Shown: piece after piece, positions 1-64,000 of the stretch | Layout of the letters: each line of letters begins with the position of its first letter | Numbering within the stretch: position 1 is the first letter of the stretch | NCBI RefSeq assembly: GCF_000315625.1 | Contig: NW_005434591.1 | Location: 59,895-123,894 of the forward strand | Direction of reading: 5' to 3' | Length of the DNA: 64,000 bases | Source: Guillardia theta CCMP2712 | Taxonomy: Eukaryota > Protista > Cryptophyta | Notes under the pieces: generated by a model | The model's input: only the letters and a program-made list of their open reading frames with translations | The model's database searches: none | Told to the model about the DNA's origin: nothing | Position numbers and translations under genes: made by a program

Positions 1-1111
1 TCCCTCCTCCCTCCTCCCTCCTTCCTCCTCGCTTCTCCCTCCTCGCTTCTTCCTCCTCCCTCCTCCCTGTTCCTCCTTGCTCGTGACATGTTGACAGAGA
101 CTTTCTCGACACTCCTGACCTCCTCATGAGGCTCTCGGAGGCTAGTTTCCTCTTGCTCTACCAGAGTTGCCTGACGCTGTCCCGCAGTACTCCGCCATCG
201 TCTTTCTTCGCCGCCCTTCCCATCTCTCCTTCGCTGCCTCAGGGTCTGCCAGGATGGCGCTGTTGGCCAATGTGCCGGTAAGTTGCAGGCGGCACTAGCA
301 GCAAGGGCAGGAAGATGGTGGAAGGGAAGAGAGCAGGAATTGAGCTGGGAGGAGGTGGAGGAGGAAGGAGGGGGGAGGAAGGGAGAGGATGCCAAGCGAA
401 GAGGTCGAGGACGAGGAGGGAGAACGTAAGGAGTGAAGGGCGAGAAGGAGGACAGGGGGGAGGAGGAAGGGAGTGAAAACTTGCTGACTGCATGGCAGGT
501 GATCTGTGAGGACTCGCTTCACTTCGCCGACCTCGAGAATACAGTCGAGCTTGCGCCCTTGGAAGAGATTCCCAGAAGAATCCGGTAAGGGAGGGAAGGA
601 AGAGGATGATGAGGGGAGGGGAGGGGAGGACGATGTGACGTCTGAGCAGGGAGGTTGTGAGCAACGAGGAGCTGAGGAGACACATCGTGGAGCGGCAGAA
701 GCAGTTCGTGGCTAAGTGGCCTCCGGTGAGGGTTGTGGCTGATGCTGAGGGAGCTGACGATGGAACCAGAGTGAGATCCAGGCGAGGCATCGGGCCCTCT
801 ATGACCAACTCCGGCCGAAGCACATGCCGGGAGAGCTGCCGCCGGACTACATCGAGAAGGCCGCGATGCCGGCGGAGGAGAGCGACGAGGCGAACAAGCT
901 GCGAGACGAGATGAACAAGTTTGTGGACAGGTTGACGATGAAACAGTTGTCTTCTCGTGCCTCACTCTGACTGATCTGCAGCCCCATCCGCAACCTGGCG
1001 GACGAGGAGGAGGAGGACAGTGAGTTCGCAAAGTTCCGCAGCGAGAAGATCCGAGAGCACCTGAGGCGATCCAACCTCAGAGGAGACAAGCGCATCAAAG
1101 ACGCGGCCTGA
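1..1111 (+). CDS. 3' part of a spliced hypothetical protein gene (5' end outside window)
   Basis: Short GT..AG introns join in-frame exons (…RRHIVERQKQFVAKWPP / IQARHRALYDQLRPKHMPGELPPDYIEKAA… / PIRNLADEEEEDSEFAKFRSEKIREHLRRSNLRGDKRIKDAA*); TGA at 1109-1111. Confidence 0.6.
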
Positions 1112-1124
1112 CCCTCGTGTGCCA

Positions 1125-2135
1125 ACTTGAGGAACGTCCGATCGGACTCCGATGGCCCAGCCGCTCCGCCCGGCAGCAAGTTACTGAACGGTGTCAGTTC
1201 CGCCGGCCGCTTGCCGTGCAGTCGGCCCGCGGCGCCCGGCCCGTCACTCAGCGGCCACCGTGGCAGTCACTGCCAGTGCGTTGCCGTCAAACCCTGTTCG
1301 AGTCGAGTTACTTTCGTGCCCGGGCCGGCAAGCATGCGGCGGCATCATGGCATCCGATGATCATCACATCAGTGATGCCCGGGCAGCTCCGGGCAGGCGC
1401 TCCGAGCCGGGCGGCTCGGACTCGGGGGCCCGGCGGCGCCGCCCTCGCTCAGCACGTCAGTGCAGGCCGGGCCGCTGTGTCCGACCCGTGACGGTACGGC
1501 CCCGGCGGGCGGCCGTACGGTCCCGCCGGGTCGGCGGCCACCGTACGGTATGTGATGTAACACTGAAGCGGTCTCGGAGGGCTGGGGCGGCCGGGCGGCT
1601 GATTGCACTGTTCGGCGAATTCAAGCCTGGTTAGGATCCGATACTGGGCACTGAGTGCCCGGCAACTTGAACGATTCACACGCCGCGTTTTATCGGAGTT
1701 ACGGTAGAACTTCGGAAACTTCCATGTCATGATGGTAATAGTATTGTACTATCTTTACAAAAAATTTCCGAGCAACTTCAGTATCACACTGGCCCGCAAC
1801 CGTTGAGTCAGTAACAGTGTGGCGGTTCCGGCCCCGGGGAGTCCGAAGTTCGCCCGGGCCGCTCAGCACTCAGCGCTGAGTTCCATCGGCAGCCGCAGTA
1901 CGGTAAGTTCGGTCAGCCCCCGGCCCTTGACCGGGCCCCCACTTCCGGGACCGTAAGTCTCGGACGCCGCTGCGAGTGGCCGGGATCCCGCGACTTCAGT
2001 GCGGCCTCGCACCCGGGGCCGCCGCCCGGGCCCGCGGCGCCGCCCCGGCGGCGGCGGTCAACGGTCCGATCGGCGGCCCCGGGCCCGGCGGGCCCCGGGC
2101 CCGGCCACTCGGGCTCGGCAGCGTCAGAGCGTCCG
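1125..2135. repeat. GC-rich, palindrome-dense dispersed element (two GC arms around an AT-rich core), probable degenerate non-autonomous mobile element
   Basis: Very high GC with dense CCGG/GGCC/CCCGGG; the AT core at 1700-1790 resembles the reverse complement of 39720-39800; no credible ORF. Confidence 0.5.
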
Positions 2136-2812
2136 AGCTAAAAGGACGAGAGGGCATCGATCAAGGGGGTGAGGAGGTGGGGTAGGGTGGGACTATTGAG
2201 TGGGTGGGTGCAGTACAAAAGCTGTTTAAAAAGAGCAGAATGGGGGTGAGTGAAGGTAGAAGAGGGGGTATATGTCGTTTTGGGGGGTAGGGGTAGGAAC
2301 TGGGGGGGTGGTGAATGAAAAGCTAAGTGGCCCTTGGCGAAGAGAAACGCAGGTAAATGCGAAGAGATGTTGAGGCGATGACGATGATGATGAGAACGCT
2401 TGCGGGTTAAAGATTATGTTGTGTGAATGATGGAACAGACAATGTAGAACATGTACAATCATTTCCTGTGTGTTCCATATTGAAAGGTATGAGAAGACCG
2501 GTTGTACTTCAGGTTGGAAGTAACTACACAGCTTGAACAGGACTAAAAAGTGCAGTGAGTGGTATCCATCAGTTTGCGTTATTCAGAGCTGTGGTGAATG
2601 ATGCATGACGAACTAGATTTTTATCTTGTTGGTAAAGGTCTTTGAGGAGTTTAGATGAACTGAGGTCAAGCAGCAGGCAGTTTTTAGCAATAGATTTTTA
2701 TTACTCGGTCAGGCATGACTTGGAGGGTTTGTATGTTCGGATTATTGTTGTTTCTTGTCCACTATGATCAATCCAAATTCAATTCGATGATTTGAATTAA
2801 CTTCGACGCAGA

Positions 2813-2998
2813 ATGCGCACTATCCTCTACGGAAAGAAGGCTGCCAACCTCTACACCCAGGCGTTCGTTCAGAACACCCAGGCCCGTGCTCTCTACCAGG
2901 AGTCCGAGGATACCTACTACCGCGCCAACGATGCCGCCTCCTACGATGACTGGCGCCGTGCTCGCCACCAGTGGGATTACTTCTACAACCGTCATTAA
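2813..2998 (+). CDS. 61-aa Tyr-rich small protein, unknown function
   Basis: ATG..TAA; extreme codon bias (all 8 Tyr TAC, Asn AAC, Lys AAG, Gln CAG, Arg CGC/CGT) against AT-rich flanks; possible acceptor (…cgcag) just upstream. Confidence 0.75.
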   Translation: MRTILYGKKAANLYTQAFVQNTQARALYQESEDTYYRANDAASYDDWRRARHQWDYFYNRH

Positions 2999-3241
2999 AC
3001 TGGTTGTCGTGTCAGCATAACATAATAAAAATAATCGTTCGACAAAGCTTGTTTCTTTTACTTTCCTTGCTACACACTAACATACACACACAACATTATC
3101 GTCAGCACCAAAGTCATCCATTGCATCTTGAGAAAACCTGCAAGGAGTCACCAAACAAACATTCAAGGGTGTGAACGATTACTCGCTGAGTTTGCGTAAT
3201 TGCAATAGTCGCTTTCGCAACACTTTCCCTAGAGTTCCATA

Positions 3242-5174
3242 TCACTCCACACACGTCCGCATGGTGCACTTTGAGTATTCACCTCCTCGATCAGCACGCG
3301 GGCACCAGACGCAGGTACGTAAAATCCCATGTTTGCCCAGCCCTGCAGGACGGAGGTGGGAGAAAGAAGATGGAGAGGGAAGAGAGGGAGGAGATAGAAG
3401 AGGAGGGGGAGGTCGTGTCAGTAAGACATGCATGTCGACTACTGATTCAACTCACGATCCTCTTGTGGAAGAGAGTAGGATCACACTTAGGCCAGCAATC
3501 ATCCGTATAGATGCAAGTCTGGCATGGCAGTCAGCACACGATGCCTGTAGTAACATCCTTGACCTCGTTCCAGCATGTGCGAGGAGCTTCCCCGCAAAGC
3601 TCCATGCTGCAATTGTAGTTGGAGGCATTCTTGTAGTCTGCACAGCAAGTTAACGACGAGCACAGGGAAAGCCGGGGAAGAAGAAAGACCGGCCACGACA
3701 GGAGAGGAGCAACGAGGGGGTATAAGGAGGGAGAATGAGCGACATGGAAAGACAAGAGCGGAGGAAGCGAACGAACCAGTCTTGGGATCGATCGCCTTCG
3801 ATGCGTGGATTACAGGATAGAGGCAGTCGTCATGCTTGCAAGCGACACACCCCGAGCACTGCCGGCTCCACGTCACTACACCCTCAACCCTCCTGGCATT
3901 CACCTCTGGAGTATCCGGGCCGATGGAGCAAAACTTGATCTCGTAGTCTTGGAACGTCGTGACGACGTAGTCTGCAAGGTGGAACACACACTTGAACACC
4001 TGAATCATCAGTGAGCAACGTTGTCCATGGTTAAAAAGCAGACCCAACCTTACGCCTGCATGCTGACTTGGCCCAGACGCTGCAGTATTGCGATCCATTT
4101 TGCTGTCATCATTTCAACACCCACCCGCTCAACACGACTATCTCCTCACGATCGTGTACCCGCCGTTGCCATCGGGGATATGGAGCTCCCCCTGATAGTA
4201 GGGTGCATCGACTGTGCAGTAGCAGGCTGTGTTGTTGCATGGAGTGCCTGGCTCGACGCACTTCTTCTGGATCTGAGGACGACGAAGATCCAGTCAACAC
4301 GAGAAGGACAGGACGTGGTCAGATTGAGGCTCATCACCTGCCAGACGTTCCAGTAGATCGCTCCGATATCAGCGCTATAGCGGAATCTCGTGTAACACTG
4401 CTCGCAATCCCTGTGCTGTCCATTCGCGTGCTTTGCTTCCCGCCTAGTGCTAGCATCAACATCGAAACATCTCATTCTACTGTTACAGGGTCGTCTGCAG
4501 TCCGCACGCCGGTACATCAGCAGGGCAGGAGAGGCTCGTGTTGGTCAACTCGCCGATATAAGCTGCTCAACCTCAGTGGATTCACTTCCTTCCTCATCAA
4601 GTCCTCATCACCGATGTTTCCAACGTAGTCATAGGGCTGTTGATGGCTCATATTAAAAGCATCGTCATACGGGTCTGTCTGGAGGTTCGAGCATGATTGC
4701 TGTATTTCACGTGGTTACCCGCAAGTGATGCATGGGAGGGGCGGGAGAGGCAGTGAGTTGAGAGAGAGAAGAGATGCGGGGAGTGGAGACGGAGCTTTTC
4801 AACCTGATCCCAGCAGTTTGGAGCGATGAAGGTTGGGTCCATGTTGCTCCCAGGGTCTGTGCATGCCCAGTTCTGACCCTGGAGGTGGAATGAGGACGGG
4901 AAAGGCAAGAAGATTCGTCCACCTCCACGTAATAGTTCTTTCCTGGTGGGGCGACCGCTCCTCCATCAGCATTGATTCCACAGTATGTGACCTGGCCTGA
5001 TAGAAAACATCACCGGCATGCTCAGATTCACGGTGGTATACCTTCGAAGCACTTGTAGCCTTGCGCTGCATGCACTGTAATAAGCAAGCAGACCAGGGTC
5101 ACTGGAAAGATGTGAGTGGCGATGTTATAACCAAGTACATGATCACCAGGCATCATCTTGAGCAATCCAAGCAT
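3242..5174 (-). CDS. Multi-exon Cys-rich, probably secreted or surface protein
   Basis: Hydrophobic leader (…IFPVTLVCLLITVHAAQG-YKCFEG) followed by Cys-rich exons (CTDPGSNMDPTFIAPNCWD, RMRCFDVD, CEQCYTRF, NYNCSMELCGEAPRTCWNE, CIYTDDCWPKCDP, RTCVWCPR…CTMRTCVE*) separated by short introns. Confidence 0.55.
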
Positions 5175-6013
5175 GTTTTCAAAATTCCTTCAACAACCCG
5201 GGTCCGCTCTATCTCCTCTCTGCCATGATCTGCAGCACAGTCTCATCAGCAATAGATTGTTGGTCAGCTGATGAAGAGAGTCAGAGTTCAGAGCTCGTGT
5301 GCAAGGACATTGCAAAGTCAGGATGCGCCAGGTCTTTGTTATGGATGCACAGCCGCGCAGATACTGTATAGTACAATGGAGACTCATCCGTATCATGATT
5401 CATCATGCACCAAACAACAATACGTGTCAATGGATAATGCTGAATAGAGTTAAAAAACAGAATGAGCTACACCAAGAAAACGAGCCCATCTCTTCTTGAG
5501 CAAGGTACCGACTAAACCTGAAAAAGCTTTGCTTGACTACAAGAAACCTCAAAAGCGAGATCTGCGCGATACACATCACAGCCATCTTGGAGTGACATGG
5601 AGGAATATCATTCACAACATGATCAGATCTCTGTCTCTGCATCGTTCTTGCTCCGCTCAAGATCAGCCATAGCCGTCGGCTTCTATCTTTAGAAAATGCA
5701 TTTGGGCGGTTATCCGTTATACCCGTTATGTGAAACGTCCACAACCCCCAGTAATATGACCCTACCCTAATCTAATCTCGCATTTCCACAGCAACCCCCA
5801 ATTTTCTAGATATATATACCGGTATATTTGAAGATATCTACTACCCTACCCATGAGTTTTGAGCTTGCATTTACAATGTAGTAGTAGCTCCCAGGATCAA
5901 AGCAACTGGTACAAACAGATAGTACCACAAGGATTAGTCAAACACTGCAAGGGTCGAAATGACTGGTCCTGTTGCGAAAAGTCTGCAATAGAGCAATGGC
6001 AGGCTTTCTTCAT

Positions 6014-6093
6014 TCCTCCTCCTCCTCCTCCTCCTCCTCCTCCTCCTCCTCCTCCTCCTCCTCCTCCTCCTCCTCCTCCTCCTCCTCCTCCTC
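6014..6093. repeat. (CCT)n microsatellite
   Basis: Uninterrupted CCT run. Confidence 0.95.
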
Positions 6094-6586
6094 GACATCA
6101 TCCTCTTCCTCTTCCTCGCATTCTTTCCCCACCCCATCTCCATCATGGACGGTATCCTCTTCCCTCTTTTTCTCTTCCACGTTATCCTTTGATGTTGCTG
6201 ATGTTCTACTCCCTCCCTTTGTCCTACGTCGCGGCCTTCCCTTCCTCAGTTTCATCTTCGCTATCATTTCCACCTGCCTTTCCTTTATCACTCACCACGA
6301 TTCTTGATCCAGATCTTTACTTACCTCTCGATCTGTCGTGTCCTGCTTCTCGAAACACCTGGATGTTCTTGCAGTCAAAGTTTCTGGTTCATTGCTTCCC
6401 CATTTTCGGGCATGCCTGTCTTTCGAGCGATCTGAGATTTTGCTGTGTTCCGCTTTCTCCTTATTTTGACGTGCTTTCTCTCCAGTCTCTTGCTTTCAGA
6501 GCCTTTGGGTCCTGCCTCGCAAGTTAGTTGGCCAATAATCCCATGTAGACGAGTGGGCCCATTGAATTTTGCTTCATCAGTTCTGA

Positions 6587-8347
6587 TTGGACGTCGCCAA
6601 GTCCCTTTCATGTGCATTGCGAGGATCTGCTGATATGTTAGACCTGTTGATATGGCTGGTCTCATGGGTCTCTGCCGTCGTCTGCTCCTTCTGTTGCGGT
6701 TCCGGGACAGCGAGCTTCCTCTGTGGGAATGAGCTGAGAAGATGCAGAGCCACAGAAGACAGTCAGGTGATCCTTCGAGATGTCGAGGAGGGCGTCGAGG
6801 CGAACGAAGAAAAGCTCCCGACTGCTGATGAGCCGCACTTGGAGGACACGATGGGAGGAGAGGAGAAGATTGCGAGAGCCAAGGGGAGGGAGCTAGTGAG
6901 GCGGTACTCGATCAGCCTGTGGAAGAGGATTGCCGTTCGGGCCCTCTTTTACTTTTTGCTCTCTTACATCCTTGCCGCCATCATTGTCGCGCTTGTTGTG
7001 TTGGTTGCTTACACTCCCTTCCCGTCTGTCGGCAGCTCAGACTGCAAACCTTCTTGTGCGAGCAACGATGCTTATTGCTGTACCTACTTGACTCCGGATG
7101 TCCCCAAGCAAGATGTCTATATCACCATGGATGATGGAACATCGGTCCATGGATGGTGGATCCCGTAAGATATGCCAAGATCTCCTTCACCTGTCTGTGT
7201 TGGTTGTAACGCAATGGTTGCTTTGTTGTGGTTGGTGCTTGGATGATTTGTTCGGCATTGCTCCCGTATTTGATCATCAGGATTGAATGCTGATTTTGGA
7301 ATCGTTTCAGGTCCTACAATGAGAGCAACACCACTTTGTTATACAACCATGGTTCCGGGGGGAACATCGCGAGTAATTACAGGTAATCTTGGTGATTGGA
7401 CAAAACGTTTCACTGACTGAATTCTGAAAGGCTCCAGCGATATCGTTTCCTACGGAACCTCGGTGAGTTTGTTTCCTAGGATCATGATGAGGATGATGTG
7501 TTCTTCTGTATTGAACAATCTTACATCAGGCCTGAACCTCTTCGTCTATGATTATCCGGGTTACGGCAAGAGCTCGGGGGCTTCGTCGGAGGCGTCGGTG
7601 ATGAAGGCAGGAGAGGCTGCTCTAGACTGGGTCAGTCAGGTTTGCTCTGAGGATGACATAGTCAAAGGATGGCAGGTATTGAGGTCCAAGGGTCGCATGC
7701 CTTCAGAGCTCTTGTAAGGGAAAGAAATGCTGGGCGGTGGGTTGATGACGATGGTGGACAGTTGCCTCGGGCGATCGATGGGATCTGCTGTGGCTGTTGA
7801 CCTGGCAGCGAAGATGGCGAGAGCACAAACACCCTTCAGAGGGCTGATCCTTGAGAGCGCCTTCACCAGTTACAAGGTAGGTGGTTCAAGTGTGCCCCTG
7901 ACCACTGGGAGTGACGTTGCTCACTATCCCTGCCTCTTCATGTCGTCAGGATGCGGCTTCTATCAACCTCCCTGTCCTTGGCTGGATCGTTCATCTCGTC
8001 TGGGCGCCTAACATGAACAGCCTGTCGCTGATTTCCCGGACAAGATCGTGTTTGTTCGAGTAGGCCTATCAAGGTGGTGATGGGGAACTTACCTTCGAGT
8101 TTTCAGGTACCATTCCAAAGTGGACGAGTGGGTGCCGTACGCACAAGGGGAAAAGCTTTTCTCGACTTCCGATTCTCCTGCATCCTGCAAGGAGTGGGTC
8201 TCTGACGACAAGGTAATGATGTGTGAGCTTCAACGGTAGTTCATGTTCCAATGTTGCTCCTCCTTTCAGGCTCGCCATGACGACCCGATGCCACAAGCAG
8301 AACAGAAAGCAATGAGAGAATGGATCTCAAAGACAAGATTGCAATGA
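6587..8347 (+). CDS. Alpha/beta-hydrolase of ABHD12/13/17 (Bem46-like) type with N-terminal TM helix
   Basis: Spliced motifs DGTSVHGWWIP, LLYNHGSGGNI, FVYDYPGYGKSSG, nucleophile LGRSMGSAVA, LILESAFTS, acid HSKVDEWVP, His ARHDD; TGA at 8345-8347; start uncertain. Confidence 0.88.
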
Positions 8348-8547
8348 ATCTTGGGAGTGACGAAACGCAAGAAGTTTCGAGCCGCTATGATCATCGTGTG
8401 AAGAATGGGGTCGAAAAAAACAATACTAGTGATCAGCAAGCACATTAAGAAATCTCTTTCGGATGCTTTATGATGTACATTACAACAGAGTAAAGAATAA
8501 TGATACTGGAACAAGGTGACAGACGTCTTGGATGGCGGGAAGAGAAG

Positions 8548-9222
8548 TTACGCCTTGAGAGCCTCAATGTGACCCTGGTCAAACAGCACGCAGCTCTGAC
8601 TCCTTCTCTCGAACCTGACCTTTCTTCCCTCGCTCTTGCTGCTGGCGTTTGATCCGAAGGAACTGTTGTTGTCGTCCTTCCTGTCCTCCAGCCTCTTTAG
8701 GATGGGCTTCGGCAGATTCGGATAGTCATGCAGCATGTCTCTGGCTGATTTTGGCGAAGTCGAGCTCCTCATGGCCTGGATCCTCGCTCCACACCTCTCC
8801 ATGCCGAACACCCAACGATTCTTCATGGTCTCAGAAGGGAAGACGACGTAGATGCTGTCCTCTGGTGTCTCTTGCTCTGTCGCATCGACGGCTGGCTCCA
8901 ACACAGTGCTGAGGGCGATAACCAGGGAATGGATGTCGAAAGTCTTGATAAGAGCGAGTTGCAGCGATATCTCACCAAGAGATTTCTGCAGCGTCTGATC
9001 TTCGTAGAAACACACGTACTTGTTCTCCATCACCGCCCATACAGGGCATTCGTTGTCCGAGTAAAACTCATCTTTAATGTGGAGGTGGCAGCGAAGCTGG
9101 CACAGTCTCATGTTCATATCCTCACGAGAGGGTTCGCTTGGCCCATGACTCTCATTATGCACATCAACTTCGTCAGGCGACACAGTGCCATGGTGGTCCT
9201 GCCCGCTTGTTGGCCCGGGCAT
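8548..9222 (-). CDS. PH-domain protein (single exon) with C-terminal PP1-docking-like motifs
   Basis: PH-like pattern WAVMENKYVCFYED…GEISL…YVVFPSETMKNRWVFGME; tail KPILKR…RKVRF. Confidence 0.7.
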   Translation of the reverse strand: MPGPTSGQDHHGTVSPDEVDVHNESHGPSEPSREDMNMRLCQLRCHLHIKDEFYSDNECPVWAVMENKYVCFYEDQTLQKSLGEISLQLALIKTFDIHSLVIALSTVLEPAVDATEQETPEDSIYVVFPSETMKNRWVFGMERCGARIQAMRSSTSPKSARDMLHDYPNLPKPILKRLEDRKDDNNSSFGSNASSKSEGRKVRFERRSQSCVLFDQGHIEALKA

Positions 9223-10539
9223 GGGTACAATGAGAAGAGAAAAGAGTTTGAGGCAGGAGGAAAGGCTGAACGTACGCAGGGTTGGAGTTGGCGTTGGAGG
9301 AGGAGGAGGAGGAGGAGGAGGAGGGGCTGGTCGTCAAGGACGAAGAGGCTAGTATGGGGTTCAAACGCACGACATCGGGGTTCAAGGACGCGGTGGGAAA
9401 TACCTCCAATATCATGATCAAAACGAAAGTACATCTTTTCAATTCCTTCTCCCAGTCAGCATGGAACACGTACCCTTCATTTTACTGTCAACTCCAGGCA
9501 AATGGCTAGGGTGGGGTACATAGTTCTACCTCCAAAGGGGGCTGCAGGGGTATAAGGAGTAAAAATCGAGATAGCAGATCTCGAGATATTGGGTCCCAAA
9601 ACCCCGGTACGACCTTACAGGGGCGCCCCGATCATGAGATCACCATCAGCTGCCTGTCAGCTTTGCCTGATTTTTAAGTCAGCAATTCCCAACCTCCATG
9701 GTTGGAGATACAAAAAATCATCAAAAAGACGTGTTTTCGTTTTTTGATGACAGTCTTGGAAAAAAGGGTTGCAATCAGTCACACTTCTTTACTCAAAGTT
9801 AAGTTAAAGATCAGTACGAGAACAATGTGGTGTGCCTTTCTCTTTTTTCAATTTTTTTCTTTTTTGTTATTCTTGTAAAAGGTGTTTCCTTTTATTTCTT
9901 TTCTTTTCTTTTCTTTTCTTTTCTTTTCTTTTCTTTTCTTTTTTTCATCATGCGTCCCTCCGATGATGCACCCCAATCGAGCGGACCCGTCCTTACGACC
10001 ACCCTTCCCCTCAATCAACTCCTTGTCCTCACTAGTACCCCCTCATATGTAATGATATTGTAGGGTCTAAGTACACACCCCTTGTCATTTATACCTTCTT
10101 TGAAGTACCCCTACCCACCCTACTAGGCAAAAAATGCCGAGGGCTATGAAGGGATGGAAGGAGGGGCAGCGAGAAAGGAAAAGGAAGAGGTCGAAGAAGA
10201 AAGGAGAGCAGGGAAGAGGAGCAGGACAAGAGGTAGATGGGGAATGAAGGATGATAGAGAGATAGAGAGAGGCAAAGAGAGTGAGGAACGGAGAGAGCGG
10301 GCAGGGTGGGAGCCAGGGCAATACAAGGGGCTGATGGAGGGCTGATGGAGGAGTGAGTGAGTGAGAAAGTGAGAGAAGATGCTGTCATGGATGAAGAAAC
10401 AGAGGAAGGAATGTGGCGAATTCCAGGCATCATGTGAAGAAGACTAGAAGGACATCTAGCTGATGGATTTGAATATTGTTTGTTTTGCATTTGAATGCGT
10501 GAAGCAGGATTGAATGGATCATCCGGGGCTTCACAATTG

Positions 10540-12151
10540 ATGAGAGCAGAGAAAGTTAGAATTTCCTCGCTTTTCGTCAGTCTAATCCTTCACCATCACT
10601 CTGCAATTCATGAGCGAACTCTTTTCGCACATAAAAGCTACCGGTTCTTGAACCAGGGCTACTTCTCGAATCCGCGACTGCAACATCTGCCGTCCTCGTC
10701 ACAGATCCCAGCCAGCGGCCGCATCCAGCTTAGCCCGCTCATCGTACCCTCTCGCCAAAGACGTGAGGAAAAAACCATTCTCCTGATGGGGAAGTCAAGA
10801 GCAAAGTCTGAACCACAACCTTCCGATTCTCGCCCTTTGATAGTGTTTCCCGGAGGTATCTGCTTTCCTTCCCGCTGAGTGAATCCTCAAATGCTCTACG
10901 TGCTGCACAGGAGGAATATACTTCTGGTGGCAAGCAGGGGTTGTTCAAGGCCTGCAGAAAAGGATCAATGTTGACTCCTTCGACTTCACTGGAGCCTCCG
11001 CGGGCTCTCTGAGCGCAGTGTTTGCAGCCTGCGGTGTCGACATGATGCAAGCGTTTCATCTAGCGCAGAAGTGAGCTTTCTTACTCTTTTCTAGCAGTGC
11101 TGTTGTTTGTTTGTTTTGTTTGTTTTGTTTGTTTTGTTTATTTTGCTGTTTTGTTGTTTTGTTGTTTACTTCATGAGCACTTCTGCTACATTCATTTCGG
11201 TCCTCCGCATCGAGACATCTCCTTAGCTTCCCTGGACCCATTGCCTGTAACGCTGATTTGCACAGGCTGGCGGAAGAAAAGAACGTGTGGACGAGGAAGG
11301 AGGGGCTGGCGGGGATATGGGGCGACATGATCTACCAGTGGCTGGACGAGCTCCTGCCGGAGAACGCGGCTGAGATCTGCACAGACCGAGTAGACATGGT
11401 TGGATTGTCCTGCTCTTGATGCTCATGTCATGCCAGGTGGCAGTCTCTGTGACCTCAGTACGGTTGAGCTTCCTCCCCCTCAAGGTGGACAACAAGAGGC
11501 ATTCGGTTGCGTATGAAGATGTTGATGCTCTTGTGATATCAGCGCAAGTCGATCACACGGTTCAAGACAAAGAAGGACCTGATCGAGGCCTGCATGGCCT
11601 CTGTTCATGTCCCCATGTTCCTGGATGGGAAGGTGAGCAAGAGATTGCGAGCACTGCCGGCCTTGAAGCTCCTACGTCTCTCTCTTCAGATGTCTCGATC
11701 GCTCGATGGTGATATCTGCGTCGATGGCTCCATCACGTTTGTGTTGAGAAACAAACCATGGCACTTCAAGCCGCAAGACCGCAAGGTGCGAGGTTGATAC
11801 CCAAAGAATAGCATGTAACATGGAGACGCAGCCGTCCTTGATGATTCACCACCAGGATGACAAGGAGCTCATGGCAAGGAAGTGAGAAATAGATCTTATC
11901 TTGTTCTTGCCTTCGATTCAGTCACTTCCTACAGGTGGAACTTCCTGGAGACCATCTCGCTGGTGCTTGCTTTGCTGTGGTTGCATGCCCTGCTAACATG
12001 ATTCCAGGATCAATTCGAGGAGATGTTTGAGATGGGGCAGGTTGATGCGTTCTACCTACTTTGTATTGCACTGAACGTAGATGTTCAGAAATATGCAGAA
12101 GAGATGATCGACAAGAAGACTCTTGAATCCTTCATACAGGAATACTCATGA
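10540..12151 (+). CDS. Patatin-like phospholipase (PNPLA type)
   Basis: Spliced Gly-rich loop FPG/GGIYFWWQAGV, nucleophile GASAG, LIEACMASVHVPMF, catalytic VDGS; TGA at 12149-12151; N-terminal extension before the domain, start uncertain. Confidence 0.88.
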
Positions 12152-12229
12152 ACCATCACCTTCCAGCACCAGTTGGGATGTTGGGATAATTCTCGCAAAA
12201 CTTGCCATCTGACTCATTTGAAGATTTTT

Positions 12230-13812
12230 ACAAGTTTCCAGCATAATTCGTTGTTTGTAAAGTAAACTGCAGACTCTAACTTCTCCGCCTGTGTTCTTTG
12301 CCCCTATCAGAAAAACTCAGCTGGATCATAAAGAAACCATCATGATCATGCCCACCTTGTCAGGCTCTTCTTCGTCATTACGATCAAGGTCCAGCAAAAA
12401 TTCTTCTTCTCCATCGTCATTGGTCGTTATTAAGACGTGATCTGACGGTTGAATATTGAGCTCGGCGCCTCTTTCAGAGCACTGATCAGACGAGCAACTG
12501 TTCGGCTCTCTGCAAAAAGGATGAGAGGCAGTCTCTTCACTGCCGTCATGCTGAGCTTGCTCGATGGGCTGCGAGTGTTTCAAGTCTTTGCCATTGTCAA
12601 AAATCTTGTGGTAGTGATCAGGTAAATCGTCTTTTTGCTGCAGGGCAGAAATTCTTGTCAAAGATATCGGCCATGTCAATATCAGGCAGTCAACCTCGAA
12701 CAAGCTTGCGTCCTCCTCTTTCAACAGCAAATCTTCCACATCGTACGTCAGGTTGACATCCTGCAGTGCCCGCAAGAAGTCTTTGCGTTCAAGGACACGC
12801 GAGTCAGAGTATTGTGACCAGCTTTATCTTCTATCACCTTGGAATGTGTTTGTTGAGATCCTTCGTATCGTAACCAACACAAGAGCAAACCCTCCCGGCC
12901 GCAGTCTCCGCAAGATTGTATGTACAAGTGGTTCAACCTGAGAAGTCTTTCAAGGTTCCGGTCAGTTGTAACAATCAGGTCATCCATGTTCCTCCACTTA
13001 CGAAGTAAAGTACGTCACTTGCAACGACTGCTTCGAAGGAATCGTCAACTCCAAGGGCGCTGTGGATGCAGATGCGTAAGAGAAGACCGGAATTCTTCCT
13101 CCCATGTTCACTGACGGAGGGCAGTGCGTTGCAGATGCGATGTCTCCGTTCGACCAATGTCCTGAACACATGTTCAGCCATTCCCCATTCTCCACCACTT
13201 CAACATGTTACGGAGATCCTTGCCAACGTTATCAGGCAGATCCGACTCCCAAACATGTCTGCAGATCGCCAGCCTCTGCTCCTTTGATTCCCAGCAGCTT
13301 TCGTCATCCACCCACGAGCCGATGTCCTTCAAGCCGCAGATGCATCTGCATGGCAAGACAATGCTTCATCTCCATCGTCTTATCTCTGTGCTCCCTCACC
13401 TTCTCAGATCAGTCAATGAAGGAATGCTGCAGTCCGTGAAGGTGCCTGAAAACCTTTACAGTCACCACCACATGCCGCATCCTTTGCCCATCAACAAGCA
13501 GTAAGCACGGCGATGCCTCTTACAGGAAGCGGCTCCAAGCTCAAGCGCTGTCATACCAACCAGCCCAGTCCCGCATCCCAGCTCAAGAACCTGCTTCCCT
13601 GAGACGCTGAAAGTTCCACCGCTCACGTGCTCGTCGAGGTATCGGGCCAACAACAGGCTCCCAGACCAAGTCTTCTTGCCGAGAGCGACATGCCGCTCAG
13701 CTCGGTAGGGGAGATTCACAAGGCAATTTTGAAAGCGTATCGTCCTCAACCTGTAATCGTGCAGCATGCAGCGATCACCCCGACAGCTGTCGAACCTTGT
13801 AAACCAATCCAT
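12230..13812 (-). CDS. SAM-dependent protein-lysine methyltransferase, METTL21/Methyltransf_16 family
   Basis: GKKTWSGSLLLARYL, motif I VLELGCGTGLVG, LTDL, motif FEAVVASDVLY; acidic C-terminal tail; ends approximate. Confidence 0.85.
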
Positions 13813-14847
13813 CAGTTAGCTTCAAAGCCGTCGAGGTAATCTGTTGAAACAGCACCAGCAAGCGACACCCATCTATGTATCAACCAATCACATCACGCAT
13901 AAGTTCATGACAGAGCGAAGAATACGCTGACAATAAAATAATACAGATGAAAACACGCTTCTAAAATAAATTCTTCATGCAGTGTCGTGAAGCTCCCTAC
14001 CATGAAAGCAAAGGCACTATTCATCAGCATCCTCTCAATCTTCATCAGTTTCTGTCACTTCTCGTGATATTGCATTTTCACTCCATTCACTCGCTTTGTT
14101 CTCTCCCCTCCTTGCTCGCAGCTGCTGCGCTTTCTCCGTGCAACGAGCATTATTTTATTCCCCACCTTTGGTAGCATAGGGGGCTTCACCTCAGACCTTA
14201 GGATCATAGTAGCTCCTGGTACAAATGTTTTAGTCAAGGGGAGGGCTAACTAATCCCCTGCAGAGTTTCAGTCCCCCACAACGGGCCGCACAACTGGCGG
14301 CCGGCGGGCACGCTGCCCGGCCGGGTCACGAGCCTACTGTTGTCCTCGTGCTGATCTTTAACTGGCCACTGAGGCGGCGCCGCGCCCTTGCATGACCTAA
14401 AGAGACGGTCTGCTACTGAAATTCGGTGTAACTTCAGACGGGGTACTACTACCCGCAATTTAAAGCTCATATGGGGGGGTCATGAAGAATTGCGGCGGGC
14501 ACGTGGACAAAGGTCGCCGCTAGTCCCTGAAGTCCGTGAGCCCCGGGGAGATGCCGGTCGATGCCTCCGGCTTTAGGTGTCGCCTCGTGACTGACCCCAT
14601 AAAACTATTTTTGTTGCAACCCCCTTTCAAGGTTACCTCGTGACCCCTGTGCCGGGATCCAGAGAACACAACGGTTCGAAACCTATCCTTGTAAGGCTCC
14701 CTCCGACTCCCTGGAGGGATGGAGGGCATCTCCGGATCTTGCTTTTCTGTGCCCCATCCGACACGACGTGCTTCGTTTCCTGTCGCAAACTCAACGCCAC
14801 GGGATCCATCAAGGGTGCAGTAAGAACCGATAGAGTTGTAATCTGCC

Positions 14848-15426
14848 TTGCCATCGTATCCTCGATCCTACAATACGGCAACTGTGAAGAGCAAGGGCTG
14901 GAATTCTTCACAAGCAAGGCAAGGCTTGCTCTCGTGCTTTGGATTTGGAGCAAGCAAAATGATTGCATGTGTCACTGTGGCGACAACAGTTACAGGAGAA
15001 ACTGCGCCAAGCTCCTCAGAATGTGAATTTGCTAATCCATCTTCAAGGAGCCCCGGCTTACTGGTTTCATCTTCATGTTTGCCTTCATCACAATTCGCCA
15101 TACCCGTTTCCACCGACATTGATGGTCCTTCTCACCATAGAATTCCGAGTTCTGAAGTTTCTGCTTCGTCAAGGCGTTCAGACTCATTGCTACCCGTCTC
15201 TCCACGTGAGGGCGTCGACCAGGCACTGCAAATCGCCACGTTAAACATCGATGTTGCCAAATTCAACACTTTTTCTGCTCGTTCAAAGAAGCACTTGTTG
15301 GCCCTTGCAAACTCCATCAACTACATGACTAAATTGCAAGAAGTGGAGGGTGGAAGTGTTGATGGCAAGCCCCTTCCATGCGTCTCTGCAGGAATTGCTC
15401 ATAGAACGTCACGTCACATGCCTTGA
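14848..15426 (+). CDS. Hypothetical protein (orphan family, copy A); 5' part unclear or possibly decayed
   Basis: ORF ends …LALANSINYMTKLQEVEGGSVDGKPLPCV, similar to the opposite-strand ORF 15674-16060. Confidence 0.45.
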   Translation: MPSYPRSYNTATVKSKGWNSSQARQGLLSCFGFGASKMIACVTVATTVTGETAPSSSECEFANPSSRSPGLLVSSSCLPSSQFAIPVSTDIDGPSHHRIPSSEVSASSRRSDSLLPVSPREGVDQALQIATLNIDVAKFNTFSARSKKHLLALANSINYMTKLQEVEGGSVDGKPLPCVSAGIAHRTSRHMP

Positions 15427-15673
15427 TACCTTAATAGAACATTATTTTTTTGTGAAATGAATACAAACCAGCAATATAGAAAAATTTGCAAAATTCTGAA
15501 TTATCTCTAAGATTGATACGAAACACGAAATCATACTTTTTGGTTTCGATCAGTGTATCAAGTCGTGATAAGCTTGGTTCGGTTTTGCGTTGAACAATAT
15601 GACTGAATTGTGGAAAACGTCTGCATGTTTATTCAATTAATATTAGTACAAGAATACATCATTGTCGATTCAT

Positions 15674-16060
15674 CTACACTGAAACTGCTTTGAAATTCAC
15701 GCACGGCAATTCTTTGCCATCAATGCTGCCCTCATTATCCCTTTGCAAGTTTTCAATGAAAACAATACTATGATGTAGAGCTTGTAGTCTTTTTCTTTGA
15801 TAGGTGGACAAGGTGAAGTTCTTTGAGGTCAAACCCAAACAAAATAGGGCGAATGAAGCTTCTTTTTGCATCTCGGATCCAGCATCATTGTTTATTTGAG
15901 AAGCAATTCCTTTCAGAGAGCACTCGACATGTCCGCTTTTGCATTGAGTTTTAGGGTGAGGGCCTTGATATTCCATGTCAGGGTTGTTTGATCGTTGACA
16001 AACTAATACGCTTGACACTGTGTTCCCCACGTGTTCTTGATCCAATGATGCACTTGGCAT
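15674..16060 (-). CDS. Hypothetical protein (orphan family, copy B)
   Basis: ORF ends …LQALHHSIVFIENLQRDNEGSIDGKELPCV, paralogous to 14848-15426. Confidence 0.45.
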   Translation of the reverse strand: MPSASLDQEHVGNTVSSVLVCQRSNNPDMEYQGPHPKTQCKSGHVECSLKGIASQINNDAGSEMQKEASFALFCLGLTSKNFTLSTYQRKRLQALHHSIVFIENLQRDNEGSIDGKELPCVNFKAVSV

Positions 16061-17024
16061 TCACGAGCTGATTTAGCAACGAGCAAATTTGCTGATTTCC
16101 TTATCCTTTAGAGTAGCAACTTTTCCCCAAATGTATATCAGTTGTCTTCAGTGCAAAAACCGGATCAGCACTACTAGACAATCTTCCTCGGGACCACAGG
16201 AAAGATACTGCTTGTTTTCCTCACCAACTTTCGGCGGAGTATGTAGAAGTTGGACTTATGTATTTGTTCCCTCCCCGCGCCTTGATAGACACCTGCCCGA
16301 TCCCTTCGACCCCTCTACGGGTCATGGTCACGCCGAATCCCTTGAAGCACAACGATTCACCATAAATAGGAGGGTCGAGAATTTTCGATCACGTCACAGT
16401 TCTTCTGATAGGACGTATTTTGATACACAGGCCCGCAATTTATTTTTTGGTTCCATTTGGTTTGAATCGATTGCTTGCCCTCGCCGTTCCGTGCAGATCA
16501 CGGCCCATATCAGGATACCTTCCTCCGTCACGTGGGAAGCCGCATCTGGAGCAGGAGATTGCAACGTTCCGTATCAACCAGACCTCATGATTGCCTTGAA
16601 AAGCTTTTCTTCCAATCACGTCTTGGTAGCTCAAACTTCGAGATTGCAACGTTTGGAATCCTAGGATCTCATAAAGAGCTCGTTGTTCCCACGCCTTTTG
16701 TTACTGCATTGCGCATCACTACCCCACCCCACCCATAATTTCAAAGGTTCACCCTACCCTACCGATTCCCCTGAATTGTCTCTGGATTTCTAATGAGACT
16801 GTATACCCACCCTATTGATAAGACAGTTTGACAACCCCACCCCCTGATTGTCAACATCATTACCCCGACCCTTCCCCCCTTGACTTCTTCGTTTCGTTGC
16901 GCGAAGGCCGCTCGGCTACTTGAATTCCCCCCCCCCCATTCCCCCCTGCCGTATTCTCATACTTCCCCAAACACATTCCCTCCTCTTGTTTGCTTCTTTG
17001 TGCTCCTCATCTCTGGATCCCGCC

Positions 17025-18275
17025 ATGACGGCAGATAACCTGAGTGAGGAGCTTACATCTGCTTTCCTGAGCTACTCCTCCCCGCGCTCTTCTCCCAGGG
17101 GCATGGCAAACGACGACAAGAGCAGCCACACTGATCATTTCAGCAAGAACCCTCGCGTTCCCTCTCCAACCTCGCGCCCCGGGAGGGCTTCCCCCCCTCG
17201 AAACATCTCGCCGACCAACTCGTCGAGCCGAATGGGCTCAGCTGGCGCAAGCAGCTTTACGCGTGCAAGGAGCTCCTCCCTCCCCACGACCACCACAAGA
17301 CGGATAACTTCGCCTTCCTCTGCTCCTCGTCTAAACACCCAGTCTCGAGATCCAGGAGCCAAGGGGCTGCGTCGAGGCTCCGAGAGCGCACGACCAGAGA
17401 TACCCTGGCTCGTGCTGCCAACCCCTCAATTGCCAACGGGCTCCTGCCTGACTTCACATCGTTGGGCAGGTCGTGAGCCTTGTGCCAAGCCAGCCGCGAA
17501 GAGTCCCTTGACAAGTCTGAAACTCTACACGATCTCGGAGAGCCTTCCTGCAGTGTTCGTCTCGCCTTCCACGTCGCCAAAGTATTCCAGCGGAGCAGGG
17601 CAGACTGACAGCAAGAGTTGGAAGGCACGGTATGGCCGTACAGTTGGATCAAGGAACCATTCTTCCTCTAAGTCTTCATCCTGCTTGTCCTCTAGCTTGC
17701 AAGGGCATCGGGCGTGCAAGGAGTTCCAATTGGCATACCACGAACGGCGATCAACTGGCAAGATGTACATGAGAGGGATGCTTGACGTCAGGAGCAGCCT
17801 TGCCGACTCGCAAGTAATGAGTGTCTGGGGGAAGATAGAAGACGGCATCGCGCAAGACAGCAGGAGGAGGCTGAACCTGTTCGCCAATGATACTTACACA
17901 ACTCCTATCTACTCCATCGCGCTCCCTTCTGTCTCCGTGGTCCTGGTTCCTGACAAAGCCCTGTCGTTTGCGATGCATATCAGCAATGAATCTGGGACAG
18001 AGTCGAATGGAGTCTGGATAACAGCGCCATCCAGCACATTTCGCCTTAGATGGCTGCTGGCATTGGAGGAGGCAGGGGCAAGAATCATCACAGAGACATT
18101 CGATGATGAAGGAGTGGATTGTGACAACGGGAAGATGGTGGAGCAGGTACTGGCCCTCCGTGTCTCAGGGAGAACTGCCGAAGCGCTAGACTTAGAAGCC
18201 CCCTACTCCTTTCCACGCTATCTTCGCTATTTCAACTGGCAGAGCCTGTTCTCGTCCTTCGTTCAAATGAGCTGA
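17025..18275 (+). CDS. Ser/Pro-rich disordered protein with C-terminal PH-like domain (single exon)
   Basis: Long intronless ORF from ATG 17025; MRGMLDV…VWGKIE…LNLF…SIAL…VWITAPSSTFRLRWLLALEEAGARI. Confidence 0.7.
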   Translation: MTADNLSEELTSAFLSYSSPRSSPRGMANDDKSSHTDHFSKNPRVPSPTSRPGRASPPRNISPTNSSSRMGSAGASSFTRARSSSLPTTTTRRITSPSSAPRLNTQSRDPGAKGLRRGSESARPEIPWLVLPTPQLPTGSCLTSHRWAGREPCAKPAAKSPLTSLKLYTISESLPAVFVSPSTSPKYSSGAGQTDSKSWKARYGRTVGSRNHSSSKSSSCLSSSLQGHRACKEFQLAYHERRSTGKMYMRGMLDVRSSLADSQVMSVWGKIEDGIAQDSRRRLNLFANDTYTTPIYSIALPSVSVVLVPDKALSFAMHISNESGTESNGVWITAPSSTFRLRWLLALEEAGARIITETFDDEGVDCDNGKMVEQVLALRVSGRTAEALDLEAPYSFPRYLRYFNWQSLFSSFVQMS

Positions 18276-18371
18276 GTGCTAGTAATAAATCTTTCGTTTT
18301 GATGATTTGTAGCACATCGTTATTTGTACCTTTACTTGCGTGGCAGAAAAGAGGGGAACGTATCTCAACTG

Positions 18372-19721
18372 TCAGATCGTGAAAGAATCCGCCTCAACCT
18401 CGTACTCATCACACGCGCTCAACATTTTCGACCGGCTGATTTTGTTTCCCTTCAAGTCCAACCTCAGAGAACGGCCGCATTCACCCAGCACAGAGACGAG
18501 GATGCGGAATCCTGCGTCGCTGATTTCGTTTCCGCAAAGGTCGAGCTGGGTCAAGCAAGTGGCAGCAGGGAGGACAGAAGCGATAAGGTTGACCCCTCTG
18601 TCCAGCAAGGCGTTCTTGCAAAGATTCAAGCTCTTGAGCATGGGGCATTTGGGTATCATCGACGCTATGTGCTTTGCTCCTTCGGCAAGGAGGGTGTTGT
18701 CCCCAAGGTGTAATGATGTCAGGCATCGGCAACGCGCCAGGCAAGCGCTCAGCTTTTCGATGCCATCGGGCCCGATGCTGTTGCTTCTCAGGTCGATGGC
18801 CTGTAGCGACTCTAGCTTAGGAAGAGCCCCCGCGATTCTCTTGGCTCCTTCTGCCTGCAGCCTCATCAGCATCGCCCGCAATCACAGGAGGAGCGAGCGG
18901 ACCTGAAGATCGTTGCCCTGCAAGTTGAGAAACTCGACATGCTCCAGCTCCGTGAGGGCCCACACGATCTTCGAGCACCCGACAGCGCCGATGCCGTTCT
19001 CAGAGACGTCGAGACTCTGCAAGTTCCTGAGGTGGACGACAGTCTCAGCAAGCCTAACCGCTCCCTTGATCGACATCTGGTTGAAACTCATGACTAACTT
19101 GAGCTCTGGGTGCCATCCTTGCCTCATGCCGGACAGCAGAGCCAACATCATCTTGTGCTGACTCTTGCTGGACAGCTCGATGTCGACACGCTCGCAGTAC
19201 TGTCGGATGTTGGCATGCGCGAGGTCCAGCAGCCCGCACTTCTTCTTCGCCTTCAGCAGAACATGGCGCGACTTGGCAAGTTCGACCCTCAGCTGTCTAC
19301 ATGCCTTCTGACCAGCGATAACGCGATTGGCTGGCCATATTCGGCACAGGAGGTCACATCCTAGAGAGAGAAGGTTTAGAGCACTGGGCTCTCCTCCAAC
19401 CCCCCTGGTGTCTCCACAACACGGCCGATCCTCCTCCTCCCTCGGCATGCTCTCCATGGCCTCGAGGCTGTTGGTCAGAGCGATCAACCGATGCCGCATC
19501 CTCTTGATTTCCTTGCGTCTCGAGGCTTTCTCGAGCTCGTAGAGCAGCTCCTCTATGGAAGCTTCTTCGATCGCTGCTTCTCGCGTCCTCTCCTTGTCAG
19601 CCTGTTCATCCTGCTCGAAATGCATGGATCGTTCGCGCCAGTGTCCCTGGTCCTGGTCCTGGTCCTGCTCCTGCTCCTGCTCCTTCTCCCCGTCAGTTTC
19701 CATCCCGCGCTTGGCGCTCAC
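18372..19721 (-). CDS. RNI-like leucine-rich repeat protein
   Basis: Repeated LxxLxLxxNxIxxxGxxxL units (LQSLDVSENGIGAVG, LEFLNLQGNDL, LTSLHLGDNTLLAEG, LTQLDLCGNEISDAG); one intron near 18856-18903; true start probably near MET at ~19650. Confidence 0.88.
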
Positions 19722-20070
19722 TGCATTGAATCAAACCCGCCTACCGTAGTACTCCGAGACCTCGAAATTTCAGTGTATTCACTAAAATTATACGATGTGG
19801 ATCGAAATTCTGAGATAGAATCCAAGAGAATTTGAAACCCTGGCAATGCTGTTGAGGTACCGGCATTTTTCATCAGGATCTGATCGGACAAGACGAGCGG
19901 CTTCGGGTTGTGTGTGCGAATTCGAGGAATGAAGCATGAAAGAAGAAGAGAAAGGCTACCTTCATACACAGATTCATCAACGACCAAGAGCAAGATACGG
20001 CGAAAGCACAGCTGAGAATCTCAGCAGAAAGGAGACCAGGAACAAGAGTTGAGAGCTTCATTTAACTTGG

Positions 20071-21570
20071 TCAGGCAGTTCGGAGGAGAGGTGGCATGAT
20101 AGCAAAGAGATCGATGTCTAACTCAACCGGCTCCCTCGGCTTTCCCTTGGCCGTCCCTGTAGGGATGAACCATACCTTCCTCTCCGCCTTGTAGTCCACC
20201 GCTCCTATGGAGAGCGCGTCGAGCTGCATGAAGATGCCATGCTCGGACTCCTTCCACTGCCACTGAGTGCTGCTCTTGTCCCTCCAGACCTGAGAGATGT
20301 GATGAGAGCAGAGATAGAAGCAGGGACGAAGGATAGAAGTAGGGGGGAAGTTGGTTGGAGAGGATGACGGTGGCGGGGGGACAGCTTGAGGACGGGAGGG
20401 GGAGTAGGAGATGGAAGGGTGGGAGAGTCAGAAAGGGGAGACAAAAGAAAGGCCAAGGCCAAAGGGGCAGCAGGATGACCTGAGGGAACGCGACGTTTCT
20501 TTTCTCTGCAATGATAAGGAGGGCGAGGGCCTTGTTGTCCGCGGCGAACGTTCGCAGGAAGTCACAGCACTGGGAGTTGGCCTGGGGGCTGTCGAACCCA
20601 GCTTCGATTCCAATCATCTGCAGCGCCTCTCCCTGCCTCGAGGGCTGCATGTAGACGATAGACTTCACCTCACCTGGCAACCAGCCAACAGTCAGGGAGG
20701 AAGGGAGGGGGGAGGGAGGGGAGGAGAAGATTGTAGAAGGAACCTTGCTGAGAAAACTGAGTGATGACGTTGGTCAGCGAGTCCTTCACGAACTGCTCGA
20801 TGATGGACTCGGAGAAGCCGATGGGCTGGAATGCAACGCTCGTTGTCTCCTTCTCGCTCTCCTTGCTATCTCCTCCAGCCACCAGCCGCAGCCCTGATTT
20901 CTTGTTCTCCTCTTTCTTTCGCTCCCCTTGCTCTGCTGCCCCTGAGTACGGAGTAAGACGGGAAAGTTATGGATATGACCAGAAATATTGAAGAAGATCC
21001 AAACAGAAGAGCAGAGGAGTCGAGAAAGAAAAGAGGCACAAACAAAGTCATGCAATCCGAGACGTAAATCGACATCGGGCTCACTTTTTCGATTCACGTC
21101 ACGTAACAGTGTGGATATCTCCTTGCTTTTAGGCTCTAGCTCAAGTGCCTTGGAAAGGACTTCAGAAGCCTCGTCCCATCTAAAACAACTGTGAGCATCC
21201 CAGAGCTCCCACCAACATCAACATCCGTACTTTCTCAGAGCCGCAAGCGCCGATCCCTTCCTGAAGTACCCCTTCGCCCAGTCAGGTTTGAGGGCGATCG
21301 CCTGTTCTGCATCCTTAATTGCTTTGATCTCCTTTCCCAAGTGAATGAAAGCAGCTGCTCGGTTGCTGCATCATCGTCAAGAAGACACTTAGTGAGCAGT
21401 CAGACAAGGAAGTACCTATAGAGGACGCCGTTGTCAGGATCCGACTTGATGGCCTTGTTGTAAGCTGCTACTGCCTTGACGTAGTCGCCTGCAGCGAAGT
21501 GTTGATTTCCCTCCTTCTTGTGCACTTCATGCTCCGGACAGTCGGTGCCTGAGTTCACGGGTTCCGGCAT
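20071..21570 (-). CDS. TPR-domain protein (STI1/HOP-like TPR clamp) with unknown C-terminal domain
   Basis: HKKEGNQHFAAGDYVKAVAAYNKAI, NRAAAFIHLGK…DAEQAIALKPDWAKGYFRKGSAL, ALELEPKSKEI; ends …DLFAIMPPLLRTA*. Confidence 0.85.
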
Positions 21571-21902
21571 TGACCTGAGAACCAGTGAGGCAACAGCTAT
21601 CTCCTTATCCCACAATAGACAGCACGTCGAACACAGGTGCATCCAGGGATGTCAACTGCCTCCCCCCCCCCCCCAAACCCCCCTCTCCTCTTTTATACCC
21701 CCTCCTCACTAGCATGCGACAACAGTTCTCCTCCTCCTCCCCTCCCTCCTTCCCCACCTCCCCTTCCCTCCCCTCCCTCCTCCTCCTCCTCCCCTCTCTC
21801 CTCTCCTCGTCAACGCACATGGAATGAGGGGTTTTGTTTCCCGCCAACTTAACCGTTACCAAACCGTTTGGCGTTTTACTGCCGTTTGTGTGCACCGTGA
21901 AG

Positions 21903-24190
21903 ATGGCAGACCAGAGGCTGTTGGACATGGTGGGAACCGCTCACATCTCCGTGCTCAAAGGTAGCGGCTGATGCGGCCGATGACGGCTACATGCTGGGAG
22001 TCAGGCCGAACATGGTCCGGAGGGTCAGTGCCGTACACGTGTGCTATGTAGCAGCGGGCCATGGCATCGGCTCACATGGAAGCTGTTTCGAAGGGGACGC
22101 CGGAGCACGGAACTTCCGGGGTCAAGGACATCGAGGATGTGACGTCGAGACTGCATGACGTGGCGTTTGAGGTTCTCTCATCCAACAGGGCAGACGGAGA
22201 CAGCGTGAACGCAATCAGGTCGACTTTGACTTCTTACCTCGAGTTCAGCGAGCACCATACCGGCAGGGAGGTTGTCAGCGATAGAAGTTCCTGGGATCAC
22301 AAGCAGAAGAAGGAGGAGCTGCGGCACATCCTTAGCCAGCGAGCTCCGATCGATGTCTTCTTTGAGATCTCGAGGCTGCTGGATGGGATGAGGAGGAGGG
22401 AGTACGTGGCAGCGCAACTGAGGGCAAAGATCTTGAAGAGACACAAATTCCTTTCAGAAACGACGTCCGACCAGCTCTACCACCTGGACATCAAGGAGAT
22501 GGACCTGAAGCGAAGAGTGGAGGAGAGAGACTTTGGGGTCAGTTCTGCAAGGATAGACTCCCAAGAAGACTTGCTCATCAAGAAGGTTGCTGTCTCCATG
22601 GACCCTGTGACAAACCTTGTCCTCCAGGTAGCAGTCCGATAGCTGTGTAAGTTCTAATCAAATGTGTTTTGATGCTTGTAGATTGCGCTTGGCGAAGGAG
22701 GCTCAGATCGAGTTGTTGTCTTGTCAAGTCTGCAAGAGTCGTTGAAACTGGCCACTGCGGTCCCGAAGCAAAAGGACGTCTCCGAGGCTGTGAGTGAGGG
22801 ACTCCTCTGTCCGACTTTGAATCTCATTTGCTCGTTTTCCCGCAGGAGCTACACATCCTGACCGATCGAGCAAAGGCGCTGGTGTCTGCTGCACACTCTC
22901 TCCTGCTCTTCATGACGGCATCCTTCTGCTCGCAGGTGACTCTTTGCGAGAACCTCCGGGAGGAGTACCTGGACAGGATGAAGCAGAACGGGCGCTCTCC
23001 TCGCTTAGAGCAGCTCTTTGCAAAGCAGAGGAAACAGTACGAATTCCGCAACCTCCTTCAAAAATACGGATCGGTGCTTCTCTCTTCCCAGGGAGACCTT
23101 GCTTTAATGCTTACGGCTGAAAACATTACAGGCATCGTCAAACTTAACTGCGATTCTACAGTCACGCGTATGCCTCTCCTTTCTCCCAGATTCTCTTGTT
23201 GACGCCTTGTACATAAAGATCAGGTCAACTCTCTACATCAGAAGCAAGTCAGCTCGTGTCCTGCAGGTATATCAGTGTCTTCGTCTGCCATTGTGGGCAA
23301 GCTGTGATCGATTCACTCACGTGAACAACAGCGCTCGATCAGATGCTGTGCATGCCGCCTGCACTTCGTGGGCATGGCGGGCGCTTGTAAGCTTCTGCAG
23401 GCGGTGACAAAGTGAGTCAGCCCGACATGGAGTGTAACAGAGAGCTGAACCATGTCTCCTCCAGGAGGTGCCTAGCTCCAGCACCAGGCGGGATGGACGT
23501 GCAATCTGTATGTTGTGGCAGCGCACACACGTCTCCGTGCCTTACGTGCTGGATAGGTCTCGAGCATGTCTTCGCGATCCTTGCGGTCAGGAGTCACAGC
23601 CGGGGATGGGGAGATCCGAGAGGAAGGCGACGACAGCATCGGCATCGGCATGCTTTCTGGTTCACATGGGGACCTTTCTGAGGCCATCAGAAGGATTCAG
23701 GCATTCGAACGCAAGGTGAAGCAAGCAGATCGGTCGCAAGAGAAGAAGCTCCGGGACGAGCTACAATCGTTGAAAGGTGGGTCCGACCAGGTACGATCCG
23801 ACTGCAAGGCTCGCAGTTTCCCGGCCTTTGACGCTGACAGTTGCAGCAAACTGCTGGTGTGAATAGTTCCAACGTAACGAGCCTTGATGATGTGACCAGG
23901 CTCTTCAATGCACTTGAGGTTCAGATCGTCAACATTATGCGAGCCTTCGTCTAAATTGATTCCCAGGAGGCGGTCAAAGATAGATCATTGTCAAGGGACG
24001 AATTGAGGTACAGGTTTCAAGGCTTCCAGGTTTATTTTCATCCCCTTCCTTCCTCTTTCCTCTGTTTTCGTCCTCCTCCTCCTCCTCCTCCTCCTCTTGC
24101 TTTCCCAACATGCGCTCACTGATTTTTTTGAAGGGTGCAGTTCAGGTTATGGATAACCTTCTAGGGTCTCGAAAACGAGAGGTTTCGTGA
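21903..24190 (+). CDS. Multi-exon hypothetical, largely helical/coiled-coil protein
   Basis: Large coding exon 22061-22628 plus many short exons joined by ~50-nt introns; ends GSRKREVS* (TGA 24188-24190). Confidence 0.6.
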
Positions 24191-25018
24191 TGTTTGTTGA
24201 GAATATATACACATAAAACATGGTTTTTCTGTGTTGTATGCAATTCCAGTCCCCCAGTACTTCCTAATTGTATGAATATTGTTTCTTATCTTTAACTTTG
24301 GTACTATCTCAAATATATTACATTTTAAAGATTCAAGGTGCTCCCATTAACGGCTGCAGACTTTCCACCCCTTGGTCCCTCCCGTTCCAAGTACCCTTTT
24401 TGTTAATACCCCTACCCCCAACATTTTCAATTTGTCCCGAATACTACCCCCTCACCCCTATAAGAGATATGGAATGTACCGGTATATAGTTTTTATTGTC
24501 GTAGTGCTGCTGATAGGTGCTGGATACCACCCGTACTCAATTTACCCCCACCCCCTTTTTGATGAAACGTAACAGTCTTAAATTCACTGGGGTTCGAGTC
24601 TGCGAGCAAACAAGCTACAGGGGCGCGAAAACGAACAAGAAAGCGAAGGAGTAGAAGTGTTGACAAGCAAGAGAGCAGGAGGAGACGAAGAGAGGAGAGG
24701 AGAGAGGAGAAGAGAACTACAGGAGAAAAGTACAAGGAAGAAGCGACGGGAAGTTGAGGTACATGGAACTGTGTGTTGCTCCTTGAGTTATAGTCGAGTG
24801 GTGTTAGTAGTTCTGGAGCAAGGAGAGAAGCCAGAGGGAAGAAGAGTAGAGGAGTTACTGCGTGTTCAATTCGAACCTGCACAACAATTTATCAGCATAA
24901 CCCAGAGACAAGGAGCGGAAGAATCCGCGACGGCGACCAAGGTTGGATCCAGAAGCCATTCCGAACATTGAGAGCAAGATAGCCAAGAACCATTCTGGTT
25001 CACATCAAATCAGCAGAC

Positions 25019-25330
25019 ATGGGAAATCAACACGCCAAACACGACAACTTCAGCTACCCTGCTGACAACAAGACTCTTTTTGATCCCAACATTGCGGACA
25101 GCTATCCCTGCAGTCCGACTGGAAGCGCGAACATGAGCCCGGCCGTCCCCCTCAGCCCTGTACTCAGCAGCTACTCCATGCCCGATAAGGAGACGCATCC
25201 TGCCACCCATGCTTCGAGGAGGAGGCCGAAGAATCTTTCCGTGGAGATCCCTGACTGCGTGCTCAACCTCCGCGATCCGCGATCCCCTTCGGCTCCGAGG
25301 ACCCCTCTGCCCCTGTCAGACTCCGACTGA
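25019..25330 (+). CDS. 103-aa SP/TP-rich microprotein with N-terminal MG and a MAPK D-motif-like segment
   Basis: ATG..TGA with C-ending codon bias; MGNQHAK start; RRRPKNLSVEIP; multiple SP/TP sites. Confidence 0.65.
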   Translation: MGNQHAKHDNFSYPADNKTLFDPNIADSYPCSPTGSANMSPAVPLSPVLSSYSMPDKETHPATHASRRRPKNLSVEIPDCVLNLRDPRSPSAPRTPLPLSDSD

Positions 25331-25756
25331 AGGAGGAGGAGGAGGGAGGAAGCAGGAGGAGGATTTGTCTTTGAATCATACTTGTACATACACCTTGAAG
25401 ATCTTGGTTTCGAGTTAACAACTAGAGTGACTGGACTGTTGCTGGTAAGCTTGTTGATTTGTAAGAAGGAACGAATAAAACTATGGTTCTGAAGAGAAAC
25501 TTGGCTATGCGATAATGTTTCCAACAATCTTGTTGTTTTGTGAATATCAAGGAAAGAAGTAAAACATCTGCTGCTCATTACCTCGTGTTCGCAAGCACAC
25601 GCCATGTGGGCACAACCTAGGTCAACAATGGGTTGAGCAAGCGGAGCTGTGTCAAACGTGCCCATTCCATTGTCATGAAGCTATCGTGACATGAAAGGTT
25701 TTGATTTGCATGCCCTTCGTTTCTGGCACCAGCAACAGGTTTCAGGGTTTAAAGAT

Positions 25757-25801
<45 letters not shown>
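25757..25801. repeat. (CAG)n microsatellite
   Basis: Perfect CAG run. Confidence 0.95.
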
Positions 25802-25802
<1 letters not shown>

Positions 25803-26082
25803 TCTCCCACCCCTTTGTTCCCATTCCATTTCCAGTTTCCCATTCCCCCGGCCCCGCCATCCCTTTTCCTCCTCCTGTCCCCATACTGGTTGCCGTGTAC
25901 TGCATCCTCCTCTCCTGCTCTCTCCTCTCCTCAAGCCTCCTCTCCTCCAGCCTTGCCTTACTCCTCTCGCTGCCTCTCCTCCTCTCTTCTGACTTCTCAT
26001 GACCAGCTCAAGCATGAAACCTCAGAGACCATGAAGTGTCGGCGCTGAAGCAAGTCAGGGCATGCGCTCCCGCTAGCTCGGC

Positions 26083-27420
26083 ATGCTCAGGCTCGTCTTG
26101 CTCTTTCTTGCCATCTTGCATGCAACAGATGCCATCCTGGTGTTTGATGCGAAGAGCAAGGAAGCGCGATGGACGACATGGCCCGAGGAAGGGGACGCAG
26201 CGCGTGAGTCGGGGAGGGGGAGGGCAGGAGCAACGCTGGAAGCTACAGAAGCAGGGTATGCGAGAGTGACATTGCAAGACGCTGATGCTTCTCTTACCGC
26301 ATGCCATGATGGCTGCGTAGTCCCTCCCACCCTCCGCGTCCTCGAGGATGGGATGCGGGACCGACCAGTCGCGTATAGGATGAGGAGCGTTGGTGGTCTG
26401 TATGAGTGCCCCTGCATATCAGAGAGGACGAGGCATCGCTTCGACAAGCTTGTGGTAGAGCATGTGCTGGGCAAGTTTGGCACAGAGGGAGGTGGAGGAG
26501 AGGCAGGAGCGGGAGAAGAGAAAGGAGGAGGACGAGGAGGAGGAGCAGGAGGACGAAGACGAGGACGAGGGCTCAACTACTGCTCGCTGGGCTCAGGCGG
26601 ACTGTTCTCTGACCTTGTCCTGCTCTGCGGACTTGTGAGGTCTGGAGTTCGGCTATCACGAGTGATGCTGTGCGATAGGTGCGAGGCGGTAAGGGACTCA
26701 TGACATGCTCTGATAATGTTTGTGATGTGATTAGCATCTTTCAAGAGATAACATGTGGGCATGAGGGAGAGTTTGAAGTCAGGTAGACTTCTTCTTTCTT
26801 GCCTCCCTCCTTCTCCTCCTCCTTGGTAGGGCTCTTCCTCCTCCTCCTCCTCCTCCTCCTCCTCCTCCTTGGTAGGGCTCCTCCTCCTCCTCGTCGTCGT
26901 CCTCTTCCTCCTCCTCCTACCGGTCATAATCACAATCAACATCATCTGTACCATTTCCATCAACTCCATGAATCATTATTTCCACTTATTGCTGCTGTTG
27001 CCACAAAAGTTTGTGCACAGTCTTGCTTCTTGCTCATGGTATGTTGTATGGCCTGCAGACTGCAATGGAGAAAGTCCAAGAACGCAACGAGTGAAGTCTG
27101 CAGACATTGTGAGTTGCAACAGAGCCGCAGAACAAAGTTGGATGTCTACGATCTGATTGCAAATTTCTGCGGTTGGCTAACAGCCATGTGTTTGCTCTTC
27201 TCGCTCCCTCCTCCTGCATTCTTTATATTTGGTGGTGACGAAGGTTACAAACAAGCTTGTTGTGCAGATACTGAGTTCAAGGCAGACGTGATGGTGAGAT
27301 GAGATGAGTAGCGAGTTGTTCTCGCTGCTTTGACGACAATTGTTTTAGATGTTTTGCGATGTGAGTTTGTCGACTTCAACCAAGGATGTGAGAACTTCCC
27401 TTAGCGTTCTTTCTTTACCG
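26083..27420 (+). CDS. Hypothetical protein with signal peptide; possible methyltransferase-like Gly loop
   Basis: MLRLVLLFLAILHATDA leader; LNYCSLGSGGLFSDLVLL; further short exons 27050-27400; 3' end uncertain. Confidence 0.5.
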
Positions 27421-27561
27421 CCTCCCTCGTTTTCTTTTCCCTTTCTCGTCTGTATAATCCTTGTCTGGCTTGCATGTTTCTTCTTCTTCTTCTTCTTCTT
27501 CCTTTGCTGCTGCTGCTGCTTCTGATGCTGCTGCTGCTGCGCCCGCCTCCGCTGACGATGC

Positions 27562-27597
27562 TCCTCCTCCTCCTCCTCCTCCTCCTCCTCCTCCTCC

Positions 27598-27674
<77 letters not shown>
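27562..27674. repeat. Compound (CCT)n(CAT)n microsatellite
   Basis: Direct reading. Confidence 0.95.
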
Positions 27675-27976
27675 TCGCTATCTCTGTGTCTGACTGGATC
27701 TGAGCAGGCGACCAGGAGCTTGCGTCACTGTCTCAGAGAGGACGGCATTCAGTTTCTCCTTCCAGCTCGAAGTTGAGCTGCAGCGGACTCGGTTCTCTTC
27801 ATGTTTATTTTACAGCTTCAATCTTCTCCCTATCCTCCCGTCTCCCTCCCCTCCTCCGTCCTCCTCCTGCTCCCTCTCTTCCCCGTCCTCCTCCTCCTCC
27901 TCCTCCTCCTCCTCCTCCTCCTACCCCTCCTGCTTCCTGTCATTCTGCTCCTATTGCTCCTCTTCGTCGTTGGTCA

Positions 27977-28112
27977 TCATTTCTGCGGCCATTGCGATTT
28001 TCCTCCACCCTTTCCTCCTTGCGAGTTTCCTGCAAACGTCGCGCTCTTGCCTGCCGGGCGAGCTCGACGGTTCGCGCGCACCTGACCGATAGAATGAGAC
28101 AAGAGAAGCAGG

Positions 28113-28148
<36 letters not shown>

Positions 28149-30314
28149 AGGAGTAGGAGCAGCGGACGAGCAAGAGAAGGGGGGTGAAGGAAGGAGGAAA
28201 GGAAGAGGAGATGACCTGCGACTCTTTCTGTCCAAGCATGTCGTTGTGGGGATCAAAGAATTCTGCTTCTGTCGACATGGTGAGGAAGGGAAGAGAACAA
28301 CAAGAAACAGTTTCTTGTGAGGAAGGGAAGAGAACAACAAGGAACAGAGGCGAGACGAGGAGCGTGTGCTCACTTTTCTTTCCTTTCTTCTCAGACTTTT
28401 CTTTGAGTTTTTCCTTCCATCCGGCCTCTGCTTGTACGCTCTCCTTCACTTGACTGTAGTCGAACGGCTCGAATTTCTCCTCCTCCTCCTCCACCTGCTT
28501 GAGTTTGTCACCAAAAGAAGCCTTAGACCTTTGCCCCGTATCTCCTCCTCCTCCTCCTCCTCCTCCTCCTCCTCCTCCTCCTCCTCCTCCTCCTCCTCCT
28601 CCTTTGTTCTCGCCTTATCCTTATCCTCTTTCCTGCTCCTGCACTTACCTTTTTGTCTTTCTTGAGCGATTCCGCAAGTTTTATGGCCTCCTCTTCCAGC
28701 TTCTTCTCTCTTGACATTTCTCCTCCTTCTTCCCGTCCTCCTTTCCCTTCCTGCTCCTCCCCCTCCTCGTTTCGTTTCCTCTTGCCTCCCTTCCCCTTGA
28801 AGGTCTCTTTGATCGAGTGCGGCATGCCGTCCTCCTCCAGCGCCGCGCTCGCCTCTGGCATCGAAATCACGAGCAGCAAGTGGAGAAGGGAGACGTACTC
28901 TTCTCTTCCTCCTGCTCCTCCTCTGCCATGGCTGTGTCCTCGGCCTCCTCCTCTTCCTTCTCCTTGTTCGATGCGTTCTAGACGAAAAGTCAGACAACAA
29001 TGTACAGGGCGGACCAGCGGGAAAACAGTGGGGAGCTCTGGTGGGAGTATCCATGAGCGGAGGCAGAAATGAGTAAGGGAAGTGCGATCCCATGCAAGTG
29101 AGGCCAGAAGGATGAAATGGAGCAGGAGCATCGGGGAGAGGAGGGTGAGGAGGTGAGGAGGACGTGGACGGTGGCGGGTACAGGGAGGAAGAGGACGAGG
29201 AGAGAACGACGAGGAGAACAACGACGAGCAAGACAACCTCGTAGACAATCCTGGGGATCTGATTTATTGACGAGCGGATCTTGGAGACCTGCGGGAGGGT
29301 GAGGAGCAGGAGCATCGAGTGTGAGGTATGATACCTTGTTGAGATCGCTAAGGCGCTGCTTCTCCGATCGCTGCAGCACCAGCGACTTGTGGAAGTGATG
29401 CAGACAGCCCTGAGCAATCTGCCACTGGATGGTGAGGAGATGAGCGCGGGAGAGGAGGAGAGAGGAGGAGAGAGGAAGAGAGAGCAGGAGAGAGCAGGAG
29501 AGAGCAGGAGAGATCAGGGAAGAGCGATGGCAGCGCAGGAGAAAGGAGAGATGGCAGAGGAAGATCGTAGTACCATTGGTTTCCCGCCTTGAAGGTTGTC
29601 AGGGTGCAAGAGGAGGAGATCTTCCCCTTCTGCTTGCTGCTCGTCTTCCTCTGATGGTTCGATGTCAAGAATAGCAAGGCATGAACAACTGAGAGACAAA
29701 GACAAGAACAATTCAAGATCGCAAGATCGCAAGATCGCAAGATCGCAAGACAACAAGACAAGGAAAACGTCCATCCAACAAGTGACCAGGCGCATTCTCC
29801 CTTGTATCTTCATCGCTGCACACCTGAGTCCTCGACATCCATGTAGACGTCTTTGATTGCCTCCATCCTGATCGTCCTCGACGCCTCCTGCTGATTCCTT
29901 ACGTCCTTCACATCCTGCAGCGCCGACTGCATCCTATCAAGAACTTCGGCGTGCAGCTCGCGAAGGAGCGGAGGGACGTGGGGTCGGCAGCTCTCCAGGA
30001 GGGAAGAGCGGTTGTCGGGGAGAGTAGTTGAGATCTTGAAGAGGAGGCTGGTTGGGAGGACAAAGTCTGTGCTCTCATCGTGCGCCCTTGCTACCTGGGA
30101 GGGGATCAACATCGTCAAAAGCACGCTAGCGAGGTCGAGATGGTAAACAATTCCATGACAAAAAGTAACATCAGTTTCAGGGTTCGCAATCAGCATTTCT
30201 ATCATCAATTTCATCATCAACTTCATCATCAATTTCATCATCAACTTCATCATCAATTTCATCATCATCATTTCTATCATCATCATCATCATCATCATCA
30301 TTTCTATCATCAAT

Positions 30315-30346
<32 letters not shown>

Positions 30347-30358
30347 TTCTATCATCAA

Positions 30359-30401
<43 letters not shown>

Positions 30402-30408
30402 CCACCAC

Positions 30409-30443
<35 letters not shown>

Positions 30444-30445
30444 CA

Positions 30446-30477
<32 letters not shown>

Positions 30478-32760
30478 CCACCATCATCATCATCATCATC
30501 ATCATCATTCATCATTCATTGCTATCATCAATTTCATCATCATCGTCATCATCATCATCATCATCATCACCACCACCATCATCATCATCATGATCATCAT
30601 CATGGTCGTCATCATCGCCACCGCCAGGGGTCGTCATGATGATCATCAGCATCATCATCATGAGAATCGCCACCATCATCATGGTCATCGTCTCTGGTCT
30701 CCTCCTGCGTCACGTGGGCCCACGCCTCGAAGAACTGTTGCGAACACAGGGGAGTGAGGAGGGGTGCNNNNNNNNNNNNNNNNNNNNNNNNNNNNNNNNN
30801 NNNNNNNNNNNNNNNNNNNNNNNNNNNNNNNNNNNNNNNNNNNNNNNNNNNNNNNNNNNNNNNNNNNNNNNNNNNNNNNNNNNNNNNNNNNNNNNNNNNN
30901 NNNNNNNNNNNNNNNNNNNNNNNNNNNNNNNNNNNNNNNNNNNNNNNNNNNNNNNNNNNNNNNNNNNNNNNNNNNNNNNNNNNNNNNNNNNNNNNNNNNN
31001 NNNNNNNNNNNNNNNNNNNNNNNNNNNNNNNNNNNNNNNNNNNNNNNNNNNNNNNNNNNNNNNNNNNNNNNNNNNNNNNNNNNNNNNNNNNNNNNNNNNN
31101 NNNNNNNNNNNNNNNNNNNNNNNNNNNNNNNNNNNNNNNNNNNNNNNNNNNNNNNNNNNNNNNNNNNNNNNNNNNNNNNNNNNNNNNNNNNNNNNNNNNN
31201 NNNNNNNNNNNNNNNNNNNNNNNNNNNNNNNNNNNNNNNNNNNNNNNNNNNNNNNNNNNNNNNNNNNNNNNNNNNNNNNNNNNNNNNNNNNNNNNNNNNN
31301 NNNNNNNNNNNNNNNNNNNNNNNNNNNNNNNNNNNNNNNNNNNNNNNNNNNNNNNNNNNNNNNNNNNNNNNNNNNNNNNNNNNNNNNNNNNTCCCCCCCT
31401 CCTCCTTCCTTCCTCCCCTCCCCTCCTCTCTTCTTCCCCTCCCCTCCTCCCTTTCTTCCCCTCCCCGCCTTTCTTCTCCACCCCTCCTCCCCTCCTGTCG
31501 TCCCACCTGCAACTTGCACACATCGTTGGAACGAGACAAGACAGATTTCACAAGCTGGTCCGAGCCCGCCGCTCGCTCCCTTAGCAGCAGCCGCAGCTGG
31601 TCGTAGATGTACAGCAGGTAGTGCGTATCCATCCTGGCATACTTGAGCATCTCAGGTGTCAGGGGCCGGACCCTCCAGTCAGCCAGCTGGTACTGCTTGT
31701 CAGCCTCCTCCTCGCAGAAACGGTGCAGCAGGTAAGCAAGGCCGTAGGAAGGGAACTCAAGGACTCGGCTTGCCTGCCCTGTGTCGAACATGTTGACGAT
31801 ATAGAGACCAAAGTCTCGCTGCAGCCAGCGCACATCGCTGTCCGCGCCATGGAACACCTTGGTGATCTTGGGGTCTGTGAAGGCAGGCAGGAGAAGGTGG
31901 ATACAGCTTCTCAGCTCGATAGTGTCCACTATGAAGTCCTGCTCCCTGGTCGAGATCTGCATCAGGCAGGTGAACCCCTGGAACGACCTCAGGGAGTGGT
32001 GCTCGAGGTCGACTGCGAACTCCTTGCAGCCCGACAGCGTCTTGTGCATGTCAACCAGCTCCTTCTCCGTCGCCACCCAACTGAAGGGCGTCTCCGCCAT
32101 GTCCCTGGGCTTTGCCACTTCCCCTTGAGGGAGGAAGTGGTAGGGCTGGTACTCGATCCCATCGATCTCCTCCTCATACGGGTGCCTTCCGCTCGACAGT
32201 ACATGGTCACCCCTCCCGTGCACCTTGGGCCAGCTCTTGGCGCTGAAGGGAGTGTTGGAGTTGTCCACTACGTCCTCGAACTTCTGCTGAGGCTTCGGAA
32301 TCCCCAGGTCCTCGGGCCGAGTCTTGATCTTTGATGTCTGCTTGAACTTCCCTGCCTGTGCTCTCAGGGCGATCTCCTCTGCGTTCGGCGCCTTCCCGGT
32401 CAGCTCGTCGATCACGTTGTCCACCTTCTCCAGCCTGGCCTCAGCAAAGTCCACCACCCTCTCCAGCAAGTCCTCTGGCTCCCCCGGCAACCCCGCCTCT
32501 TCCTGCCTGCCCCCTCCTCCCTCTACATGCGACACAAGCTTGCTGACTACCGACAGGATCCTGCTCTCGAGCTGGCCTGTCTTCTTCTTGTTGGCTACTC
32601 GCTTCTTAAAGGCGGCGAAGGTGCTGTAGAAGGCATAGTCCGAAGAGGAGGGAAGGTTGTTGGAGGCCCGCACCGCCCCGACAACAGAGGAGCCCAACTG
32701 CTTGCAGATAGCTTCACCGTCGACAGCCGGAACTTCGTCGTCTTGCTTTTCTGCACTCAT
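27977..32760 (-). CDS. RRP6: Exosome 3'-5' exoribonuclease RRP6/EXOSC10 (spans assembly gap)
   Basis: PMC2NT-like N-terminus (AVRASNNLPSSSDYAFY), IPKPQ, HPYEEEI, DEDD-Y motifs AVDLEHHSLRSFQGFTCLMQISTR / FHGADSDVRWLQRDFG / YARMDTHYLLYIYD; HRDC exon ARAHDESTDFVLP; C-terminal FEPFDYS and GKSATF…WPQK*. Confidence 0.95.
30195..30685. repeat. Degenerate (CAT)n tract in RRP6 intron
   Basis: About 0.5 kb of CAT-based repeat next to the gap. Confidence 0.9.
30768..31391. other. Assembly gap (N run)
   Basis: Ns. Confidence 1.
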
Positions 32761-33150
32761 TCTTCAGACTTGGCGTCTTCTCATGCAATCTCAGCTCGAC
32801 TCCTCGTCCCTAGCATGCAAGTCAGCAGCGAGTCAGCAACGAGTCTCCATTCCTGTCATTGATCGATCCTCGGCTCTACTCAACACAAAGCGTGATCCAT
32901 CAAGGAACAATCTAGATGGATTATGTAGTTTGCAGTTGTAGAATGATACAGCTACTTTGTGGCATTCAGCAAGAGCATGACGTTGAGTGATCCACCACCC
33001 TGTCTTTCAGCTGCCTCTGTTGCGCCTGCGTCGCCTTTTCACTCCCTCCCGCCCACTCTCCTTCACCTCTCGCATGTTTCCTACTTCACAACTCTCCCTA
33101 CTTCCCTTGCCTCGTTCTCCCTCCCGTTGTGCTTGTGGATCCTCTTCTCT

Positions 33151-33237
<87 letters not shown>
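33151..33237. repeat. (TCCTGC)n hexamer microsatellite
   Basis: Direct reading. Confidence 0.95.
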
Positions 33238-33854
33238 ACCTTCCTCCTCCCCCTCTGCCACTGCATCGCCATGAAGCTTCACGTGCTCCTTTCGCCTCTC
33301 CTCCTGGCCCTCATCCCCTTTCAAATGTGCGGTATGAGGGTTGTCATCCATGGGGGTAGGGGTACTTGTGTCAAATGACCAGACCTCAGACTCCTGGTAC
33401 AAAAATATGTAAATTGTAGGGTAGGGTGTGCAATGGTAGGGGTCGTACATGCCAACAAGGTCCGGGATTCCTGGTTCAGGCATTTACGAGTCGCATCATG
33501 AAGCGAAGAAGAGGAGGATGAGGGAGGAAGAGGAGGAGAGCAGGAGGGGAGGGAGAAGAGGAGGAAGAGGAGGAAGAGGAAGGGGAAGAGGAGGAAGAGG
33601 AGGAAGAGGAAGGGGGAGAGGGCAAGGGACAGGAGCTGGAGAGCAAGGAGGTTGACAACGGCGGGTTTGATCTGAGATATTGGACAAGAGCTTCTGCTGT
33701 TGAACGTGCACCGGTCACTGCAACGGGTCATACATGCGGCATTGCTAGCAGCTGTCACATCATAACTATCTCAGCAGCCAACGGGCCCTGGCAGGAAGAC
33801 ACATGCTGGAAGACGCATGCTGATAAGAGTACAAAACTCTCCCTACTGCTGGAG

Positions 33855-34373
33855 GATGCGCAAGAGCTCAGCTTGCTGCCTCCTCCTTGTGCTCTTGCTC
33901 CATTGCCTGCAGCTGCAGGCGATGGAGACGATCATGAGCAGTGAGAGGGGAAAGCTCTCGATGCTTCCTAGGAAGATAAGAAGGTTCACACACGGGAAGA
34001 TAATCTGCATGCAGGGCAAGGAGTTTATCAACGAGGTCCCTCAGAGGTCCCTCCTCGTCTCTGATCTCCTCTTGCCTCACACGCTGCTGCTTGTCAGGTG
34101 CTGGAGGGACAGGGTCACCCTGGACACGTCGATACCGCTCGACGACCTAGCAGCAGAGGAGACTTTCATCAAGTTGCTTGAGACAGCAAGGAGGTGAGGG
34201 ATGGTTCTGGCCAGCCCGTCATGGTCTGATCAAACCGTCTGTCAGGATCATGACGTATCCTCGTGCTCGCACAGACTGGTGCTTGCAAAGAGGAAGCGTT
34301 CCATGCCTCGGAGGAGAGCTTGCGCTTGTCGCGGAGTCCATCTTGCAGCAGCAGCAGTATGGACCAGGTCGAC

Positions 34374-34416
<43 letters not shown>

Positions 34417-36621
34417 GACTTCAGTTCATGTGCATTGTGGACAGAGTTCAACGACAAGGTCCAACTCTTCCTTCCGGGAGCCCTGGGCTGGGAGGTCCCG
34501 AAGTCAGGGATAATCTCCGAGTTCGACCTCTACCAGGTGCTCAGCTCATCCCTGCGGTCTGTTGCTGATAGCTTCATGCAGCAAGCAGCATGGGGTATGA
34601 TGCAGATTCAAAAGCTACATCAGTTTGAGTACCTGGAATCAGTGCAGCTCTTTGACAAGGTGGGATGGCATTGCGTTGACCGCGGTCGCTTAACCAGATT
34701 GCTGGCTTCTCAGGGAGAGATTGACGAGTACGATCTAGAAAGGTTGTTCTATGCAGACGAGGATGAAGAGACTGAGGTGCAAGGAATACAGTGTGAATAG
34801 TCTACTGATATCGAGATGCAGATGATACGAGTTTTGTTGAAAGTGAAGAACTGCTACAAGGAGGACCGTGTTGTGTTCGTGGAGATCGGAACGATCCTTG
34901 AGCCAACCCTTACCACAGCACAGAAAGCCATCGAGACGTCCTGTCTGGTGGTTGCAAGAGAAATTAGGTTCCTCATTCCTGCCGGCATGACAAGGTCGAG
35001 GATTGCTTGCTGCTTCTGTCTGCGACCAGGTTGAGATGCGTCACTTTCCGCCATGGGAAACTGGTGATGTCCGAGGCAGGTCTACAGGTTCCGAAGGGCG
35101 AAGTCAAGCTTACGCCATTTCTCTTTGACCTCGCTGATCCAACGCCCTTCACCTGTGACAACCCGTTCAAGAACCATCTCTTCTTCTGGAGGTATCTCGG
35201 AGAGACAAAACAGAGGTGAGCCGATGGCGGTGTTAGGTGGGAGGAGAGGAAAGCAGAAGGCAGGAGAAGGCAGGAGAAGCAAAGGGATGTCTAGTTGACC
35301 TGTGGGTGATGAAAACGATCAAGGAGGATGATTTAACTGTGATTCGTTACCTGGGATCGATTCTCAATGGCATGCAGGAGGGACGCCTCGCACAAGGCTC
35401 TCACGTTGGCATCGGAGACAACTTACAACATCTTCAAGAACAAACTGAGAGAAGTTGTCAATGTCTTGGTGAAGTCGAATCAGTCAGAGCAGCTGCCACC
35501 TGTGTTAGAGCACGGCAAGGAGAACAACTGGAAGAAGATTATCAACTCCTTGAGCTGGTGCTGGCCGTGGTACACGATGGACCCATGGAGTCAGATGCTG
35601 AAGAGAAACAAGATAAGACAAGGGAGCGAGAGGGACGAAGATGAAGGGGATGTTAATGCAGAGAGGAGGTTTATTCGCAATCAGAGGCTTTCTCTAATCG
35701 TCCCGGTGAGAAGCATCAATGGCTCCGGCTTTCAGTTTGTCGATCGCTTCAAGCTTGCGTTAGACAACCCCAGCCAGGTCATGCCGATCTTCACTTGACT
35801 TCAACGTCATCTTGCCTGTTGTTTGCCCTTCTTACTGCTCACAGAGACAATCGCGTTCCCTTCCTCCTCCTCTTACTCCTTCTCCTCCCTCTCCTCCTCT
35901 CCTCCTCTTCCTTCTCCCTCTCCTCTCCCTCTTCTTCCGCTCCTCCTCTTTCGCCTTGTTCTTTGCCTTTCATCGCTGCTCTGACTTTCTTGAGCTCTCA
36001 AGACTCTCAAGACTCTCAAGACTCACATCAAATTTTCAGGTCTTCGAAGGGAAGTACGCGCAAGACTTCCTGGATGCAAGAGCTCAATTAGAGTACAAGA
36101 AGATTCAAGACAAGACCGGCCAAAAGATCTTCTCCTTCCTTCGCTCCCTCGCCTCCAGACGCCGAGTTGAGGACGCCGACCTGGGCGCGATCATAGAGGC
36201 GTTTGAGAAGCACAACATGTCCTATCCCTTCCTCCTCCCCGTTACTAGAAAAGAGGCCCCGGACTACCACCAGATAGTCAAGAAGCCGATGTCTCTATCG
36301 ATGATCAAGGCAAGGTACAACAACCATGAGTACGACGGGAAGGTTGGGATGAAGAACTTCATCAAGGACTTCGAGCTTATCTTCTCCAACGCCTTCACCT
36401 ACAACCGCAAGTCTAGCCTTGTCTACAAGCTTGCGGAGGAAGTCCAGGAGTTTACTGTGGACCAGATACAGGGAGTCCTGCAATCATTGCCGGTGGTTAC
36501 GAGCACCACTGGGAAGAACGTCTCCAACTACGTGAGCCAAACTCTCATGGACGTTAGCGAGGAGGAGGTGGAAGAAGCTCGATTCTCCTCTGTCTCAGCG
36601 TCGAAGCAAGAAAACGACGAT

Positions 36622-36702
<81 letters not shown>

Positions 36703-39091
36703 TAGAACGTGCAGGAGGGTGCAGGTGGTGGTGGTAGCGGTGGCAAGGAAGCTAAAACAATTCTGATGAAGATTGAGATAGGAAAGAAAGAGAGCAGGGG
36801 ACTTGAAAGAACTTCAAAGGAGGAGGCCGAGTGAGAAAGCTGATGCCCATGAGCAGGAGATGCATGGAGGGAGAGATGAAGATCGTGACTGTCACATCCT
36901 CGATAGCGTTGCGGAAGAGAAGATCCTCGGTGAGATCGTCAGATGATCGACATGACGAGTTGTGATGAAGACTGGCAGACTGCCTTGAGCCCAGGGTGAC
37001 ACTAGGAGGATGTTTGATCGAGCATCACTCGTGAGTGAAGTTGTTGTCCTAGCACTTGCAGCATCTGACGAACCTGATGCTTCTCGCGACCTCCCGACAG
37101 GTCCAACTGGTTCCCCGAGAGATTCTTCGACCTTGTCGTGGTGCTGACGTGTGAGAACGGGTGAATGGCTCTTGATGCTTCGCATGCCGCGGGGTGAGGA
37201 GAGAGATTGTACTGACTGTCTCATCCTATGCAGGATGCTGTACAAGAGACTGAAGGCGAGGGACTACGAAGAGAAGAAGGTTTGTCGTTTCCTCTCCCCG
37301 CAGCTTCTCCATCCTGTCTCATGCTGTCCCCTGCTGTATCCTTGATGCTGCTTCAGATTACAGAGAACGTCGACTGTGAGATCATGCAGGTATGTTTTGT
37401 TCGCTCGCTCGCGAGAGTGCTGAAGTCACCGTCAAGACGGTCTTACAGGAAGCCTTGGAGAGCTACAAGCCTGACAAGATCCTGACCTTCAAGTCTGAGA
37501 CCGAGAAAGACATGGAACAGGCTCATGCTGCCGTTAGCGACTTCATCAGGAGCTGGGGGCGGCAAGATGAGACTAAGGAACGAGCTGCTCCACAAAACAA
37601 CATGGAGCTAGAGCAGCGTCCTGTGCGAAAGTCAGGCAAGCAGGTCCCTCCCTCGCCCTCCCTCCGCGGCATGAAGTCCAAGACCTCGGAGGAGAAACAG
37701 GTAGAGAGCCCCCGGATGTCGCAACCGAAGCAGAGGAGGGGAGGGGAGGACGGCGATCTCAAGGAGAACTGGAGTGCTCTAACGACTGCAGCCATCGGTG
37801 ACCCCTAACACGCCGCGACCTGCTCTGACTGACCGCGGCAATGTAGAGCACATGTTAGACATCTGGAACGATATCGGCGGAAACTCTCTAGCGTTTCCTT
37901 TTCATCACCCTGTGATATGAGACGAGACGCGGAAGGAGAAGCTGATCGCGGTGCTGCTGCAGGTCACGAAGCGACAAGCGCTGGACTACAAGGACGTGAT
38001 CCGCCGTCCTATGGCGCTCTCAAACGTCATGAAGAAGCTTGAGGGCGCACAGTACAAGGTGAGGAGGAAGAACTTTGTGTGGAGATGATTGAAATGGCGC
38101 TTTCAGTCCCTTGTTGAGTTCTTCTCGGATATGGACGTCATCTTTAGAAACGCCATGCTGTATAATAAGGTCGGCTCCACGTTTCATCAACTTTATCATC
38201 CTCCCCCCACTCTTCTCCCTCCACCTCCTCTGCCCCTACTTTGTGACCAGTTTTCTTCCCCTTCATCCTGCCGCAAGCTCTCCTTCCTTGCAATCTGCGC
38301 ATGCCCGGGCATCCAGCTACCCTTGATCACTCGCTCTACACTCCTCCTCCCATCGCATGCAATATAGCTTGCAATCGCAGCATTCCTTCTATCCTCCTTC
38401 CCTTCCCCTCCCATCCAACCTCTCCATCTCGATCCGACTGCCTCCCTTACCGTGGAACCAGGAGGATTCTGAAATCGCCATCGCGGCAAGACAACTACAA
38501 GCTATACTCCATCAGCACTGCAGGTCATCGACTCTCTTCCCTTCTCCCTCTCCGTTTTCCTCCCTGTCCCCAACTCCCTCGACCATTCGCCCTCCTCCCT
38601 GTTCCCTCCTCCCTCCTCCCTGTTCCCTCCTCCCTGTTCCCTCCTCCCTCCTCCCTGTTCCCTCCTCCCTGTTCCCCTGTTCCCTCCTCCCTCCTCCCTC
38701 CTCCCTCCTCCCTCCTCCCTCCTCCCTCCTCCCTCCTCCCTCCTCCCTCCTCACTCCTCCCTCCTCCCTCCTCCCTCCTCCCTCCTCCCTCGCCCCAGCT
38801 CACTTCTTTGCCAACAGGAGGATCCTGCCACAGACAGCGGACAAGCTCCTGGCCGAGATCACTCCAAAGTCTCCAGGTAGTCGTCGAGAGCTCTGCCCTC
38901 CCAGACACTCCTCTCCACACGCTCCTCCTCCTCTCCCTTGAGGATTGCTCCCCTGTATCCTTCAACCTCCTTCTCCTTGATCATCAATCACGATCGACTG
39001 AACTGCTCATGCAGCGGAGGACCTCGTTCCAGCTGCTGCGCTCCACGTCAAGGCCACCAAGACCCCAACTGATCCGATGCAACTCGGTTGA
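33855..39091 (+). CDS. Large spliced locus: signal-peptide-like leader, unknown N-terminal region, bromodomain, AK6/Fap7-like domain, second bromodomain (may be one gene or two)
   Basis: Bromo1 YPFLLPVTRKEAPDYHQIVKKPMSL…LIFSNAFTYN (~36180-36470); AK6 exons DCHILD, GGCLIEHH, WFPERFFDLVVVLTCEN, LYKRLKARDYEEKK, ENVDCEIMQ, LQEALESY (36856-37560); Bromo2 FPFHHP/VTKRQALDYKDVIRRPMAL…DMDVIFRNAMLYN/EDSEIAIAARQL (37847-38525). Confidence 0.8.
36625..36702. repeat. (CAG)n tract, in frame as polyQ after bromodomain 1
   Basis: CAG run followed by CAA TAG. Confidence 0.95.
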
Positions 39092-39214
39092 CATCAGTTG
39101 CCAAGGGAGTCAAGTCGTTCGATCGGCTGCTGGCTCCTCAACTTGACTAACTTCCGTGATTGTCTCTTAATCAACTTGTGAACTATGAGCCTGTTGGTTA
39201 CCTTCCGAAGTTCC

Positions 39215-39860
39215 GATCATGCCACTCAGCGGCCCGGCGCGTCGGGGCCCTACTGGTCAGTGACCCTCAGCGGCCGCCTGCCAGGTGCCCCCGCCCGGCA
39301 ACCGGCCGGGCGGCGGCAACCGGCCGGGCGGCGGCCAGTGCCGGAACTTTGGAACGCTTCGTCAGTGTCGGACCGGGCGTGACACGGGGGGGGCGGGCCC
39401 CGCACCCACCGGCCCGTCGAGCCTCGGAGGGCCTGCCGCTGAGTGGCCGGGCCGCCGCGGCCACGCGGCCCGCCGGCCCGGGCCGCCGGGCCCGGTGCCG
39501 CCGTAGTAGAACCGTGTTGAACTTGATAATTGAACCTGGGCTTCAAGTTCCCGGAAGCGGCACTGCGCCTAGCGCGGCGCGGCCTAGCCGCGCGGCGCCC
39601 GGGTACAGTACGGTACTACGTACTCGGGGCCGCAACGGTAACTCAGTACGCCGGGTACAAACTCATAGCTGCCTAAGTTACTAGTCACTTGACTTTGAGC
39701 CTCAGTTATGAGCCTCGCCCCCAAGTTTGTCTGATTGTTAAAAAAAGATACAGTACCACTAAATAATATTTAACATTACATGGTTTTAAAATTTCTATCA
39801 CAGGCTCTGTATTCGTTACGAATTATCGAAAAGTGTTTTAAATGGTACGCAATTCCGCCA
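39215..39860. repeat. GC-rich palindrome-dense element, inverted relative of 1125-2135
   Basis: GC arm 39215-39660 plus AT core 39720-39850 resembling 1700-1790 on the opposite strand. Confidence 0.5.
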
Positions 39861-42057
39861 TTTTAAATAACCAGTTATATAACCGAGGGCTGAGCACCCA
39901 CCCCCTCTAGGAGCTACGTCCCAATAGGTCTTGTCGCAACCAATGGTTTTATGGCCCAGGGGCCGCGGGTACCGGTAGATCTCTGATTATTTTTAGGGGT
40001 AGTTACGTAATTGTGTACCCCTGGTTTTATCGTAGAGCAGAGGGGTGATGGGAGGGATATGCCAATGATTTCCTCCTGAGGCCGGGGGCCGAGTTTTATG
40101 TCCGGGGTATTTTAAGATAACAAATGTTTTTCCACTGGTTCTTTTATAAACCAAGATCGAATATTTAAAAACATTTAGAATCGGAGCGTTGGGGTTTGGA
40201 ATGATGGGTTAACTGAAATGACACTCTTTCAGACTGGAGTGAACGTATTGTTGGAAAATTAGGTGCAGGCCCTGGGGGTTGGCATTAGAGGCTCACTTAA
40301 GAAAACAACAACGCAGAGAGCAGGGACAATGTGGAGGAAAGGACGTCAAGACGAGCCACGATGATCCCATGGGTAGAAGGTATGCCCTTCTCCATTATAG
40401 TTCGCTTATAGAGATGAAGCAGGAGTGGGGATGGGGTGTCGTGTATAAACATTCCGTTTGCACAGCCTGCTCGCAAGCACTGGTGGTGAAAGATTCCCGG
40501 GGACAATAAGGGGGTAGGGGTGGGGCCGAAAATGTTGATGAACGGGGTAGGGGGTATGGGAGTATACAAAGGAAGAATATTGGGATATTGCAGACCTTTG
40601 GGTAGCAAAAAGCTGGATTCCGTCAAGGGGTAGGGTGGAACAATGAAGAAACAGAGGGTAGGGGTATGGATGGTTGAAGATCATTACTGTGGGTCCAAAG
40701 GTATCTGAGCGAAAGGATGTGATCTCGTCATTCGAGGTTGTACCAAAAGTGGGGGTCCTCGTAGTAATTGCTCGAGATCTTTGGAGATTCGTACCAGAGG
40801 GCCCCGGGGTTAAATTATTTTTTGATATATATAATTATATTGTTTTTGGGAAGCAGAGGGTAGGGGTGACCATTCAAGGTTATTTGGTCTGGTCCCGAAC
40901 GGGGTGGGGAGGGACCTTTGTCATAAAGAGAGGGGTCTTCAAGGTTCATGGAGGGGTAGTATGGTGTAAAGAGGTGTCTTTCCCCTGAGGCGGGTGAGGG
41001 AAAAGGGTGGGGGGTGGTCTAAAGGAAGTTCTGCCCGTACTTTTTACAGACAGTATGTGGGTAGTCGAGGGTTTTCTTGAATGAGCTATGGTACTGCTGT
41101 TCGCTGCCATTTTACTTGGGGTAGGGTGGTAGGGTCTGTGGATGACTGAAGTACGGGAGTAATTGGGTGGGTGGGGGTGGTTGCTGCACGGGTGGGAGAC
41201 GTACCGGAAAAAGATGAGTTTTATACTGATTCGCGCATGGGTAGGGGGTTTGATGGTGCCAAGGGTAGGGGTGGGGGCAAGGGGACACATCGGGGTACAA
41301 CAAAATGTGGGGTGGGTAGGGTACAGGCGCCATGCGGATCGAACTAGAAAATTTAGGAGCTAGGCAGAAAGGTTGAGGAGAAGGAGTGTGGAAGCGAGCT
41401 TTGTGGTGAGAGGACGAGAGAGTAGATACTCACAGTCCTCATCAGTGGAGGAGAGGCAGAGTGCAATAGCAAGACAGGCAGGATTCAGTGGATTAGGAAC
41501 CTTCCCTGTTTACGTGAAATTTTGTCAAGGAGTTAGGAGGTCTCGGTGAAGAATTCCTGCGTGTTTCTTGTCGTTGGCGATTCCACCATAATTATTAGAT
41601 CGACCCAGATATGTTCGTTGAATTCTGTCATGAAAGCTCTGCTGAAACCAACCGAATCTTCAAAGCTGGGAATGACCAGCGTCTCGTGTCAGTTTGTTGA
41701 TAGATCTTAGCACGGAAAGAGCATAGCATGTTCGGCTTTTCTTTCGTGAGACAAACGCATTTTTTTGTATTTGGTTTCATTGTTAGGCCATTCGATCCCA
41801 AGTCTGCAGCCTGACTTGCTCCCTGCAGTGTCAAGCGTTTCTTGTCTGCTGGTTACTGGTGACCCAACAATGTGCAAGAGGTAGACAATGCGGGATGGGG
41901 AAGAATGAACATACGGTACATCTGTGCGAGAAGTCCTCTTGGGTTTTGGAACCTGGTGAGTAGTCTGACCAAGGTAAAGAATCAGAAGGTTGGGTTTGGA
42001 GTCTGAGCAAGGGCTGTAACGCTCTTGGAGCTGGGCAGCTCAGGTTGTGTTGCCATC

Positions 42058-44325
42058 ATGATGATACAGATGACTTGCAAGCACTTGTTCCTGTTGGTGG
42101 CCATCGTGTACGTTGTACAAGTGGACAGCAGGTTTCCTGTGATGGGGGTAGGGAGGACGGAGCATGGAGGAGCGACACGATGCAAGATTTTGAGATTGAG
42201 GGGAGGGGAGGAGCAGCGGAGCTTTCATGACGACTTCTACATGGGGGAAACACAGAGCTTGACGAGCCTGCAGATCGGAGATGTGATCGGGTTCGGCTCG
42301 TTCAGCACTGTGCATGCGGGGATCGGGGATGGGGAGATTCCTGTCGCTGTCAAGAGGACGAGGATCAACAGTGACGACGTTGTGAACCTGAAGAGGATTG
42401 AGAGGGAGATCAGCATCCTTGGCCGGTTGAACCACAGGAATGTTGTGAAACTGCTGCACGTCATGAAAGAGAAGGGGAGCAGGGGAGAGGAGGTCGTGAG
42501 TCTGGTGCTGGAGCGATGCCTTGGAGGAGAGCTCTTTGACTTTGTAAACGACTTCCAAACTTTCCATGCCAACGGAGATCGATCGTGGCGGCGTTCCAAC
42601 ACAACAGAGATCTTGACGGTGAAGGAGGAGCATATCGCCAAGATCGTCCATCATATCCTGGTCGCGGTGGACTACCTCCACTCTCAGCATGTAGTACATC
42701 GTGATCTGAAGGTGAGCTCAGATCGTGTTTGAGATGGTGGTTGCTCACTTGTTTGTTCGGAACAGCTTGAGAATGTCATGTTCGAAGATCCTTTTAACGT
42801 CGACAAGGATCCTGTTGTCAAGCTCATCGACTTCGGATTTAGCAGGGAGTTTGGGAACGAACGGGACATGTTCACTGCATGTGGATCGACCCTGTACATC
42901 GCGCCTGAGGTATGAATGTGTGTCACATTCATCTGGTCTTGTCTTGTCTTGTCTTGTCTTGTCTTGTCTTGTCTTGTCTTGTCTTGTCTTGTCTTGACCG
43001 TTATCTAATCTTCCCCTTCTGCCTCTCCTCAACTTGATCTGCACTTGCGATCATTGCCGCATCATGACGTGTGTTGGATTTGCGGCTGTCGAAACTGAAC
43101 AGGAGTGTCAGGTGCTCATGGCGAAAGAGACGGGTCAAGGTTATTCATCAGAATGTGACTTGTGGGCTGTGGGGGTTATGGTGAGTGGAAACATTCTTTT
43201 CATCGGATGCGAGAGTTCTGTTGGTGCAAACTGTTGAGGAAGAGGAGCGCGAAAGCAGAAAGGAGGATGTGGTGGTTGAGAGTGTTGCTTGACTGCAAGA
43301 CATGCTGTCGTGTCCCGTTGGCGTGACGGATCAATTGATGCTGCAGTGACATGTCAACTCATGTTGTTTGCAGTCGTATATCTTGCTCTGTTGCAAGCCG
43401 CCCTTCAGCGGGCCAACGTCATACGACATCGGGTGTGCGATCAAGAGTGGAAAGTATGCTTATCCTGGTAGGAGGAGGAGGAGGTAGAGGTGGTGTGGTT
43501 GTGACCTGTCGTTTCCACAGATTATGCACTCATATCCGATGAAGCGAAAGACTTCATTGCGGTGAGATGATTTGATTGAGGAGGAGGAGGAGGAGGAGCG
43601 AGGAGGAGGAGGAAGAGAATGTGGCGGAGGAGGAGGAGGAGGAGGGAAGGCAGATGGTGGAGGGAGGAGAAGGGGAGGAGGAGGAGGAGAGTTGGTAATG
43701 ATTTTGGCAGGGGTTACTCGAACTCGATCCTTCCAAGAGGATGACTGCACGACAAGCGCTCGAGCATTCATGGATCCGACGGGTGAGTACCGGATGTCTC
43801 CTTGTTTCCTCCTCCCGCCTCCCGCCTCCCTCCTCCCTCCTCCCCTGTTCTCCTCCCTCTTCCTTCGTTCCTCCTCCTTCTCTCTGCCCCTCTCCATTCC
43901 TCGTAGCTTCCCCTGCTCCTCTCTCTCCCCCCCCTCGTTGCTCTTCCTCCCTCTTCCTCCTCATCCTCCTTGAAACCTTCCAAGGTAACTCTGATCCGCA
44001 GTATGTACCGCAAGAGGACGAGGGATGGGGGAGGAGGATCGGCAAATTTCTTGCGGTACCTCAAAGCGACAGTTCCAAAGAATCTTGTGTGGGTCTGTCA
44101 GAAGGGTGGGAGGTCTCTCTTGGCAAGTGGCTGCGCCATATGGTATCTTCTACTTATCTTTGTCCTCCCCCGCCCGCCGCTCGATGCATGCCTCCCCTTC
44201 CACTTCTTCCTCAACCTCTTCCTCTCTATCGCTCTCACCTCCACCTGTTTCTCCTTCCATCCCCCTCGCCCCTTCCTCTTCCTCTCTCTCCTTCTGCCTC
44301 TCCCTCTCTCCCTCTCTCTCTCCCT

Positions 44326-44398
<73 letters not shown>

Positions 44399-44496
44399 CG
44401 ACCATGACCGTCGCCTTTTCTGCTTGCTGCTGCTTTCTCATCCTTGGCTCAGGTGCCGCACTGGAGAGCGTCAATACGGGGAAGAGCAAAAGGTGA
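42058..44496 (+). CDS. CAMK-group Ser/Thr protein kinase with N-terminal signal peptide and LRLRGG motif
   Basis: IGFGSFSTV, VAVK, EISILGRLNHRNVVKL, LERCLGGELFD, HRDLK/LEN, KLIDFGFS, TACGSTLYIAPE, CDLWAVGVM, ISDEAKDFI, LLELDPSKRMTARQALEHSWI. Confidence 0.93.
42937..42996. repeat. (TCTTG)n pentamer microsatellite in intron
   Basis: Direct reading. Confidence 0.95.
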
Positions 44497-44726
44497 GATG
44501 AGACGAGAGAGGGAGGAGGAGGAGGAGGAGGAGGGCAGAAGAATGGCAGGGAGGAGGAGACGATTGGATGGAAGAGATGGGAGGAGGAGGAGCAGTGATG
44601 GGAGAGGATGAAATTTTGACAGCAAGTGCAGGTCTCAGGAGTCGAGTTCCTGTTGCAGGTTGACAAGAATTATTTGAGATGTCAGAAAGGTTATAAACAA
44701 GTGGGAAAACATAATCGCTTGTCTCC

Positions 44727-44783
<57 letters not shown>

Positions 44784-45369
44784 CCATCATCATCATCATC
44801 ATGAACGGTTCAGTATTTTATCGCTCCTTTACAAAACGTTTCCCTAACTTAACATCCTCCGCGCTTGAATCCTCTTCCTCTTCTCCCTCCTAACTCTTCT
44901 ACCTCCACTCTGCTGTGTGCTATTGCGCGGATCCGTCTCCCGCTCCTGCCCCTCCTTCCCCCAAGTCAAATTTCTTGACTGGCTTGCCGTTACTGCAATT
45001 CTTGTCAGGGACCAAACAACATTCCTTACCTCAAACTCTACCTAAACACTCCCTCCCCCGCTCCTCTTCCCCTCGCTCCTCCTTCCACCTCCCTCCTCTC
45101 TCACCGAAAGTAGGCGATGAAGCCAATGCTGTTATCTCCTTTCCTCTCCTTATATTCCCCTGCTCGGACATCAGGACACCTCTCCTCTTCCTCCCTCTTC
45201 CCTGCCCCGACGTCCTCCTCTTGTCCCCCTGCTGCTCCTCCTGCTCCTCCCCTCTGCCTCTTCCACTCTTACCCCATGTCATCCTCTTCTCCTCCTGTAC
45301 CTCTTCTTCCCTTTCCCCCACTCCACTCATCCCTCCCTCCTACCCCCTCCCCCCTCCCCCCTCCCTCCT

Positions 45370-45469
45370 NNNNNNNNNNNNNNNNNNNNNNNNNNNNNNN
45401 NNNNNNNNNNNNNNNNNNNNNNNNNNNNNNNNNNNNNNNNNNNNNNNNNNNNNNNNNNNNNNNNNNNNN
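45370..45469. other. Assembly gap (N run)
   Basis: Ns. Confidence 1.
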
Positions 45470-45917
45470 TGCTGACAAATTCGCCGAAGTATTTCTCGCC
45501 TATGGGTCGAATGCGAAGACAAACGCCCGAGAGACCGTCCGCTTCCTGCCTGCTGGCTGTCAGCCCGACAGGCCAATGGCAGGAAGCAAAGGAGAGGTAG
45601 GAAGGAAGAACGAAAGGAGCAGGAGCAGCAGCAGGAGCAGCAGCAGGAGCAGCAGCAGCAGCAGGAGAAAGAAGCCATGGGGAGGAGGGAAGAGAGATGC
45701 CGAGGACAAGATAGTGGAGATGGTTGGTGACAGTTGGAACAGCAGGAGCGGAAGCAGGAGTAGGAGCAGGAGCAGGAGCAGGGACGGAGGATAGTTCTTA
45801 GGTACCTCCCTTTGAAGCGACTTCCGTCTGGCAGAGTCAGAAAATCACCAGGCAACTTTCGAGCCTGATGGAACCAATCAAAGGATGGAAAGGACAAGAG
45901 AAGCAACGAGGACGAGG

Positions 45918-45964
<47 letters not shown>

Positions 45965-47188
45965 GATAAGAACAAGAGGACGAGGACGAGGATAACGAGG
46001 CAGCAGCAGCAGGGAAGGAAACGCAGTCAACCTGATTGCCGATCTCACGGGCTTTCTCATAGATTTCTAATCCCTTGCACAACAACTTCAGAAAGCGATT
46101 GGTGGAAGCATGAAAGCGAAGACAAGGAGACAAGAACAAGAACAAGGACAAGAAGACAAGGACAAGAGACAAGGACGAGGACGAGGACAAGAAGACAAGG
46201 ACAAGAGACAAGGACGAGGACGAGGACAAGGACGAGGAGCAGCAGAAGGAGCAGCAGCAGCTGCTGCTGCTGCTGCAGCAGCAGCAGGTAGGATCATTCA
46301 CCTCCCTGATAAAGTCCTTCATCTTCTCTCGCGTCAGCTCAATCTTATCAATATCCTCCTCCTCCTCCTCCTCCTCCTCCTCCTCCTGGGCAGCCGGTTT
46401 ACCTTCCCCTCCCTCTCCTTTCTCTCCACCCTCCATTCCTCCGTCCGCATTCCTTGCTGTCTCCTCCCTGCCCTTCTCCTCCCCTGCCGTCCTTCCTCCT
46501 TTCGTCTCATCTGGGGCTGAAACCCACAGGGTCAGGGCGATAACTGCAAACAGCATCCACACACCTCCTTTGTCCCTGTTGTCGTCTGCCCCGCAGAAAG
46601 TTTTCAGCATCATGGTCAGCCCTCTCGACCCTCCGCGCACGTTCACCCACCTTCTCCTCTCACGCGCGCATCGGCAAACTTCTGCCTCGCCTCCTCCACC
46701 GCAGCCTCGGCCACTGGTCTGCTTCTCATGGACGTGAGCACTGCACGAGCAAGCTTCCTGATCTTTTCCCTACGAGGGGGTCAGCATTCAAGTTGGAAGA
46801 GGAGAAGGAGGAGAAGGAGGAGAAGGAGGAGAAGGAGGAGAAGGAGGAGAAGGAGGAGAAGGAGGAGAAGGAGAAGGAGGAGAAGGAGAAGGAGGAGAAG
46901 GAGAAGGGGGACGAGGAAGAGGACGAGGACGAGAAGGAGTGGGATGGGAGGAGAGAGGGAGGAGAGGAGAGGAAGAGAAGGAGAAGGAGATACAAGAACT
47001 CTGATCGCATCTGAAGCGTGTCATCATTCCATGCTGCTAGAATGTGTCAGCGCAGTCAAGAAAGGGAGGGAGGGGAGTAAAGAGGAGGCACCGGCGTACT
47101 TCTTGAAGAGATCGGAGTTGGTCATGAAATGAGAGACAACCTCTTCCTGTTCGATGAGGGTGAGGGAAAGGCAAAAAATGAGGGAGAG

Positions 47189-47245
<57 letters not shown>

Positions 47246-49794
47246 CAGAGAGGGAGAGAGGCAGAAAGGCAGAGAGGCAGAGAGGGAAGGAGGGAACGAG
47301 GGAAGGGGGGTGTAGAGTCATGGAGGGAGCAGGATGGAAGTTGGTGTGTGAGGAATGGGGTGGGAGGAAGAGGATTCTTGAATACTTCGGTGTAACTGGC
47401 TTGAAACAGAATCTTCATCTTGTCGAGAATCTCTGCAATGAAACAAATTAGATAAAACAGCGAAGGAACAGAAAGGAAAAGACAACACAGCACAGTTCTG
47501 CACAGAACAGAACAAAACAGCTCATCACATCACATCACATCACATCACATCACATCACATCACATCACATCACATCACATCACATCACATCACATCACAT
47601 CACATCACATCACATCACATCACATCACATCACATCACATCATATCATATCACATCACATCACATCACATCACATCACAAGAAGACAATCCAGTGCCCAC
47701 CAGCATCGTCTGCAACTCTTCTCGTCGGTTTTGGTACTCTCTCCTGCTGCTGCTCCTTGACTGGAACTGTAAACCTCGCGATCCGTTCCTTGCCCTTGTC
47801 CCCCCCGTCCGTTCCTTTGTCTACCTTCTCCTCCTTGGCCTTGGCCTTTTCGTTCATCTTTGCAAAGGGACGAAAATCTTCCTGTCTCCCCCTGGTTTTC
47901 TCCTCCTCGCCCTTGCTGTTCTGCTTCCCTCCCTCTGTTTCGCCTCTCAACAAGGATAAAGTTTGCCTCGCCGTCGGCCTGTCCTCGGGTCTGCAAGACA
48001 GCATGCGAGCCGCGATCTGCGGCAACCGAATCATGAAAACTGCCGTCGGCAGAGGAGGGGGAGGGGAGGGGGAAGGGGGAGATTGAGGAGGGAGAGGGAA
48101 AAGGGAAGGGTGCAAGAGAAGCAGAAAAAGAACAGAAGAAGAGGATGTGCGCGAGGAAGCGATAGAGACATGTGAGGACGAGGAGAACGAGGAGGACGAG
48201 GAGGAGGAAGAGGACGAGGAGAACGAGCAGGACGAGGAGGAGGACGAGGAGGACGAGGAGGACGAGGAGGACGAGGAAGAGGACGAGGAGGACGAGGAGG
48301 ATGAGGAGGAGGGAGAGGACAAGGAGGTTTGAGGGAGAAAGATGAGCAAAAGACTGCAAGATCCTTCAAGACTCATCAGACGACACGGGAAGAGGAGCGA
48401 TACAAGGTTATGAACAATGAAAGAAAAAGGAGATTGGGACAAGAAAAGAAGGATGGGCAACAACTCAGCAACCTGTCGGTACATCTGCGGGTAGTGGGTG
48501 TGCATATCGTTGGCGGATAGCGGTGTGTTCATAACCTGCCACATGTCTCACAACCCTCAACATGTAACACTTTGAAGAACAAGGCAGAGATCGAATTCTT
48601 GATCAAGTTCGCGCACGAGCCAGTAACAACTCGAGACGACAGCGGTCATCAACATGCAACAAAAAGTGAACATCACGACTACGAACGCTCAAAACACCAA
48701 ACAGGAGGACAAAACAGCAAATTTGCAGCAGAATCAACAGCAGCAACATCCAACAACAGCACTGAATCGATAATAATTAGCACACAACACAAACACAAAC
48801 ACAAACACAAACACAAACACAAACACAAACACAAACACAAACACAAACACAAACACAAACACAAACCTTGATGGCGAGAAGACCTTTAGACTCCCACAGG
48901 AAGTTCAACGACATCATCTCATACAAGATACAACCCAGCCCCCACATATCCGCAGCTTCCCCGTAGTGCTCTGACTTCAACACTTCTGGCTGTAAACCAT
49001 CGTCACTTCTTCACCCCGACATCTCAGAGGCAAGACTGACAGCAGCGTATGACGGGGTGCCAACCATGGACATTCTCGATTGCTCCAACTTTCATCTCCA
49101 TCAGCCAGGTGCAGGACAGGCAGGGAGCAAGCTTCTCACCTGGCGTGCGAGGCCAAAGTCTCCGATCTTCAGCGTGCTGATCTTTGTTATGAAGACGTTG
49201 AGAGGCTTCAGATCCCTGGGAACGACCCGAGGGTATCAACCCATGCGCCCAGAATCTTTCGACGACAGCAAACCTGTGGAGGACCTCGTTGCTGTGAATG
49301 TAAACCAGCGCGTCTGCTAGCTGCAGAAACCAGGAGGAGACTGTAGCTGCGGGGACCAACACCTTGCGAGATCTGACGTCTTGGAGGTAGTGTGCAAGGT
49401 CGCCATTCTACGGGAGGGGGTAAGGCAACAGGCGCTCCACATGGCAGCTTCCCACCTCACACCACTCCATCAGGATGTTCAGGCCCATCCCACTGCCCTT
49501 GTCGTCGGGGAGGTCGCTAAGGAAGAAGTCTTCGATCCTCACGACAGAACCATGGCTCAGCCTCTGCATCATCTTGACCTCCTTGAGGGCTTGGTTACCC
49601 TCCTTGTGGTCCTTACACTTGATCTGGTTAAGTACGATGACGCAGTCAGCCATGAGATCAGATAGAAATTGATACACAGAGATGGTTTCCACCTGTTTGA
49701 TCACAAAGTACTTGTGATCTCTCCTCCTCCGCACGCTGAAAGTCTCCCCCTGCCCTCCCTTGCCAAGAGTCTTCAGAACTTCGAAGTCTTCCAT
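45470..49794 (-). CDS. NEK/NIMA-like Ser/Thr kinase with long C-terminal extension (3' end probably beyond the gap)
   Basis: MEDFEVLKTLGKGGQG, FVIKQ, ALKEVKMMQRLSH, LNILMEWCE/NGDL, WFLQLADALVYIHSNEVLHR/DLKPLNVF, LKIGDFGLAR, VGTPSY, DMWGLGCILYEM, PEDRPTA; downstream exons at 47430-45470. Confidence 0.88.
47524..47678. repeat. (ATCAC)n pentamer microsatellite
   Basis: About 30 units, near-perfect. Confidence 0.95.
48786..48865. repeat. (ACAAAC)n hexamer microsatellite at intron start
   Basis: Direct reading. Confidence 0.95.
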
Positions 49795-50290
49795 CACGCC
49801 TGGTCTTCAATCCTGACAGGTCGGTCTACTCCATCCTGTTCCTCTAGACCTTAGTGTCGAAAGAAGTTGATCAGACGTGCAACAGCTCTCCACCCCCGCC
49901 TCCAAACCCCACCGCTCACTTTTCGTAACCCTTGGCCTGCCTCTTGGCATGCTCCTGCTGAATCTCCTCCTCCTGCCCCTCCTGCTTCTCGCTTCGTCTC
50001 TGCATCGTGTCGATACTTCTCTCCTCTTGAACCTTGCTCCTGATCCTGAGACTCCCTTCCTCCTCTCCCCTTCCCTCCTCCATCGCCTGACCACCCTCGT
50101 ATGCCATATCCGTCTCTGCCTTCAATTTGGGATAGTGGGGCGGGCTCACAATATCAAAATTAAAATAAATTTAGTAAATTTTCAAATTTGAGATGACATA
50201 TTCAAATATTGATCCTAAAAAAGAGATCCTAGTGCGCCTCAGAGCCTTGATGTGCAGTGCGCAGGGACGCATGTGGTGCTGAGAACAGGA

Positions 50291-50324
<34 letters not shown>

Positions 50325-50506
50325 AGGGACGAGGACGAGGTCAAGAATCTTGGAAGCAATCTAGCTGTAAGGAAGCAGAATATCAGGGTTTCGATCTCTG
50401 AGTGACGTCTTCGTTCTGGAGGAACTAAGGGAGGTGATCGTAGGGGGAGTTAGGCATGATCAGACGCAGCAGTGCATGCTAGGAGAGATCCTGCCGCGGA
50501 CACGAC

Positions 50507-51370
50507 ATGCAGAGGATTCAGTTGGGTCTGGTGATACTTGCAGCTATCTCCTGCACTCAGAGCAGCAGCAGCCTCACACATGGGGGAGGGTACAGAGTTC
50601 TCACTAACAGACTGAGAGGCGGGGGCTGGCTGTCCAAGGAATACAACGACTATCTTCAGGAATGCATACGAAATGGCTTCAAGCCGGAAAACACCACAGT
50701 GGAGCAGTACAAGGCCATGGGGATAGAGGGTGCCAGGAAAGACGAGTATGGCAACATCGTCTTTGCTCCGCCTGGTCTTACTCTGGAGGAGGCATACGAA
50801 AAGATCGAGCAGGGTGACAAGTTCATAGCTGGGCTAGGGTGAGAGCCGCTGCAATGGGGGGAAGGAGGAGAGGGGGGAGGAGGCTGACTGTGGTGGTCAG
50901 GCATGAAAAGATCATTGAGATTGTGGAGAACCTGCTCAACACGAACGTGAGGCCGTACAACCGTGATCCCTTCGAGCCGCTGCTGCGGGATGGAGGATTG
51001 GACACACATCCTGAAGACTGGGGTGACTTCAATGAGGTCGATGCTTTCGCACAGAAGCTGCTCGAAGACAACGGCTTCGTCTATGTGCGACCTTCTCCCC
51101 CGCTTGCACCTGAGTTGACCGATATGTTAGGATGCTGACAACGATGACTGGCTGCCTCCAAAGACTGAGCAGGAAGTGCAAGAACAACAAGAGCTTAAGA
51201 GAAAGATTCTTGAGATGCAGGGCCAGGAAGGACCGGCACGGCCGGTAGAGCTTGCTTCTAACGTTCTGTCACGTTCGTTGTTTGTTCTAAGATGTGATGC
51301 GCAGGTAAGGCAGTTGATCGACGATACAGATCCGACAACGACTTATTCAGTAGTTCAACATGAGCGGTGA
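50507..51370 (+). CDS. Hypothetical protein with signal peptide and RLRGG motif
   Basis: MQRIQLGLVILAAISCTQS…NRLRGGGW; spliced exons ending …TTYSVVQHER*. Confidence 0.7.
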
Positions 51371-51497
51371 AGATCAACACCAACAAAAAAAACTGTCTTT
51401 CAAGTACAAATATGTTACAAGGCTTCGAAACAAGCTCGCATGGCGGTTATGGTTTCTGAGGTGCGACAGAATAGAAAACAACCTTGCCTCATCGTTA

Positions 51498-52904
51498 TCA
51501 GACTGGCGGACAAGGAGGAGGAGGAGGAGGAGGAGGAGATGAATGTGAATGACCATTCGCTCCAGCGGTCGCATTCCCTTTCTCCCCATCATGAGGATTG
51601 GGACGAGTCTCCAAGTAGACTTCCTTCCCGTCATCAGGCTCCACCTGAGCTCCGTTCTCTTTGCCATCATCGAGATAGTCTGAGGCGCTGCGGGCACTTG
51701 TATCGATGGGCAGGGCGACTTCGGTCCCGTCTTGGGAACTTTCTTCCCTCTCCTCTCTTGCATCCTGCTTGAAGAGGTCACGAGCAGAGGTCACAGAGTC
51801 ACTCGTTACCTCTCGAGACATCGTCCCGATCTGATAGTTGTTGGTGATCATTTTCATGATACTGTCGGTGGAGGGCGCCAGCATCCAGTCCATCTGTCAA
51901 TACAGTCATGAAGATCAATTAGAGGAGAAGATGAACACATCTCCAGCAAGCAGCAAAAAAGAAGTATACCTTCCAGAGAACAATGCAGAAAACCAGCAAG
52001 ACAATGATCTCGATTCCACCATACGTTAGAGCGACCCTGACAGCAAGATCTCGTCTGTATTGATCCACAAACATGCTCATAGATGCAACAGAGCTGATCG
52101 CCACATTCTGGAAACACACCTTGGAGACAGTTATTGCAACTCAAGAAACCAAACTCAGCCAAGGGCTGATTTGCTCACCTCGATTGCAATCGCGACACAT
52201 GTGTGCCTTGGGATGTTGAAGTATGGAATGGAGGCGATGAACAGGGAGAAAAACAAACCACATAGGATGGGGCCGCATATGCAGATCCAGTACTGCCAAT
52301 GAGGATTGAGGATAGGGGCTTTCGTCTCCACTGTGGTGACAAGAGAAGACCAGAGGATGATCGCAAGGCCGATTAGCGACCCTATCGCCTGACTCCTCTG
52401 CTTGTACAGGGGGTTGTCTCCACTGTAGTAGGCTAACATCAAACCTCCGGTGACTGCTGAGATAACAACACCAATGGTGATAAGTAGGATAGACCAGCTG
52501 ATGTCTACACGCTGATTGAACGCCAGGTAGGTGTACAGCAACAGGTTGAGAGGGAGCATCCCAAGGCTGATGATAGTTGACAATGTAGTCATGGCAACAG
52601 AAAGAGGAAGGTCGGCGTTGAAGATGGCACAAAACCAGTTGGAAAGGCTGCCTCCCGGAGAGCTTGTGAGGATCATGACGGTCAGAGCGACCTCATACTG
52701 AGGTTCGACAGCCTTCACGAAGATGAAGCCGAGCAAGGGCATCAGGAGCCATTGCAGCGACAACCCCAGCGCCAGCTGCGTCTTGTGGATTCGCTTGATG
52801 CTCCTTGCGTTCACGGAGGCTGACATACAGAAGACCAGCCCGAACAGCAGGACATTGCTCACGACCTGCCCAGCTGTCAACGAGAGACCTTCAACGGCAG
52901 ACAT
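51498..52904 (-). CDS. Sodium/bile acid symporter family (SBF/BASS) transporter
   Basis: GLSLQWLLMPLLGF, SSPGGSLSNWFCAIFNADLPLSVAMTTLST, VAIAIE/CFQNVAIS; multiple TM segments. Confidence 0.92.
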
Positions 52905-55203
52905 CAGGGGCCGACCTGAGCTACTCTTTGGTTGACCGCGACCATGGTTGTGCGCACTCACGTTGGCATCATGAAGATAATGGCTGCGTGCTGGCGTGCA
53001 TCTGAACAGCACACGTAAACAAAAGCTGCTCATTAAACATGTCAAAGCTCTATCCAAGCCGACAAAGGTGCCGTCAACACAGCACAGGGCGTGTCTAAAC
53101 TTCTACTGAATTCAATGATGTGTGTGTCAAGACTATCATGACACGCAGCCTCAAGAAACTACTCTTCAGAGAGCTCAACTTCTTGCATCTCTCCTCTTTG
53201 CCATCATTACAGGCACAACCCAAATACGGCAGATCATTTGTCCCAGCACCACCAATCCTCGGGTTACAACAAATTCAATCAGGACCGCTGTGCCGACTAG
53301 CATTCCACTTATCATCGTCTGAAAGCACCTTACTCTCCCACTGATTGACATATGGGAGATGGTTTGAAGCAAATTATGGTTGAAATCCCTTACAATCCCT
53401 TTCCCAGAAATGAATCAGGCAGTCAGTTTTCTTCTCGCCCCCGTCTTGGTTGTTGCAAGGTCCAATCAGCTCAACTGCCGATACATGACTTCTTCTCCTC
53501 GTTCACTCCTTTCTCTCTGTATCTCATCTTTTCATTCCTAGTATTCTCTCAGCTCTCGTCTCCTCCTTTCCCTCTCCTCCTCTACTTCCGCCCTCAATCC
53601 TTCCCTCTATCCTCCTCCATGGCATTCTTTTATCCCTCTCCGAGACTACCCTACCCCCTTCTTGGAAAACTCGACGAAAAAAAATTGAAAGTACCCCACA
53701 ATCAACAACTACTACCCCCTCCTCCATATGTCAGTACCCCCCCTTCTTATAAAAGTAAAAGAGGTCACAGACTCCTACCTGGGGTAGTACCCCTTGTAAC
53801 GACATTACTCTAGTGGGTGGGGATACTCAAGGATAGCATTACCCCACCGTAGCACGTGTACTACCCTACCCCAATCCAGTGCTGCCAACCAACCACCCTC
53901 CCTTAAGTCTTCTTTGGTGATAACACCCGTGGTATGTTCTTTTTACTCGATGACCCTACCCCCCCTCCCCCTACCGGAATCTCCATCTCTTTACTAGCCG
54001 TGGCTGATATAAAATCCGGCGGCTCGGACTCGGAGGCCTGAGGCTTCAGTTATTGGTACTGATTTTAACTTAACTTTGAGTAAACTACCATTCTAGTGTC
54101 AGGCACCGGCGGACGGTAAACGGCGGACCGTCACGCCGCAGTCCCGGGCCCCGGGCCGTTCAACTGAGTGACGGACGGCCGCGCCCCGGCGGCCCGGGTG
54201 AGTGGGCCGAGCTTCGGAAGGCAACGGAAATTGTACAGTCACTAGTACCTACCTTCAAGTTGAGTTAAGACTACTAGGGGCACCAGGTAACTTATCGTTG
54301 ATGAGTAAAACTACACGGTACTGCACTGCATCATTGAATGAATGCTCCAGCCTGGCCCCCCCCCACGGTAACTGAAAGAGAGATGCACTAGTACTGCCTG
54401 CTGCTCTTGTTCTCTCTGCTCCTCCACCGTGACGCGGCTTGCTCCATGTCAGAGTCCTGAGCTGCTCCCTGCAAGCAGTCATAGTACAAATGAGGCAACA
54501 TAATGATTGAATGTGATCTCAAAACCAACGAAACACAATTGTATCATTCAAGAACAACCATTCTATATTCTAAGAGATTGTTAAGGATGTCTTTGGTGAT
54601 GTAATCGATAAGATGTTGTTAGACAATGTTCTTAAGGGTTCATTTCAATTGCTTGATCAAACTCTAAATGATATATCTAATGGCAGCCCCTTTCTATGAT
54701 ATTAAATGCAAAGCCTTTGTGCGGAAAGCCACCTCTGCTTCGGGAGGCCGAGAACCTTAGTTGATGATCCCAGGCCTCATCAGTGGGGTCCTTCTTGTAC
54801 CCTCCTGCTACTTCTGCTCGCTTCTTCCACGCTACTTACAGCGTGCTCGTCTCCTGCCCTCTCCTTCTCCCTCCTATGACTGCCTGCTATCTGTTGGTTC
54901 TGATTGAACAGAAACATGTTGGCCTGTGTCAGCCTGATGCATGCTCCTTTGAGTGTGATGGGGATGGTAAGTGAGTATAGCGAGCTCAGATCTAGCTCTT
55001 CTGCTTGTATAGAGCCGTGATTCTGCAAGGGCTGTTGATTCCTTGTTGATCACTTCTGATGTTCAGTGGATGCGATGTGCAGCAACCTTGCAAGTGCTCA
55101 TCAACATTCTGACGGTGTTTTACAGCGCTAAGTTATCAAGAGGTCTTGACGATGTTGATCTGATCTGTTGCCATGGAGGATTCTGAGATAGCAGAGTCGT
55201 ACG

Positions 55204-57183
55204 ATGGTAGCTATCATCGAGTTGCAGATCGATCTCACTGTCTTGGATGTAGACGAGGAGTTTTACGCGGAAGAAGTCCAGGAGGACCAGTGGCTTGGGA
55301 AGGAAACGAGCCCACTTGCATGGGGGGCAGAAGACCTTCAATCCTATATCTTGGACAACTACGGCAAATGGACGACAGCGAGCAAGGTAGAGGGAGGGCG
55401 CGAGCAAGGCAAGGGAGACAAGGCAAGCAGCAGGCCAGAGCATGTCAGTGCGTTGCCTCTCAGAAAGCTTCCCGCGTCCTGCCGCAGCCAGTCGGAGCCC
55501 CTGGCGAGCATCCGCAAGGACTACCTCACCCACGTTTCGGGGCATCGACCCCAGCTGAGCAGGCCGAAGACTGCGAGGAGTCAGCCTCCCCTGTCTGCTC
55601 GCACGCCATCTCAGAGCAGCGCGATGAGTCAGACGATGAGGAGACCGCTGACCGCTAGGACCTTGACGCACCAGACAGTAGCAAGCTCCTCCTCCAAACC
55701 CAGGAAGGTGAACAAGAAGCTTGAATGCGGTCACTTGCTTCCGAACTGCTGGTCTCCTCTGCCTGGCGTGAAGGAGGAGAGAGATATGCTGGGGATCCTG
55801 CGGCAGGCTGAGTCAATGACGGGAATGAAGGTTCCCACAGGGAAGCAAGCGCTTCTGAAGAACCCCGAGCTGCTCCAGGCCTACTCGACCAGCCGCAAGC
55901 AGCTGCAGCTGGCTCCGGCAGATCAGTTGAGTTCCGACAGCAGCGACTCTGAGACAGAGAGCGAGGCTGCCAGCAAGCCATCTGAGCCCGTCGACAACTC
56001 ATCGGGTCAGATCAGAGAGAAAGCGACGGAGAAGCTGCTGGGAATCCACGTGCTCAAGGCAGACCTTGTTTGCAATGAGACGAGGGTGCAGTACTCGAAG
56101 CAATACTTCCAGCGCTACCCCAAGCTGCTGGCTGAAGAAAACCTGGACAAGCGAGTCGGAGTCGTGGTTGGCTGGGACTCCAATGCTCAAACCACCATCG
56201 TGAAGTGGGAGGATGGAACGATCGAGTACTGCTGCACAGGCTTCTCCAAGTTGTTCTTCCTCAAGCTTGCGGAGGAGAAGGAAGAAGAGGAGCAGTCAGA
56301 GGTGGACACGAGTGAGAAGATCGCACACCTGCTGCGCCTGCCGAGGTGGCAGATAGCAGAGCGAGGATCAGACAAGGGGATCGCGCGACTAGTGAAGGAT
56401 GGCCTGCGAGCTCAGAAGGTCCGGGGCATTCAGGATGAGCTGCAGAGGATGAGGCGGGTGCAGAAGCTGGTGCTCAAGGAGAACCCCCGGTCAGAAAAGT
56501 CCTCCAAGTTTCGCTCCAGGCTCCTGAGCACCCAGCAAGACTTCCTGCGCACACTCGACGATCAGTCGGCCATGGGATCCTGGATCGTCGTGAGCGCCAA
56601 CGGCAGCGAAGTGGAGATCCCTCCGTCGAGCTTGACGCCGACGATGATGGCGGCGTTCAGCAGATCAAAGGTCTCTCTTCTAGACGAGGTGCGCAACGTA
56701 GTTCAGAGAGACACCGTACTGGCCAACAGGAGGCAGAAGGCGGAGGAGCAGGGGGAGCAGCTGAAGAAGAAGAGGGGGCGACGGCACCCCCTCGCTGGAG
56801 AAAGCGATCCGATGGACGTGAATCAGATGATCAAGTACAACACGTCAAAGTTCAAAATCCCTCTCAAGTCGCTCATGAAGAGCAGGGTCGAGGACCTGGA
56901 GGTTGTCTTTCACTCCGTCTTCCAGTTCTTTGACTTCACCCGCTCCGGCGCCATCTCCCTCATCGACTTCGAGCGGGCCATGACCATGATCGGAGTCCCC
57001 GGGCTCAAGAACAACTCGCACGTGTGGATGAAGAAGAAGGTGGACCCGAAGCAGCGCGAGATTGACTACGAGACCTTCAAGAGCATGACTGTCAAGCTCA
57101 TAGAAGCCGCCAGAGACGGGAAGCCGATGGCAAAGACGCCGAGCGACGCTGCTGCTAGTCCTGCATGGACGGCGAGGTCATGA
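55204..57183 (+). CDS. 659-aa intronless protein with a central Mib-Herc2/SH3-like segment and C-terminal EF-hand pair
   Basis: Long ORF; RVGVVVGWD…IVKWEDG…YCCTG; FQFFDFTRSGAISLIDFERAM and VDPKQREIDYETF. Confidence 0.75.
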   Translation: MVAIIELQIDLTVLDVDEEFYAEEVQEDQWLGKETSPLAWGAEDLQSYILDNYGKWTTASKVEGGREQGKGDKASSRPEHVSALPLRKLPASCRSQSEPLASIRKDYLTHVSGHRPQLSRPKTARSQPPLSARTPSQSSAMSQTMRRPLTARTLTHQTVASSSSKPRKVNKKLECGHLLPNCWSPLPGVKEERDMLGILRQAESMTGMKVPTGKQALLKNPELLQAYSTSRKQLQLAPADQLSSDSSDSETESEAASKPSEPVDNSSGQIREKATEKLLGIHVLKADLVCNETRVQYSKQYFQRYPKLLAEENLDKRVGVVVGWDSNAQTTIVKWEDGTIEYCCTGFSKLFFLKLAEEKEEEEQSEVDTSEKIAHLLRLPRWQIAERGSDKGIARLVKDGLRAQKVRGIQDELQRMRRVQKLVLKENPRSEKSSKFRSRLLSTQQDFLRTLDDQSAMGSWIVVSANGSEVEIPPSSLTPTMMAAFSRSKVSLLDEVRNVVQRDTVLANRRQKAEEQGEQLKKKRGRRHPLAGESDPMDVNQMIKYNTSKFKIPLKSLMKSRVEDLEVVFHSVFQFFDFTRSGAISLIDFERAMTMIGVPGLKNNSHVWMKKKVDPKQREIDYETFKSMTVKLIEAARDGKPMAKTPSDAAASPAWTARS

Positions 57184-57339
57184 CCGAGGATCGTTGTGCG
57201 CATCGGAAGTTGTACTGGCAGCTTGATGCGGTGCCACTTAGTACAACGATGCCGCTGATGCCTGTCACTTTCAAGTTTGGTGAACGAGGAGTTGTCATCG
57301 CTATCAGAACAGGCTGAACTGACAGTGAAGTCAGCAAGA

Positions 57340-57437
57340 CTCTCAAGTGACGTTACAAACTAATCATGTGTGATCATAAACTCATTGTCTCTCAAGTGAC
57401 GTTACAAACTAATCATGTGTGATCATAAACTCATTGT
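57340..57437. repeat. Perfect 49-bp tandem duplication
   Basis: ctctcaagtgacgttacaaactaatcatgtgtgatcataaactcattgt x2. Confidence 0.95.
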
Positions 57438-58675
57438 CCAGCTGCGGCAGTAACAACTTCTGTGAGTGAACTCAGTGCATCAGCCTACAAGCATGATGAA
57501 GAAGGACGTTGTGCGCAATTACATTACCCATGTTCCAATTACAATGAACTTAGGAACAACGTCGAGATGCACATTACAGACCATCACATGACAGTGTACT
57601 GAATATCGCTAAACTTCAGAGCAACGATGTCCACAACTCGGTTCTTCTCAGAACCGTCGTGATGGCGTCTGACTCGGTTCTATTACGAATCCAGGATGAA
57701 TAGGAAGCTTGCCTTGCTGTACCCCCGGAGAAGGCGGCATCCATTTGTGTTGCCAAATCTTGTTAATCATGCGTCGAGGCGAAGCCGATGATTGATTGAT
57801 TGATTGCCATTCTGCAAGTTTACTTCATGAAATCCGTTCACAATAGGAGTCCTCACCATGAACCCTGACATTCGCATCGCATGTTCGAATTCAAAATGCT
57901 TCCACTGCCTCACCGGCCATGTGACATTCATGAGTTCATGAGCTGCTGAGGCATCAATCCTCTTGTCTCACAATGGGAAGCACGAGACATACAGTGAGGG
58001 GCCACGGGTTGATGCGCACCGAGCATCAGGTCCAAGGTCTCGCGACCTTGGGCGAGATCTTCCGTGGGGACAAGTTGTATCAATCTGCTGGGGATCGGTG
58101 AACCCAACAGCTGCTACCATGGTAGGCATCGGAACCCAAGTTTCCATCACAACGACCACTGAAGATGTGAGTGATATATAACTTACTAACACTGATCATG
58201 GCATAACTTTCAACATTCACTTGATTCTTGCAGCAATGATGAAACAACGCAACCGTTCACTAGGTGCATCGTGAGAGCTCTGTAAGTTGAAGCGTGTAGA
58301 TCTACTTACCTGTTGAGATCTTGACGGGAATCGATCAGTTGCTCAGATTCATTCTGTTTGCACATCTTGGACAACAGTGATGTTGCACATCTTGGACAAC
58401 GGTGATATTTGTATTAGAAACTCTTTCCAAATAAGATGTTGAATCCAGACGGATAGTATGATACACAACGCGCCATTTCCTGGGAAGCCAGTGCCCCCAC
58501 CAACCCAGCGGTAACGATCACTTTAACATTTCTGTATCAAAACCTTGTGAAACCGGCAAAAAAGTTATCAAAGGTTCGTATCCCCAGCCATATCAAGATA
58601 AACCTAACATGACCTGTTCCGACTGCGCGATCAACTCACAGCTTGAGAGCCAACGAGCATCCGGCGGAATCTGAG

Positions 58676-59229
58676 CAGACTAGTCCCGTCAAACAGGCTA
58701 GTCCCGTCACGAGTCAAACAGGCTAGTCCCGTCAAACAGACTAGTCCCGTCAAACAGACTAGTCCCGTCAAACAGACTAGTCCCGTCAAACAGACTAGTC
58801 CCGTCAAACAGGCTAGTCCCGTACGGTCAAACAGACTAGTCCCGTCAAACAGGCTAGTCCCGTCAAACATACTAGTCCCGTCAAACAGACTAGTCCCGTC
58901 ATACAGGCTAGTCCCGTCAAACAGACTAGTCCCGTCAAACAGACTAGTCCCGTCACGGTCAAACAGGCTAGTCCCGTCAAACAGACTAGTCCCGTCAAAC
59001 AGACTAGTCCCGTCAAACAGACCAGTCCCGTCAAACATACTAGTCCCGTCAAACAGACTAGTCCCGTCAAACAGACCGTCGGACCGTACTAGTCCCGTCA
59101 AACAGACCAGTCCCGTCAAACAGACTAGTCCCGTCAAACAGACTAGTCCCGTCAAACAGACTAGTCCCGTCAAACAGACTAGTCCCGTCAAACAGACTAG
59201 TCCCGTCAAACAGACTAGTCCCGTCAAAC
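58676..59229. repeat. 18-bp minisatellite array (cagactagtcccgtcaaa), about 30 units
   Basis: Head-to-tail units with few variants and four short interruptions. Confidence 0.97.
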
Positions 59230-59442
59230 TGCTACTAGGCCGACGGTAGTCACTCGCCTAGTATTACCGTCACTCACGGCTCCGCTGCCTCGGGTCGGCC
59301 CATGATTTGCCGGGCTGACTCTGAATTTTGTGGTGACTCAAATTGGAAAGAAAGATGGGGGATGAGGGGCACAAATAAGCAAGGGCATGCAAGCAGTTTG
59401 GCATGAGGCAGCGACAAGAAGCGAGGGACGAGAGGATGAAGA

Positions 59443-59535
59443 TCTGAATCGCAAGCAACTCCTCCTCGAGCCTTCTGAATCGCAAGCGTCTCCTCCTCGA
59501 GCCTTCTGAATCGCAAGCGTCTCCTCCTCGAGCCT
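59443..59535. repeat. 31-bp tandem repeat x3
   Basis: tctgaatcgcaagcgtctcctcctcgagcct; copies 2 and 3 identical. Confidence 0.95.
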
Positions 59536-59574
59536 TCAACCCGACTCTGACGTCCCCTTCTCCTGCTTCTCGTG

Positions 59575-60979
59575 ATGACCAGTCAATCCGAGCCAGAGCT
59601 GTTCCGTGAGATTTGCAGTAGAGCAAAACGAATCGAGCAGCTCTATGTCTTCCTGCCTGTTTGTTGGCGAAAGTCCAAGTTCATGATATTCGATCTCAAG
59701 AATGCCGCGCAGTACAACGGAACAGAGTGCATAGCAAAGGGAGTAGACCCCGGATCAGGGAGGATCATGACAAGGCTTCTCAACCAAGATCAGAATGAGT
59801 TGCTGATCAAGCACGAGAACCTTCAACTTGTGAACCTGAACCTCGACGAGAAGAGCGAGCCGGTCCTTTGTAAGGCCAAGGAAAGGCTGAGCGTGTCCTC
59901 GTCAACTTCCGTGCCCATGACCAGGGAAGGGCTGGCCAGCTCGATTGTGAACCTGACGCAAGGTCTGCTGGACGTAACCTTTGCGATTGAGAACAACATG
60001 GTGGATGACGACTTCTCGAACAAATCGCTCTTCAGGGAGGTGAGACGAACTACGGAGCAGCGTGCCGCCTCTGATGCATCTGCAGATCCTGAGCACCCTC
60101 AAAGGGGTCGAGGACCTGTGCTTAAAATACTGCGCTTGCTTCGGGGACAAGCCCTCCAACGGTATGCAAGACGAGGAGCAGCACGAGCAACTGCAACATG
60201 CTGAATGCCGTGCTGGTGTGCAGGGACGGAGGCCATGAAGGAGGTTCTAGGGGATGGCATGGCAGAGTGCGTTCACTGGAGGAGGGGAGCTCTAGCGTAT
60301 ATGTTCACGGCGGTGGAGGCAAACTTTCAGCACGAGCTGGAACTTTCCTTGATCGAAGAAGGCCTCGAACAGGTGTGTCGTCCTCCCCACGTTCGAACTA
60401 GGAGCTCAGCACTTGCTTCGCGCACAGTTCGAGAGCATGCTCGGGACCCGAGGAAAGAAATACCAGGAGGATGCCGATGACTGTGAAGGCAACGAGGATG
60501 TTCGAGAGATGCTGAAGAACAGTGCGGGGCCTTGAAACTACCCGTGTTTGTTGTCGGCCGTAACTTCTTGCAGGTATCCTAAGTGATACTCACCTGCTAT
60601 CTGTCGTCTACTCGGGTAATCCCTTTCATCTCCATTCCATGTGTCAGATTGAGAAGTGACTTGCTGCACAAAAGGGGAGATGTGCTATTGGGCTTGGAAG
60701 GTGATCGTAACCTTGGTGAGGAGCCGTCTTACATGTGCTCTAGGATCAGAACGTTTCTGCTTCAAGCGAGGACGTCAAGACTTCATTCAGGGCCAGGGCA
60801 GTAAGGTATGGATCTGAATATTTGAATATCACTACAAGTAACACCTCGATGTCCGTAGTTTTCTGAAGAAGTATCTCCATATTGTCAGTATCATGACCAA
60901 AGCCGGTCCCAACTCTGTCGGGTCTGGATGGGATACAACAAGAGCAGAATCCTTGATTAGTGAGTTGCAAGGCCAATGA
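59575..60979 (+). CDS. C5orf51/RIMOC1 (UPF0600)-like protein
   Basis: GLLDVTFAIENNMVDDDF, ECVHWRRGALAYMF, GILSDTHLLSVVYS/GEMCYW, WDTTRAESLI match my recollection of the family's conserved blocks. Confidence 0.72.
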
Positions 60980-62160
60980 CGACAACGATGGATGAACAAA
61001 TTCTCCTTCTCTGTTGATCGACGCTCGTCATACTGCATCACAGCGCTCAAAGTTGCCAGATTGCTTCTCAACTAGCTAGTCTGGTTTGAAAAGATTCCTG
61101 TAATCCACTCAGTTCGCTGAAGACATGTTCCCTTCGAACTTCCAGCTGGGCTCAGTTCTTTCATCCTCATAGCAGGATGAGGCCGAAAAGGCGATACAAA
61201 TAAACATCTCATCTTCTTCATCGCAAAATGTACATCTTGTGCCGTACTGGCGTCCCATCATGGCCCTGCCATCTCTCCGACAAATGACCACGACCACCCC
61301 TGTGCCCTACAGTGGCTCTACCCACCCTACCCCTAAGTATCCCAGTGATCTCATATGCATGGTACCCCTTCTTCGTCCTGAACCCAGTTGTGGCTAGCCA
61401 AAGGACCAGACTACCCCCACCCCCTTCAGATCTCGTGATAAATTTCCGTTCACCCACCCTTTCACGCTATGTCCCAACGTACTATTGTGGTACCCCCCAT
61501 ATCCCCCAAATTGTACCCCTGCTCTGATGATGATTACAACTACCCCTGTACTATTCACCCACCAATTGTATATGGCCAGGCCTGTCATCATATCACCACC
61601 CTCCAGGCTGGAGTACCCTTGACAATATTACCCCTAGCATCACAAGTTCGACAAAAACCTTGAATTTTTCACCCCTTCTTTTCATAGTCTAGTACCCCAC
61701 TTTTGAACAAGCTAAAACGTGGTTGACCACTAATTGGCTACCCCCTACCCCCTTTTCAATCAACAAAAACACACCTTGATGATTACTACCCCTCATTCTA
61801 CTACCCCCTACCCCTCAAAGTACGGATCACCACTTCTGTATTTCTCCCCCAGTTAGTCGTGTTTTACCACTTGCTCCTAGCCTGCCTTGTACTACTCTCT
61901 CCCCTCCTCCTCCTGCTCCTCCTTTTCTCCCTCTTCCTCCTCCTTCTTGTCCTTATTCTGATCTGCTTGATCCTTCTTCTTAACCTTTTTGCATACTTCT
62001 TCTTCATTCCTTGCGTATCCATCCCCCCCCGCCCCCCCGCCCGACCCCGCTGTTTTGTGCTATCTTGGTTCACTTGCCCTCTCCTTTCAATCTTCAACCC
62101 TTTGCATTTTTTCTCGCACATCTCGTTGCCCTCCCTCCTCTTGCATCTGTCCTGTAGACG

Positions 62161-63589
62161 ATGAGGCGGCGTTTTTCCAAGTTTTCCATCATTTCGTTCC
62201 TGGCTCTCCAACTCTCTTTCTCGCATGCATTCATTATCCGTCCTCCAACACTCGCAAGGCTCAAACATGCAGCAGCAAGCCATGCCCATCGAAGACACAA
62301 TCTTGATAGAAACTATGGGAGGAAGGTGACAGCGCTGAAGATGGTTGACATGGACGTGGGAATGCTCGGAGTAGCAGTTGCAGGGTCCGTCTCAAGCTCG
62401 GCTGCTGTGCTGGACGCTGTTCCCAAGCTTGTGAACGAGAATCTCGAGAATCTCATCATCGGTGCTCTCGCCGGGATGGTGGCGAGTGCGGTTGTCTTCC
62501 CTATCGACACGGCCAAGACGAGGATACAGGCGGCGGACGGGGGCACGAGGCTCAACACCTTGCAGACCATAAAGAAGATCATCGACGAGGAAGGCTTTCT
62601 CGCGCTGTATAGCGGGCTGGTGCCGGTGATGATCGGTGCGGCCCCGGAGTCTGCAATCCAACTCTCCATGTACGAGTTTGTCTTGTCGACGCTGAAGCAC
62701 GCTCAACACATCGACGGTGTCTCGTCGGTTCCTGTTCACCTCCAGGCCCTGGCAGGGAGCTTCGCCGGCATCGCCACTATCGTCGCGACTAACCCTCTGG
62801 AGGTCCTCAAGATCCGAGCACAGACGAGCAGAGACAAGAAGTCCACCATGGACCACGTCAGAGAGCTGGGGCTCTCCGGGCTTTACACGGGATACCAGGC
62901 CACGTGGTTGAGGGACATCCCCTTCGCAACCATCTACTTCCCCTTGTACTCGAGCGTGAAGTCATGCATGAATGGTGTCTGCACGAGCAGCCTGGCATCT
63001 GCCATGGTCGCGGGTCTGTTCTCCGGCATGATGGCGTCGCTGGTCACGACCCCAGCCGACGTGATCAAGACAACTGTGCAGTCGTTGCCTTCGAAAGTTG
63101 GCTTGGCGGGAGATGCTACGGGGAGAGAGAAGATGGACATCAGGAGCGCTGCTGACCTGGTGCTGCGATCGAAAGGCATGAGCGGTTTCTTCTCTGGGGT
63201 GGAGGCCCGGTTGGGAAGGATGGCTCCTGCCATGTCCATCAGTCTGTGCGTGTTCGAGGGCCTGCGCAGCTTCTTGGGACGAGGGGCGACGCTCAAGATG
63301 GCGCCGGTGGTCCTAGCAAGCGCAGATGACTTCACGCTACAGACACCTGCCAGCGTTGCTGATCATGCCGTGGCAGTACAGGACTTGCAGAACTCTGGGG
63401 TGATACAGGTACGAGACCTTGCCGTTTGGCGCGTGAGGACTGTGACTGACATTTGTTTCCGCTCAGTCTGCGGTGGACTCAGTTAGCTCGATGGCAAGTG
63501 GGCTTTCAAACGTTGATCCTGCGCAAGTCTTGAATACTGCGTGCAATGTTGCGGACCACATTGTGTCTGTTTGCGGCAACCTGCCGTGA
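62161..63589 (+). CDS. Mitochondrial carrier family (SLC25) protein with bipartite plastid-type presequence
   Basis: Three Px[DE]xx[KR] motifs (PIDTAKTRIQ, PLEVLKIRAQ, PADVIKTTVQ), GxxALYxG and RDIPF; leader MRRRFSKFSIISFLALQLSFSHA-FIIRPP; one 3' intron near 63409. Confidence 0.93.
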
Positions 63590-64000
63590 GTTGTACTTCA
63601 GTTTTCTATCTGTGATTGTTTCTGTCTCATGATCTCAATGCTCTTAACCTGATAGTAAATTCCTCTTACATCCCTCGCTTCTGCACTTCTGTCATCTACA
63701 CGTCCTCTCTGATGTGTGTTGCAAGAGAAAGCCTCAAGTGGACAGGAAAAAGCACTCGGATCCTTGCAATGAATAACAATGGGTAGGTGGGGGTCAGCGA
63801 GTAACCGGTGTCTGGTGACTGTTCCATGCAGGACCCCTCATATAAAGGTGTAAAATAGGGGTATCACAAACTATGATGGTATTGGACACTTGGGGGGTAC
63901 ACTAGAATCTGGGGTACTGGGGTGGTCATTAGATTGGAAAAGATGTTGCGGATCAGTGGCGGGATCCATAGAGACAAGGGGAGGAGAAGAAGGAGGAAGC

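Follow-up and report, generated by a model that had tools for sequence, protein, structure and literature searches.

An acknowledged gap concerns the readers and writers of histone marks that the cryptophyte nucleomorph imports from its host (Marinov & Lynch 2016, PMC4822330). Acetylatable histones are present in the nucleomorph, which also has a HAT and an HDAC of its own (PMC4822330) and imports host-encoded H2A (PMC5443833). A bromodomain locus of Guillardia theta CCMP2712 raises the question of whether an acetyl-lysine reader is also sent there. The locus lies in a 64,000-nt stretch of contig NW_005434591.1, which is referred to as the window. The initial annotation proposed that a signal-peptide-like leader, if spliced to the bromodomain and AK6-like exons that follow, would send a host-encoded chromatin reader and ribosome-biogenesis factor to the endosymbiont nucleus.

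Transcript and Exon Structure

Contigs of three probable RNA runs (X1, X2, and X3) and the raw reads of a further RNA run (X14) were placed on positions 33630-36615. The contig alignment leaves out the repeats at 34367-34426 and 35854-35937, and the contigs are uninformative on transcript ends or levels. X1 and X2, which come from different studies, each provide one contig (3314 and 3427 nt) spanning the leader exon to the bromodomain exon, and X3 covers this transcript in pieces. The X1 and X2 contigs begin ~44 nt before 33630 and are collinear with the genome up to 34044. They then skip eight GT..AG intervals and a ninth (34364>34442), which spans a CTG repeat and is seen only in the table of contig pieces. 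Past the introns, the contigs are continuous over 36037-36615, and they extend beyond 36615 by 1082-1194 nt (X1, X2) or 1301 nt (X3). X14 adds 4 raw reads, which are uninformative on transcript start or strand.

With the stated cut offsets applied, all nine introns have GT donors and AG acceptors. Because the contigs lack the introns and the splice ends are canonical, spliced RNA is their only source, and the guessed RNA label of the runs is immaterial. The exon structure and the expression of the gene are thus directly observed. The spliced frame is open from the ATG at 33856 to the TAG at 36703, giving 683 aa, or 696 aa from the ATG at 33817. This joined 683-aa model served only to check the frame, motifs, and hydrophobicity; database searches were run exon by exon.

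The initial annotation had called for a single transcript from 33855 to at least 36470. This is borne out by the X1 and X2 contigs, which run from before 33630 past 36615 and join the leader exon in frame to the bromodomain exon. The features of the locus are collected in Table 1.

Table 1. Features of the bromodomain locus, in positions of the window.
Feature	Position	Strand	Basis or remark
5' untranslated leader	33586-33855, at least that long	+	RNA contigs; two tiny uORFs, in-frame TAA 33763-65
Possible 13-codon N-terminal extension	33817-33855	+	Upstream in-frame ATG, weak context (c at -3)
Leader, 22 codons, signal-peptide-like	33856-33921	+	Translation, crude rule, conservation in L011
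Rest of exon 1, begins with M23	33922-34046	+	Basic, strongly conserved
Exon 2	34098-34193	+	Joint 34044>34096 (cut +2), GT..AG
Exon 3, holds VPCLGG	34246-34367	+	RNA contigs
Exon 4	34445-34536	+	Contig pieces table; preceding intron 34368-34444 with (CTG)n repeat
Exon 5	34582-34659	+	RNA contigs
Exon 6	34714-34776	+	RNA contigs
Exon 7	34822-35029	+	RNA contigs
Exon 8	35080-35215	+	RNA contigs
Exon 9, part of ~440-aa N-terminal region	35378-35777	+	RNA contigs
Exon 10: bromodomain 1 ~36187-36441, polyQ 36625-36702, TAG 36703-36705	36040-36705	+	Pfam, RNA contigs
AK6-like exons and bromodomain 2, after the in-frame TAG	36706-38170	+	Very probably on the same RNA

The nearest upstream gene encodes an RRP6-like 3'-5' exonuclease on the minus strand (30685-32760). 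Its ORF starts at 32760 and is divergent from the bromodomain gene, so the bromodomain locus begins in the intergenic region that the two share. The RRP6-like gene is interrupted by an assembly gap (a run of N/X), and its N-terminus is, by eye, presumably PMC2NT-like.

Start Codon Choice

The codons at 33856-33921 on the plus strand read MRKSSACCLLLVLLLHCLQLQA, and the next codon is a methionine (M23) at 33922. Another in-frame ATG is found 13 codons before the leader, at 33817, and the first in-frame stop met farther upstream is the TAA at 33763. The RNA follows the genome without a break across this TAA, which excludes coding exons before it and makes the leader N-terminal. It occupies the extreme N-terminus of an open frame on a real mRNA.

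A purine is found at -3 in 7/7 reference G. theta start codons, namely those of three H2A genes, the nucleomorph H2A, the RRP6-like gene, the neighboring kinase, and a SANT-like/bromodomain paralogue. The ATG at 33817 has a pyrimidine (c) at this position, as do the starts of the two uORFs in the 5' leader (33734-33748, encoding MRHC, and 33803-33823, encoding MLEDAC). The ATG at 33856 has an A at -3, and no AUG before it in the mRNA has a purine at that position. M23 has the strongest context, with G at both -3 and +4. Under a scanning model, ribosomes would meet 33856 as the first favorable start, and M23 could serve as a second.

The M23 context favors a different account of the locus, in which the protein is a chromatin reader of the host nucleus. 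Its translation would start effectively at M23, or the hydrophobic N-terminus would be tolerated and inert, and the resemblance to a signal would be a by-product of CT-rich in-frame 5' sequence. Against this, the ATG at 33856 is met 66 nt before M23, in the same frame and with no stop between them. Scanning ribosomes reach it first, so the leader should be translated at least partly.

Signal-Peptide Anatomy

The leader is made up of the n-region MRKSS (+2), the h-region ACCLLLVLLLHCL, and the c-region QLQA, which places L-Q-A at -3 to -1. This agrees with the anatomy expected of a cleavable ER-type signal, in which a positive n-region precedes an uncharged hydrophobic stretch of 7-15 residues and the residues at -3 and -1 are small or neutral. 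The leader was assessed by a crude von Heijne-type rule of our own, distinct from SignalP, that calls for a positive n-region, a mean Kyte-Doolittle value of 2 or more over an uncharged 10-mer, and a -3/-1 site. The N-terminus passes this rule from either ATG (33817 or 33856), and the best 10-residue window of the leader has a Kyte-Doolittle value of 3.38. In the window, the rule is passed by 3.4% of ATG-initiated ORFs of at least 60 aa and by 0.5-0.9% at the hydrophobicity of the leader. The likeness is well above chance for one gene, and the same rate applied genome-wide would yield hundreds of false positives. Leucine-rich ORFs are common in the repeat-rich DNA of G. theta, which is in keeping with a host-nuclear protein whose N-terminus looks like a signal by accident. 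That account has to contend with the rarity of such an accident, expected in only 0.5-3% of ORFs.

Leaders for the periplastid compartment (PPC) are expected to have a non-aromatic residue at +1 (PMC12136025, PMC5443833). At the predicted site after LQA, the +1 residue is M rather than F, Y, W, or L. In this respect the leader agrees with the import signal named in the initial annotation, an ER signal peptide with a non-Phe +1 residue. Judged by its anatomy, it is most likely a cleavable ER-type signal peptide that is cut after LQA.

Conservation in a Close Relative

A word search with the first ORF returned a protein (P0002) encoded on a 1.1-kb ENA metagenome contig, L011, which has 89% nucleotide identity to 33524-34665. 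In L011, the ATG and the frame are preserved, the donor and acceptor of intron 1 are intact, and the leader reads MRESAASCLLLVLLLHCLHLQA. Both uORFs are also retained in this relative; MRHC is unchanged, and the second is longer by one codon. The proximal 5' UTR is ~94% identical to L011, compared with 88-90% for the introns.

The coding changes are unevenly distributed. The upstream 13-codon extension has 1 synonymous and 4 replacement changes and evolves like non-coding DNA. The 22-codon leader has 3 synonymous and 4 replacement changes. Each of the 4 replacements affects the n- or the c-region, and the 11-codon h-core differs only by 2 synonymous substitutions. Synonymous and replacement changes number 6 and 1 in codons 23-63, 6 and 1 in exon 2, and 5 and 0 in exon 3. 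Over codons 23-135, the 17 synonymous and 2 replacement changes indicate strong purifying selection, and translation certainly covers codon 23 onward.

Outside its hydrophobic core, the leader is fast-evolving, as is typical of signal peptides; with 7 changes, its pattern is indistinguishable from that of a neutral in-frame 5' region. The clear coding constraint from about codon 23, set against the ratios in the leader and its upstream extension, agrees with a host-nuclear protein that starts at M23. The h-core argues the other way, since it is unchanged in L011 apart from synonymous substitutions. With 17 versus 2 changes in codons 23-135, the sequence that follows the leader resembles a mature domain under constraint rather than a disposable transit peptide.

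Farther downstream, exon 4, intron 4, and exon 5 (34445-34659) are 100% identical to L011, with flanks at 88-96%. L011 may combine sequence from several strains; alternatively, the stretch could be under unusual constraint.

Domains, Relatives, and Paralogues

Bromodomain 1 is encoded by exon 10 and matches PF00439 at 86.9 bits against a cut-off of 21.7 (E=9e-25). Its best sequence matches in the PDB are polybromo-1 (summed over six repeats) and Rsc4 (E 1e-18), and it contains a PDY[YH] motif. The ~440 aa encoded upstream of the bromodomain match no Pfam family in any exon. A SAM_NCD1 match upstream of the bromodomain was set aside as sub-threshold (E=0.18) and located in an ORF read through introns.

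The N-terminal region appears to be confined to a narrow lineage. Exon 9 is single-copy in the G. theta genome, and a phmmer search with it against 1.84 billion representatives gave 1 match, P0001, which is an N-terminally incomplete transcript fragment from Hanusia phi. With P0001 as the query, a word search recovered no sequence other than P0001. A JGI metagenome scan with the exon 9 alignment recovered no relative, and nothing usable came from a feature search of the ESM Atlas with P0001. The AlphaFold2 model of exon 9, built on a 2-sequence alignment, has a pLDDT of 39 and is unusable. A word search with the bromodomain ORF found one 506-aa protein at 45% identity and, in the length range covered, no annotated model of the locus.

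The genome contains 34 bromodomain matches, grouped into ~22 loci. The nearest G. theta paralogue of bromodomain 1 (44% identity) is in a 422-aa SANT-like/bromodomain ORF that has no leader, a further point in favor of the host nucleus as destination.

AK6-Like Exons behind an In-Frame Stop

The frame of bromodomain 1 ends at a TAG directly after the polyglutamine tract, where the (CAG)n run ends CAA TAG. The same frame reopens at once past the TAG and reads GGGGSGGKE, which resembles a degenerate Walker-A. There is no GT within 36616-36709, and the RNA contigs are unspliced to 36615, so a canonical intron cannot remove the TAG. Small exons downstream carry NWFPERFFDLVVVL and MLYKRLKARDYEEKK, which read like AK6 motifs, and bromodomain 2 follows. 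AK6 was not recovered in a PDB sequence search with the 138-aa ORF at 37392-37805.

Because the contigs run more than 1 kb past 36615, this RNA very probably includes the AK6-like exons as well. For the leader and the AK6-like part to form a single protein, the TAG would have to be read through or removed by a non-canonical splice, or else be an error of the assembly. The idea in the initial annotation that bromodomain and AK6 are sent together on one leader-bearing protein is therefore unsupported in the assembly, where this TAG ends the frame before the AK6-like exons and has no GT by which it could be spliced out. The label of ribosome-biogenesis factor is doubtful for the AK6-like part.

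A frame mismatch is also seen at 37355-37420, where the exon ITENVDCEIMQ and the frame ESAEVTVKTVLQEALESYK fit only with 26 nt removed; introns in the gene are at least 45 nt. An error of 1 nt in the assembly, or another pattern of splicing, may be the cause.

Leaders with Experimental Support

Appendix S3 of ASAFind 2.0 (PMC12136025) lists N-terminal sequences of G. theta proteins with leaders that carried GFP into the periplastid compartment when expressed in Phaeodactylum. This set (Gould et al. 2006, via PMC12136025) is made up of EF-1alpha, 14-3-3, RRM1, CyP, Ubc8, ugg-t, and hemE. In six of the seven, an S/T-rich spacer ending in LRGG is found just before the mature protein; hemE is the one without it (PMC12136025 sequences). 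Host-encoded H2A was localized to the nucleomorph by immunofluorescence (Onuma 2017, PMC5443833). Its gene was located in the genome, with a first exon (L016 430-729; G000:C4:101179-101478) that encodes a signal peptide, a basic spacer of ~30 aa, and LSLRLRGG. An LRGG box is thus present in 7/8 experimentally supported G. theta periplastid/nucleomorph leaders (6/7 GFP-tested leaders plus H2A).

The bromodomain protein departs from this pattern. RGG and LRG occur nowhere in the entire 683-aa model, and the sole GG is in VPCLGG (aa 115-121). VPCLGG was not adopted as a degenerate LRGG box, as it has no Arg and the preceding 100 aa are under purifying selection. In the 25 aa after the signal, S and T account for 5/25 residues, and codons 23-135 are strongly conserved, unlike the S/T-rich, low-complexity, poorly conserved spacer of a transit peptide. 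The net charge of these 25 aa is +4, which, like the M at +1, speaks for import. The ASAFind-2 PPC score of the 20 aa after LQA, computed by hand from the published matrix on the assumption that it is normalized by column maxima, is 0.28 against a cut-off of 0.49. At this cut-off, the PPC recall of ASAFind 2.0 is only 25% (PMC12136025), so a score below it is weak evidence. With no LRGG box and no fast-evolving spacer, the leader is not of the canonical G. theta periplastid type.

LRGG after a signal peptide is also found in some Thalassiosira PPC proteins (...ifdLRGGakk and ...vlsLRGGvvh; PMC12136025 Appendix S3), and the box may not be limited to cryptophytes.

Approximately 10 kb upstream of 19 bromodomain loci was scanned in the G. 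theta genome, and starts with a signal peptide plus [LI]RGG were found on the gene strand at 3 of them. The first (L031 6364-8157; G000:C11:911263-913056) starts with a signal peptide and a spacer ending TRIRGG and is followed by the ORF QFVILPPFQRMGHG; 3.5 kb farther along this strand there is a bromodomain (C11:914771). By eye, the ORF that follows the leader reads as what we take to be a HAT1-type acetyltransferase. With its canonical leader, it is a candidate for a histone acetyltransferase targeted to the periplastid compartment or nucleomorph. The second (L035 5225-5914; G000:C88) lies ~4.7 kb upstream of a bromodomain match and reads MKIASPLILLQLAIEG...VLALRGGG, on the gene strand. The third (L020 2652; G000:C10) is a signal-peptide-plus-LRGG start upstream of a bromodomain locus, also on the gene strand. 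Since canonical leaders seem to be present on other chromatin genes, their absence from the bromodomain gene is more telling.

Destination of the Protein

Import into the periplastid compartment or nucleomorph is the leading reading of the sequence, held tentatively and at somewhat less than an even chance. In this reading, one spliced and expressed nuclear mRNA of G. theta would give a leader-bearing protein of 683 aa whose true N-terminus is the 22-residue leader, followed by the ~440-aa lineage-specific region, a polybromo/RSC4-type bromodomain, and polyglutamine. The signal peptide, cut after LQA, would direct co-translational entry into the ER lumen around the complex plastid. From there, a protein of chromatin type would pass to the periplastid compartment and the nucleomorph. 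Use of the ATG at 33856, cleavage, ER entry, and each step past the ER are what we infer. Bromodomains are not known to function in the secretory lumen. Once the ER is entered, the periplastid compartment and its nucleomorph would be the only sensible destination.

The prior for nucleomorph targeting of a bromodomain protein is low, perhaps about one in ten. A genuine-looking N-terminal signal is estimated to raise it strongly, and the missing LRGG and the conserved post-signal region lower it roughly 5-fold. The host-encoded chromatin reader that the initial annotation sent to the endosymbiont nucleus thus survives in part. A signal-like leader does lie on the same mRNA as the bromodomain; the lack of LRGG, the conserved stretch after the signal, and the PPC score below the cut-off all weigh against the destination.

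A reader of the host nucleus is the principal alternative, unlikely as matters stand, and the absence of an LRGG box and of a transit-peptide-like spacer counts in its favor. The early in-frame ATG, the rarity of chance signals, and the unchanged h-core count against it.

A working signal peptide might also lead nowhere beyond the ER. The protein would then enter the lumen of the ER or chloroplast ER or the secretory route, or it would be held by an N-terminal anchor with the bromodomain on the cytosolic or nucleoplasmic face of the nuclear envelope. This would explain why signal-peptide anatomy is present and PPC-specific features are not. The C-terminal flank of the core is more positive than the n-region, and the n-region of the relative, MRES, has a net charge of 0; both would favor an N-out/C-in orientation. 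With only 13-15 residues, H and Q among them, the uncharged core has neither the length nor the apolar character that a stable transmembrane helix requires, and the anchor was downgraded on this ground. On the Hessa scale, the 19-mer would come roughly to +2.6 kcal/mol. A bromodomain at work in the secretory lumen is not known, and this outcome as a whole is improbable.

Dual targeting from the single-copy gene would give a signal-bearing endosymbiont form from 33856 and a leaderless host-nuclear form made by leaky scanning to M23. It fits the two in-frame AUGs with a purine at -3, which are separated by 22 codons and lie precisely on either side of the predicted cleavage site. It also fits the single-copy N-terminal domain and the dual targeting of aminoacyl-tRNA synthetases reported in diatoms and cryptophytes (PMC4494062). 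These two putative forms are very unlikely; every objection to periplastid import (no LRGG, conserved post-signal region, low PPC score) applies to them equally.

The fullest version of the import reading is possible but doubtful. It holds that a polybromo/RSC4-like acetyl-lysine reader enters the periplastid compartment and nucleomorph by a leader without LRGG. Two forms of this reader, one starting at AUG 33856 and the other at AUG 33922, may be produced, in which case a single-copy gene would serve both nuclei. In the nucleomorph, the reader could partner the nucleomorph-encoded SWI/SNF-type ATPase and GCN5. If the protein does reach the nucleomorph, it would be an imported acetyl-lysine reader, and an LRGG-ended leader would not be required for periplastid import. 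If it does not, the locus is a warning that a signal-peptide-like N-terminus alone over-predicts periplastid proteins in a genome rich in leucine codons.

Comparison with Known Systems

Polybromo-1 and yeast Rsc4, tandem-bromodomain subunits of the PBAF and RSC remodellers, are the closest known counterparts of bromodomain 1, and as in those proteins a second bromodomain lies downstream. They are leaderless nuclear proteins, whereas the G. theta protein opens with a signal-like segment and contains a 440-aa region seen only in Guillardia and Hanusia. A further difference is the AK6-like stretch between the G. theta bromodomains, which lies behind the TAG.

The GFP-validated leaders of G. theta share with the bromodomain protein a signal peptide of comparable n/h/c anatomy, followed by a presequence without F, Y, W, or L at +1. 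In style, the leader matches validated signal peptides such as MPRLILLLVVLGICSA and MKAASMRLKNLLLLLSLPLVLS. The likeness ends after the signal, where six of the seven validated leaders have an S/T-rich spacer ending in [LMP]-x-LRGG and the bromodomain leader does not.

The nucleomorph H2A is likewise a chromatin protein encoded in the host nucleus. Its ER-type signal peptide, MRGLRIFLGTLLLLQLFVSSTSA, is of the same style and is followed by a non-aromatic +1 residue. In H2A, the basic spacer brings LSLRLRGG directly before the histone fold; in the bromodomain protein, the corresponding region is conserved and has no LRGG. The location of H2A in the nucleomorph has been seen by immunofluorescence.

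What the first reader, a model, noticed from the sequence alone, without database searches (positions are those of the whole stretch)
36180..38525. AK6/Fap7 domain fused to a bromodomain, probably sandwiched between two
Seen: spliced exons reconstruct most of an AK6/Fap7/hCINAP domain (…DEDRDCHILD…EEKI / DCLEPRVTLGGCLIEHH / WFPERFFDLVVVLTCEN / LYKRLKARDYEEKK / ENVDCEIMQ / LQEALESYKPDKI). This reads without a stop through a linker (37560-37797) into a complete second bromodomain, and a first bromodomain lies just upstream. Known: AK6/Fap7 is normally a ~170-190 aa standalone ATPase/adenylate kinase acting on uS11 (Rps14) in 40S maturation; bromodomains read acetyl-lysine. Inference: a chromatin-reader/nucleotide-binding fusion that may couple acetylated chromatin to ribosome biogenesis or nucleotide sensing. 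I know of no described example.
Basis: partly seen in the sequence, partly recalled or inferred. Interest (0 to 1): 0.85.

Follow-up and report, generated by a model that had tools for sequence, protein, structure and literature searches.

The report
Dead AK6 domain between two bromodomains
In the alga Guillardia theta, a copy of the ribosome-assembly ATPase AK6/Fap7 that has lost its ATP-binding loop sits in the same reading frame as a second bromodomain and probably a first one, an undescribed domain combination that is more likely a binding module than the proposed nucleotide sensor.

Summary
The window is Guillardia theta CCMP2712 scaffold JH993047.1.

- **AK6-like exons:** six short plus-strand exons (36782/36851-37565) encode a clear AK6/Fap7 homologue (E 2e-25 to human AK6; Pfam AAA_18 3.8e-20).
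- **Bromodomains:** bromodomain 1 lies upstream (Pfam 9e-25). A complete four-exon bromodomain 2 lies downstream.
- **AK6 to BD2 link:** the last AK6 exon stays open for 77 codons to a GT donor and joins BD2 in frame. A Hanusia phi transcript fragment conserves this linker up to the same exon end. I rate this link at about 0.85-0.9.
- **BD1 to AK6 link:** this rests on an in-frame GT-AG intron (36532-36781) that removes a polyQ tract and a TAG. Word shares in RNA-like runs fit it, but they also fit one two-gene layout. I rate it at about 0.6.
- **Missing P-loop:** the AK6 part matches only human residues 41-167. Strand β1, the Walker A loop and helix α1 are absent, and no match was found anywhere in the 64 kb. 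All 19 other family-invariant positions are kept, including the LID, NMP and Walker B residues that bind uS11 in Fap7.

I therefore read it as a conserved non-catalytic binding module inside an acetyl-lysine reader, not a nucleotide sensor. The architecture was found only in Guillardia and Hanusia. Read laying failed, so no splice junction was seen directly.

The parts
33817..35777 (+). Tentative upstream exons 1-5 of the same gene (33817-34193, 34425-34776, 34822-34967, 35030-35191, 35378-35777). They begin with a signal-peptide-like leader. The rest has no recognisable domain.
   Evidence: All junctions are GT-AG with matching phases and give one stop-free frame into the BD1 exon. Pfam and the Atlas found nothing. 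No transcript evidence.
36040..36531 (+). Exon carrying bromodomain 1 (core about 36187-36441). It ends at the donor TAC|gtgagc.
   Evidence: Pfam Bromodomain 9.1e-25. Best solved relatives are the polybromo-1, BRD4, RSC4, TAF1 and GCN5 bromodomains. The DY and YN acetyl-lysine pocket residues are present.
36532..36781 (+). Putative intron. If it is retained, the BD1 frame continues through an acidic stretch and a (CAG)27 polyQ tract to TAG at 36703-36705.
   Evidence: Donor GTGAGC and acceptor TAG| are in frame. Five RNA-like runs hold only 8 of the 27 sampled words of 36532-36856.
36782..36929 (+). First AK6-like exon. Homology is solid from about 36845 (…AHEQEMHGGRDEDRDCHILD…). The 5' 20 codons are only weakly alpha1/beta2-like. 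M36860 is the alternative start if this is a separate gene.
   Evidence: In my own AK6 HMM the upstream extension adds only about 4 bits.
36979..37389 (+). AK6-like exons b-e (36979-37030, 37101-37160, 37234-37279, 37357-37389). They carry Walker B (LIEHH), FPERFF, the core strand and the LID (RLKARDYEEKKITENVDCEI).
   Evidence: They reproduce P0001 exactly. Invariant residues are kept. In Hanusia phi 31 of 37 residues of exons c-d are identical.
37437..37797 (+). Last AK6-like exon. It holds the C-terminal helices to about 37565, then a 77-codon linker with conserved blocks PPSPSLRG and KQRRGG.D.DLKENW.ALT.AAI, which lead into BD2.
   Evidence: The frame is open to the donor ATCG|gtgacc. The Hanusia phi transcript fragment P0005 is conserved up to AAI and then diverges, which marks the same exon end.
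37847..38523 (+). Bromodomain 2 in four exons (37847-37911, 37963-38058, 38107-38169, 38462-38523).
   Evidence: Pfam Bromodomain profile 22-52 (E 1.2e-5) and 53-73 (E 0.0049) lie on adjacent exons. The spliced domain aligns to BD1 at z 23.
38818..39090 (+). Two C-terminal tail exons (38818-38876, 39015-39090), with stop TGA at 39088-39090.
   Evidence: In-frame GT-AG model. Model only.

Best explanation
This is one multi-exon nuclear gene of Guillardia theta. My in-frame model has 18 exons and 1016 aa, spanning 33817-39090. Its product carries, in order, an unrecognised N-terminal region, bromodomain 1, an N-terminally truncated AK6/Fap7-like domain, a roughly 80-residue linker, bromodomain 2 and a short tail.

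Shown: the AK6-like part equals human AK6 residues 41-167 and has no Walker A loop, no beta1 and no alpha1. It keeps every other family-invariant residue. It is conserved in the sister genus Hanusia, while a retained intron there shows no similarity. Both bromodomains keep their acetyl-lysine pocket residues.

Inferred: the AK6-like part cannot work as an ATPase or adenylate kinase. It acts as a non-catalytic binding module (a pseudoenzyme). [quoted passage not shown] Without ATP-driven release, the module would hold uS11, or another basic tail, constitutively, next to two acetyl-lysine readers.

Likely origin (inferred): an AK6 copy was captured into a bromodomain gene, and the 5' part of its first exon, with the start codon and P-loop, was lost to the intron 36532-36781.
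For: Homology: P0001 against human AK6, E 2e-25, residues 41-167. Pfam AAA_18 3.8e-20, profile positions 34-128 only.

Missing P-loop: there is no AK6-type GxxxxGK[ST] in six frames of the 64 kb. An N-terminal AK6 sub-HMM finds nothing better than E 2.8 in any ORF piece. In my AK6 HMM the score starts at profile position 40-45 whatever upstream piece is added.

Retained residues: 19 of 19 columns that are at least 90% conserved outside the P-loop are kept. These include the Walker B His, FPER, the LID R/Y/K/E and N..EI.

Fap7-Rps14 interface: it is formed by the LID, NMP, Walker B and C-terminal extension, and ATP hydrolysis releases Rps14 (PMC4019466).

Continuity into BD2: the frame is open, the GT-AG junction is in frame, and the Hanusia phi fragment P0005 conserves the linker blocks up to the same exon end with in-frame indels. 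BD2 exons hit consecutive Pfam profile segments.

Expression: RNA-like runs from three or more studies hold 0.40-0.43 of the words of 35900-39100, against 0.40 expected for exons only.

BD1 to AK6: the strong donor GTGAGC at 36532 joins in frame to 36782. RNA-like runs hold 0.30 of 36532-36856. The expectation is about 0.25 for this model, 0.61 for two genes with ordinary UTRs and 1.0 for a retained intron.

Fold: the Atlas model of P0001 has pLDDT 0.81 and TM 0.90-0.92 to AK6 clusters.
Against: The 0.30 word share would also fit a transcript that carries 36532-36702 and nothing after the CAG repeat (expected about 0.38; arithmetic), so BD1 and the AK6-like part could lie in different mRNAs. 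GenBank models BD1 and the AK6 part as separate partial genes. In AK6, beta1 is to my knowledge the central strand of the sheet, so a domain without it may not fold like AK6 despite the predicted model. The binding-module function is inference only. I could not show that G. theta has a separate canonical AK6. The run kinds 'RNA?' are the tool's guess.
Confidence: 0.6

Rival explanations
1. There are two adjacent genes. Gene A (N-terminal region, BD1, acidic and polyQ tail) ends at TAG 36703. Gene B starts at M36860 and encodes a P-loop-less AK6-like domain fused to BD2 only. The fusion is then AK6-like plus one bromodomain, not a sandwich.
For: The BD1 frame stays open for 57 codons past the donor into an acidic and polyQ tail that looks like an activation domain, then stops. 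An in-frame ATG lies at 36860. GenBank keeps BD1 and AK6 as separate partial models. A transcript holding 36532-36702 but little beyond would give about 0.38 of the words, close to the observed 0.30.
Against: It needs a 3' UTR, an intergenic spacer, a promoter and a 5' UTR all within about 155 nt. With ordinary UTRs the expected word share is 0.61, against 0.30 observed in five runs. The only consensus donor in the stretch (GTGAGC) sits at 36532 and joins in frame to two possible acceptors. Twenty-seven of the 57 open codons are CAG repeat, which has no stop in any frame. Another intron of this model also carries a CTG repeat.
Confidence: 0.25
2. The AK6-like exons are a decaying, exonised remnant of a dead AK6 copy. 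They serve only as spacer sequence between two bromodomains, with no function of their own.
For: The catalytic P-loop end is gone. The first 20 codons of the first AK6-like exon are barely recognisable. The fusion was seen only in two closely related genera.
Against: All 19 non-P-loop invariant residues are intact. Exons c-e are about 85% identical between Guillardia and Hanusia, while the Hanusia retained intron shows no similarity and the linker has indels. That pattern indicates purifying selection on the domain itself.
Confidence: 0.1
3. This is an ordinary standalone AK6 gene whose P-loop exon and stop codon were missed, flanked by unrelated bromodomain genes, or else a misassembly.
For: AK6 is normally a 170-200 aa standalone protein. 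The closest canonical relatives carry the P-loop in a separate first exon (L002, L004, L005).
Against: No P-loop exon was found in 64 kb by motif or by HMM. There is no stop between the AK6 C-terminus and the donor at 37798. Hanusia conserves the linker up to that donor. There are no assembly gaps between 31392 and 45369.
Confidence: 0.05

Closest known systems
Human AK6/hCINAP (PDB 1RKB, 3IIJ) and yeast or archaeal Fap7 (4CVN/4CW7)
   Same: Clear sequence homology (E 2e-25). The Walker B His, FPER motif, LID Arg/Tyr/Lys/Glu, NMP acidic stretch and C-terminal helices are retained. These are the elements that contact uS11/Rps14 in Fap7 (PMC4019466).
   Different: It lacks residues 1-40 (beta1, Walker A, alpha1, beta2). 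The Walker B Asp is Glu. It is embedded in a protein of about 1000 aa instead of being a 170-200 aa standalone enzyme. No ATPase activity is expected.
Tandem-bromodomain readers (Rsc4, polybromo-1, BRD4/BET, TAF1)
   Same: There are two bromodomains with intact acetyl-lysine pocket residues. BD1's best solved matches are in these proteins.
   Different: The spacer between the bromodomains is a folded AK6-like domain plus linker (about 290 aa). No ET, HMG or kinase parts were detected. The N-terminal 480 aa match nothing.
Human TAF9/AK6 shared locus
   Same: AK6 shares a transcription unit and exonic sequence with a chromatin and transcription gene (PMC7749173). The Atlas also lists chordate AK6 fragment clusters of about 131 aa.
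   Different: In humans the two products are read in different frames and are unrelated proteins. Here the AK6-like part is in frame with bromodomains in one polypeptide.
ATAD2/Yta7 (AAA+ ATPase with bromodomain; from my own knowledge)
   Same: A P-loop NTPase-fold domain and a bromodomain lie in one chromatin protein.
   Different: It belongs to a different NTPase class (AAA+ hexamer) and is catalytically active. It is unrelated to AK6.
Other AK6 fusions in databases: Ascomycota Peptidase_C78+AAA_18, AAA_18+CM_2 (P0030), Macrostomum BORCS7+AAA_18+YL1 (P0011)
   Same: They show that the AK6 domain does occur in longer predicted proteins.
   Different: Those checked (P0011, P0030) keep the P-loop. 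None has a bromodomain. Some may be merged gene models.

Membership tests
AK6/Fap7 (Pfam AAA_18, P-loop NTPase) | Overall sequence homology above the family threshold | tested here: met
   Pfam AAA_18 scores 73.1 bits against a cut-off of 29.4. E is 2e-25 to human AK6.
AK6/Fap7 (Pfam AAA_18, P-loop NTPase) | Walker A loop GxxxxGK[ST] preceded by strand beta1 | tested here: not met
   The match covers profile positions 34-128 and human residues 41-167 only. No motif or N-terminal HMM match exists in 64 kb.
AK6/Fap7 (Pfam AAA_18, P-loop NTPase) | Walker B strand with the family His (hCINAP VDYH) | tested here: met
   The sequence is LIEHH. The His is kept and the Asp is replaced by Glu.
AK6/Fap7 (Pfam AAA_18, P-loop NTPase) | LID residues Arg/Tyr/Lys/Glu and the acidic NMP region that contact Rps14 | tested here: met
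   RLKARDYEEKKITENV and RDEDRDCHILD are present. 19 of 19 invariant non-P-loop columns are kept. The interface is described in PMC4019466.
AK6/Fap7 (Pfam AAA_18, P-loop NTPase) | ATPase or adenylate kinase activity, and uS11 binding | not testable with these tools
   This needs recombinant protein.
Bromodomain (Pfam PF00439) | BD1: profile match and the pocket Tyr and Asn | tested here: met
   E 9.1e-25 over profile positions 3-84. PDYH and FTYN are present.
Bromodomain (Pfam PF00439) | BD2: complete domain after splicing | tested here: met
   Adjacent exons hit profile 22-52 and 53-73. The spliced BD2 aligns to BD1 from PF..PVT to YN at z 23. The whole spliced domain could not be sent to Pfam.
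BET family | ET domain after the two bromodomains | tested here: inconclusive
   Only the BD2 exons were scanned in Pfam. The two tail exons after BD2 were not scanned, and that tail is only about 50 aa.

The most novel reading that the evidence does not exclude
The protein is imported into the periplastidial compartment or nucleomorph. Its model starts with a signal-peptide-like leader followed by a non-aromatic +1 residue. There it would read acetylated nucleomorph histones while its dead Fap7 module holds the compartment's uS11. That would physically couple the relict nucleus's chromatin to assembly of its own 40S subunits. It would also be a concrete, testable entry into the open question of which host-encoded histone-mark readers serve the nucleomorph (PMC4822330).
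Probability: 0.06. Interest if true: 0.8.

Novelty: new variant of a known kind. Interest (0 to 1): 0.45.

Why it matters
If confirmed, this is a new domain architecture: an acetyl-lysine reader that carries a catalytically dead ribosome-assembly chaperone domain. It would be a natural separation-of-function version of Fap7, with the uS11-binding surface kept and the ATP switch removed. That makes it useful for asking what the AK6 fold does beyond ATP hydrolysis. It also adds to the repeated association of AK6 with transcription and chromatin genes, as at the human TAF9/AK6 locus. On the practical side, the G. theta annotation splits this locus into two partial models and misses BD2 and the N-terminal half.

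Tried and rejected
**Reads and other expression evidence**
- After that, no letters of 38679-38797 were sent as a query to any search tool. They were present only as passive target in two local whole-window scans.

**Homologue searches**
- The search for homologous proteins with the linker exon found only P0001.
- The BD1 region, searched over lengths of 163-520 aa, found nothing.
- Hanusia P0005 found only canonical AK6 proteins and none with a bromodomain.
- In the exhaustive HMMER search with P0001, the 10 longer or closest of the 150 listed hits that I scanned in Pfam had no bromodomain. The long hits were YL1/BORCS7 or chorismate-mutase fusions.
- The metagenome scan found nothing.

**Search for the P-loop**
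- The top 'P-loop-less' hits P0002 and P0003 are ordinary AK6 genes with the P-loop exon upstream of an intron. P0081 is the same.
- I tested two candidate P-loop relics: GGGGSGGKEAKT at 36727 in another frame, and PVVTSTTGKN at the end of the BD1 exon. Neither scores with an AK6 N-terminal HMM, so I dropped both.
- Homology-guided choice among 87 in-frame donor and acceptor pairs could not settle the BD1-AK6 junction. Scores differ by less than 10 bits.

**Other**
- A canonical G. theta AK6 could not be located. Cluster look-ups of 20 close hits gave no Guillardia name.
- The N-terminal exons gave no Pfam or Atlas lead.
- Paper searches for a bromodomain-AK6 combination found only incidental co-mentions.
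Full report
**Source and annotation.** The window is identical to Guillardia theta CCMP2712 scaffold JH993047.1 (GCA_000315625.1), with 0 mismatches over 12.7 kb. GenBank has only fragments at this locus. One is a 99-aa partial bromodomain model at window 36157-36453. The other is the 133-aa partial model EKX38532.1/GUITHDRAFT_43249 (P0001, Pfam AAA_18) at 36851-37565. Nothing is annotated over the second bromodomain or over 32050-36156.

**The AK6-like exons are real.** Six exons with canonical GT-AG borders reproduce P0001 exactly. P0001 matches human AK6/hCINAP (1rkb, 3iij) at E 2e-25 and Pfam AAA_18 at 3.8e-20. The Atlas model of this sequence has pLDDT 0.81 and TM 0.90-0.92 to AK6 clusters.

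**The P-loop end is missing.**
- The alignments begin at human residue 41 and at Pfam profile position 34.
- A six-frame motif scan of all 64 kb finds no AK6-type GxxxxGK[ST].
- I built an AK6 HMM from 83 canonical homologues. It scores 188.6 bits from M36860 onward, and any upstream sequence adds only 4-7 bits.
- A sub-HMM of the N-terminal 40 residues finds nothing better than E 2.8, at unrelated places, in any stop-to-stop piece of the window.
- I considered two P-loop-like strings, GGGGSGGKE at 36727 (out of frame) and VVTSTTGKN at the end of the BD1 exon. Neither has statistical support.

**The rest of the AK6 domain is intact.** Of the 24 alignment columns that are at least 90% conserved in canonical AK6, all 19 outside the P-loop are identical in G. 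theta. They include the Walker B His (LIEHH, with Asp changed to Glu), FPER, and the LID R..R.Y...K..E.

**Continuity into bromodomain 2.**
- The last AK6 exon (37437-37797) stays open for 77 codons beyond the AK6 homology, up to the donor ATCG|gtgacc. The other two frames have 3 and 4 stops over the same stretch.
- Joining to the acceptor tag|AG at 37847 keeps the frame. It leads through three more short exons to a complete bromodomain.
- Exons 37963-38058 and 38107-38169 hit Pfam Bromodomain at profile positions 22-52 and 53-73, back to back.
- The spliced domain aligns to BD1 from PF..PVT to YN at z = 23 over shuffles.
- Independent support comes from P0005, a Hanusia phi transcript fragment in EukProt. 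It covers the AK6-like exons c-f and the linker. Exons c-d are 31/37 identical. The linker has in-frame indels but conserved blocks (PPSPSLRG; KQRRGG.D.DLKENW.ALT.AAI). Similarity stops exactly at ...AAI, where G. theta has its donor. In Hanusia the sequence then continues as a G codon formed with GT, which is a retained intron. A second retained intron in P0005 shows no similarity to the G. theta intron, so the conservation of the exons reflects selection.
- I put the AK6-like to BD2 fusion at about 0.85-0.9.

**Link to bromodomain 1.**
- BD1 (Pfam 9.1e-25) has its closest solved relatives in the polybromo-1, BRD4, RSC4, TAF1 and GCN5 bromodomains.
- BD1 ends in an exon whose only consensus donor (TAC|gtgagc, 36532) joins in frame to tag|GAA at 36782 or to cag|GAG at 36857.
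- If the intron is not spliced, the frame runs through an acidic stretch and a (CAG)27 polyQ tract to TAG at 36703.
- Indirect evidence comes from the look-up of sequencing runs. RNA-like contig runs from at least three studies hold 0.40-0.43 of the sampled 31-mers of 35900-39100, and exactly 8 of the 27 words (0.30) of 36532-36856. Two of those words are also held by unrelated organisms, which I take to be CAG-repeat words.
- My k-mer expectations for the two stretches are:

| Layout | 35900-39100 | 36532-36856 |
|---|---|---|
| Acceptor at 36782 | 0.40 | 0.18 plus the repeat words, about 0.25 |
| Acceptor at 36857 | 0.38 | 0.0 |
| Two genes with ordinary UTRs | 0.45 | 0.61 |
| Retained intron | 0.48 | 1.0 |
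| Observed | 0.40-0.43 | 0.30 |

- The 36782 model fits best. However, a transcript that holds 36532-36702 and nothing after the repeat would give about 0.38 and cannot be excluded.
- I put the BD1 to AK6-like junction at about 0.6.

**Upstream of BD1.** Five further exons can be chained with matching phases from an ATG at 33817, giving an 18-exon, 1016-aa stop-free model. The remaining 450 aa have no Pfam or Atlas match. This part is a model only.

**Distribution.**
- The exhaustive HMMER search with P0001 gave 1342 AK6 relatives. Apart from the Hanusia fragment at 70%, the best is 61% identical.
- The 10 longer or closest of the 150 listed hits that I scanned in Pfam have no bromodomain. The long ones are BORCS7-AK6-YL1 in Macrostomum and AK6 with chorismate mutase.
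- Word-based searches in the 118-374 aa and 163-520 aa ranges and a metagenome scan found no further example.
- The closest canonical relatives (L002, L004, L005) have the P-loop in exon 1 and no bromodomain neighbours.
- Paper searches found no description of the combination.
- Known parallels are limited. Human TAF9 and AK6 share exons but are read in different frames (PMC7749173). The Atlas lists chordate AK6 fragment clusters of about 131 aa and an Ascomycota Peptidase_C78+AAA_18 fusion.

**Mechanism.** In the Fap7-Rps14 structure the interface is formed by the LID, the NMP region, Walker B residues and the C-terminal extension. The basic Rps14 tail fills the AMP site, and ATP hydrolysis drives release (PMC4019466). 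The G. theta domain keeps those elements and lacks the ATP site. The best-supported reading is therefore a pseudoenzyme. It would be a constitutive binder of uS11, or of another basic tail, built into a protein with one or two acetyl-lysine readers. This is an inference, and I rate the specific uS11 idea at about 0.25. Whether the fold survives the loss of what is, to my knowledge, the central beta1 strand is unknown. I could not fold the spliced segment.

**Limits.**
- No junction was observed directly.
- The 'RNA?' label of the runs is the tool's guess.
- I could not locate a canonical AK6 elsewhere in the G. theta genome.
- Searches for relatives were limited by query length windows.
- After, no letters of places 38679-38797 were sent as a query to any search tool. 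They were present only as passive target in two local whole-window scans.

**Verdict.** The fusion is probably real and undescribed, but the proposed nucleotide-sensing function is not supported. This is a lineage-restricted new domain architecture with a dead AK6 module.

Noticed in passing
window 33817-33925: The in-frame gene model starts with MLIRVQNSPYCWRMRKSSACCLLLVLLLHCLQLQA|METIM… This has a basic n-region, a 13-residue hydrophobic core and an A at -1, followed by a Ser/Lys/Arg-rich stretch with a non-aromatic +1 residue. That is the pattern reported for cryptophyte periplastid-compartment leaders (my own knowledge). It is an odd feature for a bromodomain protein.
   Followed up: partly
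window 34360-34415 and 36622-36702: Two predicted introns of the same gene carry long perfect trinucleotide repeats, (CTG)n and (CAG)27. The second is in frame with the upstream exon and would add a polyQ tail if the intron were retained.
   Followed up: partly
window 35800-35990, 38175-38460, 38524-38817: The long introns of this gene are extremely CT-rich, low-complexity tracts (CCTCCTCCCT-type repeats). The short introns (45-77 nt) are not.
   Followed up: no
window 39220-39640: A block of very GC-rich palindromic and tandem-repeat sequence lies about 130 nt after the stop codon (for example the 18-nt CGGCAACCGGCCGGGCGG twice, plus overlapping palindromes). An AT-rich stretch follows.
   Followed up: partly
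window 30768-31391 and 45370-45469: These are assembly gaps (runs of N). The first one explains the apparent low-GC bin at 30-32 kb.
   Followed up: yes
P0011 (UniRef A0A1I8JMI9, Macrostomum lignano); Atlas cluster 'DUF1671-domain-containing protein': Other AK6 fusions exist in databases: BORCS7+AAA_18+YL1 in a flatworm, which may be a merged model, and Peptidase_C78+AAA_18 in 57 Ascomycota proteins.
   Followed up: no
window 37437 vs 37449: There are two candidate acceptors 12 nt apart (caag| and acag|). The G. theta model uses the first (…EIMQTVLQEAL…, the same length as human AK6). The Hanusia transcript lacks these four residues (…EIMQEAH…).
   Followed up: no

What the first reader, a model, noticed from the sequence alone, without database searches (positions are those of the whole stretch)
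42058..42210. Kinase with signal peptide followed by an exact ubiquitin C-terminus (LRLRGG)
Seen: MTCKHLFLLVAIVYVVQVDS-RF…KILRLRGG (42190-42207) directly before the mature-looking kinase region. Known: LRLRGG is the ubiquitin tail cleaved by deubiquitinases, and import across the second-outermost membrane of complex red plastids uses ERAD/ubiquitin-derived SELMA machinery. Inference: the motif is a DUB-type presequence cleavage site, and this CAMK-type kinase works in the periplastid compartment as a host control on the symbiont.
Basis: partly seen in the sequence, partly recalled or inferred. Interest (0 to 1): 0.75.

Follow-up and report, generated by a model that had tools for sequence, protein, structure and literature searches.

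The report
Ubiquitin-tail box ends a periplastid kinase leader
A Guillardia theta protein kinase starts with a secretion signal and a short leader ending in ubiquitin's last six residues (LRLRGG); this box is conserved in its cryptophyte relatives and recurs on proteins sent to the remnant cytoplasm around the plastid, so it probably marks where the leader is cut off.

Summary
At 42058 an ATG opens a hydrophobic signal-peptide-like start, a 20-residue spacer follows, LRLRGG lies at 42190-42207, and then comes an acidic stretch and a complete Ser/Thr kinase (9 exons, 428 aa).

It is not chance. All 17 orthologues with a complete N-terminus (Hanusia phi, Rhodomonas lens, metagenomic cryptophytes) keep [L/M/P]xLRG[G/A], while the rest of the leader is not conserved.

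In a sample of 100 genome hits, 37 of 73 exact LRLRGG sites lie 28-109 residues after an in-frame Met plus hydrophobic segment. The background is 3.3% (P about 3e-35).

The cargoes are cytosolic or nuclear types: EF-1alpha, ribosomal L22e, a tRNA synthetase, HAT1. All six G. theta leaders localised to the periplastid compartment by GFP carry the box. At most 2 of 101 cryptophyte plastid proteins contain LRGG.

So the kinase is very probably periplastid-targeted, and the box marks the junction between leader and mature protein. Cleavage there by a ubiquitin-type protease is plausible but untested. Cryptophytes lack ptDUP, but one USP14-like gene carries the same leader. "Host control of the symbiont" is speculation.

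This scan had already noted the same motif on other DNA of this genome (13 notes). I found no paper describing it.

The parts
42058..42129 (+). Signal-peptide-like start (aa 1-24): MMIQMTCKH, hydrophobic core LFLLVAIVYVV, c-region QVDS. The likely cut is after VDS, which puts R at +1 (non-aromatic, the periplastid type).
   Evidence: sequence. The Hanusia phi transcript-derived orthologues P0001 and P0028 have the same start. The cut site was judged by hand with the -3/-1 rule, not by a predictor.
42130..42189 (+). Variable spacer or transit-peptide-like part of the leader (aa 25-44), net charge +2.
   Evidence: It is not conserved among orthologues. Its length and charge are typical of the 41 sampled leaders (median spacer 26 aa, mean charge +1.1).
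42190..42207 (+). Ubiquitin-tail box LRLRGG (aa 45-50).
   Evidence: It is conserved as [L/M/P]xLRG[G/A] in 17 of 17 complete orthologues. It is genome-wide enriched after signal-peptide-like starts.
42208..42270 (+). Acidic N-terminal stretch of the presumed mature protein (aa 51-71; net charge -4 over the first 20 residues).
   Evidence: Orthologues also turn acidic or serine-rich right after GG.
42058..42711 (+). Exon 1: leader plus the kinase N-lobe through HRDLK. GT donor at 42712.
   Evidence: Pfam Pkinase E 3.8e-23; 100% self-match in G000; tblastn with Hanusia P0028.
42544..42612 (+). Family-specific insert (VNDFQTFHANGDRSWRRSNTTEI) between kinase helices. It is nearly invariant in orthologues but is spliced out in the public model GUITHDRAFT_77083.
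   Evidence: Alignment A1: P0002 lacks it; all other orthologues and the Hanusia transcript keep it.
42766..42909 (+). Exon 2 (LENVMF ... DFG ... APE).
   Evidence: tblastn with P0028; AG/GT borders read.
43112..43180 (+). Exon 3.
43374..43467 (+). Exon 4.
43521..43561 (+). Exon 5.
43711..43782 (+). Exon 6 (end of the kinase domain, ...HSWIRR).
44002..44142 (+). Exon 7 (C-terminal tail, with the conserved GKWLRHM).
   Evidence: 94% identity to P0028. The tail motif is shared with P0031 and P0032.
44453..44492 (+). Exon 8 (VPHWRASIRGRAK, basic tail).
44632..44663 (+). Exon 9 with stop TGA at 44661-44663. The total CDS is 1287 nt, 428 aa.
   Evidence: The length equals that of Hanusia P0028 (428 aa).

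Best explanation
The gene encodes a catalytically intact CAMK-like Ser/Thr kinase that the host nucleus sends into the periplastid compartment (PPC), the remnant red-algal cytoplasm that holds the nucleomorph. Shown: it has a signal-peptide-like start, a short variable positively charged spacer, and the box LRLRGG. That box is conserved across cryptophyte orthologues and recurs on at least about 130 G. theta genes, at the exact junction between leader and mature protein. Shown from published data: leaders of this type take GFP into the PPC. Inferred: the signal peptide takes the precursor into the chloroplast ER, and the spacer takes it through the ERAD-derived SELMA channel. Once the box reaches the PPC, it is recognised as a ubiquitin C-terminus by a ubiquitin-tail-specific cysteine protease. 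That protease cuts after GG and frees the kinase starting at EEQR. The protease is unidentified. A USP14/Ubp6-like gene with the same leader is one candidate. I give about 0.85 to PPC targeting with the box as the junction mark, about 0.6 to removal of the leader at the box, and about 0.4 to a DUB-family enzyme doing it. What the kinase phosphorylates is unknown.
For: 1. Anatomy.
2. Orthologue conservation: the box is present in 17 of 17 complete N-termini, including Hanusia phi and Rhodomonas lens, while the spacer is not alignable. A leaderless Teleaulax paralogue group lacks both the hydrophobic start and the box.
3. Genome sample: 37 of 73 exact LRLRGG sites lie behind signal-peptide-like starts against 3.3% background. 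The kinase's Met-to-box distance of 44 aa is typical; the sampled distances run from 28 to 109 aa, most between 36 and 61.
4. The mature parts are cytosolic or nuclear types: EF-1alpha starting at its own residue 2 right after GG, ribosomal L22e, a class IIb aaRS OB-fold, HAT1, SAP, LisH.
5. The ASAFind 2.0 supplement (PMC12136025) shows that the six G. theta leaders localised to the PPC by GFP (ugg-t, EF-1alpha, 14-3-3, RRM1, CyP, Ubc8) all end in xxLRGG directly before the homologous core. The PPC Cdc48 candidate has MRLRGG.
6. Of 101 cryptophyte plastid proteins, at most 2 contain LRGG.
7. No Pro follows GG in 41 leader-bearing sites, against 5 of 58 other sites. This fits the known failure of DUBs to cut before Pro.
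8. L114 is a USP14-like gene with the leader ...LSLRGG.
9. The PPC ubiquitin precursor itself needs cutting after RGG.
Against: ptDUP, the SELMA deubiquitinase of diatoms, has no cryptophyte orthologue (PMC12412216). Most DUBs need the folded ubiquitin body, which is absent here: only 20 residues lie between the signal peptide and the box, and there is no ubiquitin Pfam hit. F at +2 after the predicted signal-peptide cut leaves a small chance of stromal routing if the cut is misplaced. The localisation data are heterologous (G. theta leaders in a diatom), taken from a table in a supplement, and do not include this kinase. My signal-peptide test is a crude hydrophobicity rule.
Confidence: 0.6

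Rival explanations
1. The box is a PPC-specific element but not a DUB site. Either another processing peptidase recognises it, or it is an uncleaved sorting or retention signal. For example, it could hold the protein in the PPC instead of letting it pass on to the stroma, or it could be bound by a ubiquitin-binding part of SELMA.
For: Cryptophytes lack ptDUP. The ubiquitin fold that DUBs normally need is missing. Diatom PPC homologues show looser forms such as GRGG, ARGG and IRGG, which fit a simpler RGG rule rather than strict ubiquitin mimicry. The box separates PPC from plastid proteins, which a sorting signal would also do.
Against: The box sits exactly at the start of the homologous core (EF-1alpha residue 2; Ubc8, starch synthase and 14-3-3 cores). 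This is expected of a cut site and not required of a sorting signal. It matches the ubiquitin tail 6 of 6, and NEDD8-like LALRGG occurs in orthologues. No Pro occurs at P1'. A USP with the same leader exists.
Confidence: 0.3
2. The hydrophobic start is a signal anchor or an ordinary secretory signal. The kinase then works in or on the endomembrane system, unrelated to the plastid, and the box serves a general secretory-pathway propeptide step or a release by cytosolic DUBs.
For: Several metagenomic orthologues have 40-100 residues in front of the hydrophobic segment, with a conserved RNR patch, which looks more like an anchor than a cleaved signal. No localisation of this kinase exists.
Against: G. 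theta, Hanusia and Rhodomonas lens orthologues start 3-9 residues before the hydrophobic core. The long extensions come from automatic ORF calls on short contigs. The same leader type carries translation factors, ribosomal and chromatin proteins and takes GFP into the PPC.
Confidence: 0.06
3. It is a chance match of six residues in an ordinary kinase N-terminus.
For: The reversed pattern control still gives 255 genome hits, so many LRLRGG-like strings do arise by chance.
Against: The box is conserved in 17 of 17 orthologues within an otherwise unalignable leader. The enrichment after signal-peptide-like starts is 15-fold, P about 3e-35.
Confidence: 0.01

Closest known systems
Bipartite targeting signals of periplastid proteins in cryptophytes and diatoms (signal peptide plus transit-peptide-like part without an aromatic +1 residue; Gould et al. 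2006, as summarised in PMC4494062 and PMC12136025)
   Same: A signal-peptide-like start, a short positively charged spacer, a non-aromatic residue at the predicted +1 position, and cargo of cytosolic type. The leaders used in those papers contain the same box.
   Different: The published rule looks only at the residues around the signal-peptide cut. A defined box 20-60 residues downstream at the junction with the mature protein is not part of it. I found no paper naming it.
Linear ubiquitin-fusion precursors and viral LXGG polyprotein sites cut by ubiquitin-type cysteine proteases (USP/UCH enzymes; coronavirus papain-like protease), cited from general knowledge
   Same: The sequence LRLRGG or LxLRGG comes directly before the released protein, and Pro never follows GG in the sampled leaders.
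   Different: No ubiquitin fold precedes the tail. The cut is inferred, not shown. It would take place inside a plastid-associated compartment.
SELMA, the ERAD-derived importer of the second outermost plastid membrane, with its deubiquitinase ptDUP (Hempel et al. 2010, as discussed in PMC12412216)
   Same: A ubiquitin system lies on the route taken by these precursors, and a deubiquitinating step is already assumed there.
   Different: ptDUP is thought to remove ubiquitin from lysines, not to cut the leader. The ptDUP clade is absent from cryptophytes. The candidate found here is USP14/Ubp6-like.
CAMK-group protein kinases (CaMKI, CDPK)
   Same: A complete Pkinase domain (Hanusia orthologue residues 74-357, E 1.6e-59), intact VAVK, HRDLK, DFG and APE motifs, and a basic tail after the domain.
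   Different: Identity to named CAMK1 and CDPK proteins is only 30-37%. There are no EF-hands. It has a conserved 23-residue insert and a targeting leader. Calmodulin binding was not tested.

Membership tests
Periplastid-type bipartite targeting signal | N-terminal signal peptide | tested here: inconclusive
   An 11-residue uncharged hydrophobic core follows a basic n-region, with V at -3 and S at -1. It passes my hydrophobicity rule. No trained predictor was available.
Periplastid-type bipartite targeting signal | Transit-peptide-like stretch, net positive and poor in acidic residues | tested here: met
   The 20-residue spacer has net charge +2, against -4 in the next 20 residues.
Periplastid-type bipartite targeting signal | Non-aromatic residue at +1 of the signal-peptide cut (PPC rather than stroma) | tested here: inconclusive
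   With the cut after VDS the +1 residue is R. However, F is at +2 and the cut was placed by hand.
Periplastid-type bipartite targeting signal | Localisation in the periplastid compartment | not testable with these tools
   There is only indirect support: six leaders with the same box localise to the PPC.
Ubiquitin-tail-box leaders of G. theta (a class seen repeatedly in this scan) | Box [L/M]xLRGG 28-109 aa after the start Met and behind a hydrophobic segment | tested here: met
   The distance is 44 aa. The sampled class ranges from 28 to 109 aa.
Ubiquitin-tail-box leaders of G. theta (a class seen repeatedly in this scan) | Box conserved in orthologues while the spacer is not | tested here: met
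   17 of 17 complete orthologues.
Ubiquitin or ubiquitin-like domain fusion | A beta-grasp domain of about 70 residues before the GG tail | tested here: not met
   Only 20 residues lie between the signal peptide and the box. Residues 1-61 give no Pfam hit.
Substrate of a ubiquitin-tail-specific protease | LRGG tail with a non-Pro residue after GG | tested here: met
   LRLRGG is followed by E. 0 of 41 leader-bearing sites have Pro there.
Substrate of a ubiquitin-tail-specific protease | Actual cleavage after GG | not testable with these tools
Eukaryotic protein kinase, CAMK group | Complete kinase domain with catalytic Lys, HRD, DFG and APE | tested here: met
Eukaryotic protein kinase, CAMK group | Grouping with CAMK kinases; calmodulin-regulated tail | tested here: inconclusive
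   The best named relatives are CAMK1 and CDPK kinases at 30-37% identity. No tree was built. The basic tail was not analysed for calmodulin binding.

The most novel reading that the evidence does not exclude
Leader removal in the periplastid compartment is done by a ubiquitin-specific protease that reads a bare ubiquitin tail, perhaps the USP14-like enzyme that carries the same leader. Import through the ERAD-derived channel and maturation would then both run on the ubiquitin system. The rule would extend in looser form (xRGG) to diatoms. The box would give a simple sequence mark for listing the whole nucleus-encoded periplastid and nucleomorph proteome, including this kinase as a nucleus-encoded signalling enzyme placed inside the endosymbiont remnant.
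Probability: 0.35. Interest if true: 0.85.

Novelty: new variant of a known kind. Interest (0 to 1): 0.72.

Why it matters
How leaders of periplastid proteins are removed is an open question in the cell biology of complex red plastids. So is how periplastid cargo is told apart from stromal cargo beyond the single +1 residue. A short, conserved box at the leader/mature junction makes both questions testable by point mutants, N-terminomics and activity-based probes. It also gives a much sharper predictor of the nucleus-encoded periplastid and nucleomorph proteome than current tools, which look only at the signal-peptide cut. For this gene, it places an active, cryptophyte-specific kinase in the compartment that holds the nucleomorph, where almost nothing is known about signalling. 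It also shows that the public gene model is truncated and mis-spliced.

Tried and rejected
I sent those places to no search tool afterwards. The local tblastn used the two pieces beside them. One local regex scan read the whole window file but printed nothing from there. The only indirect expression evidence is that about ten probable RNA runs hold about 0.49 of the sampled words, which fits exons only, together with the Hanusia transcript models.
- Spliced model: I did not search with the joined protein. Only exon 1 was searched, by reference, and the exon map comes from comparison with Hanusia P0028.
- Degenerate ubiquitin domain: rejected, because the leader is too short and has no Pfam hit.
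- Pseudosubstrate or phosphorylation motif: rejected, because no Ser/Thr lies at a fixed distance from the box in orthologues.
- RxLR, PEXEL and diatom RXL propeptide motifs: the spacing of R and L does not fit, and the invariant GG is left unexplained.
- Exposure of an N-terminal Gly for myristoylation by a cut before GG: not excluded, but EF-1alpha starts at its residue 2 only if the cut is after GG.
- Other deubiquitinase families: no leader was found within 1.5 kb of the UCH-C12 hits (4 matches) or the OTU hits (5 matches). Nine weaker USP hits were not fetched.
- Paralogues: none in G. theta at E 1e-10.
- Literature: five searches pairing LRGG or LRLRGG with periplastid, transit peptide, Guillardia, cryptophyte or nucleomorph found nothing relevant. 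Gould et al. 2006 (MBE) is not held.
- Complex prediction was not used, because the candidate USP is split over many exons and no single protease is claimed.

Full report
WHAT IS THERE. The window is nuclear DNA of the cryptophyte Guillardia theta. Exon 1 is 99% identical to the partial public protein GUITHDRAFT_77083 and 88% identical to a Hanusia phi transcript model. The first in-frame ATG at 42058 opens MMIQMTCKH, an 11-residue uncharged hydrophobic core, and QVDS. A 20-residue spacer follows, then LRLRGG at 42190-42207, then an acidic stretch, and from residue 73 a protein kinase domain. The hexamer equals the end of the alga's own ubiquitin.

GENE MODEL. I compared the full-length Hanusia orthologue P0028 (428 aa; Pkinase 74-357, E 1.6e-59) with the window by local tblastn. 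Reading the GT/AG borders then gives nine exons:
- 42058-42711
- 42766-42909
- 43112-43180
- 43374-43467
- 43521-43561
- 43711-43782
- 44002-44142
- 44453-44492
- 44632-44663

Together they make 1287 nt, or 428 aa. VAVK, HRDLK, DFG and APE are intact, so the kinase should be active. The public model lacks the leader. It also splices out a 23-residue insert (42544-42612) that is nearly invariant in all relatives. I did not search with the joined protein. Only exon 1 was searched, by reference.

IS THE BOX MORE THAN CHANCE? Two independent tests say yes.

First, orthologues. Two word searches gave a sharply bounded orthogroup (E below 1e-42; after that come generic CAMK and CDPK kinases near 1e-29). 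It contains Hanusia phi, Rhodomonas lens and many metagenomic cryptophyte-like sequences. All 17 members whose N-terminus reaches the hydrophobic segment carry [L/M/P]xLRG[G/A]. The forms seen are LRLRGG, MRLRGG, LQLRGG, LPLRGG, LGLRGG, LALRGG, LELRGG and PGLRGA. The box lies 27-72 residues before the glycine loop. The spacer before it cannot be aligned, and the stretch after it turns acidic or serine-rich. Sequences without the box are N-terminal fragments. A more distant Teleaulax paralogue group has neither the hydrophobic start nor the box.

Second, the genome. The back-translated pattern hits 353 places against 255 for its reversal. I fetched the first 100 listed places. Of 73 exact LRLRGG sites, 37 follow an in-frame Met and an uncharged hydrophobic 10-mer by 28-109 residues. 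Random six-frame positions of the window give 3.3%, so P = 2.8e-35. This is a lower bound, because introns hide some leaders. L046, for example, is XP_005839318.1, whose signal peptide lies in another exon. Scaling up gives roughly 130 or more such genes for the exact hexamer alone.

WHICH COMPARTMENT? The mature parts behind the box are cytosolic or nuclear in type. They include:
- EF-1alpha, which begins at its own residue 2 (GKEK) immediately after GG
- ribosomal protein L22e
- a class IIb tRNA-synthetase OB-fold
- HAT1
- SAP and LisH domains
- a methyltransferase
- a GT4 glycosyltransferase

Such proteins behind a signal peptide make sense only for the periplastid compartment, which has its own 80S ribosomes and the nucleomorph (PMC4494062).

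The supplement of ASAFind 2.0 (PMC12136025) lists the six G. theta leaders that took GFP into the PPC in Phaeodactylum. All six end in the box directly before the homologous core: MSLRGG, LRLRGG (four times) and IPLRGG. Two of them, EF-1alpha and RRM1, are my blindly sampled loci L016 and L075. The PPC Cdc48 candidate has MRLRGG.

In the same paper's set of 101 cryptophyte plastid proteins, LRGG occurs in at most two. One of these is the non-aromatic +1 protein mentioned above.

T. pseudonana homologues of PPC proteins show looser forms before their mature parts: FDLRGG, LSLRGG, FQIRGG, DIGRGG and LSARGG. The published logos are anchored on the signal-peptide cut with a 25-residue window. This may explain why a box at variable distance went unnoticed.

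For the kinase, the hand-placed signal-peptide cut (VDS|R) gives a non-aromatic +1 residue, which is the PPC type. F at +2 leaves some doubt.

HOW IT PROBABLY WORKS. Shown: the architecture, its conservation, its enrichment, and its tie to PPC cargo. Inferred: the box is the site where the leader is removed.

Arguments for a ubiquitin-type protease:
- The box is identical to the ubiquitin tail, and NEDD8-like variants occur.
- It sits exactly at the start of the conserved cores.
- Pro never follows GG in 41 leader-bearing sites, against 5 of 58 others (weak on its own).
- The PPC ubiquitin precursor must itself be cut after RGG.
- One USP gene carries the same leader. This is L114, with a leader ending in LSLRGG, a weak ubiquitin-like domain and the Cys box GLENLGNTCYMAS, which is the USP14/Ubp6 layout.

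Arguments against:
- Cryptophytes lack the ptDUP clade (PMC12412216).
- Most deubiquitinases need the ubiquitin fold.
- Nothing here shows cleavage.

A different peptidase, or a sorting or retention role, remains a serious rival. Its nearest named relatives are CAMK1 and CDPK kinases at 30-37% identity, and I did not resolve its origin.

WHAT IS KNOWN. Bipartite leaders, the +1 rule and SELMA are established. Five full-text searches pairing LRGG or LRLRGG with periplastid, transit peptide, Guillardia, cryptophyte or nucleomorph found no description of the box. Subscription papers such as Gould et al. 2006 could not be read. This scan has already noted the same motif on other DNA of this genome (13 notes). 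I reached the genome-wide result independently before reading those notes. I then checked the claim about the six localised proteins myself.

LIMITS. No trained signal-peptide predictor was available. Only 100 of the 353 places were sampled. 

Noticed in passing
L114:72-1540 (G000:C13, + strand): A USP14/Ubp6-like deubiquitinase gene. It has a signal-peptide-like start, a leader ending in LSLRGG, a weak ubiquitin-like domain (PF00240, E 0.006), a long spacer, an intron, and then the USP Cys box GLENLGNTCYMAS. It is the only leader-bearing deubiquitinase among the 30 USP loci, 4 UCH-C12 matches and 5 OTU matches inspected. It is a candidate periplastid DUB in a lineage that lacks ptDUP.
   Followed up: partly
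window 42544-42612 and 42058-42270: The public model GUITHDRAFT_77083 (P0002) starts at MGETQSL, so it lacks the whole leader. It also treats a conserved 23-residue coding insert as an intron. Targeting predictions based on that model would miss this protein.
   Followed up: yes
ASAFind 2.0 supplement, sequence gt_155024 (not in the window): The periplastid ubiquitin precursor of G. theta has a signal peptide, then a divergent ubiquitin-like domain ending in LRVRGG, then a canonical ubiquitin ending in LRLRGG plus SY. The compartment must therefore already process linear RGG junctions, which is a possible evolutionary source of the box.
   Followed up: no
ASAFind 2.0 supplement, T. pseudonana sequences 9466, 19991, 1526, 22298, 22697: Diatom homologues of periplastid proteins (sDer1-1, TrxH, sSec14, two sCdc48) carry xRGG right before their mature parts. 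The rule may therefore extend beyond cryptophytes in a looser form.
   Followed up: partly
L085 and L086 (G000:C18:773674 minus strand and 775174 plus strand): Two head-to-head copies, 1.5 kb apart, of a gene for a GT4 glycosyltransferase. In the stretches shown, their leaders and first 45 mature residues are identical. This looks like a recent inverted duplication of a box-bearing gene.
   Followed up: no
L056 and L057 (G000:C13:130769 and 133887, minus strand): Two copies, about 3 kb apart on the same strand, share near-identical sequence from the box onwards. Only one keeps the signal-peptide-like start in frame.
   Followed up: no
41 leader-bearing sites of the sample (L002-L101): The residues right after GG include E, Q, D, L, F, Y and K. 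These would be destabilising N-termini under the classical N-degron rules if the cut is after GG and such a pathway exists in the compartment.
   Followed up: no
window 42935-42990, 44270-44400, 44700-44790, about 45370-45470: The introns and flanks of the kinase gene are full of microsatellites: a GTCTT-type repeat, CT runs, GGA runs, and a CAT/CAC run that reads as a long His stretch. There is also an assembly gap of N.
   Followed up: no
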